Notes: generated by a model not told the origin, from the letters alone. A stretch of DNA of 64,000 nucleotides from Deltaproteobacteria bacterium (GCA_034670305.1 JAXMNT010000008.1:32001-96000), one strand, 5' to 3'; shown: positions 1 through 64,000, counted from the first letter of the stretch. Program-made: numbers and translations.

Positions 1-141
1 CGCTCGAAAGTGCGCCCAATCTGCTTCGCGGGAGCGATGCAGGGTCAGCATCTCGAGCCGGAGCGACCAGCACGCGCGGACGACGTCTTCGTCTGCTTCG
101 GGGCCGTGAACGAGCTGGAACCGGAGGGTGGGCCGTGCCAT
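1..141 (-). CDS. 5' end of a hypothetical protein running off the window (MARPTLRFQLVHGPEADEDVVRACWSLRLEMLTL...)
   Basis: ATG at 141, open to position 1, protein-like composition, GC3-rich codons; not in the ORF track because it is truncated. Confidence 0.55.
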   Translation of the reverse strand, partial: MARPTLRFQLVHGPEADEDVVRACWSLRLEMLTLHRSREADWAHFRA

Positions 142-143
142 AG

Positions 144-161
144 ATCATCACTGTTGATGAT
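144..161. promoter_or_regulatory. Palindromic operator ATCATCA-ctgt-TGATGAT (TetR-like geometry)
   Basis: Perfect 7-4-7 inverted repeat in an AT-rich patch next to the ATG at 141, between divergent genes. Confidence 0.55.
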
Positions 162-236
162 TTATATCCAGTCGTCAAACCGGCGCCGCCAACTCGGTCG
201 CTGTGCGGGGCGAACGCTTTGGCCTATCTTCCGACC

Positions 237-1352
237 ATGCACTTCCGGACCCTCTTCGTCCTCCTGCTCGCCGCGTGTTCCTCCGACCCGATGACTGGCG
301 TCGACGCAGGCGGGACCGACGCCCCCGAAGCGACGGACGCGGCGGTCGATGCGGTCTCGGGCAGCGATTCGGGCCTCGACACGTCGGCGATCCGGGACGT
401 GATGACGCGGGCGCTGCCCGAGGCGCCGGACGGCATCGAAGGGGTCACGCTGATCGTCTACGACGCGGACGACCGCCGGATCATCGAGGAGACGGTGGGC
501 GATTTCGAGACCGATCGCCGGGTGCCGATCGCGAGCGCGTCCAAGCTCGTGACGGGGCTCGTGCTCCTCCGGCTCATGGAGGCTGGCACCCTCTCGATGA
601 CCGACACCCCTCGCGGGGTGCTCGGCTGGAGCGCGACCAGTGCGGCGGATGCCACGCTCGACCACTTGGGCGGGTTCGTCTCGGGCATGCAGACCGAAGC
701 GGTGTGTCTCCTCGACCCACGCCAGACGCTGCAGGACTGCGTCGCGACCTTGGACGCCGTGCCGACGCGCCACATGCCGGGCGTCGCGTTCGAGTACGGC
801 TCGACGCACCAAGGCGTCGCGGCCGCGATGGCCGAGGTCGCGACGGGCGAGTCGTGGGCCACGCTCTTCGAACGCGAGCTCAAGACGCCGCTCGGGCTCA
901 CGGACCCGGGCTTGCGCTACTACACGCTGCCGAAGGAACCGATCGGAGACGACAACCCGCTGGTCGCCGGCGGCATCACCGCAACGATGGACGAGTACGT
1001 GCCGATCCTCGCCCTGCTCTTTCACCGCGGCGAACGCGACGGCACCCAGCTCATCAGCCGCGCGGCGATCGACCGAATGGGCGTCAACGGGTACCCGGAC
1101 GCGACCATCGACCCCGCGCTCGCCAGGACGAACCTTCGGTACAGCTGGTCCTCGTGGATCAACTGCCCGGGCGCCGCGTCGCCCTGCGAGAACATCACGT
1201 CGCCGGGCGCATTCGGGTTCACCCCCTGGGTCGACCGGGACCGCGGCTACTACGCGATCCTCGGCATGGAGTCCGACGGCCTCGACGGCACTGGGTTCGG
1301 CGTACCGCTGATGGAGCTGTTGCGTCCGAGGATCGAAGCGCTGCTCGAGTAG
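237..1352 (+). CDS. Serine hydrolase, beta-lactamase/class C-like family, lipoprotein
   Basis: Lipobox LLAAC, SxxK (ASASKL), FEYGS, SPGAFG motif; ATG 237 preferred over TTG 219. Confidence 0.85.
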
Positions 1353-1830
<478 letters not shown>

Positions 1831-1841
1831 CCCTACCCCCG

Positions 1842-2255
1842 TTATTGCCAGAGGGCGAGGACGAGGGAGATGCCGACGATCATCGCGGCTTGGCTGCCGA
1901 GCGCGATGGCGGCGACGCGCCAGCGTTTCAAGAACGCTTGGCCGGGCAAACCGGTGGCGACCGTGAAACCGATGATCACCAGGCCGGCGAGCATCAGGGC
2001 TTCGCCCACGCTGTCGACCGCGAGCCACTGCTGTACGACCGCGAGTGAGAGGACGAGCAGCACCGTGCACAGGAGCTGCACGCCGTACGTGTAGCCGGGC
2101 ACCTCCTTGGTGTGCTGCTTCTTGTCCGCGGCGCCGTACTCCTTGGCCCAGGGATCTCCGAAGAGGACGACGAACCAGACGGTCGAGATGACCTGGCCAG
2201 CGACGACGCTCGCCAACACGGCCCACCAGTTGATTTCGGACAGCTGTACTTCCAT
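1842..2255 (-). CDS. DUF1761-like four-TM membrane protein
   Basis: MEVQLSEINWWAVL...WFVVLFGDPW signature, four hydrophobic segments, divergent from a LysR gene. Confidence 0.8.
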   Translation of the reverse strand: MEVQLSEINWWAVLASVVAGQVISTVWFVVLFGDPWAKEYGAADKKQHTKEVPGYTYGVQLLCTVLLVLSLAVVQQWLAVDSVGEALMLAGLVIIGFTVATGLPGQAFLKRWRVAAIALGSQAAMIVGISLVLALWQ

Positions 2256-2341
2256 CGGATCGGCTCCTCTTCGTGGCCAGTTGCTGAGATGGAAGGTATG
2301 ATTGATGCTGTTTCGGGACAAGTGAGCATATGGCAACGGTG

Positions 2342-2362
2342 TTATTGCTAGGAACGCAATAA
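2342..2362. promoter_or_regulatory. LysR-type binding site TTATTGC-N7-GCAATAA containing T-N11-A
   Basis: Perfect 7-bp inverted repeat 2 nt upstream of the LysR ATG in an AT-rich divergent intergenic region. Confidence 0.7.
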
Positions 2363-2364
2363 TA

Positions 2365-3252
2365 ATGAAGGTGGACCTTCTGGACGTCGTGGTGTTCGCG
2401 GCGGTGGTGCGGGGGCAAGGGTTCAGCGCTGCAGGGCGCGAGCTCGGGCTGCCTCCGTCCGCGGTCTCGCGGCGGGTGAAACGTTTGGAAGAGCGTCTCG
2501 GCGCGAAGCTGCTCCACCGCACCACCCGACGGGTCGGTCTCACCGCGGCCGGGCGCGCGTACTACGAACGCATCGGCCCGTTGCCGCGCATCCTCGAAGA
2601 AGCCGAGCGCGCGGTCCTCGACACCCAGGGCACCCCGAAGGGCACCCTGCGGATCGCCGCGCCACCGGAAGACGGCGGCGTGATCTGGGCCACGATTCGG
2701 AGCTTCGTGGCCAGCTTCCCCGAGGTCGATCTCGAGCTTCACCACGCGCTCACGTACATCGATCTCATCGAACAAGAGATCGACGTCGCCCTGCGGGGCG
2801 GCGCACCCCCGGATTCGCCCGATCTCGCGGCTCAGTTGCTCTGGGATTCGCGCATGGTGCTCGCCGCGAGCCCCGAGTACCTCGAACTGCGCGGCGTGCC
2901 GAAGTCCGTTCACGAGCTCAACGACCACGAGGGCATCTGCATGGACGGGTGGGCGCCGAACGCGCTTCGCCACGTGAACGGAGAGACCGGTCCCGTGAGA
3001 GTACAGATGCACAACCGCATCCGCGCCAACAGCCTCGAGACCGCACGCCTCGCGGCGCTCGATGGCATCGGCATCGCGCCGCTCCTGCTCTTGAGCTGCC
3101 AGGACGACCTCGACCGAGGCGCGCTGGTCGAAGTGCTTCGCGGCGCGCTGCCGATGTCCGCGAAGGGGTGGATCGTCTACCCGATCGGACGCGAACGATC
3201 CGCCGCTGCCCAAGCCTTCATCGACCACCTGGTGCAGCACCGAAACGTCTGA
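2365..3252 (+). CDS. LysR family transcriptional regulator (CrgA-like)
   Basis: N-terminal HTH GFSAAGRELGLPPSAVSRRVKRLEERLG, LLHRTTR, substrate-binding domain. Confidence 0.95.
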   Translation: MKVDLLDVVVFAAVVRGQGFSAAGRELGLPPSAVSRRVKRLEERLGAKLLHRTTRRVGLTAAGRAYYERIGPLPRILEEAERAVLDTQGTPKGTLRIAAPPEDGGVIWATIRSFVASFPEVDLELHHALTYIDLIEQEIDVALRGGAPPDSPDLAAQLLWDSRMVLAASPEYLELRGVPKSVHELNDHEGICMDGWAPNALRHVNGETGPVRVQMHNRIRANSLETARLAALDGIGIAPLLLLSCQDDLDRGALVEVLRGALPMSAKGWIVYPIGRERSAAAQAFIDHLVQHRNV

Positions 3253-3269
3253 CGGCGAAGGCCGAGCCG

Positions 3270-3504
3270 CAGCACCGGCCCCGGCGTCGGCGTCGGCACG
3301 GGCGTCGACATCGGCATGCATCGGCACAGGCGTCGGTATCGGCATGCATCGGCATCGGCTTCGGCATCGGCTTCGGCATCGGCTTCGGCATCGGCTTCGG
3401 CTTCGGCATCGGCTTCGGCATCGGCTTCGGCATCGGCTTCGGCATCGGCTTCGGCATCGGCTTCGGCATCGGCTTGCGCTTCGGCTTCGGCATCGGCATC
3501 GGCG
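3270..3504. repeat. Hexamer tract (CGGCAT/CGGCTT)n
   Basis: Direct reading; begins ~18 nt after the LysR stop. Confidence 0.95.
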
Positions 3505-3630
3505 TTAGGCCTCTGCCGAACTTGCCAGCACCTCGAGCACGAAGGGAATGCGATGCGTTGCGGGCTGACCAAGGAAGCGCTCTCGGCTCGAGACGTGGAG
3601 CTCATCTGCCGCGAGTTCGAAGCCGCGTAG
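3502..3630 (+). pseudogene. Orphan 3' gene fragment encoding a 4-Cys module (LGLCRTCQH...RCGLTKEALS..D..LICREFE), like the C-terminal tail of some MarR regulators
   Basis: Protein-like 42 codons ending in TAG, CxxC-x9-C-x14-C pattern; upstream coding sequence is replaced by the repeat tract. Confidence 0.5.
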
Positions 3631-3634
3631 CAGG

Positions 3635-4339
3635 TCAGTCTGCGTCGGGTGCAAACCCAGAGAGCTCGCGGCGCACCTGCAGAGGAATGCCGCCGAGCAC
3701 CTGGGTGTGGGCGATCTTGCCGCGTACGAAGAGGGACCGGTCGACCATCGTGCGCACCGCCCGCTGCAGCTGCATCGCCGAGTCGGGTTCGCCGAGGGCA
3801 TCGAGCGCGGAGACGATCGCTTCGCCGGTCCCGAGGTGCTGGTCGGTGGGCGGTTGTCTGAGCACCCCGCTCGTGCGGGTCTTCGAGACCGAGAGTGAGA
3901 CCCGTTGTACATCGCACGCGTCATCGATGCGTCGCGCGATGCGGCTCGTCTGTCGCCAGGTGCCATCGGGCACGATCAGCAGAAGCGGTCGTCCGTCGCG
4001 CGGCACCTCGGAGATGGGCACCGCATCGGGCGAGGGATGCAGCAGCAAGGTCTGCTCGCTTGGATCCGCGGCCCAGCGGGTCTCGTCGAAGTCCGGAAGC
4101 TCTCCCTCCGGTCCTTCGATCGGTGCGCGGCCTTGCCAGCGTCCGTAGATGGTCAGTTCGCAGCGCGGCATCGTGCGCCACGCCACCCGGCCGGTGTTGC
4201 TCGGTTGCGGCCACTCGCGGATGTGCATCACGAGCAAGAGCCGAGTCGTGGTCTCGATGGTCGGCCACGTCGCACAGAGACAGAGCGGCACGTGCATGAG
4301 GCACCGCGCACACCGCGGGGACTGTCGACTGCGGGACAC
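3635..4339 (-). CDS. DTW-domain tRNA-uridine aminocarboxypropyltransferase (TapT/YfiP-like)
   Basis: N-terminal CxxC...CxC, HxxE...SNTG, PDGTW motif. Confidence 0.9.
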   Translation of the reverse strand: MSRSRQSPRCARCLMHVPLCLCATWPTIETTTRLLLVMHIREWPQPSNTGRVAWRTMPRCELTIYGRWQGRAPIEGPEGELPDFDETRWAADPSEQTLLLHPSPDAVPISEVPRDGRPLLLIVPDGTWRQTSRIARRIDDACDVQRVSLSVSKTRTSGVLRQPPTDQHLGTGEAIVSALDALGEPDSAMQLQRAVRTMVDRSLFVRGKIAHTQVLGGIPLQVRRELSGFAPDAD

Positions 4340-4353
4340 GGCCGGGCGTGGAC

Positions 4354-4908
4354 TCAGAGCGAGATGAGTTCGACGTCGAAGACCAGCATCCCGCTCGGCC
4401 GGTTGCCCATCGCTTCGTTGCCGTAGGCCAGCTCGGCCGGGATCCAGAACCGTCGGATCTCTCCTTCAACCATGAGCTGTACCCCTTCGGTCCATCCGGC
4501 GATCACGCGGTTGAGCGGGAACGTGGCGGGTTGGCCGCGCTGCCACGAGCTGTCGAAGAGGTTGCCGTCGAGGGTCCAGCCCGCGTAGTTCACCGTCACC
4601 GACGTGGTGGACTCGGGGTGTACGGTCCCGGTGCCGTGGCGCAAGACGTGCGACGCGAGCCCGCTCGGGGTGGTCTCCGCGTAAGGCGGCACTGCCGCGA
4701 CATCGACCGGCGTCTCATTCGGGTCGCGGGCATCGTCCCATTCCGGGCCCGCGGGTGCCGCGAGGTCCGCGACCGGTGCCGGGTCGCTGGGTGCCGCGTT
4801 CTCGGCACCGGTCGTGTCGCCCACCGGCGCGGGCGCCACCTCCGTGGACTCCGAAGACGAGGAAGCGCAGCCGAGGGCCAGCCAGAGGACGAGGAGAGAA
4901 GTTCGCAT
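4354..4908 (-). CDS. FKBP-type peptidyl-prolyl isomerase, lipoprotein
   Basis: LALGC lipobox; VNYAGWTLDG..FDSS, VIAGWTEG, IPAELAYG, LVFDVEL. Confidence 0.95.
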   Translation of the reverse strand: MRTSLLVLWLALGCASSSSESTEVAPAPVGDTTGAENAAPSDPAPVADLAAPAGPEWDDARDPNETPVDVAAVPPYAETTPSGLASHVLRHGTGTVHPESTTSVTVNYAGWTLDGNLFDSSWQRGQPATFPLNRVIAGWTEGVQLMVEGEIRRFWIPAELAYGNEAMGNRPSGMLVFDVELISL

Positions 4909-4960
4909 CCCGGTTCGTAGCACGCGTTCGGTGGGCGGCCCGATCTGGTAGAACTGCGAC

Positions 4961-5473
4961 ATGCGAAGTTGGATGGTTCTCGCGCTCGTGGCGTGTGGTG
5001 GTTCGAACGAAGACGCGGTGCTCCAGCAGGAACTGGAGGCCGAAGCCGCGGCTGGCGACGAGGACACCGAAGGCGAGATCACCATGGCCGACCGGTACCG
5101 CGCCGCGGACAGCCGGGTCTTCGAGGCTTGCTACGACGATCTCGACCACCTCGACGAACGCCACCGAGAGCGGCGCTCGCTGCGGGTGCGCCGAATCTCG
5201 GAGAGCCGGGCACAGGCTTCGACACCGACCGGCTTGGAAGTCGAGCGCGCCAGCGACAGCGAAGACGCGCCGGACGAGTTGCCGAGCAACGTCGATGCCG
5301 CTGCAAACTACCACCCGGTCGAGCAGCAGCTCATCGCGCTCGAGAACGAACTCGACGACTTTCATGCGGCGCATCCGGACGTCGACGCGTGGTCGGACGC
5401 GGAGCTCGCACGCTACGAAGACCTCGCGGACGGACTGCATGCCCGCTGTACGGAGATGCGCAGCGCGGGGTAG
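4961..5473 (+). CDS. Hypothetical acidic lipoprotein
   Basis: MRSWMVLALVAC lipobox, typical codon usage, divergent from the FKBP gene. Confidence 0.7.
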   Translation: MRSWMVLALVACGGSNEDAVLQQELEAEAAAGDEDTEGEITMADRYRAADSRVFEACYDDLDHLDERHRERRSLRVRRISESRAQASTPTGLEVERASDSEDAPDELPSNVDAAANYHPVEQQLIALENELDDFHAAHPDVDAWSDAELARYEDLADGLHARCTEMRSAG

Positions 5474-5484
5474 TTGGACGGGAG

Positions 5485-5692
<208 letters not shown>

Positions 5693-5699
<7 letters not shown>

Positions 5700-5719
5700 C
5701 GCGACTCGCGCGGGCCTCG
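5693..5719. other. GC-rich hairpin CGAGGCCCGCG-actcg-CGCGGGCCTCG between the tract and the four-helix-bundle stop
   Basis: Perfect 11-bp stem, no U-tract. Confidence 0.6.
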
Positions 5720-5726
5720 CAGCCGA

Positions 5727-6038
5727 CTACCGACTGAGCCGATACAGCATCGCGCAAACCTCATCGCAGCGTCGCTCGATCTCCTCGCCAACCTCCGCGT
5801 ACCCAAACAGCCGGACCAGTCGAAGCGCCGCTTTCAGTTCGCTCGCCTCACCATACGCGATGGAGAACCGGTCCACGCTCCGCTTCCCGCGAGCGTTCTT
5901 CGCCTCCGCGCAGTTCAGAACGACGGACTGAGCCGCCCGCCGCATCTGCTCCCCAAGCGAACGGTCCCGGCGAGAAACAGCCGCCAGCACCCCGCGCAAC
6001 TCACCAACGAGAACAAAAGAAGTTTCGAGAACAATCAT
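5727..6038 (-). CDS. Four helix bundle protein (23S rRNA IVS protein/Avd-like family)
   Basis: 103 aa; [20 protein letters not shown] matches the family motif LxxQxxRAAxSxxxNIAEG; [12 protein letters not shown] and [18 protein letters not shown] before ATG 6038. Confidence 0.9.
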
Positions 6039-6065
6039 CAGAGCCTCCTCGCGCCTGGAAAGAGT

Positions 6066-6282
6066 GAGCAACGTTGCTCGGCGGCGCGGAGCGCCCCCGG
6101 TGGAGAGCGCAGGGCGGGTCAAGGGCGAAGCCAGCCTTCCGAAGGCTGGGGCCGAAGGCACCCTTGACGCGACCGAGCACTCCGCCACCATGAAATTGCC
6201 GCCGAGCCAAAGCCCACCCCGAGTAGGGTGTTCCCAAAATCCGAAGGATTGAAGGGAGCCGACTTTCCGAAGGAAGAGGCTA
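6066..6282. promoter_or_regulatory. Long imperfect hairpin with several C-GNA-G triloops and TTGACG-N16-CACCAT; candidate ssDNA (Frpo-like) promoter
   Basis: GCTCGGCGGC 6076-6085 pairs with GCCGCCGAGC 6198-6207; GTCAAGGG 6118-6125 pairs with CCCTTGAC 6161-6168; triloop hairpins at 6084, 6125, 6151, 6238 and 6265. Confidence 0.6.
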
Positions 6283-6286
6283 CAAG

Positions 6287-6530
6287 CTGTTGCTGTTGCT
6301 GCTGCTGACTCTGCCGCTGTCTCTGCCGCTGTCTCTGCCGCTGCCGCTGCCGCTGCCGCTGGCCGCTGCCGCTGTCGCTGCCGCTGCCGCTGTCTCTGCC
6401 ACTGCCGCTGCCGCTGTCTCTGCCGCTGCCGCTGCCGCTGCCGCTGTCTCTGCCTGACTCCTGAAGGCGAGGCCGAATCCGAATCCGAATCCGAAATCCG
6501 AAATCCGAAGCGCCGAGTCCGAAGCCGCAA
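6287..6530. repeat. (CTG-NNN)n tract, then (CCGAAT)n and (CCGAAAT)n
   Basis: Direct reading; upstream flank of the four-helix-bundle gene. Confidence 0.95.
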
Positions 6531-6544
6531 AGCAAGCCGCTGGT

Positions 6545-7366
6545 TCAGCGAAGCAGCGCCGCGTACAGCGCGCGGTAGCCCGCCTCGTCCGGGCCGACGT
6601 GGGCTCCGGGGTAGCGCATGAGTTGGGTTGGAATGCCCGCGTCGACGATGCGCTGGTGGCTGCGCTGCATGCCCTCGACGCGGGCGCGCTGATCACCGGT
6701 GGCGATCGCGAAGAGGGCACGGCCGTCGCGGTCGCGCAGGGTGGTGAGGGTGTCGCCGCGCGGTCGGACGCTGCACCGGCTGCCCACCATGAGGGCGCCG
6801 CGAAACAAGTCGGGCCGGCGCATCAACATCGCCCAGCTGAGGTCGCCGCCGAGCGAGAAGCCGGAGACGAAGATGCGCTCGCGGTCGACCGGGAACTGCT
6901 CGATGGCCCGCTCGATGTCCGCTGCGAGTCGGGCCTCGTAGGCATCGAGGAACTCGCGAAAGTGCGGGAGGTAGTCGCCGCGCCCGGGGCGCCCTTGCGG
7001 CAGCAGCTGAACGTAGCCGGGGAGCTCGATCACCGACGCGACGCGCTCGTAGAACTCTTCGCCGGTGCCGTTGGTGGGCGGGAGGAAAATCAACAGAGGC
7101 ACCCGCTCGGTGCGCGCGACCGTTCCGTGCACCTGGATGCGTGCCGGTCGCTCGAGGAAACCTGGCCCGTCGTCCAGCACCGCGCCTTCGGGCAACGCCG
7201 CGGGCCACGAGGGCGACGCGGGCGGGTTGGCCATGGTGGTGGGATGAAGGATCGGCTCGGACGGTGAGTGGTGCGTCGGTGTGCGCGCCTCCTGCGAGTC
7301 GCCACCGCAGCCTGCGACCCATCCGATCAGCAGGGCGATCCCAACGAAACACCGTGTGGCACCCAT
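6545..7366 (-). CDS. Alpha/beta-hydrolase (esterase/PHB depolymerase-like), lipoprotein
   Basis: VAGC lipobox; VDRERIFVSGFSLGG nucleophile elbow; C-terminal YPGAH. Confidence 0.8.
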   Translation of the reverse strand: MGATRCFVGIALLIGWVAGCGGDSQEARTPTHHSPSEPILHPTTMANPPASPSWPAALPEGAVLDDGPGFLERPARIQVHGTVARTERVPLLIFLPPTNGTGEEFYERVASVIELPGYVQLLPQGRPGRGDYLPHFREFLDAYEARLAADIERAIEQFPVDRERIFVSGFSLGGDLSWAMLMRRPDLFRGALMVGSRCSVRPRGDTLTTLRDRDGRALFAIATGDQRARVEGMQRSHQRIVDAGIPTQLMRYPGAHVGPDEAGYRALYAALLR

Positions 7367-7403
7367 GCGGGAATCGTAGCAGCCACTGGCTTGAGGCATG
7401 CCC

Positions 7404-8465
7404 TCAGGGATCGATGCGGTAGAAGCGGGCCGCGTTGTCGCGGAAGAGCGCGCGGCGATCCGACTGCGACCGGGTTGCGACCACCTCCTGAAACACGTCG
7501 ACCATCTGAGCGTAGCTCAGGGACGCCTTCTCCACGGGGAAGTTGCTGGCGAACGAACATCGGTCGACGCCGAACGTGTCGATCGCGAACTCGAGGAGTG
7601 GTGCGAACGCATCGACGACTTCTGCGGTGCCGGGTGGTGAGGCCCGGCCGCCGAAGTCGAACCCGCAGATGGGCATCGCGAGACCGGACAACTTGAGTTG
7701 AACGTTCGGACAAGCGGCGACCCGCTCCATCCCATCCCGCCACCGCGCCAACACGTTGCTTCGTTCACGCGGCGTCTGCCCGACGTCGCCGTACGGACCA
7801 CCGATGCCGACCGGGCCACCCATGTGGCAGAGCATGATCGGCTGCTCGGGATACGCGCGCGCCAGTGCTGCGATCTCGCCGAGCTGGGTGTCGTAGCAGA
7901 ACGCATCGAAGGAGAGCCCGAACTCCGAGAGGCACTCGAACCCGGCCCGCCATGCTGGGCTGGCGGAGCGCCCCGGCTGTGCGTTGAAGTCCATCACGTC
8001 CCGGCTCGCATGCCACGCGAGCATGTCGCGAATGCCGCGGACGCGCGGGCTGGCATCGAGGTGCGCCTGCAGCACGGGTCGAACGTCGCGGCCGAGCGAG
8101 AGGTCCGCGTGCGCCACGATGGCTTCGACCCGTCCCCGGCCGGACGCGCGCAGCGACTCCACCCAGCGCGTCTCCCCGACCGGACCGAGCGGGCCCTTCT
8201 CTTCCCAGGACGCTTCGACGTACACCAGACCGGCGACAGGATGGTGGCCACAGTCGGCGTCGAAGTCGGCCGGCAGGTAGTTCTTCGTGGCGTGTTCAGG
8301 CGTGCGGAAGAACCGAATGGCTTCCTTCGGAAACGCGTACTTCGCCGCGAAGTTCATCACGCGCGGCGCGGACCCGAGGAGCTTCACCAGCGGCGTCACC
8401 AGCCGCGGGTTGTTCCTCGGATCCCACAGATGCACATGCGGATCGATCATCCACGGGTCGGACAT
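7404..8465 (-). CDS. Amidohydrolase family protein (amidohydro_2)
   Basis: IDPHVHLWD, LCHMGGP, KLSGL, FASNFPV. Confidence 0.9.
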   Translation of the reverse strand: MSDPWMIDPHVHLWDPRNNPRLVTPLVKLLGSAPRVMNFAAKYAFPKEAIRFFRTPEHATKNYLPADFDADCGHHPVAGLVYVEASWEEKGPLGPVGETRWVESLRASGRGRVEAIVAHADLSLGRDVRPVLQAHLDASPRVRGIRDMLAWHASRDVMDFNAQPGRSASPAWRAGFECLSEFGLSFDAFCYDTQLGEIAALARAYPEQPIMLCHMGGPVGIGGPYGDVGQTPRERSNVLARWRDGMERVAACPNVQLKLSGLAMPICGFDFGGRASPPGTAEVVDAFAPLLEFAIDTFGVDRCSFASNFPVEKASLSYAQMVDVFQEVVATRSQSDRRALFRDNAARFYRIDP

Positions 8466-8560
8466 GCCGCGAGGGTAGCCCACGGATGCGGCTGAACGGG
8501 GGACAGGGTCGACCCTCGAGGGTGTGGCCCCCGACTCCGACATGTGGCACTGCCGCGCGC

Positions 8561-8971
8561 ATGAAAACACGCGTCAGCGCCTACGGACTCGCTGTCTCGG
8601 ACGAGCGCATTCTACTGACCCAACTCGCAGATTTTTGTTACCGACCCCGCCACTGGACGTTGCCGGGCGGGGGGATGAAGCATGGCGAGCTTCCAGAAGA
8701 CACGCTGGTTCGCGAATTTCACGAAGAGACGAGCCTCGAGGCCGGGGACCTCGACTTGTTTCACGTGCACGCCTTCTCCGAGAATGAGCGTGGGCTCTTC
8801 ATGGGCGTTCAGGTCGTGTATCGGGTCAGCGCGTCGGGGGAACCACGCGTCGTCGAAGTGGGTGGGAGCACCGCGGACGTGGCCTGGGTGCCCTTTGTCG
8901 ACCTCCGAAAACTCGACCGCGTTCCAGGGCTCGATGTGGTCCTCGAAAAGCTGGGGATCTCGTTGGTGTGA
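8561..8971 (+). CDS. NUDIX hydrolase
   Basis: WTLPGGGMKHGELPEDTLVREFHEETSL Nudix box. Confidence 0.9.
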   Translation: MKTRVSAYGLAVSDERILLTQLADFCYRPRHWTLPGGGMKHGELPEDTLVREFHEETSLEAGDLDLFHVHAFSENERGLFMGVQVVYRVSASGEPRVVEVGGSTADVAWVPFVDLRKLDRVPGLDVVLEKLGISLV

Positions 8972-9032
8972 GGGGCGCACCGCCGAGCCGCCAGGCAAGC
9001 ACAGTCCACCGATTCCCGGCCTGCTGAGCCAG

Positions 9033-9299
9033 CAGGCTGCTGAAGAACCCGCAGGGCGTTCTCGCAGCCTGCCCCTTGCCTCTGCCCTTGCCCGCGGATC
9101 AGCGGTCAGATCGCTTGATCACCGCGACGAGCATCGCGACCTCGAGGTAGGCGAGAGCCCGTTCGATATCGGGCCTCGATGCCTCGGCCCGACGGTCCGA
9201 TTCGCGGCCTCGCCGTCGCGAAACACACGGCGTCCACGACGCGGGCAAGGGCAACGGCAAGGGCAACGGCAAGGGAGCAGGTCGCTTTTCAGCGACCTG
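9033..9299. mobile_element. MITE-like element with IS5/IS1182-like imperfect terminal inverted repeats
   Basis: Left CAGGCTGCTGAAGA versus reverse complement of right end CAGGTCGCTGAAAA (11/14); flanks CCAG and CTAG; internal 24-bp inverted hexamer repeats. Confidence 0.45.
9099..9239 (-). pseudogene. Possible decayed four-helix-bundle gene remnant
   Basis: One frame ends DIERALAYLEVAMLVAVIKRSDR*, another reads RGRRVFRDGEAA; both resemble the intact 5727-6038 protein; flanked by short hexamer repeats. Confidence 0.4.

Positions 9300-9300
<1 letters not shown>
9277..9300 (-). terminator. Hairpin directly after the icd stop
   Basis: GCAGGTCGCT-tttc-AGCGACCTGC perfect 10-bp stem; no clear U-tract. 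Confidence 0.5.
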
Positions 9301-11567
<2,267 letters not shown>

Positions 11568-11688
11568 TCACGCACGACACCACGGCGCAAAAGCCTTCCG
11601 CCGACGATTGCGCCCTTCGCCCACCCAGAGGATCCTTTCGGCTCGGCCGAGTCCTCCCTGCGACGCGGGCCGCCAGTTGAAGGACGTC

Positions 11689-12393
11689 GTGAAGGACTCA
11701 GAGCACACCTTGCGAATCGACCCGATCCATTCCGAGCGGGTCACGCTCGCCGACGGTTCCGAGATCGTCCTGCAGAGCGTGACCCCCGCTGCGCGCGAGT
11801 CGCTGAAGAAGGGCTTCGAGCGCATGTCGCCGGACTCCCGGTACCTTCGTTTCTTCTCCGCCCGCCCGAGCCTCAGCGATGCGGAGTTGACCTACCTGAC
11901 GGAGGTCGACGGCATCGACCACGTGGCGATCGGCGCGCTTCGCGAGACCGAAGCAGGGGTCGAGGGCGTGGGGATCGCCCGCTTCGTGCGCGACCCGGAT
12001 GCACCGACCTGCGCGGAACCCGCCGTCGCGGTCATCGATGCAGAGCAGGGCCGGGGCATCGGAGGCATCCTGCTCGACCGGCTCATCGCAGCCGCCGTCG
12101 AACGGGGCATCACCCACTTCAGCGCCCCCGTCCTGGCGGACAACGCCACCATGAAGAACCTCCTGGGCAGCTACGCGGGCGTGCGCTGGACGGATGGGGA
12201 CGAACCGGGCGTTCGAGTGGCGCACGTGCCGCTGCGCCCCGGATTGCCGGAAGCCGAAGCCCCACCGACGGCCGCCCGGCCCAGTGCGCTGCTCAAGTCG
12301 CTCGGGTTCGCGGCCGGCAAAGTCGTCGAGTTCCCCATCGGGCGGGCCCTGTGGTCCGCGTTCACCGACGACGAGGGCGCGGACGAGGCCTAG
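11689..12393 (+). CDS. GNAT family N-acetyltransferase
   Basis: LADGSEIVL, SPDSRYLRFF, AVAVIDAEQGRGIG acetyl-CoA motif, VLADN; start uncertain. Confidence 0.85.
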   Translation: MKDSEHTLRIDPIHSERVTLADGSEIVLQSVTPAARESLKKGFERMSPDSRYLRFFSARPSLSDAELTYLTEVDGIDHVAIGALRETEAGVEGVGIARFVRDPDAPTCAEPAVAVIDAEQGRGIGGILLDRLIAAAVERGITHFSAPVLADNATMKNLLGSYAGVRWTDGDEPGVRVAHVPLRPGLPEAEAPPTAARPSALLKSLGFAAGKVVEFPIGRALWSAFTDDEGADEA

Positions 12394-12512
12394 CCCCGCC
12401 GTTCCGGGTCCGCTGAAAACGCGACCGATCGCGCGGAACGACCATGGATCGGGACCGCCATGGAAATATCGCTGTGACGAACGGCCCGTCTCGTGTCAGG
12501 AAGGGCCCCGTC

Positions 12513-14606
12513 ATGAAGGACCTCAGCAAATACCGCAACATCGGCATCTTCGCCCACGTGGACGCCGGCAAGACCACCACCACCGAGCGCATTCTCAAGC
12601 TCACCGGCAAGATCCACAAGATCGGCGAAGTTCACGATGGCGCTGCCACGACGGACTTCATGGAGCAGGAGCAGGAGCGTGGCATCACGATCCAGTCCGC
12701 TGCCACGACGTGCTTCTGGAAAGACCACCGGCTCAACATCATCGACACCCCCGGCCACGTCGACTTCACGATCGAAGTCTACCGCTCGCTGAAGGTGCTC
12801 GACGGTGGCGTCGGCGTCTTCTGCGGAAGCGGCGGCGTCGAGCCCCAGTCGGAGACGAACTGGCGCTACGCGAACGACTCCAAGGTCTCGCGCATCATCT
12901 ACGTGAACAAACTCGACCGCCTCGGCGCGGACTTCTACCGGGTCGTCGCCCAGGTGAAGAAGATCCTCGGTGCCAAGCCGCTCGTCATGGTGCTGCCGAT
13001 CGGGACCGAAGCCGACTTCGTCGGTGTCGTCGATCTGCTCACCCGCAAGGCGTACATCTGGGACGACTCCGGTCTGCCCGAGAACTTCGTCGTCGAAGAC
13101 GTGCCCGCCGACATGACGGACATCGTCGAGAAGTACCGCCAGGAACTCATCGAGACCGCGATCGAAGAAGACGACGACGTGATGGAGAAGTACCTCGAAG
13201 GCGAAGAGCCCTCGGTGGACACCATCAAGGCGTGCATCCGCAAGGGCACCCGCGACCTCTCGTTCTTCCCGACCTACTGCGGCTCGTCGTTCAAGAACAA
13301 GGGCGTGCAGCAGATCCTCGACGCCGTCGTCGACTACCTGCCCGCGCCGACCGAAGTGCCGCCGCAGCCGGAAGTCGACCTCGAGGGTGTCCCGACCGGC
13401 AAGTTCGCCAAGGTCGACAAGGACGGTCCCGTCCGCGCGCTCGCGTTCAAGATCATGGAGGACCGCTTCGGCGCCCTGACCTTCACGCGCGTCTACTCGG
13501 GCACGATCAAGAAGGGCGACACGCTCCTCAACACCGCGACGGGCAAGACCGAGCGCATCGGCCGCATGGTCGAGATGCACGCCGACGACCGGACGATGGT
13601 CGACGAGTGCCAGGCGGGCGACATCGTCGCGATCGTCGGGCTCAAGGCGGTCCGCACCGGCCACACCCTGTGTGACCAGAAGGACCCGGCCACGCTCGAA
13701 CCGATGGTCTTCCCGGCGCCGGTCATCTCGGTGGCCGTCATCCCGAAGGACAAGGCCAGCAGCGAGAAGATGAGCGTCGCGCTCGGCAAGATGGTTGCCG
13801 AGGACCCGAGCTTCCACGTCAACGTCGACGAGGAGTCCGGCGAGACGATCATCCGAGGCATGGGCGAACTCCACCTCGACATCAAGGTCGACATCTTGCG
13901 TCGTACCCACGGCGTCGAAGCCGAAGTCGGCAAGCCCCAGGTCGCCTACCGCGAGACGATCACCAAGGCGATCCAGGACAGCTACACCCACAAGAAGCAG
14001 ACCGGTGGTTCGGGTCAGTACGCGAAGATCGACTACACGATCGAGCCGCTCGAGGCCGGCGAAGGCTTTGTCTTCGAGTCCAAGGTCGTCGGTGGCCGCG
14101 TGCCGAAGGAGTACATCCCTTCGGTCGAGAAGGGCTTCAAGACGATGAAGGACAAGGGGCCGCTCTGTGGCTTCCCGCTCCTCGACTTCAAGCTCACCCT
14201 CACCGACGGTGGCTTCCACGCGGTCGACTCGTCGCAGATGGCTTTCGAGGCGGCCTCCCGCGCCGCGTTCCGCCAGAGCATGCCGAAGGCTGGTCCGCAG
14301 CTGCTCGAGCCGATCATGAAGGTCGACGTCTTCGTGCCGAGCGACAACGTCGGTGACGTCATCGGCGACCTCAACCGTCGACGCGGCATGGTCAGCGGCC
14401 AGGAGCCGGGTCACGCGAGCGTTCGGGTTAAGGCGGACGTCCCGCTCAGCGAGATGTTCGGCTACATCGGCGACCTCCGGTCCGCCACCTCCGGTCGCGG
14501 CCAGTTCTCCATGGAGTTCAGCCACTACGCACCGGTACCGGCGCACATCCTCGAGCAGGTGAAAGAGGAAGTCCGCAAGCGCGAAGAGGAGAAGGGCAAG
14601 AAGTAG
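12513..14606 (+). CDS. fusA: Elongation factor G, stand-alone copy outside the str operon
   Basis: [46 protein letters not shown]. Confidence 0.97.
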
Positions 14607-14649
14607 TTTCTTGCCTGCCCGGGCTTCGCGGCCCGGGATCAGAATTAGG

Positions 14650-14686
14650 AAGAGGGCTGCGATGATTCGCAGCCCTCTTTCGTTTT
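14650..14686 (+). terminator. Intrinsic terminator between fusA and a convergent small ORF
   Basis: AAGAGGGCTGCGA-tgat-TCGCAGCCCTCTT stem followed by TCGTTTT. Confidence 0.8.
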
Positions 14687-14700
14687 GGAGCTCTGCGCGG

Positions 14701-14853
14701 CTACTTCTTGCCCTTGGCTGCGCCCGGCTTCGCTGCTGCCGCGCCCTTGTTCTGGCTGGCCTGCTTGGCCTGGGCCTTGGACGCGCCGGCCTTCTTGGAC
14801 GCGTCTTTCTGTTTCTGGCCTTTGGACTTCGACTTGGGGGATTTGTCTCCCAT
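14701..14853 (-). CDS. Small Lys/Ala-rich basic protein (50 aa, MGDKSPKSKSKGQKQK...)
   Basis: GGAGG RBS 4 nt before the ATG, AAG-biased Lys codons, stop next to the terminator hairpin. Confidence 0.75.
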   Translation of the reverse strand: MGDKSPKSKSKGQKQKDASKKAGASKAQAKQASQNKGAAAAKPGAAKGKK

Positions 14854-14945
14854 GGAACCTCCGACTCGACGACACATGCCATCGGTGCTGGGCTGCAACA
14901 TCGCAACAACGGTGCAACTTGGCCAGCACGGCGTTGTGCGCTTGC

Positions 14946-15767
14946 TCAGTTCGGCTTCACCGCGCGCAGGCCGAGCATCATCGGAAGCTCGTCGGGAGCC
15001 GAGGGCAACCGCCACATGCCGTGGTCGCCTTGGACCATGCCGTGGTGGGGCAGCGGCTCCCAGTCGCAGTCGCGGTACTCGCGGATCTGCTCCAACCGAA
15101 GCCCGGCGTCGAGGATCGCCTGAACGACCTCGCCGACCCCGTGGTTCCAGCAGTAGGACTGGCGGTTCTTCAGGTCCGCGGTCTTGTCGGCGTAGCTGCC
15201 TTCGGTGTCGTCGCCGAGCGGCTCGGCGGTCTCGAAGTAGGGGTAGCGCACCGCGAGCACGCCATCGGTGCGGGTGTCGTCGATCGTATAGAGCATCGGG
15301 TGCATCTCGCGCACGACCAAGACACCGCCCGGCTTCAGCAGAGCGCTGACGACCTGCGCCCACGTCCGGATGTCGGGGAGCCACACCAGCGCGCCGACAC
15401 CGGTCACCACCCGGTCGTAGGTCTCCCCGAGCGCGTTCACGGCGTCGTAGACATCGGCGCACTCAAAGCGCGCCTCGAGCTCGGCGCGGGCCGCGAGCGT
15501 GCGGGCCGCCGCGACCGCTTCGGGGCTGAAATCGAGCCCGGTCGCCTCGGCGCCACGGCGCGCCCACCCGAGCGTGTCGAGCCCGAAGTGACACTGCAGG
15601 TGGGCCAGGCGCAGGCCGGCGACGTCTCCCATCAGGTCGAGGTCCGCGGGTTTGAGTGGGCAGTCGCCGGCAAGAAACGCGTCGACACCGTAGAAGGCGC
15701 TGCCGACGTGGGTGGTGACGCGCTCGTCCCAGTGCAAGCGGTTGGCGCGTTTGTACTCGTCGGTCAT
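14946..15767 (-). CDS. Class I SAM-dependent methyltransferase
   Basis: [23 protein letters not shown]. Confidence 0.9.
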
Positions 15768-15847
15768 CGAGGATGGGTGCGCACGGTCGCGCCCCGACGC
15801 AACCGCCCGATTGCCAAACGACGCGCGATGCGCGAGACCCGGGTTCG

Positions 15848-16561
15848 ATGAGTGACGGTTCCCCTCCCCCGCTTCGGCGTCCTGTTGTTCCCGTCATGGC
15901 CCTTCGCGACGATCCGCCGCGGGTGCTCATGATCTACGGCTCGCTCCGGGAACGTTCCTACAGTCGGCTGCTCTCGGAGGAGGCCGGGCGCATCTTGACC
16001 GGGCTCGGCGCCGACGTGCGCTTCTTCGACCCGTCGGGGCTGCCGGTCAAAGCGCCCGAACACGAGGCCCACCCAGAGGTGGTGCGGCTGCGGGAGTGGT
16101 CGCTCTGGTCCGAAGCACACGTGTGGTGTTCGCCGGAGATGCATGGCGCCATCACCGGCGTGTTCAAGAACCAGATCGACTGGATCCCGCTCTCGATGGG
16201 CGCGGTGCGGCCCACCCAAGGGCGCACGCTCGCGGTCATGCAAGTGTGCGGCGGTTCGCAGTCCTTCAACGTCGTGAACACGCTCCGACTGCTGGGTCGG
16301 TGGATGCGCATGTTGACCATCCCGAACCAGTCGTCCGTGGCCAAGGCGTACCAGGAGTTCCACGACGACGGCACGATGAAGGACTCGCCCTACCGAGACC
16401 GCGTGGTCGATGTGATGGAGGAACTCTACAAGTTCACGATCCTCACGCGCGACATGCGCGACTTCTTGGTCGACCGCTACAGCGAGCGCCGCGAAGCGCT
16501 CGCGAAGCAGGCGCTCGATCCAGAGAACCCCAAACACCGGATCCCGGAAGACGGTCTGTAA
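15848..16561 (+). CDS. arsH: Arsenical resistance flavoprotein ArsH
   Basis: [53 protein letters not shown]. Confidence 0.93.
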
Positions 16562-16592
16562 GACGCGCGCACGCTGGCGGACGCGGGGGCGG

Positions 16593-17744
16593 TCAGGCGA
16601 GCAGGTACGCCGTCTCTGGGTTCTCGCGGCGCCAGATCACGGCGTCCATGAAGTAGTGGTGCAGGTTCACGAACGCGTGGATCGCCGCGAAGTAGGGCGT
16701 CGGTCCCAGGTCGCCGAGTCCTGCGTCCGGCAATACGAACGCATCGAGGGACATCGGCAATCCGCGGAGCAAGAGTCCACCGAGCAGCGCCGCAGAGATG
16801 GCGAGCATCGCGAGCCGCGTCTTGCGCGAGGTGCCGAACCAGGGCGGGCCTTCGCGTTCCGCGGCTTCGTTGCCGCGCATCAGCCGGACGAAGTAGAGGT
16901 ACTGCAGCGAGTGCATCGCGGGCAACGCGTACCGAACCATGGGATCGGCCGCCGAGAAGATGAGCCAGAGCCAGATGCTGGCGAGCAGTGCGGTCAGCGG
17001 TGTGAGGAGCGGCAGCGCACCGTCTCTGCGCCACTTCCGCACCAAGACGAACCCGAGCCACAGCCCGGTGCCGATCGTGGCCGCGAGCGCGACCGGCTCC
17101 ATCCACGCCGCGTGGGGCAGCGAGTCGTAGACGACGCCCTTCTCGAACCGCGCGCGCCCCGGATCGAATGGGTTCGCCCACGCGTAGCCCCAGCCCGCGT
17201 AGCAGTGCGCGAGGATCGCGCGGCGTTCGGACAGCGCGAACCGCACGCCGCGGCGTGCGCTCAGCACGACCATCACGCCGAAGCCCTGCTTCACGTAGTG
17301 CCAGCCGACGAGCAAGAACATCAGCTGGATCATCAGCCCGAGTGCGTGGGCCGAGCCGGCGGTCAGTGCCCACGCGCACCAGACGAAGAGCCCGGCCGGC
17401 ACGAGCACACCGGCGGCGAGGTACCGCAGGCGTTGCAACGGCGCGAACGCGTCGCCGAACAAACGAACGCGCGCGTCGCGGTAGAAGAGAAGGTACGTGA
17501 CGGCGAAGTGCGGATCGTTGAGTACGCGCGCGGCGTGAAAGAAGGTGAACCCGAAGACGAGCTCGCCGGTGTCGAGTCCCACGACGCCGCGCAGCGCCCA
17601 CGCGATCGGGAAGAGCAAGAGCGTCGCGCCACCCACGACGAGAAACTCCACCCACGGCCGGACCGGCGGCTGTGCGCGCGGCGTGTGCTCGATCGCTCCG
17701 GACGCGGGCGCAGGCAACTCGAGGGCGGTGGTCGACGAGGTCAC
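16593..17744 (-). CDS. Polytopic membrane protein with His-containing motifs, function unknown
   Basis: About 9 hydrophobic segments; NDPHF, WHYVKQ, HSLQY, NLHHYFMD. Confidence 0.8.
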   Translation of the reverse strand: MTSSTTALELPAPASGAIEHTPRAQPPVRPWVEFLVVGGATLLLFPIAWALRGVVGLDTGELVFGFTFFHAARVLNDPHFAVTYLLFYRDARVRLFGDAFAPLQRLRYLAAGVLVPAGLFVWCAWALTAGSAHALGLMIQLMFLLVGWHYVKQGFGVMVVLSARRGVRFALSERRAILAHCYAGWGYAWANPFDPGRARFEKGVVYDSLPHAAWMEPVALAATIGTGLWLGFVLVRKWRRDGALPLLTPLTALLASIWLWLIFSAADPMVRYALPAMHSLQYLYFVRLMRGNEAAEREGPPWFGTSRKTRLAMLAISAALLGGLLLRGLPMSLDAFVLPDAGLGDLGPTPYFAAIHAFVNLHHYFMDAVIWRRENPETAYLLA

Positions 17745-17771
17745 AGAAGTGCGTGTGTACCGCGGTTCGGG

Positions 17772-18638
17772 TCAGCGGGGTTGCACGCAGCTGGCGAGAA
17801 AGTCTGTGACGGCACGGACGTGCGGGACGTCGCGCAGATCTTCGTGCACGACGAGCCAGACTTCGCGGGGAGGGACGTCGGGTTCGGTGAGCGCCCGCAA
17901 GTTGCGACCCATGAACTGGGGCAAGAGGCCGATCACCGCCCCACTCTGAATCGCGCGCAAACAACCGGAGATGGTGCTCACCCGAAGCACAGGGCGTTTG
18001 CCGGCGAGCCGATCGAGCACCCACCGGTGTTCGGCCGTGCCGTCGAGTCGTTCGTCCAGCAGAACCAACGAGTGCCCGCGAAGCGAGGCGACGTCGGAGC
18101 CATGGCGCGCGATGTAGCTGTCGGTTCCGAAGAGCCCGAAGGGCGCCATGGCGACGCGCCGGCTCCGCACGTTCGCTTCCGTCGGTCGGTCGAGGCGCAG
18201 CGCGACGTCGGCGACGCGCTCTCCGATCGAGACGATGCGGGCTTGGGAACGGAGCACCAGATCGATGTCGGGATGCGCTTCGAAGAACTCGGCGAGGCGA
18301 GGCGCGATGAGGTGGGTGACGACGGTCTCGGCGGTGGAGACCACCACCTTGTGGGTTCCGTCCCGGTGCCGTGCGCCCGCCGATCGGCGGAGGTCGTCGA
18401 TCGCCCGCGCCACGTGCTGCGCCGCCGGCAACAGCTGCTCGGCGTCCGGGGTGAGCGAGACGCCGCCCGCGTGGCGGTGCAAGAGGCGCAGCCCGAACGA
18501 ACGCTCGAGCTTGGCCAGCCGGCGACTCACCGTCGCGGTGGAGCAGCCCGCCCGGGTCGCCGCACGGGCCAGCGATCCCTCTTCGGCCGCGTAGAGAAAC
18601 AGTCGCAGATCGTCCCAGCTCTCGTCTTCCTGACCCAT
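17772..18638 (-). CDS. LysR family transcriptional regulator
   Basis: WDDLRLF..GSLARAA..ATVSRRL HTH; VWLVVHEDLR. Confidence 0.93.
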   Translation of the reverse strand: MGQEDESWDDLRLFLYAAEEGSLARAATRAGCSTATVSRRLAKLERSFGLRLLHRHAGGVSLTPDAEQLLPAAQHVARAIDDLRRSAGARHRDGTHKVVVSTAETVVTHLIAPRLAEFFEAHPDIDLVLRSQARIVSIGERVADVALRLDRPTEANVRSRRVAMAPFGLFGTDSYIARHGSDVASLRGHSLVLLDERLDGTAEHRWVLDRLAGKRPVLRVSTISGCLRAIQSGAVIGLLPQFMGRNLRALTEPDVPPREVWLVVHEDLRDVPHVRAVTDFLASCVQPR

Positions 18639-18719
18639 CCACCAAGGATTGCACTGCTGCAACGCTGTATAAACTGAATGGCTATTCACATGGCGGCGCT
18701 GGGGCTCAACAGTGTTGTC

Positions 18720-19682
18720 ATGGAAACCACAGCACACTCAGTCGTTTCGTTGACGCAAAACAAGTTGGCCGATCGGCCGACCCAGCCGGTTCGGGAGGAC
18801 CAGAAGGAACGTTCCAGAGCGCCCGGGGGAGAGGCCGTCGAGTTCGAGACCGGGGACGGCTTCTTGCTCCGCGGCACCTACTTTCCAGCCGCCGATCCCG
18901 TCGCCACCGTGGTCGTGCATCCGGCCACGTCGGTCCCGGCCGGCTACTACCACCGGTTCGCGGCGTACCTGGCTTCGGAAGGACTCTCGACGCTGACCTA
19001 CGACCTGCGCGGGATGGGCAAGAGCAAACCTCGGACGCTGCGCGGCTTTCACGCCGACAAGATCGTCTGGGGCGAACAAGACATGAGCGCCGCGTTCGAG
19101 TGGCTCGAGGACCGGCATCCTGACCTGCCCCACTTCGTGGTGGGCCACTCGGTGGGCGGACAGTTTCAGGGCATCGCCAAGCGCCCCCAGGACATCGACG
19201 GACTCCTCTCGGTGGGGAGCGGGTTCGGATCGTGGATGACGATGCGCGCCCCCTACAAGTGGTTCGTCGCGCTCACCTGGTACGTGACGGTGCCACTGCT
19301 CACGCGCCTCTTCGGGTACCTGCCGTCCAAACGGTTGGGGTTCGGCGAGGACCTACCCGCCGCCGCCGCGCAGCAATGGGCCCGGTGGGGCAAACGCGCC
19401 AACTACTTCGCGGACGACTTCCGTCGACGCGACGGGTTCGTACGCTTCAACGCACCGTGGCTCGCGCTCCGCGCCACCGACGACGAAATCACGTCTCCGG
19501 AGAACGCGCAGGGCCTGTACGAGATGTACCCCTACGCGAAGATCGAAGAGCGGGTGCTCGACCCGAAGGACTTCGGCAAACGATCGATCGGCCACCTGAC
19601 CTTCTTCCGGCCCCAGAACGCCGACCTCTGGTCGATCGCCAGCGACTGGTTCCGCGCGCTCGCCCAAGCGCGGTCGAACTGA
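18720..19682 (+). CDS. Alpha/beta fold hydrolase
   Basis: TYDLRGMG, GHSVGG, GEDLP, catalytic D (TDDE) and H (IGH); start uncertain. Confidence 0.9.
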   Translation: METTAHSVVSLTQNKLADRPTQPVREDQKERSRAPGGEAVEFETGDGFLLRGTYFPAADPVATVVVHPATSVPAGYYHRFAAYLASEGLSTLTYDLRGMGKSKPRTLRGFHADKIVWGEQDMSAAFEWLEDRHPDLPHFVVGHSVGGQFQGIAKRPQDIDGLLSVGSGFGSWMTMRAPYKWFVALTWYVTVPLLTRLFGYLPSKRLGFGEDLPAAAAQQWARWGKRANYFADDFRRRDGFVRFNAPWLALRATDDEITSPENAQGLYEMYPYAKIEERVLDPKDFGKRSIGHLTFFRPQNADLWSIASDWFRALAQARSN

Positions 19683-19782
19683 TCCGCGCGTGCAAGGCGT
19701 CCACGCACGCACCGCACACACGCATCGGAGGCTTCCACGAGCGTCTGTATGCGGCTCGCCCGATCACACGGGTCTACACCGT

Positions 19783-20664
19783 TCATGGCAAGCGCGGCCG
19801 CGCCGACGCACCCGCGAGCAGCGGGGCCATCTCCTCGAGCCGGGGCAGGAGCAGGTCCACCATCGCCCGCACCCGCGCAGAGCGTTTGAGGTCGGCGTGG
19901 ATCAAGAGCCAGAAGTCTGCCGAAGCTTCGGGGATCGGCGATCCGACCCGCTCGAGACTTGGGGTCGGGTCGCCCAGGTAGCAGGGCAATAGCCCGAGCG
20001 CGCGTGTGCACGTGAGCACTCGGTGCATCGCGCCCACCGACGAGACCTCGAGCAAGACCGGAACGTTCGCATGGTGCTTCCGGCGCCATGCCGATGCCGC
20101 CGCCGGGCCCGAACCCTCGGAGTAGATCACCCATGGGAGATCCGGTTCGGTCGACGGGCCGTACACGCACCACGCGATCGTCCCGACCTTGCGTCCGACC
20201 GCGGTCAGCGGCGGTTCGTTGCTCGGCCTCAGCGCGAGGTCGGCATCGGAACCGAGATCGAGGATGCGATCGTCCGCCCGCAAGATCGGGCGCAACCCGG
20301 GCGCCAGTTCGCGTACGCGCACCAGCTGCGGCGTCACGATCGGGAGCAATGACTCGGGAAGCGTGATCGTGACCGGACCGACCGCACTTCGGTCGTGGCC
20401 CAGCACGCCGCGTTGCGCCGCCAGCACCGCTTCCTCCACCTGCTCGGCGAGCGGAAGCAGCGCTTCGCCAACGCCAGTGAGCGCGTAGCCACGCGGGTCT
20501 CGTTCAAACAGCGTGGTGCCAAGCGCTTCTTCCAAGGCCGCGATCCGGCGGTGGACCGTGGACGCGTTCACCCCCAGTCGGGAAGCGGCGGCGGCCAGCG
20601 TCCCTGCCCGGGCAACGGCGAGAAACGCTGGCAAGTCGTCCCATCGCACATCCGAGCCTTGCAT
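19783..20664 (-). CDS. LysR family transcriptional regulator
   Basis: WDDLPAFLAVAR.GTLAAAA..STVHRRI HTH; FWLLIHADL. Confidence 0.93.
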   Translation of the reverse strand: MQGSDVRWDDLPAFLAVARAGTLAAAASRLGVNASTVHRRIAALEEALGTTLFERDPRGYALTGVGEALLPLAEQVEEAVLAAQRGVLGHDRSAVGPVTITLPESLLPIVTPQLVRVRELAPGLRPILRADDRILDLGSDADLALRPSNEPPLTAVGRKVGTIAWCVYGPSTEPDLPWVIYSEGSGPAAASAWRRKHHANVPVLLEVSSVGAMHRVLTCTRALGLLPCYLGDPTPSLERVGSPIPEASADFWLLIHADLKRSARVRAMVDLLLPRLEEMAPLLAGASARPRLP

Positions 20665-20744
20665 TATCGCAAGACTACCATGCGTTCTGCCACCTTGCTC
20701 ACTCATCTGCGCAAGCACATTCTGAGCGTCAGGAGGCACGGACG

Positions 20745-21428
20745 ATGATCACCATTCGACGCAGCGAAGAACGAGGACACGCGAACCACGGCTGGTTGGA
20801 CAGCCACCACACGTTCAGTTTTGCGGGCTACTACGACCCGCGCTTCATGGGCTTCGGCCCGCTTCGGGTCATCAACGAAGACCGCGTGGACGCCGGTCGC
20901 GGCTTCGGCACCCACCCTCACCAGAACATGGAGATCATCTCCTACGTGGTGCACGGGGCACTCGCCCACCAGGACAGCACTGGCTCGGGCGGCGTCGTGC
21001 ACCCGGGTGAGGTCCAGATCATGTCGGCCGGCCGCGGCGTGCGGCACAGCGAGATGAACGGCAGCCAAGCCGAGCCCGTCCACTTCCTCCAGATCTGGAT
21101 CGAACCGTCCGAGACGGGCACCGAGCCGAACTACGCGGAACGCTTCTTCGAGCGCACCCCTGGGGCCACGTTGCTCGTGAGTCCCGACGGTCGAGAGGAC
21201 AGCCTGCACATCCGACAGGACGCGGACCTGTACCGCGTCTTGCTCTCGCCCGGGACCACCGAGCCCCTCGCGCTGCGCAAAGACCGCGCCTGGGTGCAGG
21301 TCGTCTCCGGCACCGTGACCGTGGATGGAACCGAGCTGCGGGCGGGCGACGGCGCCGCCCTCACCGACACCCAGTCGCTCACGCTCTCGAGCGACGCCGA
21401 AGCCGAGCTCCTCGTCTTCGATCTCTGA
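20745..21428 (+). CDS. Pirin family protein (YhhW-like)
   Basis: HGWLDSHHTFSF, GFGTHPH, MSAG.GVRHSE, LQIW. Confidence 0.95.
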   Translation: MITIRRSEERGHANHGWLDSHHTFSFAGYYDPRFMGFGPLRVINEDRVDAGRGFGTHPHQNMEIISYVVHGALAHQDSTGSGGVVHPGEVQIMSAGRGVRHSEMNGSQAEPVHFLQIWIEPSETGTEPNYAERFFERTPGATLLVSPDGREDSLHIRQDADLYRVLLSPGTTEPLALRKDRAWVQVVSGTVTVDGTELRAGDGAALTDTQSLTLSSDAEAELLVFDL

Positions 21429-21513
21429 AACCTGCCGGGCCGCGGCGACGCGGTCCGTCTTCGAACCAGGGTTCACCGGTGGTGGGCCCGACCCAACCTA
21501 CGAAAGAACGGTC

Positions 21514-22056
21514 ATGACCCAACTGAAGATCCTCGGCCTCTCCGGCTCGCTCCGAAAAGACAGCACCAACACAGCCCTGCTCCGCGCGGCCGCTGAGCTC
21601 GCCCCCGATGGCGTGTCGCTCGACCTCTACGACTACCGAGATGTGCCGCTCTACGACGGCGACCTGCCCGAACAAGGGTCGGTCGAGGCGCTCAAGGCGG
21701 CCATCGGTGCAGCCGACGCCGTGCTCATCGCCACGCCCGAATACAACTACAGCGTCTCTGGCGTGCTCAAGAACGCGATCGACTGGGCCAGCCGGCCGGC
21801 CTACGAGTCGGTCTTCCGGAACAAGCCGACCGGTGTCGTCTCTGCGGCTGCGAGTTTCGCGGGCGGCGCGCGGGCTCAGCAGCACCTCAAGACGATCCTG
21901 CTCGGCATGGGCACGCCGGTGTTCCCGTGGCCCGAGCTGCTGGTCGCGGGCGCGCACAAGAAGTTCACCGACGGCAAACTCACGGACGAGACGACCGCGA
22001 AGTTCCTCGGGGAGTACCTGGCCGGCTTCGCGCCATGGGCCGCCGCCCAGCGCTGA
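21514..22056 (+). CDS. NADPH-dependent FMN reductase (ChrR-like)
   Basis: GSLRKDSTN, ATPEYNYS..GVLKNAIDWASRP. Confidence 0.93.
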   Translation: MTQLKILGLSGSLRKDSTNTALLRAAAELAPDGVSLDLYDYRDVPLYDGDLPEQGSVEALKAAIGAADAVLIATPEYNYSVSGVLKNAIDWASRPAYESVFRNKPTGVVSAAASFAGGARAQQHLKTILLGMGTPVFPWPELLVAGAHKKFTDGKLTDETTAKFLGEYLAGFAPWAAAQR

Positions 22057-22107
22057 GCCCGGCGCTGATCGCCCCGTGTCGGTGCGCGCCTCCCGAGCGT
22101 CGGTCGC

Positions 22108-23682
22108 TCAGCGACACGCCATGAGTGGGCAGCCGTCGACGCCGCCCGCGCAGCGGAAGACCTCCGTACACGCGCCTCGATCCACCGCGCAATGGACCTG
22201 GTCGACCTCCGTCCCGCAACCACTCGGGTCCGTGTCCCAAAAGAGATCGAACACGCATTCGCCGCCCGGGCCGGCCTCACAGGCGTCGGTGCCGGGCGGG
22301 AAGGGGGCAAACGCCTCGAGCACTCCGTCGCAGTCGAAGTCGTTGCCTCCCTCGCTGTTGCGGGGCCTTCCGAAGTACTCGGTCTGGCCAGGAAACGCCC
22401 GCGCATCGGAGCCATCGCAGTCCTGGCTCGCGACATCGACCGGCGCGCGGTCGGTCCAGTTCTCGGGGCAGACCGAACCACAGTTGGGCGTGGGCGGCGC
22501 GGTCGAGACCGCGAACCCGTCCGAGTCGCCGTCGACGTAGCAGATCACCGCAACGCCTTCGTCTACCTCGCCATCGCAGTCGTCGTCGACCGCGTTGCAG
22601 ATCTCCGGTTCGCCGCCGATGGCCCCCATGCACACGCCCCAGCCGTCGCCGGTGCACTCCTGGGTGCCTCGGCTGCAGCGCCCGGTGTCGGAACCGCAGA
22701 CCCGGAACGGTTCCGAACAACTGCACCCTTCATCCACGGCGCCGTCGCAATCTTCGTCTCGGTCGTTGCCGCACTCGTCTTCGGTCGGTCCGATGCCGCA
22801 GCCTCCCCAGAGTCCGGAGACGCAGTTTTGAGAGCTCGCAGCGCACGCGCCCGGAAGCGGACAGGTGCGGGAGCTTCCGCTCGTGCACGCGCAGCCACCG
22901 GGCGGATCGTTCGGCGTTCCAGAGCAGTCGTCGTCGACCTCCTCGGGGTCACACCGGTCGAACGCACCGGGGTGGGTGGACGCGTTCATGTCGTCGCAGT
23001 CACCACCGCGCGCGGCGTACCCAGCCGGCGCCGTGCACGCCTCGACCCGGTCCGCATCCACAGAGACATCGGAGAACCCGTCGCCGTCCATGTCGCGTAC
23101 GAAGGTCGCCATCACCCCTTCGTCCGTCGCGCCGTCGCAGTCTTGATCGACGCCGTCGCACTCCTCGGCTTCGCCTGGGTGCACACCAGCGGCTCGGTCG
23201 TCGCAGTCGTCCCCGCATCGGTCCCCGTTGCAGCAGGCGGCATCCGTGAACCCGTCGCCATCGGTGTCGCCGTCGGACCCGAACGTGGACGGGTCGCAGT
23301 CTTCGTCGACCCCAGCCACGTCGCACACCTCGGTCGCAGCCGGGGATACGTTGGGATCGGCGTCGTTGCAGTCGAGGCCACCGCAGCCGACGGCCACGAC
23401 GCCGTCGCCGTCCGCATCTGGCGCCATCGCACAGTCGGACTCGCATGTTTCTGCGACCTCGTCGCAGCGTTGCCCCTCGAGACACGGCGCCGCGCCGGCA
23501 ACGCAAACACCTCCTTCGCACCGCTCCGGTCCGTTGCAGAACAGCCCGTCGTCGCAGCCGCGCGCATCGGCGCAGACGACAGACCCGTCACCGGCGTCGA
23601 TGGCCCCGCCCGAGTCTCCGCACGAAGCCAGAGCCACCGCCAGGCCGAGCGGCACAAGTCCGATCGAGCGGTTGAACCTCAT
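22108..23682 (-). CDS. Cys/Asp-rich putative metal-binding motif (MopE-related repeat) lipoprotein
   Basis: LASC lipobox; repeated DCDD..vhPGa.E.CdgvDdDCDG; ATGA overlap with the upstream paralog. Confidence 0.85.
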   Translation of the reverse strand: MRFNRSIGLVPLGLAVALASCGDSGGAIDAGDGSVVCADARGCDDGLFCNGPERCEGGVCVAGAAPCLEGQRCDEVAETCESDCAMAPDADGDGVVAVGCGGLDCNDADPNVSPAATEVCDVAGVDEDCDPSTFGSDGDTDGDGFTDAACCNGDRCGDDCDDRAAGVHPGEAEECDGVDQDCDGATDEGVMATFVRDMDGDGFSDVSVDADRVEACTAPAGYAARGGDCDDMNASTHPGAFDRCDPEEVDDDCSGTPNDPPGGCACTSGSSRTCPLPGACAASSQNCVSGLWGGCGIGPTEDECGNDRDEDCDGAVDEGCSCSEPFRVCGSDTGRCSRGTQECTGDGWGVCMGAIGGEPEICNAVDDDCDGEVDEGVAVICYVDGDSDGFAVSTAPPTPNCGSVCPENWTDRAPVDVASQDCDGSDARAFPGQTEYFGRPRNSEGGNDFDCDGVLEAFAPFPPGTDACEAGPGGECVFDLFWDTDPSGCGTEVDQVHCAVDRGACTEVFRCAGGVDGCPLMACR

Positions 23683-25247
23683 CGACACTTGACCTGGTTC
23701 TGGTCCCCGCACGCCGTCGACCCTGCAGCGCACGAGTACACTTGCTCGCACCGGTTGCCACTGGAGTCGCTGATCGTGTCGCAGACGATGTACGTGACAC
23801 GCGTGCCGCAAGCCCGTCGCGAGACAAAGCCTTCTCTCGGTTCGAAGCACGCTCCGCGCGAGTCTTCGACACAGGAGCCGATGACGGTGTCGGTCGCGGT
23901 CTCGATTCCGTCGCAGTCGAAGTCGAAGCTGCCCGAGGTGCGGGGCGTACCGAACGAAGCGGTCTGTCCCGGGTACGCGCGCGGGTCGTCCGCGTCGCAG
24001 TCCCGGTTGGCCGGAGGGGTCGGATCGATGTCGGTGTACCCGACCGGGCACGCGTCGGCGCACACTTCCATCACCGTGGCGGTGACCACCGTGTATCCGT
24101 CGCCATCGGTGTCCTCGAAACATCGAAAGAACACCCCTTCGTCGACGGCGCCATCGCAGTCGTCGTCGAGTTCGTTGCAGGTCTCCGGCGCGGCTTCGTC
24201 GGCGCCCGTGCAGGGGCCCCACACACCGTCCCCGGCGCAGGTCTGCACGCCTCGACTGCACTCGCCGACATCCGTTCCGCAGAAGCGCACTTCGTCATCG
24301 CACTCGCAGCCGTTGTCGGCGGCCCCATCACAGTCTTCGTCTTCCCCGTTGCCGCAGATTTCCGGGCCCGGAAGCACCGCGCACTCGGCCCACATGCCCG
24401 CCACGCACGTCTGGGTGCTGCGGCCGCACAGGCCCGGTTGGGGACAGCTGCGGACCGCGGCGTTCTCGCACGCACAGCCACCTGGCGGGTCGTTGGCCGT
24501 ACCACTGCAGTCGTCGTCGACCATGGCTTCGTCGCATCGGTCGTACGCACCGGGGTGCACGCTCGCCAACGCGTCGTCGCAATCGTCCGCGACCTCCGCA
24601 TACCCAACGGGCGCCCGACACGCCTGCGTCGTCTCGGCGTCGGCCGCGTCCGAACCATGCCCGTCGCGGTCCGCGTCGATGGAGAACGTCGCGAGCACGC
24701 CCTCGTCCGTCGCCCCATCGCAGTCGTCGTCGAGTTCGTTGCAGCTCTCCGCTTCGTCCGGGTGCACCGCGTTGCGGCTGTCGTCGCAGTCGTCGCCGCA
24801 GTTCGTACCGTTGCAACACAGCGCGTCGATGTAGCCGTCGCCGTCCGCATCGCGTTCTCCGAAGGTGGTGGGGTCGCAGTCTTCGTCGACGCTCCCGCGA
24901 TCACAGACTTCGGCGTTGCCGGGGAAGCGGTTCGGGTTGCTGTCGTCGCAGTCGGTGCCGCCGCAGTCGACCGAGTCCGCGCCGTCGCCATCGGCGTCCA
25001 GCGTCACCGCGCACTCGGTGACGCACCGGTCGGCGAGCTCGTCGCAGGTCGTGCCGAGCCCGCAGGGCGTCGTCGGCGCCGTGCACACCCCGTCTTCGCA
25101 CCGTTCGATGCCGTTGCAAAAGACGCCGTCGTCACAGGCCGCGCACGGGTCCGCCCCGTCGGTGCTGGCGTCCGCGGTGGAAGAATCGTCGTCGCCACAC
25201 GCAACAACCGAGAGACACAGAACCACACAGCAGGTGAAGCGAGACAT
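23679..25247 (-). CDS. Cys/Asp-rich putative metal-binding motif lipoprotein, paralog of the adjacent gene
   Basis: VVAC lipobox; same repeat order as 22108-23682. Confidence 0.85.
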   Translation of the reverse strand: MSRFTCCVVLCLSVVACGDDDSSTADASTDGADPCAACDDGVFCNGIERCEDGVCTAPTTPCGLGTTCDELADRCVTECAVTLDADGDGADSVDCGGTDCDDSNPNRFPGNAEVCDRGSVDEDCDPTTFGERDADGDGYIDALCCNGTNCGDDCDDSRNAVHPDEAESCNELDDDCDGATDEGVLATFSIDADRDGHGSDAADAETTQACRAPVGYAEVADDCDDALASVHPGAYDRCDEAMVDDDCSGTANDPPGGCACENAAVRSCPQPGLCGRSTQTCVAGMWAECAVLPGPEICGNGEDEDCDGAADNGCECDDEVRFCGTDVGECSRGVQTCAGDGVWGPCTGADEAAPETCNELDDDCDGAVDEGVFFRCFEDTDGDGYTVVTATVMEVCADACPVGYTDIDPTPPANRDCDADDPRAYPGQTASFGTPRTSGSFDFDCDGIETATDTVIGSCVEDSRGACFEPREGFVSRRACGTRVTYIVCDTISDSSGNRCEQVYSCAAGSTACGDQNQVKCR

Positions 25248-25310
25248 GCCGACAGGGTACGGGATGAACGGTCGCTGACTCAGCGGAAAACCAGCGCACG
25301 TACGCGCCTC

Positions 25311-26342
25311 TCAGCGGAAGTATGCGCGGACGAGCTCGGCGGCCTCGGCGCGTTTGGCCGACATGTCCTTCGCGAGGAACGCCATGCCCTCGGTGCGGGC
25401 GAGGTTGTGGGCACGCCGGGTTTCATACCGCTCCACGTCCCACCCGAAGTAGTCGTCCTCGAGCACGTCGCGGGCGAACCGCGCGACGAGCTCCCAGGTG
25501 ATGAGACGGCCGCAGTCGGCGAGCGATGCGCGCTCCGCTTCCGTCAGTGCCACGCCTTGCGCCGCGTAGCCTCGCAAGAACGCCTCGAACCGTCCGAGTT
25601 CGAACTCGGTCGCTTCGTCTTCTTCGCCGGTCCGGCACCACGAGCGCACCGCATCGCCGAGATCGACCAGCACCGAGTGGCGGTTGCAGGTGTCGAGATC
25701 GATGAGCGCGAGCGCCTCGTCGCCAAGAAAGAGCACGTTGCTGATCTTGGGATCGCCATGCACCACGTGCCGCGGCAGGTGGCTCGAGAGCAACAGGCCG
25801 GGAAGTTCTTGCTCCACCGCGGCCAGTGTGTCGGCCACGAGCGGCAGGTGGGCCTCGTGCACGGGGTTCGCGGCCGACGTTCGAAAACGCTCCAGATGCA
25901 GCGCGGTGTCGTGCCCGGGATGCGCGCTTCGGAACGGCGCGTCGAAGTCCGCCATGGCCACGTGAAAGCGGCCGAGCGCACGCGCGGCTTCCTCGACGTC
26001 GTGGGCGTTGCGCACCGCGGTCCGTGTCTCACCCGGCAGCCGCGTGGTCAGGCGCCAGTAGCGCCGCTTCTCGTCGGCGTCGTCGAACGCGAGCGGGTGG
26101 TCGTCGAGGGTGCGGATCACCACCGGCGAAGGCTGGCCCTTCTTCGCCAGGTGATCCGTGACCGCCACGTAGTCGGCCACGACATCCATGGACGAGAGCC
26201 CGGGGGCAAGCCGCTGAAAAACGTAGCTGCCTTCGCTCGAGTCCACGAAAAAGGTCTCGTGGACCAGCCCCTGTTCCACCGGTTCGACCTGGCCGACCCG
26301 GCCGATCGAGTACGCCGCCAGCACCGCCTTCGGATCGTGCAT
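25311..26342 (-). CDS. APH/choline-kinase-like phosphotransferase
   Basis: VHGDPKISN Brenner motif, LIDLDT. Confidence 0.88.
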   Translation of the reverse strand: MHDPKAVLAAYSIGRVGQVEPVEQGLVHETFFVDSSEGSYVFQRLAPGLSSMDVVADYVAVTDHLAKKGQPSPVVIRTLDDHPLAFDDADEKRRYWRLTTRLPGETRTAVRNAHDVEEAARALGRFHVAMADFDAPFRSAHPGHDTALHLERFRTSAANPVHEAHLPLVADTLAAVEQELPGLLLSSHLPRHVVHGDPKISNVLFLGDEALALIDLDTCNRHSVLVDLGDAVRSWCRTGEEDEATEFELGRFEAFLRGYAAQGVALTEAERASLADCGRLITWELVARFARDVLEDDYFGWDVERYETRRAHNLARTEGMAFLAKDMSAKRAEAAELVRAYFR

Positions 26343-26462
26343 GGCGGGAGTCTCGCACGGTTCGGCCTCGCCGCACGCGGCTCGGAAGGATGCTGGCCGG
26401 CGAGGTCATTCGACCGCAAGCTTCGGAATGTGGCGTTCGCCCGGACCCTGCACCCTCTCTTC

Positions 26463-27335
26463 ATGACCACCGACAACCCGACGACTTGGGTCGAACCCCT
26501 CTGCCGATTCCTCGAAGCAGAAGTCCGCCGTGGCGCACCCATTCCAACCCTCGACGCGCTCGCCGAACGCGTGTCGCTGAGCAAGTTTCATCTGCAACGC
26601 ACCTTCAAGGCCGTGACCGGCGTGAGCCCCCGGACCTACGCCAAGTCGATTCGCGTGCGCCACGCACGCACCGAACTCGAGCGGGCACCCTCGGTGACCC
26701 GAGCGGTGGTGGACGGAGGCTTCCAGTCGACGTCGCGCTTCCACGAGGAGGTCGTCGCCACGCTGGGCATGACGCCGACCCGGTTCCGAGAACGCGGTGC
26801 CGGGCTGACGATCCGGTTCGCCGTCGGACAGTCTGTTTTGGGCGCGCTCTTGGTGGCGGGCACCGAACGCGGCATCTGCAGCATCGCCCTCGGTCAAGAC
26901 GCCGAGGCTCTGGTCCACGAGCTCGACCGAGAGTTCTCCAACGCACACCTCGTGGGGAACGATGGGACGTTCGAGCGGTGGGTCGCTCAGGTGGCAGGCC
27001 TCGTTCACGAACCGCGGCCGGCCCTCGACCTGCCGCTGGACATCCGAGGCACAGCGTTCCAGCGGCGGGTGTGGACCGCCCTGCGCGCCATCGCGCCGGG
27101 CACCACGCTGACCTATGCCGAAGTCGCGAAACAGATCGGGCATCCCATGGCAGCGCGTGCCGTCGCGTCCGCCTGCGCCGCGAACCGGCTCGCGCTCGTG
27201 ATTCCCTGTCATCGCGTGGTGCGGCGCGACCGCGCCCTCACCGGGTACCGATGGGGCATCGAACGCAAACGCGCATTGCTTCAGTACGAGGCCAACTTCT
27301 TGGTCCAAGAGGGCCCCGCCGTATGTCGCAGCTGA
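26463..27335 (+). CDS. ada: Ada-like protein: AraC HTH plus O6-methylguanine methyltransferase, lacking the N-terminal Zn domain
   Basis: SKFHLQRTFK..TGVSP HTH; GTAFQRRVW, IPCHRV active site; overlaps alkB. Confidence 0.9.
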   Translation: MTTDNPTTWVEPLCRFLEAEVRRGAPIPTLDALAERVSLSKFHLQRTFKAVTGVSPRTYAKSIRVRHARTELERAPSVTRAVVDGGFQSTSRFHEEVVATLGMTPTRFRERGAGLTIRFAVGQSVLGALLVAGTERGICSIALGQDAEALVHELDREFSNAHLVGNDGTFERWVAQVAGLVHEPRPALDLPLDIRGTAFQRRVWTALRAIAPGTTLTYAEVAKQIGHPMAARAVASACAANRLALVIPCHRVVRRDRALTGYRWGIERKRALLQYEANFLVQEGPAVCRS

Positions 27336-27970
27336 CGTTCGAACTCGGCGGGCGCGACACCCGCATCGAGTTGGGCGAAGGCGCCGCCGTTCTCGGCGGG
27401 TTTGCGCGCGCCCAGGCGGCTTCGCTGCTTGAGGCCATCGAAGGCGTCGCGGCGCGGGCGGCCTTCCGGCACCTCGTCACGCCCGGCGGCCAACCGATGT
27501 CGGTGGCGATGACCAACTGCGGCACCCAGGGCTGGACCTCCAGCCCCGCCGGCTACCGGTACACGGCACACGACCCCGACACCGGTCTTGCCTGGCCCGC
27601 GATGCCCAGCCGCTTCGCGTCCCTTGCCGCCGAGGCCGCCGCCGAGCTGGGGTTCGACGGGTACGAACCCGATGCGTGTCTCATCAACCGATACGCCGTG
27701 GGCGCGCGTCTCACTGCGCACCGCGACAACGACGAAGCCGATGCGCGCGCTCCGATCGTCTCGGTGTCGCTCGGACTGCCCGCGACGTTCTTCTTCGGCG
27801 GGCGGTCCAGAAGCGAACCGACCACGAAGGTCCGGCTGGAGCATGGCGACGTGGTCGTCTGGGGTGGCGCGTCCCGCTTGAACTACCACGGTGTGCTGCC
27901 CATCCGAGACGGATGGCACTCGGACACCGGCGCGCACCGATACAACCTCACGTTCCGACGAACCCGCTGA
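27323..27970 (+). CDS. alkB: Alpha-ketoglutarate-dependent DNA demethylase AlkB
   Basis: TPGG.PMSVAMTNCG, PDACLINRY, HxD (HRD), YHGV, RYNLTFR. Confidence 0.95.
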   Translation: MSQLTFELGGRDTRIELGEGAAVLGGFARAQAASLLEAIEGVAARAAFRHLVTPGGQPMSVAMTNCGTQGWTSSPAGYRYTAHDPDTGLAWPAMPSRFASLAAEAAAELGFDGYEPDACLINRYAVGARLTAHRDNDEADARAPIVSVSLGLPATFFFGGRSRSEPTTKVRLEHGDVVVWGGASRLNYHGVLPIRDGWHSDTGAHRYNLTFRRTR

Positions 27971-28005
27971 GTGCGCTCGGGTGCGCGGGACCATCGAGGG
28001 GACTC

Positions 28006-29319
28006 GTGCTAGCGCATCGGGTGCACGAACCGCCCTCCTCCGCTGAGCTTCGATCCTCCAAGGGCGCCAACCGCCTGACCCAGCCAGCGCTCGGGCCCGC
28101 CCGCGGATTCTTCGCACCCGGCTACGAACCGGTCGCGCGCTGTTTCGCAGGCCTGTTGGAGCGCGAAGAGATCGGGGCCGGCGTGTCGATCTATGTGCGT
28201 GGCGAACACGTCGTCGACCTGCACGGGGGCCTGGCCGACGTGAAACAAGAGCGACCCTGGCAGAAGGACACACGCATCGTCGTGTTCTCCGCGACGAAGG
28301 GACTGATGGCGATGGCCACCCACCTGCTGGCAGATCGAGGTCAGCTCGAGTGGGACGCGCCGGTGGCCGAGTACTGGCCGGAGTTCGCGGCGAACGGCAA
28401 AGCGGGCATCACCGTCCGCACGCTGCTGAACCACCGCGCCGGGCTGCCCTACCTCGACACGCCGCTTCGACTCGACGACTTCTTGGCACCGACGCACCCC
28501 GCGCACGTCTGCGCTGCCCTCGAATCGCAGCGGACCGCATGGACCCCGGGCACCGATCAGGGCTACCACGCGACGACCTACGGCATGTACGCGCGGGAGC
28601 TCTTCGCCCGGATCGCCAAAGAACCGGTGGGCCCGTTCCTGCGGCGCGAGCTGCTCGAACCGCTCGGCTCCGATGCGTTCATGGGCACGCCCGCGTCCGA
28701 AGACTCGAAGTTCGCCACCCTCTACAACCCCTCTCTCGGCGCGCGGCTGCGGAAGATGTTGGCCACCGCAATCACCGATCCGGACTCGAACGAGATCCGC
28801 ATCCTCAAGGGCACGTTGAAACGGAACTCGATCGGTCAGAAGGCGTATCGCAACCCGAAAACCAAAGGCGGCGTCTTCGCGTACAACGCGCTTCCGGCTC
28901 GCCGGGCCGCGCTGGCGTGGGCATCGGCGACGGCGAGCGCGGACGGCCTGGCGCGCGCGTACCTTCCGTTCGCGGGCGACGGATCGGTGGATGGCCGACG
29001 ATACTTCGCCGCCGAGAGCCTCGAGCCGATCCACCGACGCCAGGGATGGTCCGAGTGCGACCGGGTGCTGCACAAGCCGCAGGGTTGGTCGCAGGGGTTC
29101 CTGAAAGAGCAGCGCAAGTACTTCAGCCCGAACCCGGAGTCGTTCGGACACGCCGGTCTCGGCGGCGCGCTCGGCTGGTGCGATCCAATCGAAGGGGTCG
29201 CGTTCGGCTACGTCCTCAACAACCTCGACTGGCGGGTGCGGAGCGGCCGAGCCGTCGCGCTGTGCCATGCGCTGTACGAGTGTGCCCCCTTGTTCGGCAG
29301 CGCCCGCGCGGCCGAGTAG
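28006..29319 (+). CDS. Serine hydrolase, beta-lactamase family esterase
   Basis: FSATKG, LLNHRAGL, GYHA.TYG, FGHAGLGG; start uncertain. Confidence 0.9.
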   Translation: MLAHRVHEPPSSAELRSSKGANRLTQPALGPARGFFAPGYEPVARCFAGLLEREEIGAGVSIYVRGEHVVDLHGGLADVKQERPWQKDTRIVVFSATKGLMAMATHLLADRGQLEWDAPVAEYWPEFAANGKAGITVRTLLNHRAGLPYLDTPLRLDDFLAPTHPAHVCAALESQRTAWTPGTDQGYHATTYGMYARELFARIAKEPVGPFLRRELLEPLGSDAFMGTPASEDSKFATLYNPSLGARLRKMLATAITDPDSNEIRILKGTLKRNSIGQKAYRNPKTKGGVFAYNALPARRAALAWASATASADGLARAYLPFAGDGSVDGRRYFAAESLEPIHRRQGWSECDRVLHKPQGWSQGFLKEQRKYFSPNPESFGHAGLGGALGWCDPIEGVAFGYVLNNLDWRVRSGRAVALCHALYECAPLFGSARAAE

Positions 29320-29328
29320 CGGCTCTCC

Positions 29329-29913
29329 GTGGTCCAACGATCCCTACCCGTCGTCTTGAAGGCCGCACGGGCTTGCACCGTATGCGCACCCCACCTGCCC
29401 CACGGACCCAGACCGGTGTTGACCGCAGGCACGGGCGCGCGGGTCCTGATCATCGGCCAGGCCCCAGGAAGCAAGGTGCACGCGAGCGGCATCCCGTGGG
29501 ACGACGTCAGCGGCCAGAGACTCCGCACGTGGCTCGGTGTCGAGTCCGATGTCTTCTACGATCCTGAGCAAGTGTCGCTGCTCCCGATGGGGTTCTGTTT
29601 TCCAGGCATGGGCAAGAGCGGAGACCTTCCTCCCCGACCCGAGTGCGAGCCGAAGTGGCACCCCGAGTTGCTCGCGGCGATGCCCCACATTCGCCTGACC
29701 CTCTTGCTCGGCATGTACGCACAAGGGCGCTACCTGGAACGCTCGGGCACGGTCACCGAGAACGTGGCCGACTGGAAGAAGCAGCTCCGGAAGAACCAAC
29801 TCGCGCTCCCGCACCCTTCCCCGCGCAGCCGCTGGGTCCGACAGAACCCGTGGTTCGAAACGGATGTGCTGCCGCGACTTCGACGTCGCATCCAGCGGGC
29901 CCTCGCGCGCTGA
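29329..29913 (+). CDS. Uracil-DNA glycosylase family protein
   Basis: CxxC, IIGQAPG, PMGFCFPG, LPHPSPR. Confidence 0.9.
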   Translation: MVQRSLPVVLKAARACTVCAPHLPHGPRPVLTAGTGARVLIIGQAPGSKVHASGIPWDDVSGQRLRTWLGVESDVFYDPEQVSLLPMGFCFPGMGKSGDLPPRPECEPKWHPELLAAMPHIRLTLLLGMYAQGRYLERSGTVTENVADWKKQLRKNQLALPHPSPRSRWVRQNPWFETDVLPRLRRRIQRALAR

Positions 29914-29923
29914 GGGAACGGGC

Positions 29924-31036
29924 TCAGGACTCCGGAACCGTCTGGACCTCCGCGTTCGGGAACGCTGCGCGCCGCTCACCCGCCGCACCCTGCATGGGCG
30001 TCAGCGCGAAGAGTGGGATGCCCGCCACATCGTCCAACGAGATGCGACGCACCTGCGGCAGAGGCGGCCCCGCCACCCGCGCGATGCCATCAAAGACGAG
30101 GTGGGTCAGGTTCGGGAACGCATGAAGAGGCGCGGTGTCCAGCTGGGCCGGTGCGGTGGGACCGGCTTGTCGCTCCAGCCGAGACCAGGGCACCGGTTCC
30201 AGCAAGTCGATGCGTAGGACGTCGACCGTCGCGCGCAGCGCTGCATGCCGGGACGACCGACTCAGTGCACATCGGCCGATGGCCTCGAGCGTTCGATCGC
30301 CCTTTGGGGTGTTCGCGAAATGAAGTCTGCGTTGCTCGTATCGAGGTTCTCCGGTGCAAGCCAGGAGCACGTCCGGGTCGAGCTGACGCACCAGCTCCAA
30401 GCCTTGGCGACGGCGTTCCGCCTCGGGGGAATCCAGCAGACGAAACACGCTGTGCAGCCGGCGACGGTCCGGCTCGGACACGTTCGCACCGACCGCGTGC
30501 AGACGGAGGTCGCGCCTGTAGGTCCAGCGACCGATGTCCGTGTCGACCGAGGCCCCCTCGACCAGCGATGTGACGGTCCCATCGGGTGCGACGTGTCGAT
30601 GCGCGCCGTGCTCGGCGAAATGGTCTCCGAGGCTGGGCCAGGACAACGGCTCCGTGAAGTCGCTGCGGTACCACTGCAACCGCCGCCCGAGCGGCACCTG
30701 TCGGTGAGGCGCGCTCGGAGAACAAAGCCACGCAAGTGGGGGACCGTCGTCGAACACCAGGTGCGCGGCGCCCATGTCGAGTTGGTCTCCCGCTGCGAGT
30801 GGCTGGTCCCCATCGATGCGCGATCCATTGAGGATCGTCCCGTTGGTGCTGCGCTCATCGTGCACGAAGAACCGACCGTCGCGCTCGTAGATGCGCGCGT
30901 GCCGCCGCGCGATGGACCCCGACGGCAGCCGGACGCTCATCCGCCCCGCCCGACCCAAACCCACCTCTCCGTGCACGATGGGATGCACCCAGCAACACCC
31001 CGGGAGGTAGACGAAGACATGAGGCGACCGAACCAT
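29924..31036 (-). CDS. FHA domain-containing protein
   Basis: GR...IARRHA...D.RSTNGT..NG FHA signature; C-terminal region unknown. Confidence 0.75.
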   Translation of the reverse strand: MVRSPHVFVYLPGCCWVHPIVHGEVGLGRAGRMSVRLPSGSIARRHARIYERDGRFFVHDERSTNGTILNGSRIDGDQPLAAGDQLDMGAAHLVFDDGPPLAWLCSPSAPHRQVPLGRRLQWYRSDFTEPLSWPSLGDHFAEHGAHRHVAPDGTVTSLVEGASVDTDIGRWTYRRDLRLHAVGANVSEPDRRRLHSVFRLLDSPEAERRRQGLELVRQLDPDVLLACTGEPRYEQRRLHFANTPKGDRTLEAIGRCALSRSSRHAALRATVDVLRIDLLEPVPWSRLERQAGPTAPAQLDTAPLHAFPNLTHLVFDGIARVAGPPLPQVRRISLDDVAGIPLFALTPMQGAAGERRAAFPNAEVQTVPES

Positions 31037-31078
31037 GGTCTCCCTCAGGATGCCACGTCGCCTGCGAGAACACGCGCA

Positions 31079-31627
31079 TCAGAACACAGGCGCCCGGTCG
31101 ACGGACCGCCACCCGCGTTTCTCCACCGAACGCACGGAGCCGACGGAACCAAGCTCGTCCAAGTACGCCGCGAGGGCGCGCAACTCCTCGTCCGTCGCGT
31201 CCCCTTCGAAGGGCGTGACCCGCACGAGGTTGCCGTAGCTCCTCGACCATTTCGCGGGCGTGTCGTCCACCGCGAGGATGTGCGTCTTCTCGAACCCGAA
31301 CCGCCGCAACTTGGCGATGGGTTTGCGCCGAACGAACCCGCCGGGTTCGTACCCCGACCAGTCTCTGGACAGGGTGCAGCGACGCGCATCGAAGACGAAC
31401 CGGAGGCGGTCGCGCGGAACGATGCGCCCGACGATCTGTTGTGCGTAGCCCGGCGAAGACGAGGTCCACACGCCCACGGTGAACCGGTCAAACGCGAACT
31501 TCAGGAACTCAGACAGAAACGGACGGAGGTACACGTGGTACCCGGCGGCGCGAAAGTCCGGGGCGCGTTCGAGCGGTTCGTCCGCCGCGTGAAGCAGTGT
31601 CTCGTCCAGGTCGAGCACCAGCAGCAT
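31079..31627 (-). CDS. HAD/NIF (FCP1-like) phosphatase
   Basis: [12 protein letters not shown] (DxDxT), RPFL..FL, VWTS, VDD, YGNL. Confidence 0.9.
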
Positions 31628-31687
31628 GGGATGGCGTGGCACGACGCACGATGGGCACGTCGGCGCGCAAGGCAAGGGTCCGCTTTT

Positions 31688-31930
31688 TCGGCTTCGGCTT
31701 CGGCATCGGCATCGGCATCGGCATCGGCATCGCCTTCAGCATCGGCTTCGGCGTCGGCATCGGCTTCAGCATCGGCTTCAGCATCGGCTTCAGCATCGGC
31801 ATCGGCATCGGCTTCAGCATCGGCATCGGCATCGGCATCGGCATCGGCTTCGGCATCGGCTTCAGCATCGGCATCGGCATCGGCATCGGCATCGGCATCG
31901 GAATCGGCGTCGGCTTTCGGATTCAGCGCC
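31688..31930. repeat. Hexamer tract (CRG-CWT)n
   Basis: CGGCAT/CGGCTT/CAGCAT units in phase. Confidence 0.95.
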
Positions 31931-31954
31931 GGTGCAGGCAACGACACAATCCTG

Positions 31955-32404
31955 CTACCGCCGGCTCTCAGCCTTCCTCGTCCCGGACCAAGTGAACACC
32001 AGTGGCAGGCCCGTGCCGATGAGGGCGGGGAGGTTGATGAGCAGGACGTTGAACACGGCGCCGTGCATCAGCGAGACCGTGCTGTCGATGCAGAACCAGG
32101 CGAGCAGCGAAGCGGTCAGCGCGACGTGGGCCCAGCGCTCGCGCTTTCGGAACGGGCCGAGCACGATCGCGAGCTGCAGCACGTAGCTGCCCGCGATGGT
32201 GCCACCGAGCGGACCGAGCAAGAACGTCTTCAGGTGCGCGGCCTCCGCTGGCACCTCTCCAGCGAAGAACACTTCCGCCAGCGCGGCGTTCCAGTGCGCG
32301 AAGAAGAAGCTCTCGGGTGCAAGGGCCACGAGCACCCCCACCAGACCGAACACCACGCTGACCACGAGCAACCAGCGGTACCAGAACTCGAACCCCAGCT
32401 TCAT
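31955..32404 (-). CDS. Hypothetical four-TM membrane protein
   Basis: Hydrophobic segments; WFCIDS motif; G-rich RBS. Confidence 0.75.
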
Positions 32405-32460
32405 GTACCCCCCAGTCCTCAACCCCGATTCAAGGGCTGGTCGAGAGCGCGGTCAACCGA

Positions 32461-35400
32461 TCACAAGAGTGCGGCGAACTCGCGGCCGAACTCGAGGGGC
32501 GTGGGCCGGTCTTTCCAGTTCACATTCGTGGCGGACCGCATGAGCTTGACCAACGCCGCCGGGTAGTCCGCGAACCGAGAGTCGTCTTCCATCGGGTCGC
32601 GTTTCATGTGCGCGAGAATGCGTTCCCGCTTGTCGCTGATCTCATCGAAGAACGTACGCCCGGTCGTGACGTTGTAGATCGTGCCCGCCAGCGCGTAGAC
32701 GTCCGCGCGCCCATCGAGTTCGACAGGATCGAGCACCTGCTCCGGCGCAATGTAGCCCGGCGTGCCCGCCACGAAACGGCCGCCGACTTCCGCGGAGACC
32801 GTTTGCGCCCGCACCATGCCGAAGTCGATCAACACGGTCGCGAGCGGCGTCGCGAGCGCCGGGTCCCGGTGTTTGGCTCCGTCGAACCGCACGCCACCGC
32901 TGAGGGGCAGACGCAACCAGAGGTTGGCCGGTTTGATGTCCCGATGTACCAGGCCCGCGTTGTGCAGCGCGGTGAGCCCCGCGCAGCTCTCGTGCACGAC
33001 CTTGCGCAGTTCGAACAGGGTCATGAGGCCCGCGGTCGAGTACTGCTTCAGATCGGCGCCGATCAGGTACTCGAGCACCAGGTACGGCATGTCTTCGACC
33101 ACGCCGCGGTCGATGATGTTCGCGACGTTCGGGTGGTAGAGGCCCGCGAGCGCTTTCGCTTCTTCGGTGAACGACGCGAGGATGCCTTCTCGTTCTGTGT
33201 CGCTCGCGCTCGCGAGCACATCGGCCTTCGGGATCTTCAACACGAAGTATCGGTCGGCACCGGGTTTGCGCACGAGCCAGACGCTGCCGATCCCGCCCTC
33301 GCCGAGCGCTTTGATGAGCTCGTAACCGACGATCATCTTCGGCTGCTTCTTCTTCTTCACCGGCGGCGGCGGCGGGGTGCGCTTCATCGCCGCACTCACC
33401 GACGCTTCCACGAGCGCCGACGCCGTCGGCCCAAGCGAAGCGAACCAGACATCGAGCAGCGCCAGCTCGCGCGCCCGAATGGCCCGGGCGACCACCGAGG
33501 CCATGCGGGGCGCGTTGGCCGACACCTGCGTGTTCAACGAGTCGTCCGGCGGAGAGTCCGCCGCGGGATGCAGCGCGCGGACCGGATCGGCGAGCGCGTG
33601 CTGGAGGCGCTCGGCCGCCATGACCAGATCGAGGCACTGCGCTTCGAGGTCGGGCTTCTGACCAGCCGCACCAGCGAACCCTTCGAGCGCCTTCGCGAGT
33701 CCGCCCAGCGACTCGGCCAGCTCCGTCTCGCCGGCGAAGAGCAGGGCGAGGACACGCTCGGTCTCGGTGCCCCATGCGCCATCCTCGGCCGGGCCGTCGG
33801 CCGCGGTGCCGGAGAGCGCCGCCCTCAGCTCGTCTGCCAGCCCGCAGCAGGTCTCGAGCGCGCCGTCCGCGATCATCGGCAGCGCGGTCGCGAGCTGCTG
33901 GAGAATTGCCGGCCGGTCGATGACCAGTGCCCACCAAGCCGCGAACGGACCGAGCCACGCCACGTCGTCGACCTCACCGAGCGCCGTGCCGCGGGTGGTG
34001 TCGACCAGCCGCCAGAAGAGCGCACTCAGGGCGCTGCGAAGCGAGCCGGGCATGTCCCGCGTCCCATCGACCAGACCCTCGAGTTTGCGCAGCCACAGAC
34101 AGGTGTCGTGCGCGACGCGTCCCGGTCCCGGTCCGAGTTCTTGACCCTGGCCGCACGCGTCGAGCGCGTAGCCACCGAGTTTGAGCGCAAGCACCTCGAG
34201 CGAATGTTCGAAGCTCTCGTCGTCGACGTCGTCGAGGCGCCGCTCGCGCACGATGTCGAGAAGTTCGGCCGGGGCTCGAGCCAACATCTCCCAGGTCTCT
34301 TCGAGGTTGGGTTCTGCGATGAAGTCGCCCTCGGGCCGGGTGGCGAGCATCGGCCCCCAGAGGCGCAGCGCCAGCGAGCGCGCGCACCCCTCGACCGCAT
34401 TGATGGCAGCTGCCCGTTGCCGGTTCGACCCCTCGCCCAAGACGATGCGTTTCGCTTCCGCGAAGGTCGGCCCCAGCGTCCCGGCGAACCGCGCAGCCCG
34501 CGCATCGCCTTCTTCGTCGTCGTAGTGGGCGGCGAGCCGCACCAGGTTCTCGAGCCCGGTCTCGATGTCGAGGGGGTCGCGTTCCGCGGCGTCGAGCGGA
34601 TCGGTGACCTGCAAGATCTCGAGCCACCGGCGCAAGTCGTCCACCTGGTCGGTCCGCGCGCGGCGGGCCATCAGACGAAGTCGGCCGAAGGGCGCCACCA
34701 GCTGGCCGCGCGGCGCACCACGGCGCCAGAGCGTCGCGATGCCGCGGGCGAGGGCGCGCGCCGCCACGGCCCCACCGTCGCCGGTCATGATGCGTTCGGC
34801 GAGCGGATCCCAGATGTCGCGCCGCTCGTGAAAGAGGTACGGCGTGGCCGCGGCCGCAGCCGCCAGTCCCCAGGCCTCTTCCTGTGGGGCGTCGAGAATG
34901 GACTCGAGTTCGTGCCCCAGGATCGCGAGCCGCATCGCGGGCAACGAACAGAAGGCGGTCATCGCGCGCTGCCGCAAGACGTGAGACGCCCCGTGCACCC
35001 AGTCCAGGAGCGTGCCCTCGAGCGGTTCGAACACGCCCGCCAACCGGCCGAACGCACGCGCCGCATGGATCCAGACCATGGGCTCCGGATGCAAGAGCAA
35101 CGGTTGGAGAACCTGGAGGGTGCGGCCGACCAAGTGCGGGTCGGTCATGTGCGACATGCCGCACGCAGTCGTCTCGAGGGAGCGGGCTGCGAGCACGCGC
35201 CCTCGCAGGGAACCCCGCGCCGGCCCTGCGATCACTGCCTCGAAGGTGGCTTCCGAGTTCCAGATCCACTTGCCGAGCACCGGCAACTCGAGCGCGCGGG
35301 CACCCGCTTCCCAGATGAGGATCTCCATGCGCGCCCGGGCTTCGAAGTTCTCCGCCGCGCGGAACTCGTCGGCACCTCCAAGCAACGGCACACACGCCAG

Positions 35401-35772
35401 CGCATCCTGAAGCGGACCGCACACGACGCGACTGCGCGCACCGAGGCGTGCGTGGTCGCGGCGCGTCTCGAGGCTGAGGGCGGCAGAGAGGAGCGGGGCA
35501 AGAACGGCGTCCTCGCGGCCAGCGCTCGCATCGCACCAGATGAGGACCACATCGCCCAGTTTGTCTTCGAGCAATGCCTTGAGGTCGGCGGGCTTGGCCT
35601 CCGAAGTCCACGCGAAGAGCCCATCGTCCACGACGCGCGCGGCGGCCTTCACCCCGTCCGGCAGCTCTTTCTGGAAGCCGCGCCAGGTTTCGTAGAGCCC
35701 TCCGGCGAGCGCGGGTTTGGCCGCAAGCGCCTCGGAGAGCGTGGTCAGGGCCTCTCGAACGGTCTCATCCAT
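32461..35772 (-). CDS. Ser/Thr protein kinase with a long helical N-terminal region and a C-terminal kinase domain
   Basis: LGEGGIG.V, VLK, HRDIKPAN, DFG, GTPGYIAPE, DVYAL. Confidence 0.93.
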   Translation of the reverse strand: MDETVREALTTLSEALAAKPALAGGLYETWRGFQKELPDGVKAAARVVDDGLFAWTSEAKPADLKALLEDKLGDVVLIWCDASAGREDAVLAPLLSAALSLETRRDHARLGARSRVVCGPLQDALACVPLLGGADEFRAAENFEARARMEILIWEAGARALELPVLGKWIWNSEATFEAVIAGPARGSLRGRVLAARSLETTACGMSHMTDPHLVGRTLQVLQPLLLHPEPMVWIHAARAFGRLAGVFEPLEGTLLDWVHGASHVLRQRAMTAFCSLPAMRLAILGHELESILDAPQEEAWGLAAAAAATPYLFHERRDIWDPLAERIMTGDGGAVAARALARGIATLWRRGAPRGQLVAPFGRLRLMARRARTDQVDDLRRWLEILQVTDPLDAAERDPLDIETGLENLVRLAAHYDDEEGDARAARFAGTLGPTFAEAKRIVLGEGSNRQRAAAINAVEGCARSLALRLWGPMLATRPEGDFIAEPNLEETWEMLARAPAELLDIVRERRLDDVDDESFEHSLEVLALKLGGYALDACGQGQELGPGPGRVAHDTCLWLRKLEGLVDGTRDMPGSLRSALSALFWRLVDTTRGTALGEVDDVAWLGPFAAWWALVIDRPAILQQLATALPMIADGALETCCGLADELRAALSGTAADGPAEDGAWGTETERVLALLFAGETELAESLGGLAKALEGFAGAAGQKPDLEAQCLDLVMAAERLQHALADPVRALHPAADSPPDDSLNTQVSANAPRMASVVARAIRARELALLDVWFASLGPTASALVEASVSAAMKRTPPPPPVKKKKQPKMIVGYELIKALGEGGIGSVWLVRKPGADRYFVLKIPKADVLASASDTEREGILASFTEEAKALAGLYHPNVANIIDRGVVEDMPYLVLEYLIGADLKQYSTAGLMTLFELRKVVHESCAGLTALHNAGLVHRDIKPANLWLRLPLSGGVRFDGAKHRDPALATPLATVLIDFGMVRAQTVSAEVGGRFVAGTPGYIAPEQVLDPVELDGRADVYALAGTIYNVTTGRTFFDEISDKRERILAHMKRDPMEDDSRFADYPAALVKLMRSATNVNWKDRPTPLEFGREFAALL

Positions 35773-35907
35773 GGACCGGCCGATCGTACACGCTCCGCGG
35801 CCGGTCCGGGAGTTCCTGGTGCGCACTGCCTGGTGCTGCTTGGTTCGGCGCACTCTTGGCGCTCGGCACGTTGGGTTTGCGAGCCTTCACGCCGAGAGTT
35901 GGGGCGC

Positions 35908-37233
35908 CTACTCCGAGGTATCGCCTGCCGCCGCAAGCTGCTCTGCGAAGGCGCGCAGGCCACCGGCGGGCTGGGCATCGAGGTAGGCCCGGGCTTCGCG
36001 TGCGGCCTGTTCGGTTCGCCCCAGCTGATGCAACGAACGCAAGCGCAGTGCGGCGAGTCGTTCGGACAGGTGGGTTGTTCGCGGGGCTTGATCCAACGCC
36101 GCGAAGGCACCGGCGGGATCATCCAGCTCGTAGAACCGGATCCGGCCCGCGTTGTACGCCGCGCGCGCATCGGTCGACGCGAGCCGCGCGTATGCATCGG
36201 CAGCCTCCGAGAACCGTCCGAGTCCTCGGAGCGCGTCGGCTTCGAGAAGCGGCCAACGGCGGCGGCGGGCTTCGGCGAGGACCGGTTCGAGACGGCCGTC
36301 GCGAAGCCAGGACTCGACGGTGCGGCGGGAGGGGCGGGGTGCGGAAGCGGAAGCGGATGCGGACGCGGACGCGGATGCCGATGCCGAATCCGAATCCGAA
36401 TCCGAATCCGATGCCGATGCCGATGCCGATGCCGAATCCGATGCCGAACCCGATGCCGAATCCGATGCCGAATCCGATGCCGAATCCGATGCCGATGCCG
36501 ATGCCGAATCCGATGCCGAATCCGATGCCGATGCCGATGCCGATGCCGATGCCGAATCCGATGCCGAATCCGAATCCGATGCCGGCGCTTGTTCCGAAAC
36601 CGCCGAGACCGCGACGCTTGCCGCACTTGCGGTTCGGGTTTGGGCGGCGGCTTCGCCGGCGGAGTCGAGGGGGGAGGAGGCGCGGGGGAGGGGCGTGGCG
36701 GCGGTGGGGATCCACATCTGGCCGGCGCGGACGTGGGCGGTTTGGCCGCGGCGGTCGACGTCGACGCTGCCTTCGTAGACGCGGACGGTGGTGCGGCCGT
36801 CTTCATGGGCGACCGAGAAGACGGTGCCGCGCACATGGACCACGGCGTCGCGGGTGCGCACCGCGAAACGTTCGCCGTCCGAGAGCGGCTTCACGTCGAA
36901 CAGCACGGTGCCGCGATCGACCGCGACTTCGCGCGACGTCTGGCTTGCGTCGACGACATCGAAGTGCGCGCCGGCGGTGGCGACGATCGAGTCGCCGGTG
37001 GGCAGCTGCACGCGCAGCGGTTCTTCGTCGGAACGCAGCTGGGTGCCTGCGAGCAGCCCCGCCGCCAGGAGGACACACGCGGCGACCGCCCAGCGCATGC
37101 GGGTGCGCACCGTCTCCCGCCGACGCGCGGCGCGCATCGCCGCGGCGATCATGGCATCCGCCCGGTCGTCTGAGAGTGGCGGCGGGGCGCTGCGCTGGGC
37201 GAGCTCGGTGAGTGCGTCGACCACGTCAGTCAC
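35908..37233 (-). CDS. FecR-like anti-sigma factor with TM helix, low-complexity linker and TPR-like C-terminus
   Basis: [18 protein letters not shown] FecR motifs; GTG overlaps the end of the sigma gene. Confidence 0.85.
36341..36584. repeat. Intragenic hexamer tract (GCGGAN then KCCGAW)
   Basis: Encodes the SASDS... linker of the FecR-like protein. Confidence 0.95.
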
Positions 37234-37876
37234 TCCTGCCGCTCCCCGCCCGCTCGGCGAACGCGGCGATGTACGGATCCGAATCGAGCCGGCGGGCGAC
37301 CTCGGCGCGGGCATGACTCAGTCGGGAGCGCATCGCGAGGCTGGAGATGCCTTCGAGTTTGGCGGCTTCGCCCGGCTTGAGCCCTTCGACACAGCACAAG
37401 ACGAAGGCGACGCGGCGCTTCTCAGGCAACCGTTCCAGACACCGGTAGAGCCGGCGAAGGGCTTCCCGGTCCATCGCGCGCGATTCTGGGTCGATCTCGT
37501 CCGCCGGGGGCGGCACCAGGGCGAGTACCTCTTCGCGGCTGCGTTTGCGGAAGTACTTGTACGCGATGCGCACGGTGATGCGGTGCGCGAAGGTCGTCAC
37601 CTTGGAGTCGCCTCGAAACGTCGGCAGCGCCCCCGCGAGCGCGACCAGCGCATCCTGCGTGGCGTCGTCGAGATCGGCGCGAGGTCCGAGCAGGCGGTGC
37701 AGCCACCGGCGCACCTTCGGCATCAGAAGCCGCAACACGTGCTCGAGGGTTCGCGGGTCTCCGCTGCGAAGCGCCTCGAGGTCGACGCCCACGAGCCCAC
37801 CGGAGGCAGGCTCGGAAGCTTGCGCACGCACCAGGGGCGCTTCGGTGCGTTTGGGATCGAGGAAAGAGAAGACCAC
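37226..37876 (-). CDS. ECF RNA polymerase sigma factor
   Basis: DDATQDAL, FRGDSKVTTF.HRI (region 2); LPEKRRVAFVL..VEG...RSRL..AR (region 4); GTG 37876 chosen from the promoter motif (track gives TTG 37936). Confidence 0.92.
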   Translation of the reverse strand: MVFSFLDPKRTEAPLVRAQASEPASGGLVGVDLEALRSGDPRTLEHVLRLLMPKVRRWLHRLLGPRADLDDATQDALVALAGALPTFRGDSKVTTFAHRITVRIAYKYFRKRSREEVLALVPPPADEIDPESRAMDREALRRLYRCLERLPEKRRVAFVLCCVEGLKPGEAAKLEGISSLAMRSRLSHARAEVARRLDSDPYIAAFAERAGSGRSD

Positions 37877-37884
37877 CGACAGCG

Positions 37885-37915
37885 CAGTGCCGAACGCACC
37901 GTCGAACGTTGCAAA
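37885..37915 (-). promoter_or_regulatory. Putative ECF promoter TGCAAC-N17-GCACT, copy 1
   Basis: Shares TTTGCAACGTTC-N10/11-CGGCACTG with 39725-39754. Confidence 0.65.
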
Positions 37916-37932
37916 CGATGTGAGCGCAGTGC

Positions 37933-39717
37933 TCAAAAGATCTGTACTCCCAAGGAAACACTCGGAAAACCGCGCACGGTCCAGTCGCCGAACTCGTCGT
38001 CGTGGAGGACGGTTTCACCGAATGTGCCGTAGCTGCTCGGATCGCGGTACGCGCTGACGACATTGTAGGAGAGCCCCGCCACCAGCGCGACGCGGTCGAA
38101 CACCTGGAAGCCGACCAGCACCCTGCCCTGCGCGAGCGTCTCGGTGCCGGCATTGCCCACATCCCCGTCGCTCATCCAGTGGCCGAGCACGTCGAGGTCG
38201 ACGAAGAGGCGTTCGGACGGCGTGATGCGGGCACCCATGCCGAGTCCAAACCCGTAGACCGCGTCGTTGTCTCCTTCGGAGAACGGCCGCGCGAGCACGG
38301 AGTAGAGGTAGTGCCAATGGGCGCCTCCGTGTTTGGCGGCCACCTGGACGAAGCCTTCGGAGTTCGCGGTCACCTCCAGATGGGTCCGGCCGTTGCGCAC
38401 GATGTTGAGCAGCCCGAGCGCGAAGTCTGCGTCGTCGCTGATGTTGACCAACCCGAGCTGCACTCCGTCGAACGAGCCGCGCTGGATGTTGAGGGACCCA
38501 ATCTGCACGCCGTGGCCGCCACGGGCGAAGTTGACCCCGCTCGATGCCTGCAGCCCGCGCACGTGCCCGGTCGCGATGTTGGCGCCGGTCGAGAGCTGCA
38601 CGCCCGACACGTCCCCGTGCACGAAGTTGAATCCGGTGGTGGCCTGGGTGCCGGAGAAGTTGCCCTTCACCCAGTTGAACCCGGTCGCCAGTTGCAGTCC
38701 GCGGCTGTCCGCGCCGGCGATGTTGCCGAGGCCCGCCATCATCAGACCGCCCATGCGCCCGCGGGTCGTGTTCATTCCGAGCGAGAACGCCACCGCCGTC
38801 ATCTCTCCAGCGTGCGCCCACACGCCGAGGGAAAGGGCCCGACTCTCCCGCCCGCGGTGGAACGAGGAGCTGCCGACGTAGGGGAAGAGGTCGGCGCCGA
38901 AGAACACCCGGCGCATCTCTGCGTCGACCGGGTTGTCTGCGTCCGGGACATCGGGCGCACGCGGCGTCTCCGGCGGTGCATCCGTCGCAGGCTCGGGCAC
39001 GACCGGGATCTCGACCACCGAGTCCGGAAGCGGATCGGAGAGCGGCACCTCGATGTAGGCGTCCTCCGCGAGCGTCGCCGAAGCGTTGCGTCCGTCGGGG
39101 ACCTGCACCGAGGCGGAGCCGGTGTCGATCTCCACGCCCTCGCCTTCCACCTCCACGCGAACCCGGACCCGGATCCGGGCCGGCGGACGCCGGATCTCGT
39201 CGAGCAGACTCGACGCCACGACCGCGAACGTGCGCGGGTCGACGCTGGCCAGGGTTCCACTGAAGGGCGCGTGCCGGACCGCTTCCCCGTTCACCTCGAC
39301 CGCCCGCACCGTGGATGCATCCGCGGGACCTTCCTCCACCCAGAGCACCACGCCGGCGCCGACGAGCCGGGCCAGCGATTGCGCGTTCGACGCCCGGGTG
39401 AGGCCCGAGCCGGGGCCGACATCGGGTCCGACGAGTACCGTCATGCCGCGCCCAGCGAGCTCCATCTGCAGCGCCTCCGCGAGCTCCGGGCCGGCTGGCT
39501 CGCTGGTCGCGAGCAACACGCCACCTGGTCGACTGGCCGCGCCTTGGTGCGCCTCGGGCGCAAACACCACGTCCCCCTGGCCCGCCTCGGAGGGCACCGA
39601 CTGCGCACCGACCGCTGAGGCCCAGGCCAGGCAGCCGAGCATGGTGGTCAGACGCAACACGCCCCAGAAGGTTCCATGCACGGACCGGGCACGCATCTCG
39701 AAGTTCGCGTTCTGCAT
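37933..39717 (-). CDS. Secreted/outer-membrane protein with Gly-x-Gln beta-repeats (LA_2272-like) and a C-terminal beta-strand domain
   Basis: Signal peptide, GLQLATGFN-type repeats, ends SVSLGVQIF (OMP-like terminal Phe). Confidence 0.75.
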   Translation of the reverse strand: MQNANFEMRARSVHGTFWGVLRLTTMLGCLAWASAVGAQSVPSEAGQGDVVFAPEAHQGAASRPGGVLLATSEPAGPELAEALQMELAGRGMTVLVGPDVGPGSGLTRASNAQSLARLVGAGVVLWVEEGPADASTVRAVEVNGEAVRHAPFSGTLASVDPRTFAVVASSLLDEIRRPPARIRVRVRVEVEGEGVEIDTGSASVQVPDGRNASATLAEDAYIEVPLSDPLPDSVVEIPVVPEPATDAPPETPRAPDVPDADNPVDAEMRRVFFGADLFPYVGSSSFHRGRESRALSLGVWAHAGEMTAVAFSLGMNTTRGRMGGLMMAGLGNIAGADSRGLQLATGFNWVKGNFSGTQATTGFNFVHGDVSGVQLSTGANIATGHVRGLQASSGVNFARGGHGVQIGSLNIQRGSFDGVQLGLVNISDDADFALGLLNIVRNGRTHLEVTANSEGFVQVAAKHGGAHWHYLYSVLARPFSEGDNDAVYGFGLGMGARITPSERLFVDLDVLGHWMSDGDVGNAGTETLAQGRVLVGFQVFDRVALVAGLSYNVVSAYRDPSSYGTFGETVLHDDEFGDWTVRGFPSVSLGVQIF

Positions 39718-39724
39718 GGTCGGT

Positions 39725-39754
39725 CAGTGCCGGTCCGCGGCGGAACGTTGCAAA
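39725..39754 (-). promoter_or_regulatory. Putative ECF promoter TGCAAC-N16-GCACT, copy 2
   Basis: GCACT lies 8 nt upstream of ATG 39717; matches copy 1. Confidence 0.65.
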
Positions 39755-39830
39755 GAAGTGACTACAGACTGCGGTCCTCGTGACCAAACTTTGACGTGAC
39801 ACTGCGCGGTGCGCCGACCACCCTTTGCGC

Positions 39831-40499
39831 GTGACCGGTTCCGAGAACGAGTCTTCGAGCGCGGCCGAGCCCACCGCCGAACGACCGAGCATGCGGGGCA
39901 CCCTGCACGCGTGGGCCGTGGTGCCCTTCGCCATCGCCGGCGCGGTGCTCGTGGCTTGGAGCGAACCGGCCGACATGTGGCCGACGCTCGGATACGCGGT
40001 GAGCGTCGCGGCGTGCTTGGGTACGAGCGCGCTCTACCACCGAGTCGATTGGGGTCCGCAGTGGTACGCGCGCATGCGCCGACTCGACCACGCGATGATC
40101 TTCGTACTCATCGTCGGGACGTGGACCCCGCTCTGTCTGGTCGCCTGCCGGGGCAGGGATGTGTCGACGCTCTTCGTGACCTTGTGCGTCATGGCCGGGA
40201 TCGGCGTCGCGATGACTTTGTTTTGGACCACCGCCCCCAAGTGGATCCGCGCCGTCGTGTACCTGGCGGTTGGGTGGATGGGGCTGTTCGTCGTGCCCGA
40301 TCTCTACGCCAGCCTGGGGGCGCAAGGGGTTGGGCTGCTCGCGGCGGGCGGCGTGCTCTACTCGGTGGGCGCGCTCGCGTATGCAATGCAGTGGCCGAAC
40401 CCGTCGCCCAAGGTCTTCGGCTACCACGAGATCTTCCATGCGTTCGTGATCCTGGCCGCCGGCGTGCACTTCGCCCTCGTGGCGACCGCAGTCATCTGA
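39831..40499 (+). CDS. Hemolysin III/PAQR family membrane protein
   Basis: SALYH, RRLDHAMIF.LI.GT.TP, FGYHEIFH. Confidence 0.93.
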   Translation: MTGSENESSSAAEPTAERPSMRGTLHAWAVVPFAIAGAVLVAWSEPADMWPTLGYAVSVAACLGTSALYHRVDWGPQWYARMRRLDHAMIFVLIVGTWTPLCLVACRGRDVSTLFVTLCVMAGIGVAMTLFWTTAPKWIRAVVYLAVGWMGLFVVPDLYASLGAQGVGLLAAGGVLYSVGALAYAMQWPNPSPKVFGYHEIFHAFVILAAGVHFALVATAVI

Positions 40500-40532
40500 C
40501 CGCAGGGATCTGAGCCGGGGCGGCGGCCAAAA

Positions 40533-40573
40533 CGAACAAAGGCAGCCTCCGTTTGCGGTGGCTGCCTTGTTCG
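40533..40573. terminator. Hairpin between convergent genes
   Basis: CGAACAAAGGCAGCC...GGCTGCCTTGTTCG inverted repeat. Confidence 0.7.
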
Positions 40574-40589
40574 CTGTGGGGACGTGCGT

Positions 40590-41648
40590 TCAGACTTCGA
40601 AGATCGCGCAGCCCCAGGTGAAGCCGCTGCCGAAGACCGTGGAGAGGATGCGGTCGCCCTTCTTCACTTTGCCTTCGCGCTTCCAGTGGTCGATCGTGAG
40701 CGGCACGGTCGCGGCGGTCGTGTTGCCGTACCACATGATCGAGTTGAGCACTTTCTCAGGCGGGATCTTCGCGTACTGCGTGACCGCCTCGTTGATGCGC
40801 AGGTTGGCCTGGTGCGGCACGAACCAGGTGATCTCGTCCCAGGTCAGCCCGGTCTTCTCGAGCGCTCGTTTCGTGGCACCGACCATGTTGCGCACCGCGT
40901 GGAGGTAGACCCGCTTGCCGTCCATCTGCGGGAACATCTCGAGGTTCTGGTCGCGGTCCATTCCGTCGTACCAAACCATCGGGCTCTTCGCGATGTCGAA
41001 GCACTTCAAGTACAGGTGCATCGCGCCGCTGCCGTCGGCCGCCGCGTGGGTGTAGAGGATGCCGGCCTTGTCGTCGTCGGTCTCTTGTTTGCCGACGATC
41101 ATCGCGCCCGCTCCGTCACCGAACAGCACCATGACGTCGCGCCCGCGGGTGCTGAAGTCGAGCGAGTGACTGTGGAGTTCCGACCCGACGAGCAGGATCT
41201 TCTCGTACTTGCCGGCCTTGATGAACGCGTCCGCCATCTCGAGGCCGTAGACGAAGCCGCTGCACTGCTGACGAATGTCGTAGCAAGGGCACCCGTCTTC
41301 GCCGTCGATGCCGAGCTTCGCCTGGAGGAACACCGCGGTGCCCGGGAAGTGGATGTCTGGAGAGAGCGTGCCCAGGATGATGCAGTCGATCTCGCTCGCA
41401 TCCATCTCAGCGTCTTCGAGCGCCTTCTGGGCGGCGCGCAAAGCCAGGTCGCTGCAGTTCCACTTGCCGTCGTTGGGCACGTAGTGGCGCTGTTCGATCC
41501 CGGTCCGGGTACGAATCCATTCGTCGTTCGTCTCGGTCTGGATCTCTTCGCAGACTTCGTGCTGCTGGTTGAGAAAAGGGATCTCCTCGTTCTTGACGAT
41601 GCGGTCGGGAACGTAGGAGCCGATGCCTAGAATTTTCGAGCGAATCAC
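40590..41648 (-). CDS. fabH: 3-oxoacyl-ACP synthase III
   Basis: WIRTRTGI, QCSGFVY catalytic Cys, LFGDGAGA, PHQAN, GNTTAA. Confidence 0.93.
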   Translation of the reverse strand: MIRSKILGIGSYVPDRIVKNEEIPFLNQQHEVCEEIQTETNDEWIRTRTGIEQRHYVPNDGKWNCSDLALRAAQKALEDAEMDASEIDCIILGTLSPDIHFPGTAVFLQAKLGIDGEDGCPCYDIRQQCSGFVYGLEMADAFIKAGKYEKILLVGSELHSHSLDFSTRGRDVMVLFGDGAGAMIVGKQETDDDKAGILYTHAAADGSGAMHLYLKCFDIAKSPMVWYDGMDRDQNLEMFPQMDGKRVYLHAVRNMVGATKRALEKTGLTWDEITWFVPHQANLRINEAVTQYAKIPPEKVLNSIMWYGNTTAATVPLTIDHWKREGKVKKGDRILSTVFGSGFTWGCAIFEV

Positions 41649-41783
41649 CCTGTCTCGTTACCCTGCCTGGCCGCCAAGGTCCACGGCTTTTCGGGCCGCC
41701 CCCGACTTGGGCTGGGGCGGACTCCTGGCCCGGCCGGCAAAACCCTCGAATCGGGAAGCCCGACGAGACTGCCCACCGCGCGC

Positions 41784-43214
41784 TCAGCCGGCGTCGACCA
41801 ACAGGTTCGCGGGGAACACGACGCTGAACACGGATCCGGCCCCGACCTCCGATGTGGCGCACAGCTCGACGCCCAGATGCTCGCAGAAGGCCTGGGAGAG
41901 CGAGAGGCCGAGGCCGGTGCCGCCGAACTGGCGGCTCGTCGACGGATCGGCTTGGGTGAACGCTTCGAAGATGGACGCGAGCCGATGTTCCGGGATGCCG
42001 ATGCCGGTGTCTTCGACATCGATTCGGGCGCCGGCATCGTCGTGGCGAACCACGACTTGAACCCTGCCCTCGGAGGTGAACTTGAGCGCGTTGCCGATCA
42101 GATTGAGCAACACCTGCCGCAACCGCGCCCCGTCCGTCCGCGCGGTGACCGGTTGTTCGGTGACGGCGCGAAACTCCAAGCCCCCCGAAGCACCGCGCAG
42201 GGATCCGACCACGTCCGCCACCAACGCTTCGAGGTCGACCGGCTCGAGCACGAGCTCCATGTGGCCCGCCTCGATCTTGGAAAGATCGAGGATGTCGTTG
42301 ATCACGTGGAGCAAGTGCAGGCCGTTGTCTCGAATCCGACCGAGGTAGTTCGCTTCCTTCGAGTCGGGCGGCACTGCGCGCATCAGGATCCGCGAGAACC
42401 CGATGACCGAGTTCAGCGGCGTGCGCAGCTCGTGGCTCATGGTGGCGAGGAACGTGCTCTTCGCTCGGCTCGCGCTCTCGGCTTCTTCCTTCGCGGCACG
42501 CAGCGCCGCCTCGGTCGCCCTCTCCTCGGTGACGTCCCGCGCCAACGCCATGAACACCTGGCGCTCATGATCGATCGTCGCGGTCCAGCGAAGCCAACGC
42601 CACGAACCGTCTTTGCTGCGCCATCGGTTCTCGAACCCGATCGTCACGTGGGCACCAGTGGTCAGTTTCGACGTCTCGAGATCGGTGGCTTCCAGATCAT
42701 CCGGATGCACGAACTCGATGAAGGGCCTCGCGCGCAGCTCCTCGCGAGACCATCCCAGCACCTCCGTCCAGGCGGGGTTCAGCTGCTTGAAGTACCCATC
42801 GAAGCTCGCGGTGCAGAGCAACTCCAGCGACAGATCGAAGAAGCGCTGCAAGTGCAGGGCCTCGTGCACCTTCGTCTCGTCGATCTCCTGGGACGCGTCG
42901 ATCTCCATCGACGGGGTGTCCGCCTTGGTCGACTCGATCACCCGTTCGAGTTCGTCGAGCAGGTCCTTGGCGGCTGATGGGAGTTGGTCGGAGGGGGCCA
43001 ACTCGAGGGCACCACCGAGTTCGGTCAGCTCCGGAAAGCCAAAGCTCGTCCCGGTGCCCTTCAGTTGGTGCCCGATCGATCGGAGCTCCGCTTCTCCACT
43101 CGAGTCCCCGCCAAGCAACGTGTCCACCGCGGCCTGGATCTCGACCACCCGTTCAGGAAGCCGTTCGACGTACATGCCCCGCAGCCGCGCTCGAACCTGT
43201 TCGAGTTTGCCCAC
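41784..43214 (-). CDS. Sensor histidine kinase with Hpt-PAS-HisKA-HATPase domains
   Basis: GHQLKGTG (Hpt), FVHPDD PAS, MSHELRTPL, NALKFT, DTGIG, GGTGLGL. Confidence 0.93.
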   Translation of the reverse strand: MGKLEQVRARLRGMYVERLPERVVEIQAAVDTLLGGDSSGEAELRSIGHQLKGTGTSFGFPELTELGGALELAPSDQLPSAAKDLLDELERVIESTKADTPSMEIDASQEIDETKVHEALHLQRFFDLSLELLCTASFDGYFKQLNPAWTEVLGWSREELRARPFIEFVHPDDLEATDLETSKLTTGAHVTIGFENRWRSKDGSWRWLRWTATIDHERQVFMALARDVTEERATEAALRAAKEEAESASRAKSTFLATMSHELRTPLNSVIGFSRILMRAVPPDSKEANYLGRIRDNGLHLLHVINDILDLSKIEAGHMELVLEPVDLEALVADVVGSLRGASGGLEFRAVTEQPVTARTDGARLRQVLLNLIGNALKFTSEGRVQVVVRHDDAGARIDVEDTGIGIPEHRLASIFEAFTQADPSTSRQFGGTGLGLSLSQAFCEHLGVELCATSEVGAGSVFSVVFPANLLVDAG

Positions 43215-43217
43215 GTT

Positions 43218-43595
43218 TCAGTCGCGCGCCAGAAGCGTCTTGAGCGTCTCGAACAAGACGTCCTCGTCGACGATGGGCTTCGAGATGTATCCGTCGAACC
43301 CCTCTGCCAGATACCGCTCTCGATCGCCCATCATCGCATGGGCCGTCAGGGCGCACACCGGCAGGGTCTGGAGCGCTGGGTCCGCGCGAATGGCGCGCAA
43401 GACTGCGCTGCCGTCCATGCCGGGCAACGAGATGTCGAGCAGTACCAATCGGGCTCCGGAGTCGGCCAGCCCCGCGAGCGCGCTCGTACCGTCCTCGAAC
43501 TCGACGACGTCGTAGTCGTCCTCCAGCAGCGCCACCACGAGCAGCCGGTTGTCGGCATTGTCTTCGACGATCGCGATCGCAGTGCGTTCCGGCAT
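43218..43595 (-). CDS. Single-domain response regulator (DivK-like)
   Basis: VEDN, LLDISLPGMDG, LTAHAM, YISKP. Confidence 0.93.
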   Translation of the reverse strand: MPERTAIAIVEDNADNRLLVVALLEDDYDVVEFEDGTSALAGLADSGARLVLLDISLPGMDGSAVLRAIRADPALQTLPVCALTAHAMMGDRERYLAEGFDGYISKPIVDEDVLFETLKTLLARD

Positions 43596-43662
43596 GCGGG
43601 CACCCTACCATCCGGGCGGAGCGCGCGGGCATCCCCAGAAGCCGGGCCACGCCGTTCGAACG

Positions 43663-44985
43663 TCAGCCGGGCGGGTCTGGCTCGAACCATCTGCGCCATC
43701 CACGCAGGTAGATCCCCAGCGACGCAGTGCGCGCCACGTAGTGCACGTGGAGCGCCAGCCACAGCCCATGGTTCGCCAGCGGCTGCAGAAGCCACCACGC
43801 CGCGAGGAAGATCGCGAGCGAGCCCAACATCGCGGTCCGCATCTCGCGGGTCCGGGTGGCGCCGATGAAGATCCCATCCAGCTGAAAACACCAAACGCCC
43901 ATGAGCGGGGCCATGGCCGCCCACGGCAAGAACCGCCGCGCAACCACCCGCGTCGGCTCACTCAGCGTGAGCACATCCACGAGGTGTCCACCGAACAGGA
44001 AGAGCGCCAAGCTGAGCAGCGCAGCGACCCCGACCGCGACAAGGGTGGTGCGCCAGCAGGCCAACCGAAACGCATCCGGTCGCTTGGCCCCGAGCGCCCG
44101 CCCGACCAAGGACTCCGCGGCGAACGCCAACCCATCGAGGAAGTACGCGCTCGTGTTGATGAACTGCATCAGGACCGCGTTGGCCGCGAGCACGAGGTCG
44201 CCCCGTTCGGCGCCTTTTGCCATGAAGAAGACGAACACCCCCACGAGCGAGAGCGAACGAATGGTGATGTCGCGGTTCACCGCGAAGGTTCGCCGAAGCA
44301 TCGCTGCGTCCAGCAGGTGGGCGCGCACCCATCCACCGCCATCCGCACGAAGCAGGCGCCACGCGACGACGAGCCCGACGCCCGCCGCGATGTACTCCGC
44401 CATGCTCGTGCCGATGCCGACGCCGCGGACACCCCAGTCGAACTCCAAGACGAAGAGCGCATCGAGCGCCATGTTGCTGAGGTTGAGAACCAGCTGGAGC
44501 ACGAGCCCCAGGTCCGTGCGCCCGCGACCGATGAACCACCCGAGCAACGCGTAGTTGACGAGCGTGGCGGGCGCGGACCAGATGCGGGCGTCGAAGTAGG
44601 CGCCGGCGAGTCGCTCCACGTCTTCGGTTGCGTGGAGCAAGTGGAGCGCCAGTGCCCGGATTGGCCACTGAAGCGCAAAGAGGAGCAGGCCGCCGGCGAC
44701 CGCGACCAAGAGCGCCCGCCCGAGCGTCGCGCGGACCTCAGGGGCGTTCTCCGCCCCGACCGCTTGGGCGGTCATGCCGGTGGTCCCCATGCGCAAGAAC
44801 GAGAAGCCCCAGAATACGAAGCTGAAGATCAGCGCCCCGACCGCGACCGCGCCGATGTGCATCGGATCGGGGAGCCGACCGACGACCGCGGTGTCCACGA
44901 GGCCGAGCAAGGGCGTCGAGAGGTTCGACACCATGATCGGCAACGCCAAGCGCAGCACGTCACCGATCGTGGGCGACTTGGACAT
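43663..44985 (-). CDS. MATE family efflux transporter (DinF-like)
   Basis: PLLGLVDTAVVG, FLRMGTTG, DGIFIGAT. Confidence 0.93.
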   Translation of the reverse strand: MSKSPTIGDVLRLALPIMVSNLSTPLLGLVDTAVVGRLPDPMHIGAVAVGALIFSFVFWGFSFLRMGTTGMTAQAVGAENAPEVRATLGRALLVAVAGGLLLFALQWPIRALALHLLHATEDVERLAGAYFDARIWSAPATLVNYALLGWFIGRGRTDLGLVLQLVLNLSNMALDALFVLEFDWGVRGVGIGTSMAEYIAAGVGLVVAWRLLRADGGGWVRAHLLDAAMLRRTFAVNRDITIRSLSLVGVFVFFMAKGAERGDLVLAANAVLMQFINTSAYFLDGLAFAAESLVGRALGAKRPDAFRLACWRTTLVAVGVAALLSLALFLFGGHLVDVLTLSEPTRVVARRFLPWAAMAPLMGVWCFQLDGIFIGATRTREMRTAMLGSLAIFLAAWWLLQPLANHGLWLALHVHYVARTASLGIYLRGWRRWFEPDPPG

Positions 44986-45130
44986 GTCCACGTCGTGCCC
45001 GTTCGAGTGCACCCAGGCAAACCGCGGAGACATAGGCCCGCGCTCCGGATCGCGCTGGGCGCCGTCCTATGGAAGCGGGCCTCGCAGGCGACGGTTGACG
45101 TGCGGTTGGGATCGGGGCGACAACCGAAGC

Positions 45131-45532
45131 ATGTCCATTCTCGATCACCTCACGTTGAACGTCAGCGACTACGGCCGATCCAAGGGCTTTTACGAGGCTG
45201 CCTTGGCAACGTTGGGCGTCAAGGTGCTCACCGAGTACCAGGGCTTCTGCGGCTTCGGCATCACCAAGCCCGACTTCTGGTTGGCGGGTGGACCGTCGAG
45301 CTACCAGACCGCCGAGCAGCTGAGTCCGATCACGCCCGTACACCTGGCGTTCGCGGCGGAGTCCCGCGAGGCGGTCGACGCATTCTACGCAGCGGCGATC
45401 GAAGCGGGCGGCGTGGACCGCGGCGAACCAGGCGCGCGCGGCGAGTACCACGAGCACTACTATGGGGCGTACGTGCTCGACTTCGACGGACACAACATCG
45501 AAGCGGTCTGCCACCTCGCCCCTGCGGAATAA
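45131..45532 (+). CDS. VOC/glyoxalase family protein
   Basis: LDHLTL.V, HLAF, YGAYVLD.DGHNIEAV. Confidence 0.93.
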   Translation: MSILDHLTLNVSDYGRSKGFYEAALATLGVKVLTEYQGFCGFGITKPDFWLAGGPSSYQTAEQLSPITPVHLAFAAESREAVDAFYAAAIEAGGVDRGEPGARGEYHEHYYGAYVLDFDGHNIEAVCHLAPAE

Positions 45533-45612
45533 CTGCGCGTCGAGGCGCGCGCCCAGCACGCAGCGTCCGGCCCACTTCGAAACGTTCTGCCCCCTGACGC
45601 GACCAACCAACC

Positions 45613-46506
45613 GTGACGCTGCCGCGCCGAGATTTCCTCCGCACCCTCGGCCTCGCGGCCGCAGCGTTCGGATGTGGGCGGCGTCGCGGTGAACCCGAGC
45701 CCAACCCCCAAGGAACCCGCGCGATGACCCGAGCCCCCGTCCTGTTCGTGGGACACGGCAGTCCCATGAACGCCATCACCGACAACCGCTGGAGCCGGGG
45801 GTTCGCATCGTTGACCGAAGCGCTGCCCACCCCGACCGCGGTGCTCGCCATCTCCGCCCACTGGTACATCGACGGCACCTGGGTGCTGGCCAGCGCGCAG
45901 CCCCGGACCATCCACGACTTCGGCGGCTTCCCGCAGGCGCTCTTCGAAGTGCAGTACCCAGCCCCCGGCACGCCGGACGTCGCCGCCCGGGTGCGCACCT
46001 TGCTCGCAGATCACGCACCCACCCTCGACGAGACGTGGGGGCTCGACCACGGCACGTGGAGCGTGCTTCGGTGGATGTACCCGGAGGCCAACGTTCCCGT
46101 GCTGCAGCTCTCGATCGATCGACGGCTGAGCCACCCGCAACATCTCGAGATCGGTCGGGCGCTCGCACCGCTGCGCGACGAAGGCGTCTTGATCGTCGGG
46201 AGCGGCAACATCACCCACAACCTGCGCCACGCCATGGGTCAGATGCGCGCGCCGCAACCGGAACAGCCCGCGTGGGCCCGTACGTTCGATGTGGACGTCG
46301 CGCGCGCGGTGCAGCAACACGACGGCCGGGCGCTCGCCGCGGTGTGGCCCGACGGCGACCACGCGCGGCTCGCCCATCCGACGCCCGATCACTACATCCC
46401 GCTGCTCTACGCGCAGGGTGCGAGTTCGACCGACGACGTCGTGACGTTTCCGATCGAGGGGTTCGATCTCGGGTCGCTCTCGATGCGCGCGATCCGCTGG
46501 GGCTGA
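45613..46506 (+). CDS. ygiD: DODA-type extradiol dioxygenase (YgiD-like), possibly with a Tat/lipoprotein leader
   Basis: [48 protein letters not shown]; alternative ATG at 45724. Confidence 0.88.
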
Positions 46507-46770
46507 CGGAAGCGGAAAGCGGAAGCGGAAGCGGAAGCGGTTGCGGAAGCGGAAGCGGAAGCGGTTGCGGAAGCGGAAGCGGAAGCCGAATCCGATGCCC
46601 AAGCCGAAGCCGAAGCCGAAGCCGAAGCCGAAGCCGAAGCCGATGCCGAAGCCGAAGCCGAAGCCGAATCCGAAGCTGAATCCGAATCCGAAGCCGAATC
46701 CGAAGCCGAAGCCGAAGCCGATCCCGAAGCCGATGCCGAATCCGATCCCGAGGCCGACTCCGAAGCCGAT
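46507..46770. repeat. Hexamer tract (GCGGAA)n then (KCCGAA)n
   Basis: Starts at the first base after the TGA stop, between convergent genes. Confidence 0.95.
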
Positions 46771-46795
46771 CGCCCCGGTTCCCGAACTCTCCGGG

Positions 46796-47773
46796 CTACT
46801 CGGTGTCCACCGGGCACTCGCCTTCGCCGTTGAGGTGGCCTTGGGTGCGGAGCTGGGTGCGGACGTAGGACCACAGATCGTCCATGGGTTCGGGGGTGGT
46901 TTCGCCGGGCAGGTTCGGGAGCGGGGGGGCGCCGCCGAGTTCGTAGCGACCGTCGAACTCCACGACGTCTTCGAGTGCGATGCGTTCGAGTTCGGCGCGC
47001 GTGACTTCGCCGTTCAGATCGAGATCCGCGTCCGCGAGCCACTGGGCCAGGCGCACGACGCCGCCCTCTTCGCCTTCGGGAAATCCGTTGAAGAAGAGGT
47101 GGTCGCCATGAATGGTCAACGACGCGAGCGCGCCCCCCTGAGTGAGCGCGACGCCCGAAGGGCCGTTCTCGGACTGGCACGGCCCATAAGCAGCGGGTGC
47201 GGAGGCGCACCACCGGAAGCTGACGGCAGGCGCCGGGAAACATCCGTCGGCGTCGGGCGTTCGGCCAGCCGGAACGTCGGCGAGCGTGGAGGGACAGCTG
47301 CGGCCATCGGCGCGGGTGATGGCACCAGAGACGAGGTAGGTGCAGTCACCGGCCACCATCTCCTCGAAGTCGACCGCGTCGAGATCGACGTTGGTCGCTT
47401 CGCGCGCGCTGCCTTGGCGGTACCGGATCTCGTACCGGCCCGCGGGGGTGTCGCCGATGCGACCGAGGGACGCGCCACTCGGCGCGATGCCCGCCAAGTC
47501 GATGGCGACCTGCCCTGGCAGCCCCGCTTGGACCGTGTCGTCGGTCGCGAGCTGCAACTCGACGTCGCCGAGCACCGCCGCGTACCGATCGAAGGTGGCC
47601 GTCCAACCGTCCTGCATGTCGTCCGGCCCAGCGCCGGCTTCGATGCCGGAGACGATCGTGTCTTCGGCTTCGATGAACACGTCGATCGAACCACTTGGGC
47701 TGGTGCACGCGAACACGCACGCGAGTGCGATGACGACGAAGGAGCGGGCAGGGTTCAAGGACAACATCTTCAT
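46796..47773 (-). CDS. Hypothetical lipoprotein, third gene of the TonB-receptor operon
   Basis: VFAC lipobox; [27 protein letters not shown]. Confidence 0.8.
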
Positions 47774-47785
47774 GGCTTTCTGTTT

Positions 47786-48568
47786 CTAATCGTTCCAGGA
47801 GAGACGGGGCTGGGCCCGTGTGGTGAGCGCGGTCACGACCGCGCGGGTGGCTTGGCTGTCCTCGGCGAAGACCGCGGTCTCGCCAGGGGTGGTGGCGTCG
47901 AAGAGCGCGTCGAACTGCACGGTCGAGACCCACGCCCGCGGATCGATCGACACGCGCAAGGTGTCGCCGGCTTCGATGTCGTGATCGAAGAGTCGGGACG
48001 CGCGCACCACCACCACCCCCGGGCCGGCGGGTTCGAGGATCAAGCTCGCTCGAAAAGGGAGCACCCGCTCGCCTGCGTCCGATGGCCGGCGCGCGACGCC
48101 CTCGAGCACGACCGAACCGTCCGCCGCCGCCTCGTCCACCACGGGCTCGGTCGAGGTCAGCGGCCACCGCACACCGTAGTTCCACATCGCAGACCGCACC
48201 GTGGTCGCGAGCGCGGAGATCTCGGCGACCTCTCGCGGCGCCGGGTCGAGTCCGTCGATCCGAACCGGTTCGAGCACCTCGGCGCGCGCTTCTTCGCACA
48301 GGTCGCCGGCCTGTACGCCGGGGCAGAGCGTGAGCCCCCCGAACGCGAGCTCGGCGCGGTCGAGTTCGATCGTCCAGCCGTCCCGCCCGGCGAATGATTC
48401 GCTGGCGTCGACGCCCTGCACGACCAGGCGCGCAGGCACGCGCCCCGCACCGGTGTCCACGCACCCCAACATCCACAGACACGCGGCGCACCAAAGAGCC
48501 GTGCCCAGGGCGCGGGCGCAGAGGCGCCACGAAGCGAGCCAGTGTGCTGACGGGAAACAACCGGTCAC
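47786..48568 (-). CDS. Hypothetical lipoprotein, second gene of the TonB-receptor operon
   Basis: GTGA overlap with the receptor stop; MLGC lipobox; DGWTIEL, LCPG..AG.LC. Confidence 0.7.
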
Positions 48569-51078
48569 AGCTGCAACTCCAGCGAGAAGAGGAACGTGCG
48601 CGGTGCGCCGGCGCTCGAGTGCCGGGCTGGCAACCGCGAGCGCGGTGCGTCGGGATCCCAGTGCGACGCGAAGTTGAACTCCGTCGCTGCGTACTCGGCG
48701 CCGAAGACGTTCTGGACTTGCGCGCCGAGCTCGACCGAACGCCAGGCGATCGAGGCCGAGAGATCGAGGAGTGCGACCGGCGCCGAGAACTCCCCGTGGG
48801 GCAACGGCCGCGCCGAGAGCTGCGTGAACCCGATGCCGGCCCGGCCGCGCACCAGGTGGCGCTGCACTTTGCCGAGGTCGCCTTGGGCGGCGAGATCGAG
48901 GCGAAACAGCCACGGCGGCACGTAGGGCAGGTTCTGTCCGGCCTCGAACGCGGGCTCTGGGTCCATCGCGTCGCCGGGCGGCGGCTCCAAGAGCTCCGCA
49001 TCGACGAAGGTCAGACTCGCGGCCGCGGTCAACCAGCTCGGCGTGCGCAGTTTGGCGAACAAGGTCGCGCCGAGCCGCCGGGTCGCGCCGACCCGTTCCA
49101 GCCGGCCTTCGCGCGGTTCGAAGGCGACGTCGTCCGCGAGGTGCGTGAAGAAGCCGACCGCGCGCAGTTCGAGCCACTCGTCGGCCACCAACCCCAAGCC
49201 GAGATCGGCCGAACGGACTTTGGTGAACGGGGCGCGCTCCCCGTCGTCGAGGGTGCGTGCTTGCGGGGATCGAAACCCTTCGCCGTAGGACGCAAAGAAC
49301 GAGAGCGCATCGGTGGGTCGCACCACGAGGCTCGTGCGCGGGCCGGCGGCCACGCCGAATGCGGTGCGGCGGTGTCCGACGAGGGTGGTCGGTTCTCGAA
49401 ACGCAGGCACCCGGTTGCCGAGTCGATCGTCGACCTCGTAGAAGAGCACGTCCGCGCGCGCGCCGACCCGAAGCGTGAGCCACCGATCCACATCGAGGTC
49501 GAGGTCGCCATACAGACCGATGTCGGTTGCACGGATGTCCGCGTCCACCCGCTCGTCCCAGACTTCGTTCTGCGGCGCCTGGAGCAGCGATTGATCCTGC
49601 TCAATCGAATCCACCCGCGTCTGCAGGCCGACCTCGACCCGCGCATCCAGCCAGCGGGTGGGTTCGTACGCGCGGGTCCGGTGACTGGCGGATGCACCGA
49701 GGGAGACGGTGCGGTTGCGCTGTTCGATGAGGTCCCCGCGGCCAACCCACGCGGGCTCCACCGTCGAACGTTCGACGAACCCAGTGAAGTTCTGCTGAAC
49801 TCGAAACTGGTCGTACTGGCCGAAGACCGAGAACGAGGTGTTGCTCCCGTCTGCCGCTCGGTGCGTCGCACTGGCAAGCAATGCGAACCGCCCGGCCGCC
49901 GCGTTCTGGTTCTGCGCGGTCGCGAGATCGTAGCTCTCGTAGAAGCCCACCCGGCCGGCCTGTACGTCGTCGCGCCGCACCACACCGGCGAGTCCTGCAC
50001 GCACCCCGTGGGCGAGACCGGTCAAGCGCACATGCCACGCCCCGGTTCGGAACCCGTGCTGCACGATCGCGGAGGCGCCGAGGCTGCCGCGGTTGTCGCC
50101 GAACCCATTGCTGCGTCGCACCTGCACCGCGCCGAAGGTCTCGTTCGAGAGGCCGCGCGGCGCGAAAATCGCGAGCTGACGGAACGCGCCGAAGGAACCG
50201 TACGACGTGCGGGAGAGGAGCCCGCGCCGTTCGATCCCGAGCGAGAGTTCGATCGACCCAGCCACCGCGAAGTCGCCCTGCTCTGGATCGGTGACGCCTT
50301 CGGTCACCCGCATCGAACGCACGACCTCCGGAATCAGCCAACCGAGATCCGCATACCCCTGACCGTGAATGTGCGAGGGCATGTTCAGCGGCATCGAGTC
50401 CAGCCGCAGCGCGAGATCCTGACCATGCTCCGCGTCGAACCCGCGCAGCGAGATCCGGTGGCCGACCGCGTCGCCTTCGGTGCGCGTCAGAAAGAGCCCC
50501 GGCGCCGCCCGCAGGATGTCGGCTCCTTCGGAGACCGGTGTCGCGATGAGGTCCGCCCCCTCGAACTCGAACGAACCGCCGCCACGCTCCCCGTCTCGCG
50601 CCGGCACGACCTCGACCACCGCCGCCGCTCCGAAGCCCTCGAGCTCCTCCAACCCCTCGAGGTCCCACTCGGCCTGCCCAACGTCACCATCGGAAGCGGA
50701 CTCGGAAGCGGAAGCGGACTCGGAAGCGGAACCGGACTCGGAAGCGGAAGCAGACTCGGACTCGGAAGCGGACTCGGAAGCGGACTCGGAAGCGGACTCG
50801 GACTCGGAAGCGGAAGCGGAAGCGGCATCGGCGTCGGCTTCGGCGTCGGCATCGGCTTCGGCTTCGGCATCGGCTTCGGCTTCGGCGTCGGCTTCGGCTT
50901 CGGCTTCGGCTTCGGCTTCGGCTTCGGCATCGGCCTCAGAACCGACGCCCGCATCTCCGACGCCCGCATCTCCGACGCCCGCATCTCCGACGCCGGCATC
51001 CTGCGCGCCTGCGATCGGACCCCAAGCCAGCGCTCCAACGAGCACCACGCCCCATGCAACTGTCCGCCACCGACACAC
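48565..51078 (-). CDS. TonB-dependent receptor
   Basis: Signal peptide; plug with [29 protein letters not shown]; barrel ending [12 protein letters not shown]. Confidence 0.9.
50690..51001. repeat. Intragenic hexamer tract (CGG-NNN)n plus three to four 15-mers (DAGVG)
   Basis: Encodes [14 protein letters not shown] and DAGVG repeats after the signal peptide. Confidence 0.95.
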
Positions 51079-51106
51079 CAGGACCCGGAACTAGCAAACC
51101 CATCGC

Positions 51107-51129
51107 TTGTTGCAACTCAATTGCAACAA
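51107..51129. promoter_or_regulatory. Zur/Fur-family-like box TTGTTGCAA-CTCAA-TTGCAACAA
   Basis: Perfect 9-5-9 inverted repeat ~30 nt upstream of the receptor; core resembles the delta-proteobacterial Zur motif TGCAAC-N3-GTTGCA. Confidence 0.7.
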
Positions 51130-51208
51130 CGCTTCCACGCTTCAACGATCGAACGGACGTGGAAGCGTTCCGCAAGCGCCGTCCGCGCGTCCTGATAGGG
51201 TCCTTGCC

Positions 51209-52204
51209 GTGCGCGCGCGGCTCCTATTCCTCGTCCTGGTGCTGGGCCTCTCCGGCGCGGCCGCATTCTACTTCTTGCGACCGCTGACGCTTCGCGAAGA
51301 CCCCCTTCAGAACGCGCCGAGTGGAACGAGCGCCCTGCTCTCGGTCGACGTGGCGGCGGTATGGAACAGCGCGCTGTGGCGCACGTTCGTCACCGAGCGC
51401 GGAGGCGACGCACGGTTTCGGGCGCTGCAGGAGCGCTGCGGCATCGACCCCACCGAACAGGTCGAGCGGCTCGTCGCGTTCGTGGGAGGAGACACCCCAC
51501 GCAACCTCGACGCGGTCACCGTGATCGCCCAGGGCCCGTTCGACCACGACCGTCTCGGCGAGTGCATGCGCGACGTGGTCGAAGAAGGCGGCGGCACCTT
51601 GCGCGAAGTCGAACTCGACGGGGTCCCCGCCGTGGCCGGTGGACGGGGCGACTCGCGGATCGCGTTTCTCGGAACGACCGGCGCCGTCTTCGGACAGGAG
51701 CCCGCGGTCCGTCGCGTCATCGCCACCCTTCAGGGCGAGCGCAGCGACCTGCGCACCGAACAACCGGCACTCGCCGCACTCTGGGATCACGTCGCGGAGG
51801 GAAGCGAGGTGGGCTTCGCCGCCAACCTTCCGGAGACGTGGCGCGCCGCGATCCGGCGTCGCATGTCGCGCGAGACGAGAGGCATCGCGGCCGGGCTCTT
51901 GACGGAGCTCTCCGCACTCGGCGCGGGGGCCCGTGTGAGCCGCGGGCTCGCTCTTGGGCTGGTGTTCGAGTTCGAGACCGAGGAGCGCGCCGTCGATGCC
52001 GGCGTGCGGGTGGAAGCCGAGCGGGCCCAGCTGCTCGACCAACCACTGCTCGGTTTGAGTGCTGCCGGCGCCGCGCTGCGGCTCGTCCGCGTCGAAGCAG
52101 CCGACCGCCGTTTGACGGTCGCAGTCGACCTCGATCAACGGCGGGTCGATGGGCTGCTCGAGCTGTGGACCGAGATGCAGCAAGCTCGACGAAGCGAAGA
52201 GTGA
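51209..52204 (+). CDS. Hypothetical exported protein
   Basis: N-terminal hydrophobic anchor, CGIDP motif, typical codon usage. Confidence 0.75.
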   Translation: MRARLLFLVLVLGLSGAAAFYFLRPLTLREDPLQNAPSGTSALLSVDVAAVWNSALWRTFVTERGGDARFRALQERCGIDPTEQVERLVAFVGGDTPRNLDAVTVIAQGPFDHDRLGECMRDVVEEGGGTLREVELDGVPAVAGGRGDSRIAFLGTTGAVFGQEPAVRRVIATLQGERSDLRTEQPALAALWDHVAEGSEVGFAANLPETWRAAIRRRMSRETRGIAAGLLTELSALGAGARVSRGLALGLVFEFETEERAVDAGVRVEAERAQLLDQPLLGLSAAGAALRLVRVEAADRRLTVAVDLDQRRVDGLLELWTEMQQARRSEE

Positions 52205-52402
52205 GAGGCGCGCGGCGCGGGATACGAAGCACGAATCCTCTGTGTTTCAGGGGTGAACGTCATCCGCCCAATTGACTTGATGGGGTTTCGGTGCCGTGGG
52301 AAAATTGGCGCCTCGGCTGGCGTCCGCGTCGGGTGTCCGCTGGGGGGCGGAACCACCGGAGTTCGGTGGGGTGCCCTGCAACGTTTGATCGAGAGAGTAG
52401 CG

Positions 52403-52657
52403 ATGAGTAAGAAACTGTTCGTGGGCGGACTGGCGTGGGCGACAACAGACGAGAGTCTGCGCGAGGCGTTTGAGTCGTTCGGAGAAGTGACCGAAGCCAA
52501 GGTGATCACCGACCGGGAAACCGGTCGTTCGCGAGGGTTCGGGTTCGTGACCTTCACCGACGATGGGGCCGCCCGAGAGGCGATGGATGGGATGGATGGA
52601 GCCAGCCTGGATGGCCGCTCCATCCGAGTGAACGAGGCCCAGGAACGCCGCCGCTGA
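52403..52657 (+). CDS. RRM RNA-binding protein
   Basis: KLFVGGL (RNP2), RGFGFVTF (RNP1), [11 protein letters not shown]. Confidence 0.95.
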
Positions 52658-52703
52658 ACCAACGGGCGCCAACGAACCGGATGCTGAAGAGGCATCGCAC
52701 CGA

Positions 52704-52735
52704 GAGAGCCGACCCACCCGGTCGGCTCTCTTGGT
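52704..52735 (+). terminator. Hairpin after the RRM gene
   Basis: GAGAGCCGACC-caccc-GGTCGGCTCTC 11-bp stem. Confidence 0.65.
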
Positions 52736-52924
52736 TCCGTCCCACGGATGGTCCCAACCATCTTCATTCGTCGAGAAGCGCGTCCGCGGTGTGTTCTCGC
52801 GCAGCCCGGATCGGAGGACTTCGGCAAACGCTTGTTCGAGCGCGGGGTCGGCGACGACCTCCGAGAGTTCTTCGACTCGGACGCGATCCTACGCGCAGCC
52901 CGGCGCGCGTGATAGACACCGGGC

Positions 52925-53619
52925 ATGCCGTGGCGTTGGATGAAGCTGCGCGACGCCAAAGTGCTCGCGCGATGTGACGATGCAGGAGAGTTGCGCGTGG
53001 ACAAAGGGCGGGTGGAGATCCGCTACAGCGCCAACGACGGCAAGGCGTACCAAGCCTCCAAGGGCAACCTCAAAGCGTCGGGCGATCCAACCATCTTCGA
53101 GGACGAATTCTGCGCGGCCGCCAAGAAGGTCGGCCCGCCCAAGACGAAGTCGAAGTCGAAGTCGGCCAAAGCGTCTGGGCCCACGCCGAACAAGCCGAGC
53201 GCGGACGAAGTGCTCGTGTACTGCGACGGAGCGTGCAGCGGCAACCCAGGCCCCGCCGGCCTCGGCGTCGTGATGCTCTGGGACGACCACCGCAAAGAAC
53301 TCAGTGAGTTCCTCGGACACGGCACGAACAACATCGCAGAACTCACCGCGATTCTCCGCGCCGTCGAAGGCGCCCCGCCGGGTCGCCGGATCGAGCTCTA
53401 CACGGACTCCACGTACTCGATCGGCGTGCTCACCAAAGGGTGGAAGGCCAAGGCGAACAAGACGCTCATCACGGACATCAGGAACGCGTTGAAGGTCCAC
53501 GGCAAGGTCGCGCTCCACCATGTGAAGGGACACGCGGGCGTGGAGTTGAACGAAGTGGCCGATGGGCTCGCCGTCGCGGCGGTCGAAGCGCGGGCCACCG
53601 CAGGCTGGAACGAAGTCGC

Positions 53620-53623
<4 letters not shown>
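52925..53623 (+). CDS. rnhA: Ribonuclease HI with an N-terminal extension
   Basis: YCDGACSGNPGP, TNNIAEL, YTDS, HVKGHAG..NEVAD. Confidence 0.92.
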
Positions 53624-55146
<1,523 letters not shown>

Positions 55147-55204
55147 GGGCCGGGGCGAAATCGGGCGGCACGGAGGGGCGGCGATCTTGTAAACTCGCGC
55201 GCAG

Positions 55205-56752
55205 ATGCTTCGGATCGACTTTTACGTACAGCACCTCGTCCGTCACAACGCACTGGGCATCGACCTGGTGTCTGGGCAGGCGGTGAAGTTCATCTTCGAC
55301 ACCGGGGAGCGGCAGTCCAACAAGCCGATCGACCACGGGCAGGTGGCCCAGTTGGTCCAGGAGGCGGCGCCGCCGATGGCGCTCGAGGCGTTGCGGCTCA
55401 GTGGCAAGGCGGAGTTCTTCCACAAGTCCGAGGCCGGCATGGACGTGCAGGTCAGTCTCGAAGCACCGACGCCGGGGACGTGGGTCGTCAAGCTGCGGCC
55501 GGCCAGTGGGGGCGCGTCGATGGGACGCGCGAGTCTGCCCGAGCCGATGTCCCCCACGCCACGCGCACCCGCCGCCGCCGCAGCGGCCGTCGCCGCCGTC
55601 GCCGCTGCACCTGCAGCCCCTGCCGCAAGTGCCGCACCGCAGATCCAACTGGGCGCCGACGAACCGCGGATCAACTACTACCTCCGGCTGATGAAGCAGC
55701 TCGGCGCCTCGGACTTGCATCTGTGCAGCGAGTCGCCCCCGCTCGCGCGCATCGACGGCTCGATGAAGCCGCTCGAGGAAGGCCGCGCGCCGCTCTCTTC
55801 GGACGAACTGCGCGCACTGATCATGGAGATCACGCCGCCGAAGAACCGCCAAGAGTTCGACGACTGCATGGACACCGACTTCGCACACACCATCGAAGGC
55901 GTGTGTCGCTTCCGCGCCAACGTGTTCATGGACCGCAAAGGCGTGGGTGGCGTCTTCCGGCAGATCCCCTTCGAGCTCCTCAGTGTCCAGCAGATCGGTT
56001 TGCCGGAGAAGGTGCTCGACCTGTGCTGGTTGTCCAAGGGACTCGTGCTCGTCACAGGGCCGACCGGCTCGGGCAAGAGCACGACGCTGGCCACGCTGAT
56101 CGACTTCATCAACGACAACCGAGACGATCACATCATCACGATCGAAGACCCGATCGAGTTCGTGCACACGAACAAACGTTGCCTGGTGAACCAGCGCGAG
56201 ATCGGCACCCACACCAAGGGCTTCAAGGCCGCGTTGCGCGCCGCGCTGCGTGAAGACCCCGACATCGTACTCGTCGGTGAGATGCGCGACCTCGAGACGA
56301 TCGCCATCGCGATCGAGACCGCAGAGACCGGCCACCTCGTGTTCGGCACGCTGCACACCACGAGCGCGCCAAGCACCGTCGACCGGATCATCGATCAGTT
56401 CCCGCCCGACCAGCAGGAGCAGATCCGCGTGATGCTGTCCGAATCGCTGCGCGGTGTCGTCGCCCAGGTGCTCTGCAAGAAGGAAGGTGGCGGACGGGTC
56501 GCGGCGTACGAAGTCCTCGTCGCCAACAGCGCGGTCGCCAACTTGATCCGAGAGGGCAAGACCTACCAGCTCAAGAGCGTCATGCAGACGGGCAAGAAGC
56601 TCGGCATGCAAACCATGAACGACGACCTGCTCAAGCACGTGCTCGCGGGGCGCGTCTCGGCCGAAGAGGCGTACATGAAGTCGAACGACAAGTCGCTCTT
56701 CAAGACCGCGCTCGCCCACAACAACATCAGCCTCTCGATCGTCGAAGACTGA
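55205..56752 (+). CDS. pilT: Type IV pilus retraction ATPase PilT with an N-terminal extension
   Basis: ASDLHL, GPTGSGKST, TIEDPIE, ALREDPD..LVGEMRD, TLHT, ANLIRE, GMQT. Confidence 0.93.
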   Translation: MLRIDFYVQHLVRHNALGIDLVSGQAVKFIFDTGERQSNKPIDHGQVAQLVQEAAPPMALEALRLSGKAEFFHKSEAGMDVQVSLEAPTPGTWVVKLRPASGGASMGRASLPEPMSPTPRAPAAAAAAVAAVAAAPAAPAASAAPQIQLGADEPRINYYLRLMKQLGASDLHLCSESPPLARIDGSMKPLEEGRAPLSSDELRALIMEITPPKNRQEFDDCMDTDFAHTIEGVCRFRANVFMDRKGVGGVFRQIPFELLSVQQIGLPEKVLDLCWLSKGLVLVTGPTGSGKSTTLATLIDFINDNRDDHIITIEDPIEFVHTNKRCLVNQREIGTHTKGFKAALRAALREDPDIVLVGEMRDLETIAIAIETAETGHLVFGTLHTTSAPSTVDRIIDQFPPDQQEQIRVMLSESLRGVVAQVLCKKEGGGRVAAYEVLVANSAVANLIREGKTYQLKSVMQTGKKLGMQTMNDDLLKHVLAGRVSAEEAYMKSNDKSLFKTALAHNNISLSIVED

Positions 56753-56828
56753 ACGCGCCGCGCTGCCAGCGCTCTCCGACTCGGCATGAAAGGGCTGCTC
56801 GATCGATTGGCGGCTCCACCGCGCCGAA

Positions 56829-57737
56829 CTACTTCTGGCGGCGGAAGCAGTCCTGCACGATGTGCAGCCGTTTTCGCAGACTGGCGCTGTCGTCGATGAA
56901 ACGGGTGGTCACCGAATCGTGGTACCCGCTCGCGTCGGGCAACCGGTCGTCGAGCTCTCGGTAGAACTGGATGATCCGCCGCATGCCGATCTCGCGAACG
57001 TACTTGCCGACCATGCTGGCGATGCCGACGGGCAGATGGTGATCGTCGGCGCTCACTTCGAAGCGCACTTCTCCTTGCGTCGTTTGGTAGACGCTGGAGC
57101 GCGCTTGTTCTTCCTGGACCTTTACTTGGCCCAGCTGTGTGAACCGGGTGCCGTACGACTTGATGCCACCGATCTTGCCGCAGATCGCCAGCACCCTGCC
57201 CGCGGCCCGGTGGGCATCGACCAGCAGGTGTTCGAAGAGACGCAGATCGACGTCGAGTTTGTTGTGCCCGAGCGCAAGGTCCTCGTTCAGCGCTTTGGCG
57301 CACGCCAGCGACGTGCGGACTCGGGTGACACGCACCCCACCCTTCGCCAACCGCGCGAGCACGTCGCGGCCGTGCGCTGGGTCGCCGCCGTAGGTGGGCA
57401 GGCTCAAGGGTTCCGACCAACACTGCTGCGCCGTCGCATCGGTGGGACAGCGCGCCCGAAGGGAGAGCCGGCCGTCGATCGAGATCGCATCGAGCAGCTC
57501 GTCCGGGGTGGTCACCGGGCGGCCGAACGCGCGCTCCGCCAGCGCCAATGCCACCGACTCGATGCCGCCCATGCGCCCGAAGGCCCCCGTCTGCTTGCTG
57601 TCGCCCAGTCCGAGCGAGACGCCGAGCGCGCGCCACTTCGAGGCGTCGTACGCGTCCACCTCGATCGTCGCCGCGGTGGCCACGAGTGGCCCGAGCCGTG
57701 GCCCGAGGCCGTTCTCATCGATTCCGACGACGTACAT
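56829..57737 (-). CDS. Ribonuclease HII-like protein with a variant motif
   Basis: VGIDENGLGPRLGPLV, LGDSK, AD..HLPVGIASMVGK, SGY. Confidence 0.8.
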   Translation of the reverse strand: MYVVGIDENGLGPRLGPLVATAATIEVDAYDASKWRALGVSLGLGDSKQTGAFGRMGGIESVALALAERAFGRPVTTPDELLDAISIDGRLSLRARCPTDATAQQCWSEPLSLPTYGGDPAHGRDVLARLAKGGVRVTRVRTSLACAKALNEDLALGHNKLDVDLRLFEHLLVDAHRAAGRVLAICGKIGGIKSYGTRFTQLGQVKVQEEQARSSVYQTTQGEVRFEVSADDHHLPVGIASMVGKYVREIGMRRIIQFYRELDDRLPDASGYHDSVTTRFIDDSASLRKRLHIVQDCFRRQK

Positions 57738-57882
57738 GCCGGACCATAGCAGTGTGCACCGGCGGGCAACCCGGCGGGCACCGAGGGGTTCTTCGGGCAC
57801 CGCGGTGTTCACCCCACCCTGGGCGGCAAATGAGGGAACGTCTTTGCAACCACCCACCGCAGGCGTATCCTCGGGGGGTTCG

Positions 57883-58659
57883 ATGAAGACACCTGCCGAA
57901 GGGGCGCGGCGAGGGGTGCACATCGGGGGCCTGGGAATGGCCGCCAATGTGGTCCGCGAAGCGCTTCATACCATTGCCAACCGCGAGGTCGCGGTCCGGA
58001 TCATCACGCGCGCGCTGCACCACGCGCAGGAGCAGCAGATCCCCGCCGGTGGGCGTCGGCTCCGCATCTTCGTCGACCGACACCTCCGAACCGCCACCGC
58101 GTTCGTGCTCGACGAGGATTCGGCAGAGCAGCTGTTGGCCCAACTCCAGCCGCTGCTCGCGCGCATTCCGAGCATCGAGCCGGTCGAACGAAGCCGGGCG
58201 GCCAAAGAACTCGACGATCACGTCGGCGTCGCCGGCATCGCGAGTCTCGACGACGAGACCAGCGGCATCATCTTGAGCCGCCCGACCGAAGCCGCCCCCG
58301 TCGACCGCACCGTCCTGATCGCCTCCAAGACCGAAGCGCTGATGGAGCAGCTCGGCGCGGCCGTCTCGGGCGCCCCGCTCTTGCTGATCGACGACATCGT
58401 CACCCTCCTCGACCGGGTCAAAGAGAGCTTCGATCCACCCATCGTCATCGTCGATTGCAGCGCCCCCACGGTTCAGCCGACCACGCTCGCGACGATGGGC
58501 GAAGACCTCCCCGCCGGGGCCGAGGTGGTTCTGTGGGGTCCCGATCCGATCGACGAAGAGACCGCCCGCTCCCTCGTCGAGTCGCCCGACCGTTGGTACA
58601 GCTGCGAGCCCGACCTCCAGTCGTTGATCGCCCTGCTCGGCAAACTGCTCCACGTCTGA
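57883..58659 (+). CDS. Hypothetical protein
   Basis: Coding-like composition, co-oriented with downstream genes; start uncertain (57883 or 57937). Confidence 0.65.
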   Translation: MKTPAEGARRGVHIGGLGMAANVVREALHTIANREVAVRIITRALHHAQEQQIPAGGRRLRIFVDRHLRTATAFVLDEDSAEQLLAQLQPLLARIPSIEPVERSRAAKELDDHVGVAGIASLDDETSGIILSRPTEAAPVDRTVLIASKTEALMEQLGAAVSGAPLLLIDDIVTLLDRVKESFDPPIVIVDCSAPTVQPTTLATMGEDLPAGAEVVLWGPDPIDEETARSLVESPDRWYSCEPDLQSLIALLGKLLHV

Positions 58660-58703
58660 CCGCCGAATCTGCGTTTCGCGCCGAGACCGACTAGGATGGG
58701 GTC

Positions 58704-59597
58704 ATGCCCACCGCCCGACACCGTGCTTCGTCCATCTGGCGCGCGCTGTCCCTCGGCGTCTTGCTCGGGGGCCTGATGTGCGGCTGCGGCGGGCAAGCGC
58801 CGAGCGGCGAGACCGTCTCGCACGGCGACAGCGCGGGGGGCTGGCTCGAACACGGCGCGGTCCTGGCGAACGAAGGACCTGGCTTCGTCCGCGCCCGTCC
58901 CACCGACCCCACCCGCTTTGGACTCCCGCGCCTCGTGCAGCTGATCGAGGTCGCGTCCGCCAGCGTGCTCGAGGTCTACCCGGACTCGGCGCCGCTGCGG
59001 GTCGGTGATCTCTCCGCGCCCCTCGGCGGCCGCCACCACCGCCACCGCAGCCACCGCAGCGGCCGAGACGTGGACCTCATCCTGTACGCGACGGACTTGC
59101 AGGGCGAGAGCGTGCGGGGTCGCGGCTGGGTCGCGTACGACCGCCATGGTGTGGGCGTCGAGCCAACCGACCGAGGTGGTCGCGTGCTTCTCTTCGACGA
59201 TGCGCGGAACTGGCATCTGGTGCGCACGCTGCTGCTCGACGAAGAAGCGCAAGTGCAGTGGATCTTCATCTCGCGTGGACTCAAGGCGCGGCTTTTGCGC
59301 TACGCGGCCGCGCACGAGCCGAACCCGGAAGCGCTCTTCCGCGCGGCCTGGGCGCTGCACCAACCGACCCGGGGCAACCCGCACGCGGACCACTTCCACG
59401 TCCGCATCGCCTGCGGAGCCACGCAGCGCGCGCTGGATTGCCGGGACCGCGGACCGATGTGGAGTTGGTGGCGGGACGCCGTCGTCAAGCGGGACGCCTA
59501 CGCACCGCTGGACGACCAGAGCCTGCTGGCCCAGCTGCTCGCCGACGCGGACGCCGACGCAGACGATGCGGCCGGGGTCGAAGCGGCCTCGAACTGA
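58704..59597 (+). CDS. Penicillin-insensitive murein endopeptidase (MepA-like)
   Basis: VGDLS...GG....HRSHRSGRDVD, HADHFHVR. Confidence 0.88.
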   Translation: MPTARHRASSIWRALSLGVLLGGLMCGCGGQAPSGETVSHGDSAGGWLEHGAVLANEGPGFVRARPTDPTRFGLPRLVQLIEVASASVLEVYPDSAPLRVGDLSAPLGGRHHRHRSHRSGRDVDLILYATDLQGESVRGRGWVAYDRHGVGVEPTDRGGRVLLFDDARNWHLVRTLLLDEEAQVQWIFISRGLKARLLRYAAAHEPNPEALFRAAWALHQPTRGNPHADHFHVRIACGATQRALDCRDRGPMWSWWRDAVVKRDAYAPLDDQSLLAQLLADADADADDAAGVEAASN

Positions 59598-59666
59598 CCC
59601 CTCGCCCCCGGTGGCGCACGCCGCCCGCTTGCACCCACCCATGGAAGGTCTACGTTCGCCCGCCTC

Positions 59667-60659
59667 ATGGCACGACGAGACACGGACCCCAACACCGACG
59701 CGGTTGAACGCGCCTGGGACCTCTTGACCGCGGGCGATCTCGAGGGGGCCCTCGAAGCCGGGCAAGCGGCCAGCGAACGGCTTGATTCACCAGAGGGCCA
59801 ACACGTCTTCGGCCACGTCCTGACCGCCGTCGGCCGACTCGAAGAAGCGCTGGAGCTTCACCGCGCCGCATTGGAACTCGACCCGTCCTACCTCGACGCG
59901 ATGTTGAGTGCGTCGGACGTGCTCATGCGTCTCGGCCGGTTCGACGACGCCGCCGAGGTCGTGGAAGAAGCGCTTGAACTCGTCGAGACCGAAGACGAAC
60001 GCGCGGACGTGCTCCTGCTCCTCATCGACGCCACGTTGGGCTCCGGCCACATGGAACGCGCGCGCAGTCTCGTGGCCTCCTTGCCCGAGGGGCCGCTCGA
60101 GTCGCCGCAGCTCGACTTCTTGATGGGCCGTGCCCGGTTCGATGTCGGTGACGTCGAGGGTGCGGCGATGCCCATCGAACAAGCATCGAAGCAGCTGCCG
60201 CACGACGCGGAGGTCTTCTACTACTTGGGGCTCGTGCGCGAAGCGCTGGGCGATCTCATCGGCTCCGCCGCCGCCTTCCTCGAGTGCCGCCAACTCGACA
60301 TGCGCGCGCCGCGCTTGCCGTTCTCCATCCTGCCGCAACGCTTCGAACGCGAGGTGCAGTCGGTCCTCGGCGAGCTCGCGCCGGAGCAGCGCAGCCAGCT
60401 CGACGGAGTGCTCGTCCTCGTCGACGACCTCCCCGGCGCCGAAGCGGTGAGCGAAGGACTGGACCCCCGGCTCCCCGCCCTCTTCGACGAGGTCGAACTC
60501 GACGACGGCATCGTCCTGCGGCGGCTCTTCGTCTACCAGCGGAACGTCGAACGCCTGCTCCCGCGGTCCGACGAGATGTCCGCCACGCTCGTCACTGTGC
60601 TGACCGAGATCTTGATGGCCGCGTCTCTTCGCAAGACGAACGCGGCGCTCGACGCCTAG
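59667..60659 (+). CDS. TPR protein with a C-terminal zincin-like domain lacking HExxH
   Basis: TPR helices; V.VDDLP...LDPRL.ALF, LFVYQRNVER; VTVLTEI where HExxH is expected. Confidence 0.75.
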   Translation: MARRDTDPNTDAVERAWDLLTAGDLEGALEAGQAASERLDSPEGQHVFGHVLTAVGRLEEALELHRAALELDPSYLDAMLSASDVLMRLGRFDDAAEVVEEALELVETEDERADVLLLLIDATLGSGHMERARSLVASLPEGPLESPQLDFLMGRARFDVGDVEGAAMPIEQASKQLPHDAEVFYYLGLVREALGDLIGSAAAFLECRQLDMRAPRLPFSILPQRFEREVQSVLGELAPEQRSQLDGVLVLVDDLPGAEAVSEGLDPRLPALFDEVELDDGIVLRRLFVYQRNVERLLPRSDEMSATLVTVLTEILMAASLRKTNAALDA

Positions 60660-61387
60660 GCGTCGGGCGGGCCTGCGGGCGCCAGGGTCGCGTCGAGCGG
60701 CGGGCCACCGAGACCTGCCCACACGTCGAGGAACTCCGCCGGAGGCGGCTCCACGAGCGCGAGTTCGTCGCCATCGACCCGCGGCAGGCGCAGCTTCCAG
60801 CAGTGCAGCATCACCCGCCGGGCGGTGACGACGCGCCCGTTGTCGCGCACGAGGCGTTTGGACCCGCCGTACATCACGTCCCCGACGATCGGCACGCCGA
60901 GGTTCGAGGCGTGCACGCGCAGCTGGTGGGTCCGGCCGGTCTCGGGAAACCACTCGACCAGACGGACGGCGCCCGCGTCCGCGCGCACCCGCCAACGGGA
61001 CGCAGACAACCGCTCGCCTTTGCCCTCGGCCGCCACCCTGCGCTTCGGGTTCGCGGGATCGATCGAGATCGGCATCTCGCACCGCCCCTCAGCCGCCAGC
61101 GAACCCTCGCAGAGGGAGAGGTACGATCGGTGGTACGTCCCGTCCTTGCGGGCGGCGAGCAGACGGTGGGTCGCTTCGGCGGTGCGCGCAAACGTGACGA
61201 GCCCAGTGACCTCTGCGTCCAACCGAGAGGTCGGGTGCAACCGAGGCGCGGTCGGATCGAGCGCCTTCACCATCTGCGCGAGGGACCGTCCTTCGCCCGG
61301 GGACGTCGTCGGCAGGAAGGCCGGTTTGCTGACCACGAGCAGATGGTCGTCGCGGTGCCGAACCTCGATCGGCCCCACCTCCCTCAC
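60656..61387 (-). CDS. RluA family pseudouridine synthase
   Basis: VVSKPA, SRLDAEVTG catalytic Asp, TGRTHQLRVH, PIVGD.MYG; GTGA overlap with the upstream gene. Confidence 0.9.
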   Translation of the reverse strand: MREVGPIEVRHRDDHLLVVSKPAFLPTTSPGEGRSLAQMVKALDPTAPRLHPTSRLDAEVTGLVTFARTAEATHRLLAARKDGTYHRSYLSLCEGSLAAEGRCEMPISIDPANPKRRVAAEGKGERLSASRWRVRADAGAVRLVEWFPETGRTHQLRVHASNLGVPIVGDVMYGGSKRLVRDNGRVVTARRVMLHCWKLRLPRVDGDELALVEPPPAEFLDVWAGLGGPPLDATLAPAGPPDA

Positions 61388-64000
61388 CGAGGGTCGCACC
61401 CGGGGCGGGCCTCGCCGGCCACCGCCGTCGCCCGTTTCACGAGCCGCACCTCGCCGCGGTCTCCGTCGACCACGACCTCGTCCCCCGTGCGCAAGATCCG
61501 GGTGCCGTACTTCACGTTCACCACCGCCGGCACGCCGTACTCTCGGAGCACGATGCTGGCGTGGGAGAGTGGTCCGCCGAGATCGGTCACGACCGCCGCC
61601 GCGGTCAAGAAGAGCGGCGCCCAGCCGACGTCGGCGCAGCTCGACACCAACACCTCGCCCGGCTGCACATCCGAGACGTCGTTGGGTCGTTCGATGAGCC
61701 GCACGAGCCCACGGACCCGGCCACCGCTCGCCGCGAGCCCCCGCAGCAGATCCGGATCGTCGCTGGGCGGCATCGCGGACTCGGCAGGCGGTGGGTACCC
61801 CACGAACGTGTCCGGCGGGTCTGGGAGCCGCCGGTCCCGATCGGTTTGCGTGCGTCGCTGGCGGACGCGGGTGGCCACGCTTCCTCCGTGGCGCAACAGG
61901 CCGTGGAGTTCGTCGAGGCTCAGGTAGAAGCCCGCGTCGTCTCCCGCCTCGGGCTCCGAGAGCGCGATCCGACGCGACGCGTCGAGGGCGACCACTCGGA
62001 ACATGCCGAGCACCTCGGTGACGTATCCCCGCAAGCGCTCCCGAAGCCGCGTGAAGCGCTGCACCATCGCCAACACGTGACGCAGCGCGGTCCGACCCGG
62101 CCGTGGCACCCGACGCGCGACTTCCGCTTCGGCGGCTTCGCGCACCGCGAGCTGACGTCGTTCGAGTTCCAGCGGCGTGACGGTGCTCGTGGACTGCAAA
62201 TGCAGCCGCAAGGTCGTCAGTGGAAGCGATGGGTCCTCGCGCCACCGGGGCACCGCCACCTCGGCTTCCCCAGCCCCGCGGTGGCCGTGCGTGTGAAGGA
62301 ACGTCTCGAGCGCACGCCGGGTGGGCCCGTCGGGCAAGTCTTCGACCCGCCGAACCGCGCCATGAAGCAACGCGTCGCTGGCGGCCGGTTCGGCGCGCGC
62401 CATCTCCGCGATGTACCAGAGACGAATGCCGGGCACCGCGCTGTCGAGATCCGCCAAACCGGTCAGCAGATCCCGCTGCAGCGTGTCCGCGCGGTCCCTC
62501 GCGAACAGACGCAGCGCGCCGACGAGCACCACGGCACTCGAGAGCAAGTTGCCGTACGCGGTCAGCATGATCGCACCCGACTCGTCGAGCAGGTGCTCGA
62601 CGTCGGTCAACATCCGATCGAGCGCCGTGCTCGAGAGCACTTGCGGGTCCACGCTGAGCCGCCGACGCTCGGCGGCGAACGTCGCCTCGAACGTCTCGAG
62701 CCGCGCGCTCATCTGGTAGTTCTCGCGGGCGAAGCGCGACGCGGTCACCGGGAGCCGCGCAAGAAACTTCAGCGGACTTCGTCGCTCGACGTCGGACTCG
62801 AGCCGCTCCACCTCGCCGCCGCCTCCGAGCGCGAGAATGGTGCGGGGCGTGAGTCCCGGGATCTGCGAAAGGATCCCCATGAACTCACTCATGTTGAGGT
62901 AGATGCGCCCGCGGAAACATCCGACGAGCTCCGCCTCTTTCGGCACCGTGCAGCCGAGCGACCCGAACGCGCGACGGAATCCCAGATCACTGAACCCACT
63001 GAGGATCGACCAGGTCAGCGGCGTCGCCACGCCCGGCAGCGCTTCGCCCACGTTCACGTTCGACCAAACGATGCGCGACCGCTCGAGCGGATCCGAACGC
63101 TTCTGTTTCCAACGCCGAGTTCCTGGTTGAAGCGCGGTGGTCACCGGCCGCGCTTGGAGCACGTAGAGCGTCTCTCCGGTGAAGGCCCACTCCACGTCGT
63201 GCGGTCCGTGCAGCACCTGCTCGACCCGAAGTGCCATCTCCACCAGCGCCGCCGTCTGGTCTTCGTTCAAAGCGAGGTGGCTGCGTTCGGACTCCGAGAC
63301 GGCCTCCCGGCGGAGTCCCCCGTCTCGATCCACCACCATCCGGCACTCTTTGGAGCCGAGGACGCGATCTCGGGGCGCACGGGTCGCTTTGTCGATGCGC
63401 AACGTGTCGGGAGAGACCGTGCCGTCGACCACGCTGCTCCCCAGCCCAAACGCGGCGTTGATCACGACTTCGCCCGCGTCTCCAGTGAGTGGGTTGACGG
63501 TGAAGAGCACCCCCGCGATGTCGGCCGGCACCATGGCCTGAAGCACCACCCCCACCGAAGGCGTGCTCCAGGTCCCATCGTTGACCCGCAGCCGATCGGC
63601 GTCGGGACGCAAGCGCCGCAGGTACGTCAGGACGGGCGGCGTGAACGCACTCGCCCAGCATGTGCGCACCGCGTCGAGCACCGCGTCTGCATCCCGCACG
63701 TTCAAGACGGTGGTGTGCAGCCCCGCCGCCGACGCTTGGCGCTGGTCTTCTTGGGTCGAAGAAGAACGGACGGCGATGCCGGAGGCACCCTCCCGGACCA
63801 GCGCCGCGAACGCGTCGCGGATCGCCCGCTCCAGCTCGGCGGGGAACGGCGCCGCCTGCAAGCGCGCACGAATGGCGTCGAGTCGCACTGGGTCCAGGTC
63901 CCGTGAGAGCAGCGCCGGAAGCTGGTCGTCCACGGGCAGTGCGGTCTGCACGAACGCGGCGAAACTGGTGGCCGGAACCGCATACGCAGCGGGCACTGGA
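61384..64000 (-). CDS. PEP-utilizing enzyme with ATP-grasp, central and His-swivel domains (rifampin phosphotransferase/PigC-like architecture); 5' end outside the window
   Basis: AVRSSS..ED...SAAG, GVLFTVNP, DVEWA, LQARPVT, C-terminal GGPLSHASIVLREYGVP. Confidence 0.88.
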   Translation of the reverse strand, partial: PVPAAYAVPATSFAAFVQTALPVDDQLPALLSRDLDPVRLDAIRARLQAAPFPAELERAIRDAFAALVREGASGIAVRSSSTQEDQRQASAAGLHTTVLNVRDADAVLDAVRTCWASAFTPPVLTYLRRLRPDADRLRVNDGTWSTPSVGVVLQAMVPADIAGVLFTVNPLTGDAGEVVINAAFGLGSSVVDGTVSPDTLRIDKATRAPRDRVLGSKECRMVVDRDGGLRREAVSESERSHLALNEDQTAALVEMALRVEQVLHGPHDVEWAFTGETLYVLQARPVTTALQPGTRRWKQKRSDPLERSRIVWSNVNVGEALPGVATPLTWSILSGFSDLGFRRAFGSLGCTVPKEAELVGCFRGRIYLNMSEFMGILSQIPGLTPRTILALGGGGEVERLESDVERRSPLKFLARLPVTASRFARENYQMSARLETFEATFAAERRRLSVDPQVLSSTALDRMLTDVEHLLDESGAIMLTAYGNLLSSAVVLVGALRLFARDRADTLQRDLLTGLADLDSAVPGIRLWYIAEMARAEPAASDALLHGAVRRVEDLPDGPTRRALETFLHTHGHRGAGEAEVAVPRWREDPSLPLTTLRLHLQSTSTVTPLELERRQLAVREAAEAEVARRVPRPGRTALRHVLAMVQRFTRLRERLRGYVTEVLGMFRVVALDASRRIALSEPEAGDDAGFYLSLDELHGLLRHGGSVATRVRQRRTQTDRDRRLPDPPDTFVGYPPPAESAMPPSDDPDLLRGLAASGGRVRGLVRLIERPNDVSDVQPGEVLVSSCADVGWAPLFLTAAAVVTDLGGPLSHASIVLREYGVPAVVNVKYGTRILRTGDEVVVDGDRGEVRLVKRATAVAGEARPGCDPR

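Follow-up and report, generated by a model that had tools for sequence, protein, structure and literature searches.

The DNA segment at positions 6066-6282 of the window (the whole 64,000-nucleotide stretch of Deltaproteobacteria bacterium DNA that was analysed) forms the leader of a small gene cassette, and it folds into a conserved, covarying stem in which promoter-like boxes are kept on one strand and in one place. Among the explanations that were weighed, the one we tentatively favor is that the leader acts at the level of DNA, as a hairpin promoter that would form on the unpaired plus strand. The new features are the conserved, strand-specific promoter-in-hairpin design, the bias toward GNA triloops, a covariation that is confined to Watson-Crick pairs, and the replication-orientation bias of the cassettes. 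To our knowledge, the only known single-strand promoters are those of DNA that enters the cell single-stranded, namely that of conjugative plasmids, filamentous or N4-type phages, and rolling-circle replicons. If the favored explanation is true, a hairpin-promoter design at dozens of chromosomal sites in several families would extend the concept to resident genes, and would represent an uncommon mode of chromosomal gene activation. It would also offer a first handle on the expression of the enigmatic four-helix-bundle genes that resemble those of intervening sequences (IVS) and Avd, and on the DNA state that is sensed.

The leader is part of a dispersed gene cassette

The order of elements in the cassette is a hexamer array, the leader, a four-helix-bundle gene of the PF05635/TIGR02436 type, and a second hexamer array. 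In the window copy the gene lies on the minus strand at 5727-6038 (ATG at 6038-6036) and encodes a basic protein (pI 9.3) of 103 amino acids plus stop. The Shine-Dalgarno sequence AGGAGG (6044-6049, minus strand) is located 5 nt ahead of the ATG and is kept in the alignment of the copies. The gene product scores above the curated cut-offs of both PF05635 (E 3.8e-14, 53.2 bits; cut-off 33.8) and TIGR02436 (E 1.1e-15, 57.8 bits; cut-off 24), and it also matches PDB entry 2gsc (E 1.4e-4). PF05635 is the family to which Avd and the intervening-sequence proteins of 23S rRNA belong.

A preliminary description of this DNA had regarded the segment as a lone and odd chromosomal site. It is instead one of 36 leader-plus-gene copies that are scattered over the contigs of the genome; 47 PF05635 matches were found in the genome, 36 of them with a recognisable start and a homologous leader. 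These copies fall into three paralogue subfamilies of 14, 8 and 14 members and follow a common plan, which consists of a hexamer tandem array, an outer hairpin domain, a branched core stem, the Shine-Dalgarno sequence with the gene and, often, a second array. Decayed and solo leaders are also present in the genome. The dN/dS values of the three subfamilies (0.13, 0.09 and 0.06, the first from 13 subfamily-1 genes), at dS values of 0.45-0.64, indicate that the cassette genes are intact and under purifying selection. The combination of this divergence with strong purifying selection suggests old, maintained paralogues, and intact, selected genes imply that the proteins must be made. The full-length leaders of subfamily 1 are 82-89% identical to one another, and the dS of their genes is 0.45. 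Two copies, C28 and C68, carry a 68-nt insert that separates the -35 box from the -10 box described below; their genes are intact and differ from each other by 17 synonymous and 7 nonsynonymous codon differences.

A query with the single protein sequence, used as one sequence rather than an alignment, gave no confirmed relative in the wider collection of genome contigs. No publication describing the cassette or its leader was found in the literature on PF05635, rRNA intervening sequences, four helix bundles or S23 proteins, supplements being outside the scope of that search.

Structure and covariation of the leader

With DNA parameters, segment 6066-6282 folds to -55.7 kcal/mol on the plus strand (z -4.52) and to -54.5 kcal/mol on the minus strand (z -3.83), and none of 200 dinucleotide-preserving shuffles folded as well as either strand. 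In helix P1, GCTCGGCGGC (6076-6085) pairs with GCCGCCGAGC (6198-6207) through 9 pairs, all of which change on both sides, as in the variants GCTCGGCGG/CCGCCGAGC, GCCCGGCGG/CCGCCGGGC and GGCCCGA/TCGGGC. The gene-proximal strand of P2 (6099-6117) pairs with approximately 6169-6185, the spacer of the promoter-like boxes of the plus strand, and it shows compensatory change across the copies (GGGCG/CGCCC versus GCCTG/CAGGC). The most conserved helix is P3, formed by GTCAAGGG (6118-6125) and CCCTTGAC (6161-6168).

Several short hairpins branch from or adjoin these helices. The P6 hairpin (GGCGC-GGA-GCGCC, 6083-6095) overlaps P1 by three bases; 5/5 of its pairs change on both sides, and longer-stemmed variants are found in other copies. 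The mini-hairpin motif GCGAAGC (6125-6131, plus strand) reads GCTTCGC on the sense strand, and GCTTCG is retained in all three subfamilies. The P4 hairpin (GCC-GAA-GGC, 6151-6159) is compensated to GGCC-TGC-GGCC in other copies. An outer hairpin domain (6215-6281) comprises H3 (6215-6230), H2 (6233-6256, with AATCC-GAA-GGATT) and H1 (6257-6281, with TTCC-GAA-GGAA), and the H2 stem changes between copies from CCC/GGG to CTCC/GGAG and from ATCC/GGAT to GTCC/GGAC. The conserved limit of the cassette is at about 6282, where homology between the copies begins at GTAGCCTC. At the gene-proximal end lies the 14-bp palindrome GAGCAACGTTGCTC (6066-6079), which has GAGC in common with the 3' strand of P1, so that the two pairings are mutually exclusive. 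By eye, analogous alternative pairings were seen in other copies (CCGGGC/GCTCGG, CCGAG/CTCGG and CCCCGAG/CTCGGGG).

The stems at 6076-6085/6198-6207 and 6118-6125/6161-6168 had been claimed in the preliminary description and were reproduced base by base, and the palindrome and the five C-GNA-G mini-hairpins that it listed (6084-6094, 6125-6131, 6151-6159, 6238-6250 and 6265-6275) were likewise recovered. The P5 hairpin, CCAGCCTT-CCG-AAGGCTGG (6131-6149), is a sixth hairpin that was absent from that list; 8/8 of its pairs change on both sides, its alignment being weak in distant copies.

The conservation of this structure shows that it is not a mere product of chance. The covariance model of homologous leaders that the preliminary description had called for was built from 12 subfamily-1 leaders with a hand-drawn structure, and the helices were found to covary strongly. 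In its own genome the model gave 35 matches, which correspond to 29 loci and 6 opposite-strand echoes of the palindrome, and it matched 12 of the 151 genomes of the order (its own included), in five families; the covarying fold thus spans three paralogue subfamilies and 11 other genomes of the order. In the resulting 85-row alignment, 12 rows of which are opposite-strand echoes, 93.4% of cells pair as opposed to 71.2% in shuffles, double-sided change occurs in 41/45 pairs, and pairing in slid controls is 35-44%. The alignment had been fitted to the model, and the paralogues and relatives are not independent, so that these counts overstate the support; the effect is still far beyond both controls. 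A recount over the 59 distinct sense rows gave 2084 Watson-Crick cells out of 2291. A known RNA family, the other possibility that had been raised for the structure, did not emerge from a search of 4227 Rfam families at E up to 10: the only hits were isrG, which scored 22 bits (gathering score, 100) and lay on the repeat array, and mir-711 (E 7.5).

Promoter-like boxes on the plus strand

The gene-distal arm of the plus strand carries a -35-like hexamer, TTGACG (6164-6169), inside P3, followed after 16 nt by a -10-like hexamer, CACCAT (6186-6191), which retains A2 and T6 and is located at the junction between P2 and P1. An unpaired stretch (6192-6197) follows, and the candidate start is at about 6198. 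The mirror position on the minus strand reads TTGACC-N17-CGGGGG. Both the box pair on the right arm and its sense-strand mirror without a -10 had been pointed out before, and both are present as described.

This geometry is conserved by evolution and is not a chance feature of one copy. The pattern TTGAsn-N15-19-nAnnnT is found on the gene-distal arm of the plus strand in 48/51 distinct sequences that were long enough, from 12 genomes, mostly with a spacing of 16-18, as opposed to 2/54 for a box pair at the mirror position on the sense strand. Across the genome, 8.5% of TTGA[CG][CG] sites have such a -10 partner as background. The three sequences without plus-strand boxes are the two insert-bearing copies and one relative. 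The -10 hexamers vary (CACGCT, TACGCT, CACCAT, CACGAT, TACGGT, TACCCT, CACAAT and others), A2 and T6 being constant. The distance from the -10 box to P1 is 7 nt in 35/41 sequences, and this stretch is variable and rather A+T-rich.

In DNA folds of the plus strand made sequence by sequence, 4-6 of the 6 bases of the -35 box were paired in 39/39 cores that have the boxes, and the spacer was 87% paired in the same 39 folds. At most 3 of the 6 bases of the -10 box were paired in 25/39 folds, and 4-6 were paired in 14/39. As modeled by these folds, the layout of the boxes is that of a pre-opened promoter, with a duplex -35 box and spacer, an open -10 box and discriminator, and duplex from about +1. 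The boxes of the window copy agree with the consensus at 8/12 positions and were not listed by the consensus scan.

No conserved sigma-70-like promoter was found on the sense strand, where the consensus scan gave 0 matches and the box control gave the 2/54 noted above. Inspection by eye also took in ECF-type and sigma-54-type promoters on the sense strand, as well as a sense-strand -10 located at the junction; these were dropped, as no conserved -35 partner was present.

Strand preference and the distinction between RNA and DNA

An RNA that is selected on one strand normally shows far more G-U than A-C. Among the 2291 cells of the 59 distinct sense rows there are 38 G-U and 29 A-C cells, and for P1-P3 the sum of the per-pair table gives approximately 8 G-U versus 28 A-C. 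Pairing is therefore almost purely Watson-Crick, with G-U about as rare as A-C, in contrast to the pattern normal for such an RNA. When the wobble events in P1-P3 were counted by lineage, 18 were antisense versus 8 sense, leaving out one P2 position at which 14 lineages have T-G on the sense strand (A-C on the plus); when this position is included, the counts are 22 sense versus 18 antisense.

The loops are strongly asymmetric. Among 202 perfect triloop hairpins, C-GNA-G is found 89 times on the plus strand and 2 times on the sense strand, and no GNRA or UNCG tetraloop family is present among the leader hairpins. A reading of CCTTCGG as a cUUCGg RNA tetraloop was rejected, the stems fitting the triloop register only. 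Purine-purine mismatches occupy 114 cells on the plus strand versus 26 on the sense strand. The comparison of both strands under DNA and RNA parameters, which had been proposed at the outset, favored the plus strand with one set of parameters and neither strand with the other. With DNA parameters the plus-strand core is more stable in 32/43 sequences, and with RNA parameters the core is split 24 for the plus strand versus 19 for the sense strand. RNA folding of the whole leader, array flanks included, favored the sense strand in 22/36 copies. The triloop, mismatch and DNA-folding asymmetries all point to the plus strand and to DNA.

Hexamer arrays and neighboring genes

In the window copy, the downstream array (5515-5700) is (GCCGAA)n on the plus strand and (TTCGGC)n in the sense of the gene. 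The upstream arrays (6290-6530) are, on the plus strand, (GCTGCC/GCTGTCTCT)n (6290 to about 6450) and (CCGAAT)n (about 6470 to 6530). Arrays are found upstream in 29/36 cassettes and downstream, within 400 nt, in 18/36, whereas for random positions the fraction within 700 nt of an array is only 13%. GCCGAA-type arrays are abundant genome-wide (1117 arrays), and the repeat unit at a cassette tracks its subfamily. In several relatives the array starts about 25-40 nt from the core, on the side that the boxes face. Inverted, mutually pairing array arms were considered and rejected, since 0/13 cassettes with arrays on both sides have arrays that are reverse complements.

The upstream neighbor was co-oriented with the cassette gene in 16/23 cases and divergent in 7/23, according to a crude ORF filter, which can be misled by the arrays and which gave no neighbor for 13/36 cassettes. 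The neighbor of the window copy is a co-oriented hydrolase gene (6545-7399, minus strand). A link to a Y1 transposase (RAYT-like) was rejected, as none of the 11 Y1_Tnp matches in the genome lies within 1.5 kb of an array. A reverse transcriptase link was rejected as well, as none of the 3 RVT_1 matches in the genome adjoins a cassette and the nearest is 5 kb away with two ORFs between.

Replication orientation

Among cassettes with more than 20 kb of context, the sense strand of the gene is the locally G-rich strand in 29/34, as opposed to 582/1157 for long ORFs. On contig C5 the GC skew flips at dnaA, which indicates that the skew tracks replication in this genome. With the genes on the G-rich strand, the plus strand is mostly the leading-strand template and not the strand that is bared at forks, and therefore single strands exposed at forks cannot be the trigger. 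The orientation bias may concern hairpin stability, conflicts or mobility.

Proposed mechanism and alternative explanations

The explanation we place first, provisionally, is a hairpin promoter on unpaired DNA. If the plus strand is unpaired, either as a single strand or in a cruciform, P3 and P2 would rebuild a duplex -35 box (TTGACG) and 16-bp spacer, while the -10 box (CACCAT) and the next 6-7 nt would be open in the junction and P1 would extend from about +1. With the gene-proximal arm as its template, RNA polymerase would then proceed into the gene. The mRNA would probably start near 6085 and would have a 47-nt leader with a 5'-proximal hairpin (the palindrome at 6066-6079) and the Shine-Dalgarno site. 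In ordinary duplex DNA, the boxes face rightward, away from the gene and into the flanking array. A promoter of this kind would explain the most at once, including the covariation of the stem, the strand and position in which the boxes occur, the open -10 box, the DNA-type loops, the lack of a wobble bias and the missing sense promoter. Several observations were counted against it, namely the bias of the plus strand toward the leading-strand template, the inserts in C28 and C68, the T-G position in P2 (14 lineages), the -10 boxes that have 4-6 paired bases in 14/39 folds, the agreement of the window boxes with only 8/12 consensus positions, and the non-independence of paralogues and relatives, by which the counts in its favor are inflated.

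It is conceivable, albeit rather doubtful, that the cassettes carry chromosomal single-strand (hairpin or cruciform) promoters such that the protein is made only when its own template strand is unpaired. If so, each cassette would be a sensor of unpaired DNA, as in replication stress, R-loops or supercoiling, or else the module for expression and priming of a small element with a single-stranded stage. This could tie the four-helix-bundle family to the hexamer arrays that accompany it.

When the readings are ranked, the hairpin promoter comes first as a tentative choice, and close behind it is a reading that we consider less probable and, taken alone, unlikely. Here the leader is a structured sense-strand RNA of a promoter-less cassette that is expressed by read-through from the upstream gene, and the plus-strand boxes are a separate outward promoter that might produce, for instance, an antisense transcript or one of the array; the stem could be processed in an RNase III-like manner, as rRNA intervening sequences are, or it could stabilise the RNA or switch its translation. 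Covariation is what an RNA would show, and the 3' strand of P1 has its alternative partner just before the Shine-Dalgarno sequence, an arrangement that by eye recurs with altered sequence in other subfamilies and genomes, as in RNA switches, and that in subfamily 2 includes G-T on the sense strand. The co-oriented upstream genes (including the window hydrolase), the T-G retained in P2 and the intact genes of the insert-bearing copies fit this reading as well. Against it, G-U is not more frequent than A-C and is the rarer of the two in P1-P3, the terminal triloops match no known RNA motif, RNA parameters do not favor the sense strand, and no Rfam family matches. The divergent upstream neighbors also argue against read-through, and the placing of the boxes, with the -35 in a conserved helix, the -10 in a junction 7 nt before P1, and both on the distal arm, would be left as a coincidence. 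If the sense-RNA reading is true, the cassettes would represent a large, undescribed family of leader RNAs with an embedded antisense promoter. The two readings differ in the primary 5' end that is expected, which would be at about 6085 on the minus strand for the hairpin promoter versus about 6198 on the plus strand.

It is improbable, in our estimate, that the boxes are an ordinary outward promoter of duplex DNA that yields a short hairpin-rich or array RNA, with the palindrome having a different function as DNA: it could act as an insulator, be bound by the four-helix-bundle protein, or allow recombination or mobility by way of a single-stranded intermediate. The conserved boxes fit this reading, as do the arrays, with their enrichment upstream, their subfamily-specific units and their short distance from the core in several relatives. 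Elements that move as single strands at forks have an orientation bias against GC skew, which the 29/34 bias of the cassettes resembles, and decayed and solo leaders exist. However, the gene would be left without any promoter, and a transcript that starts past the stem cannot account for the compensatory change in P1 and P2. Mobility is further opposed by the lack of a linked transposase or adjacent RVT_1 match and by the dS and purifying selection of the genes, which suggest old, maintained copies and not a recent spread. Very improbable is the reading in which the fold and the boxes are functionless by-products of a repeat-rich, G+C-rich sequence. Stable folds are common at high G+C, and the 1117 GCCGAA-type arrays could seed CCGAAGG hairpins. 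The shuffles, however, do not fold as well, the covariation reaches genomes with different array units, the sense strand serves as an internal control for the boxes, and the subfamily-1 leaders are similar despite the dS of their genes. The by-product reading is contradicted by the covariation together with the conserved boxes.

Comparison with known systems

The ORF-bearing intervening sequences of 23S rRNA, such as those of Leptospira and Coxiella (S23p), are similar to the cassette in that the PF05635 gene is carried by a compact element that has a strong stem but lacks an obvious promoter. They differ in context, as the window copy is not inserted in rRNA (its neighbors are protein-coding, and the range 5000-7500 gave no rRNA match). 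The stem of the cassette does not enclose the gene but precedes it, and the flanking arrays are not mutually complementary (0/13). Avd, the PF05635 accessory protein of diversity-generating retroelements, is likewise a small, basic four-helix-bundle protein, but no reverse transcriptase adjoins the cassettes. The leader also resembles cis-regulatory leader RNAs (riboswitch- or attenuator-like) in having a covarying multi-stem structure before the Shine-Dalgarno sequence and a mutually exclusive alternative pairing. It is unlike them in that it has no Rfam match, almost no G-U, triloops in place of tetraloops, and no promoter upstream of the structure.

The closest parallels in layout are the Frpo/ssi single-strand promoters, reportedly described by Masai and Arai in 1997. 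In both, a long hairpin in one DNA strand rebuilds the duplex -35 and -10 for the host polymerase, which for the cassette is a matter of prediction and conservation, and the folded strand is the template of the following gene, which can therefore be transcribed ahead of, or in the absence of, the complementary strand; the cassette boxes are on the antisense, gene-distal arm in all subfamilies and relatives examined. Unlike these promoters, the cassettes have no apparent conjugative element, oriT or leading region, and their copies are dispersed in the chromosome. Blastn of 6040-6290 against 72,556 plasmid records gave no match at E 1e-3, and the four-helix-bundle protein had no match among the same 72,556 records. 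The cassette also has no A+T-rich UP element, its stem is branched (P4, P5 and P6), and its cargo is the four-helix-bundle gene and not ssb, psiB or an anti-defence gene. In passages of one study, Frpo is assigned to the leading regions of conjugative plasmids and is defined by that context (PMC11541004). With the leading-region context missing, the leader is not a member of the Frpo family, though it may work like one. The preliminary proposal of a Frpo-like element is thus supported in part: it holds, on prediction and conservation, for the fold that rebuilds the boxes, and it holds for the folded strand as the template of the gene, but it fails for the conjugative context and for sequence matches to plasmids.

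The mini-hairpins offer another point of comparison. In excerpts from one source, GCGAAGC, CCGAAGG and GCGGAGC are given as extraordinarily stable DNA mini-hairpins, with CCGAAGG occurring in ssiA of RSF1010 and GCGGAGC in the early promoter hairpins of phage N4 (PMC13037366), and part of a further source states that the stability of d(GNA) loops depends on the closing pair (PMC3201870). Primases or the N4 virion polymerase recognise the ssi and N4 signals, on single strands of phages or plasmids, whereas the hairpins of the cassette decorate a larger stem with sigma-70-like boxes in the chromosome, and no primase or phage context was seen. The same motifs are nevertheless present on the plus strand of the leader, with GCGAAGC at 6125, CCGAAGG at 6152, 6241 and 6267, and GCGGAGC within 6086-6092.

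Strand Orientation of the Cassettes and the Hexamer Arrays

In the window's own genome, the cassette gene was carried by the locally G-rich strand at 29 of 34 loci, the leading strand being judged by sequence, as compared with 582 of 1157 long open reading frames. The copy in the window (C8:37742-38032) is one of these 34 loci. The sign of the GC skew changes at about 130 kb on contig C5, exactly where dnaA is found, and this site of dnaA and the skew switch is probably the replication origin. Cassettes are at times paired with about 1 kb between them, in direct orientation in this genome (C46:57723-59297) and in inverted orientation in two other genomes of the same order (G033, C54:8861-9863; G138, C5:40260-41201).

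Genome-wide, 1117 tandem arrays with a period of 6 and a length of 48 nt or more were counted, occupying 113.6 kb in total, with GCCGAA-type units making up 510 of them; examples in the window lie at 3330-3500, 5515-5700 and 6290-6530. The strand that reads GCCGAN was the locally G-rich strand in 420 of 637 arrays. The Rfam isrG matches at 6272-6441 of the window, which overlie a GCTGCC-type repeat array, were rejected as spurious; the family's gathering score is 100, and these matches reached 22 and 15 bits.

Reverse Transcriptase and Transposase Domain Matches

A 532-aa open reading frame, in which RVT_1 is the only domain and follows a 250-aa N-terminal extension, is located at C67:18082-19680 (5583-7181 of the extracted stretch L149). 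It lies 5 kb from a cassette, and two large open reading frames without a Pfam family intervene. Y1_Tnp (PF01797) gave 11 matches in this genome, all within open frames of 233-249 aa (for example, C20:45721-46002), and arrays were found within 1.5 kb of none of the 11.

The P6 Hairpin and an Insert in the Leader

The P6 hairpin of the window leader (6083-6095, GGCGC-GGA-GCGCC) has a 5-bp stem and a GGA triloop. The same combination of stem length and triloop is described in PMC13037366 for the promoters of the phage N4 virion polymerase. The GGA loop of the window P6 is not kept in other cassette copies.

In two leaders, a hairpin-rich insert of 68 nt separates the -35 from the -10 (C28:6975-7042 and C68:36201-36268), and the two inserts are identical at 64 of 68 positions. 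A 26-40-nt portion of this insert is also present at some 10 further loci, which suggests a small repeat in its own right.
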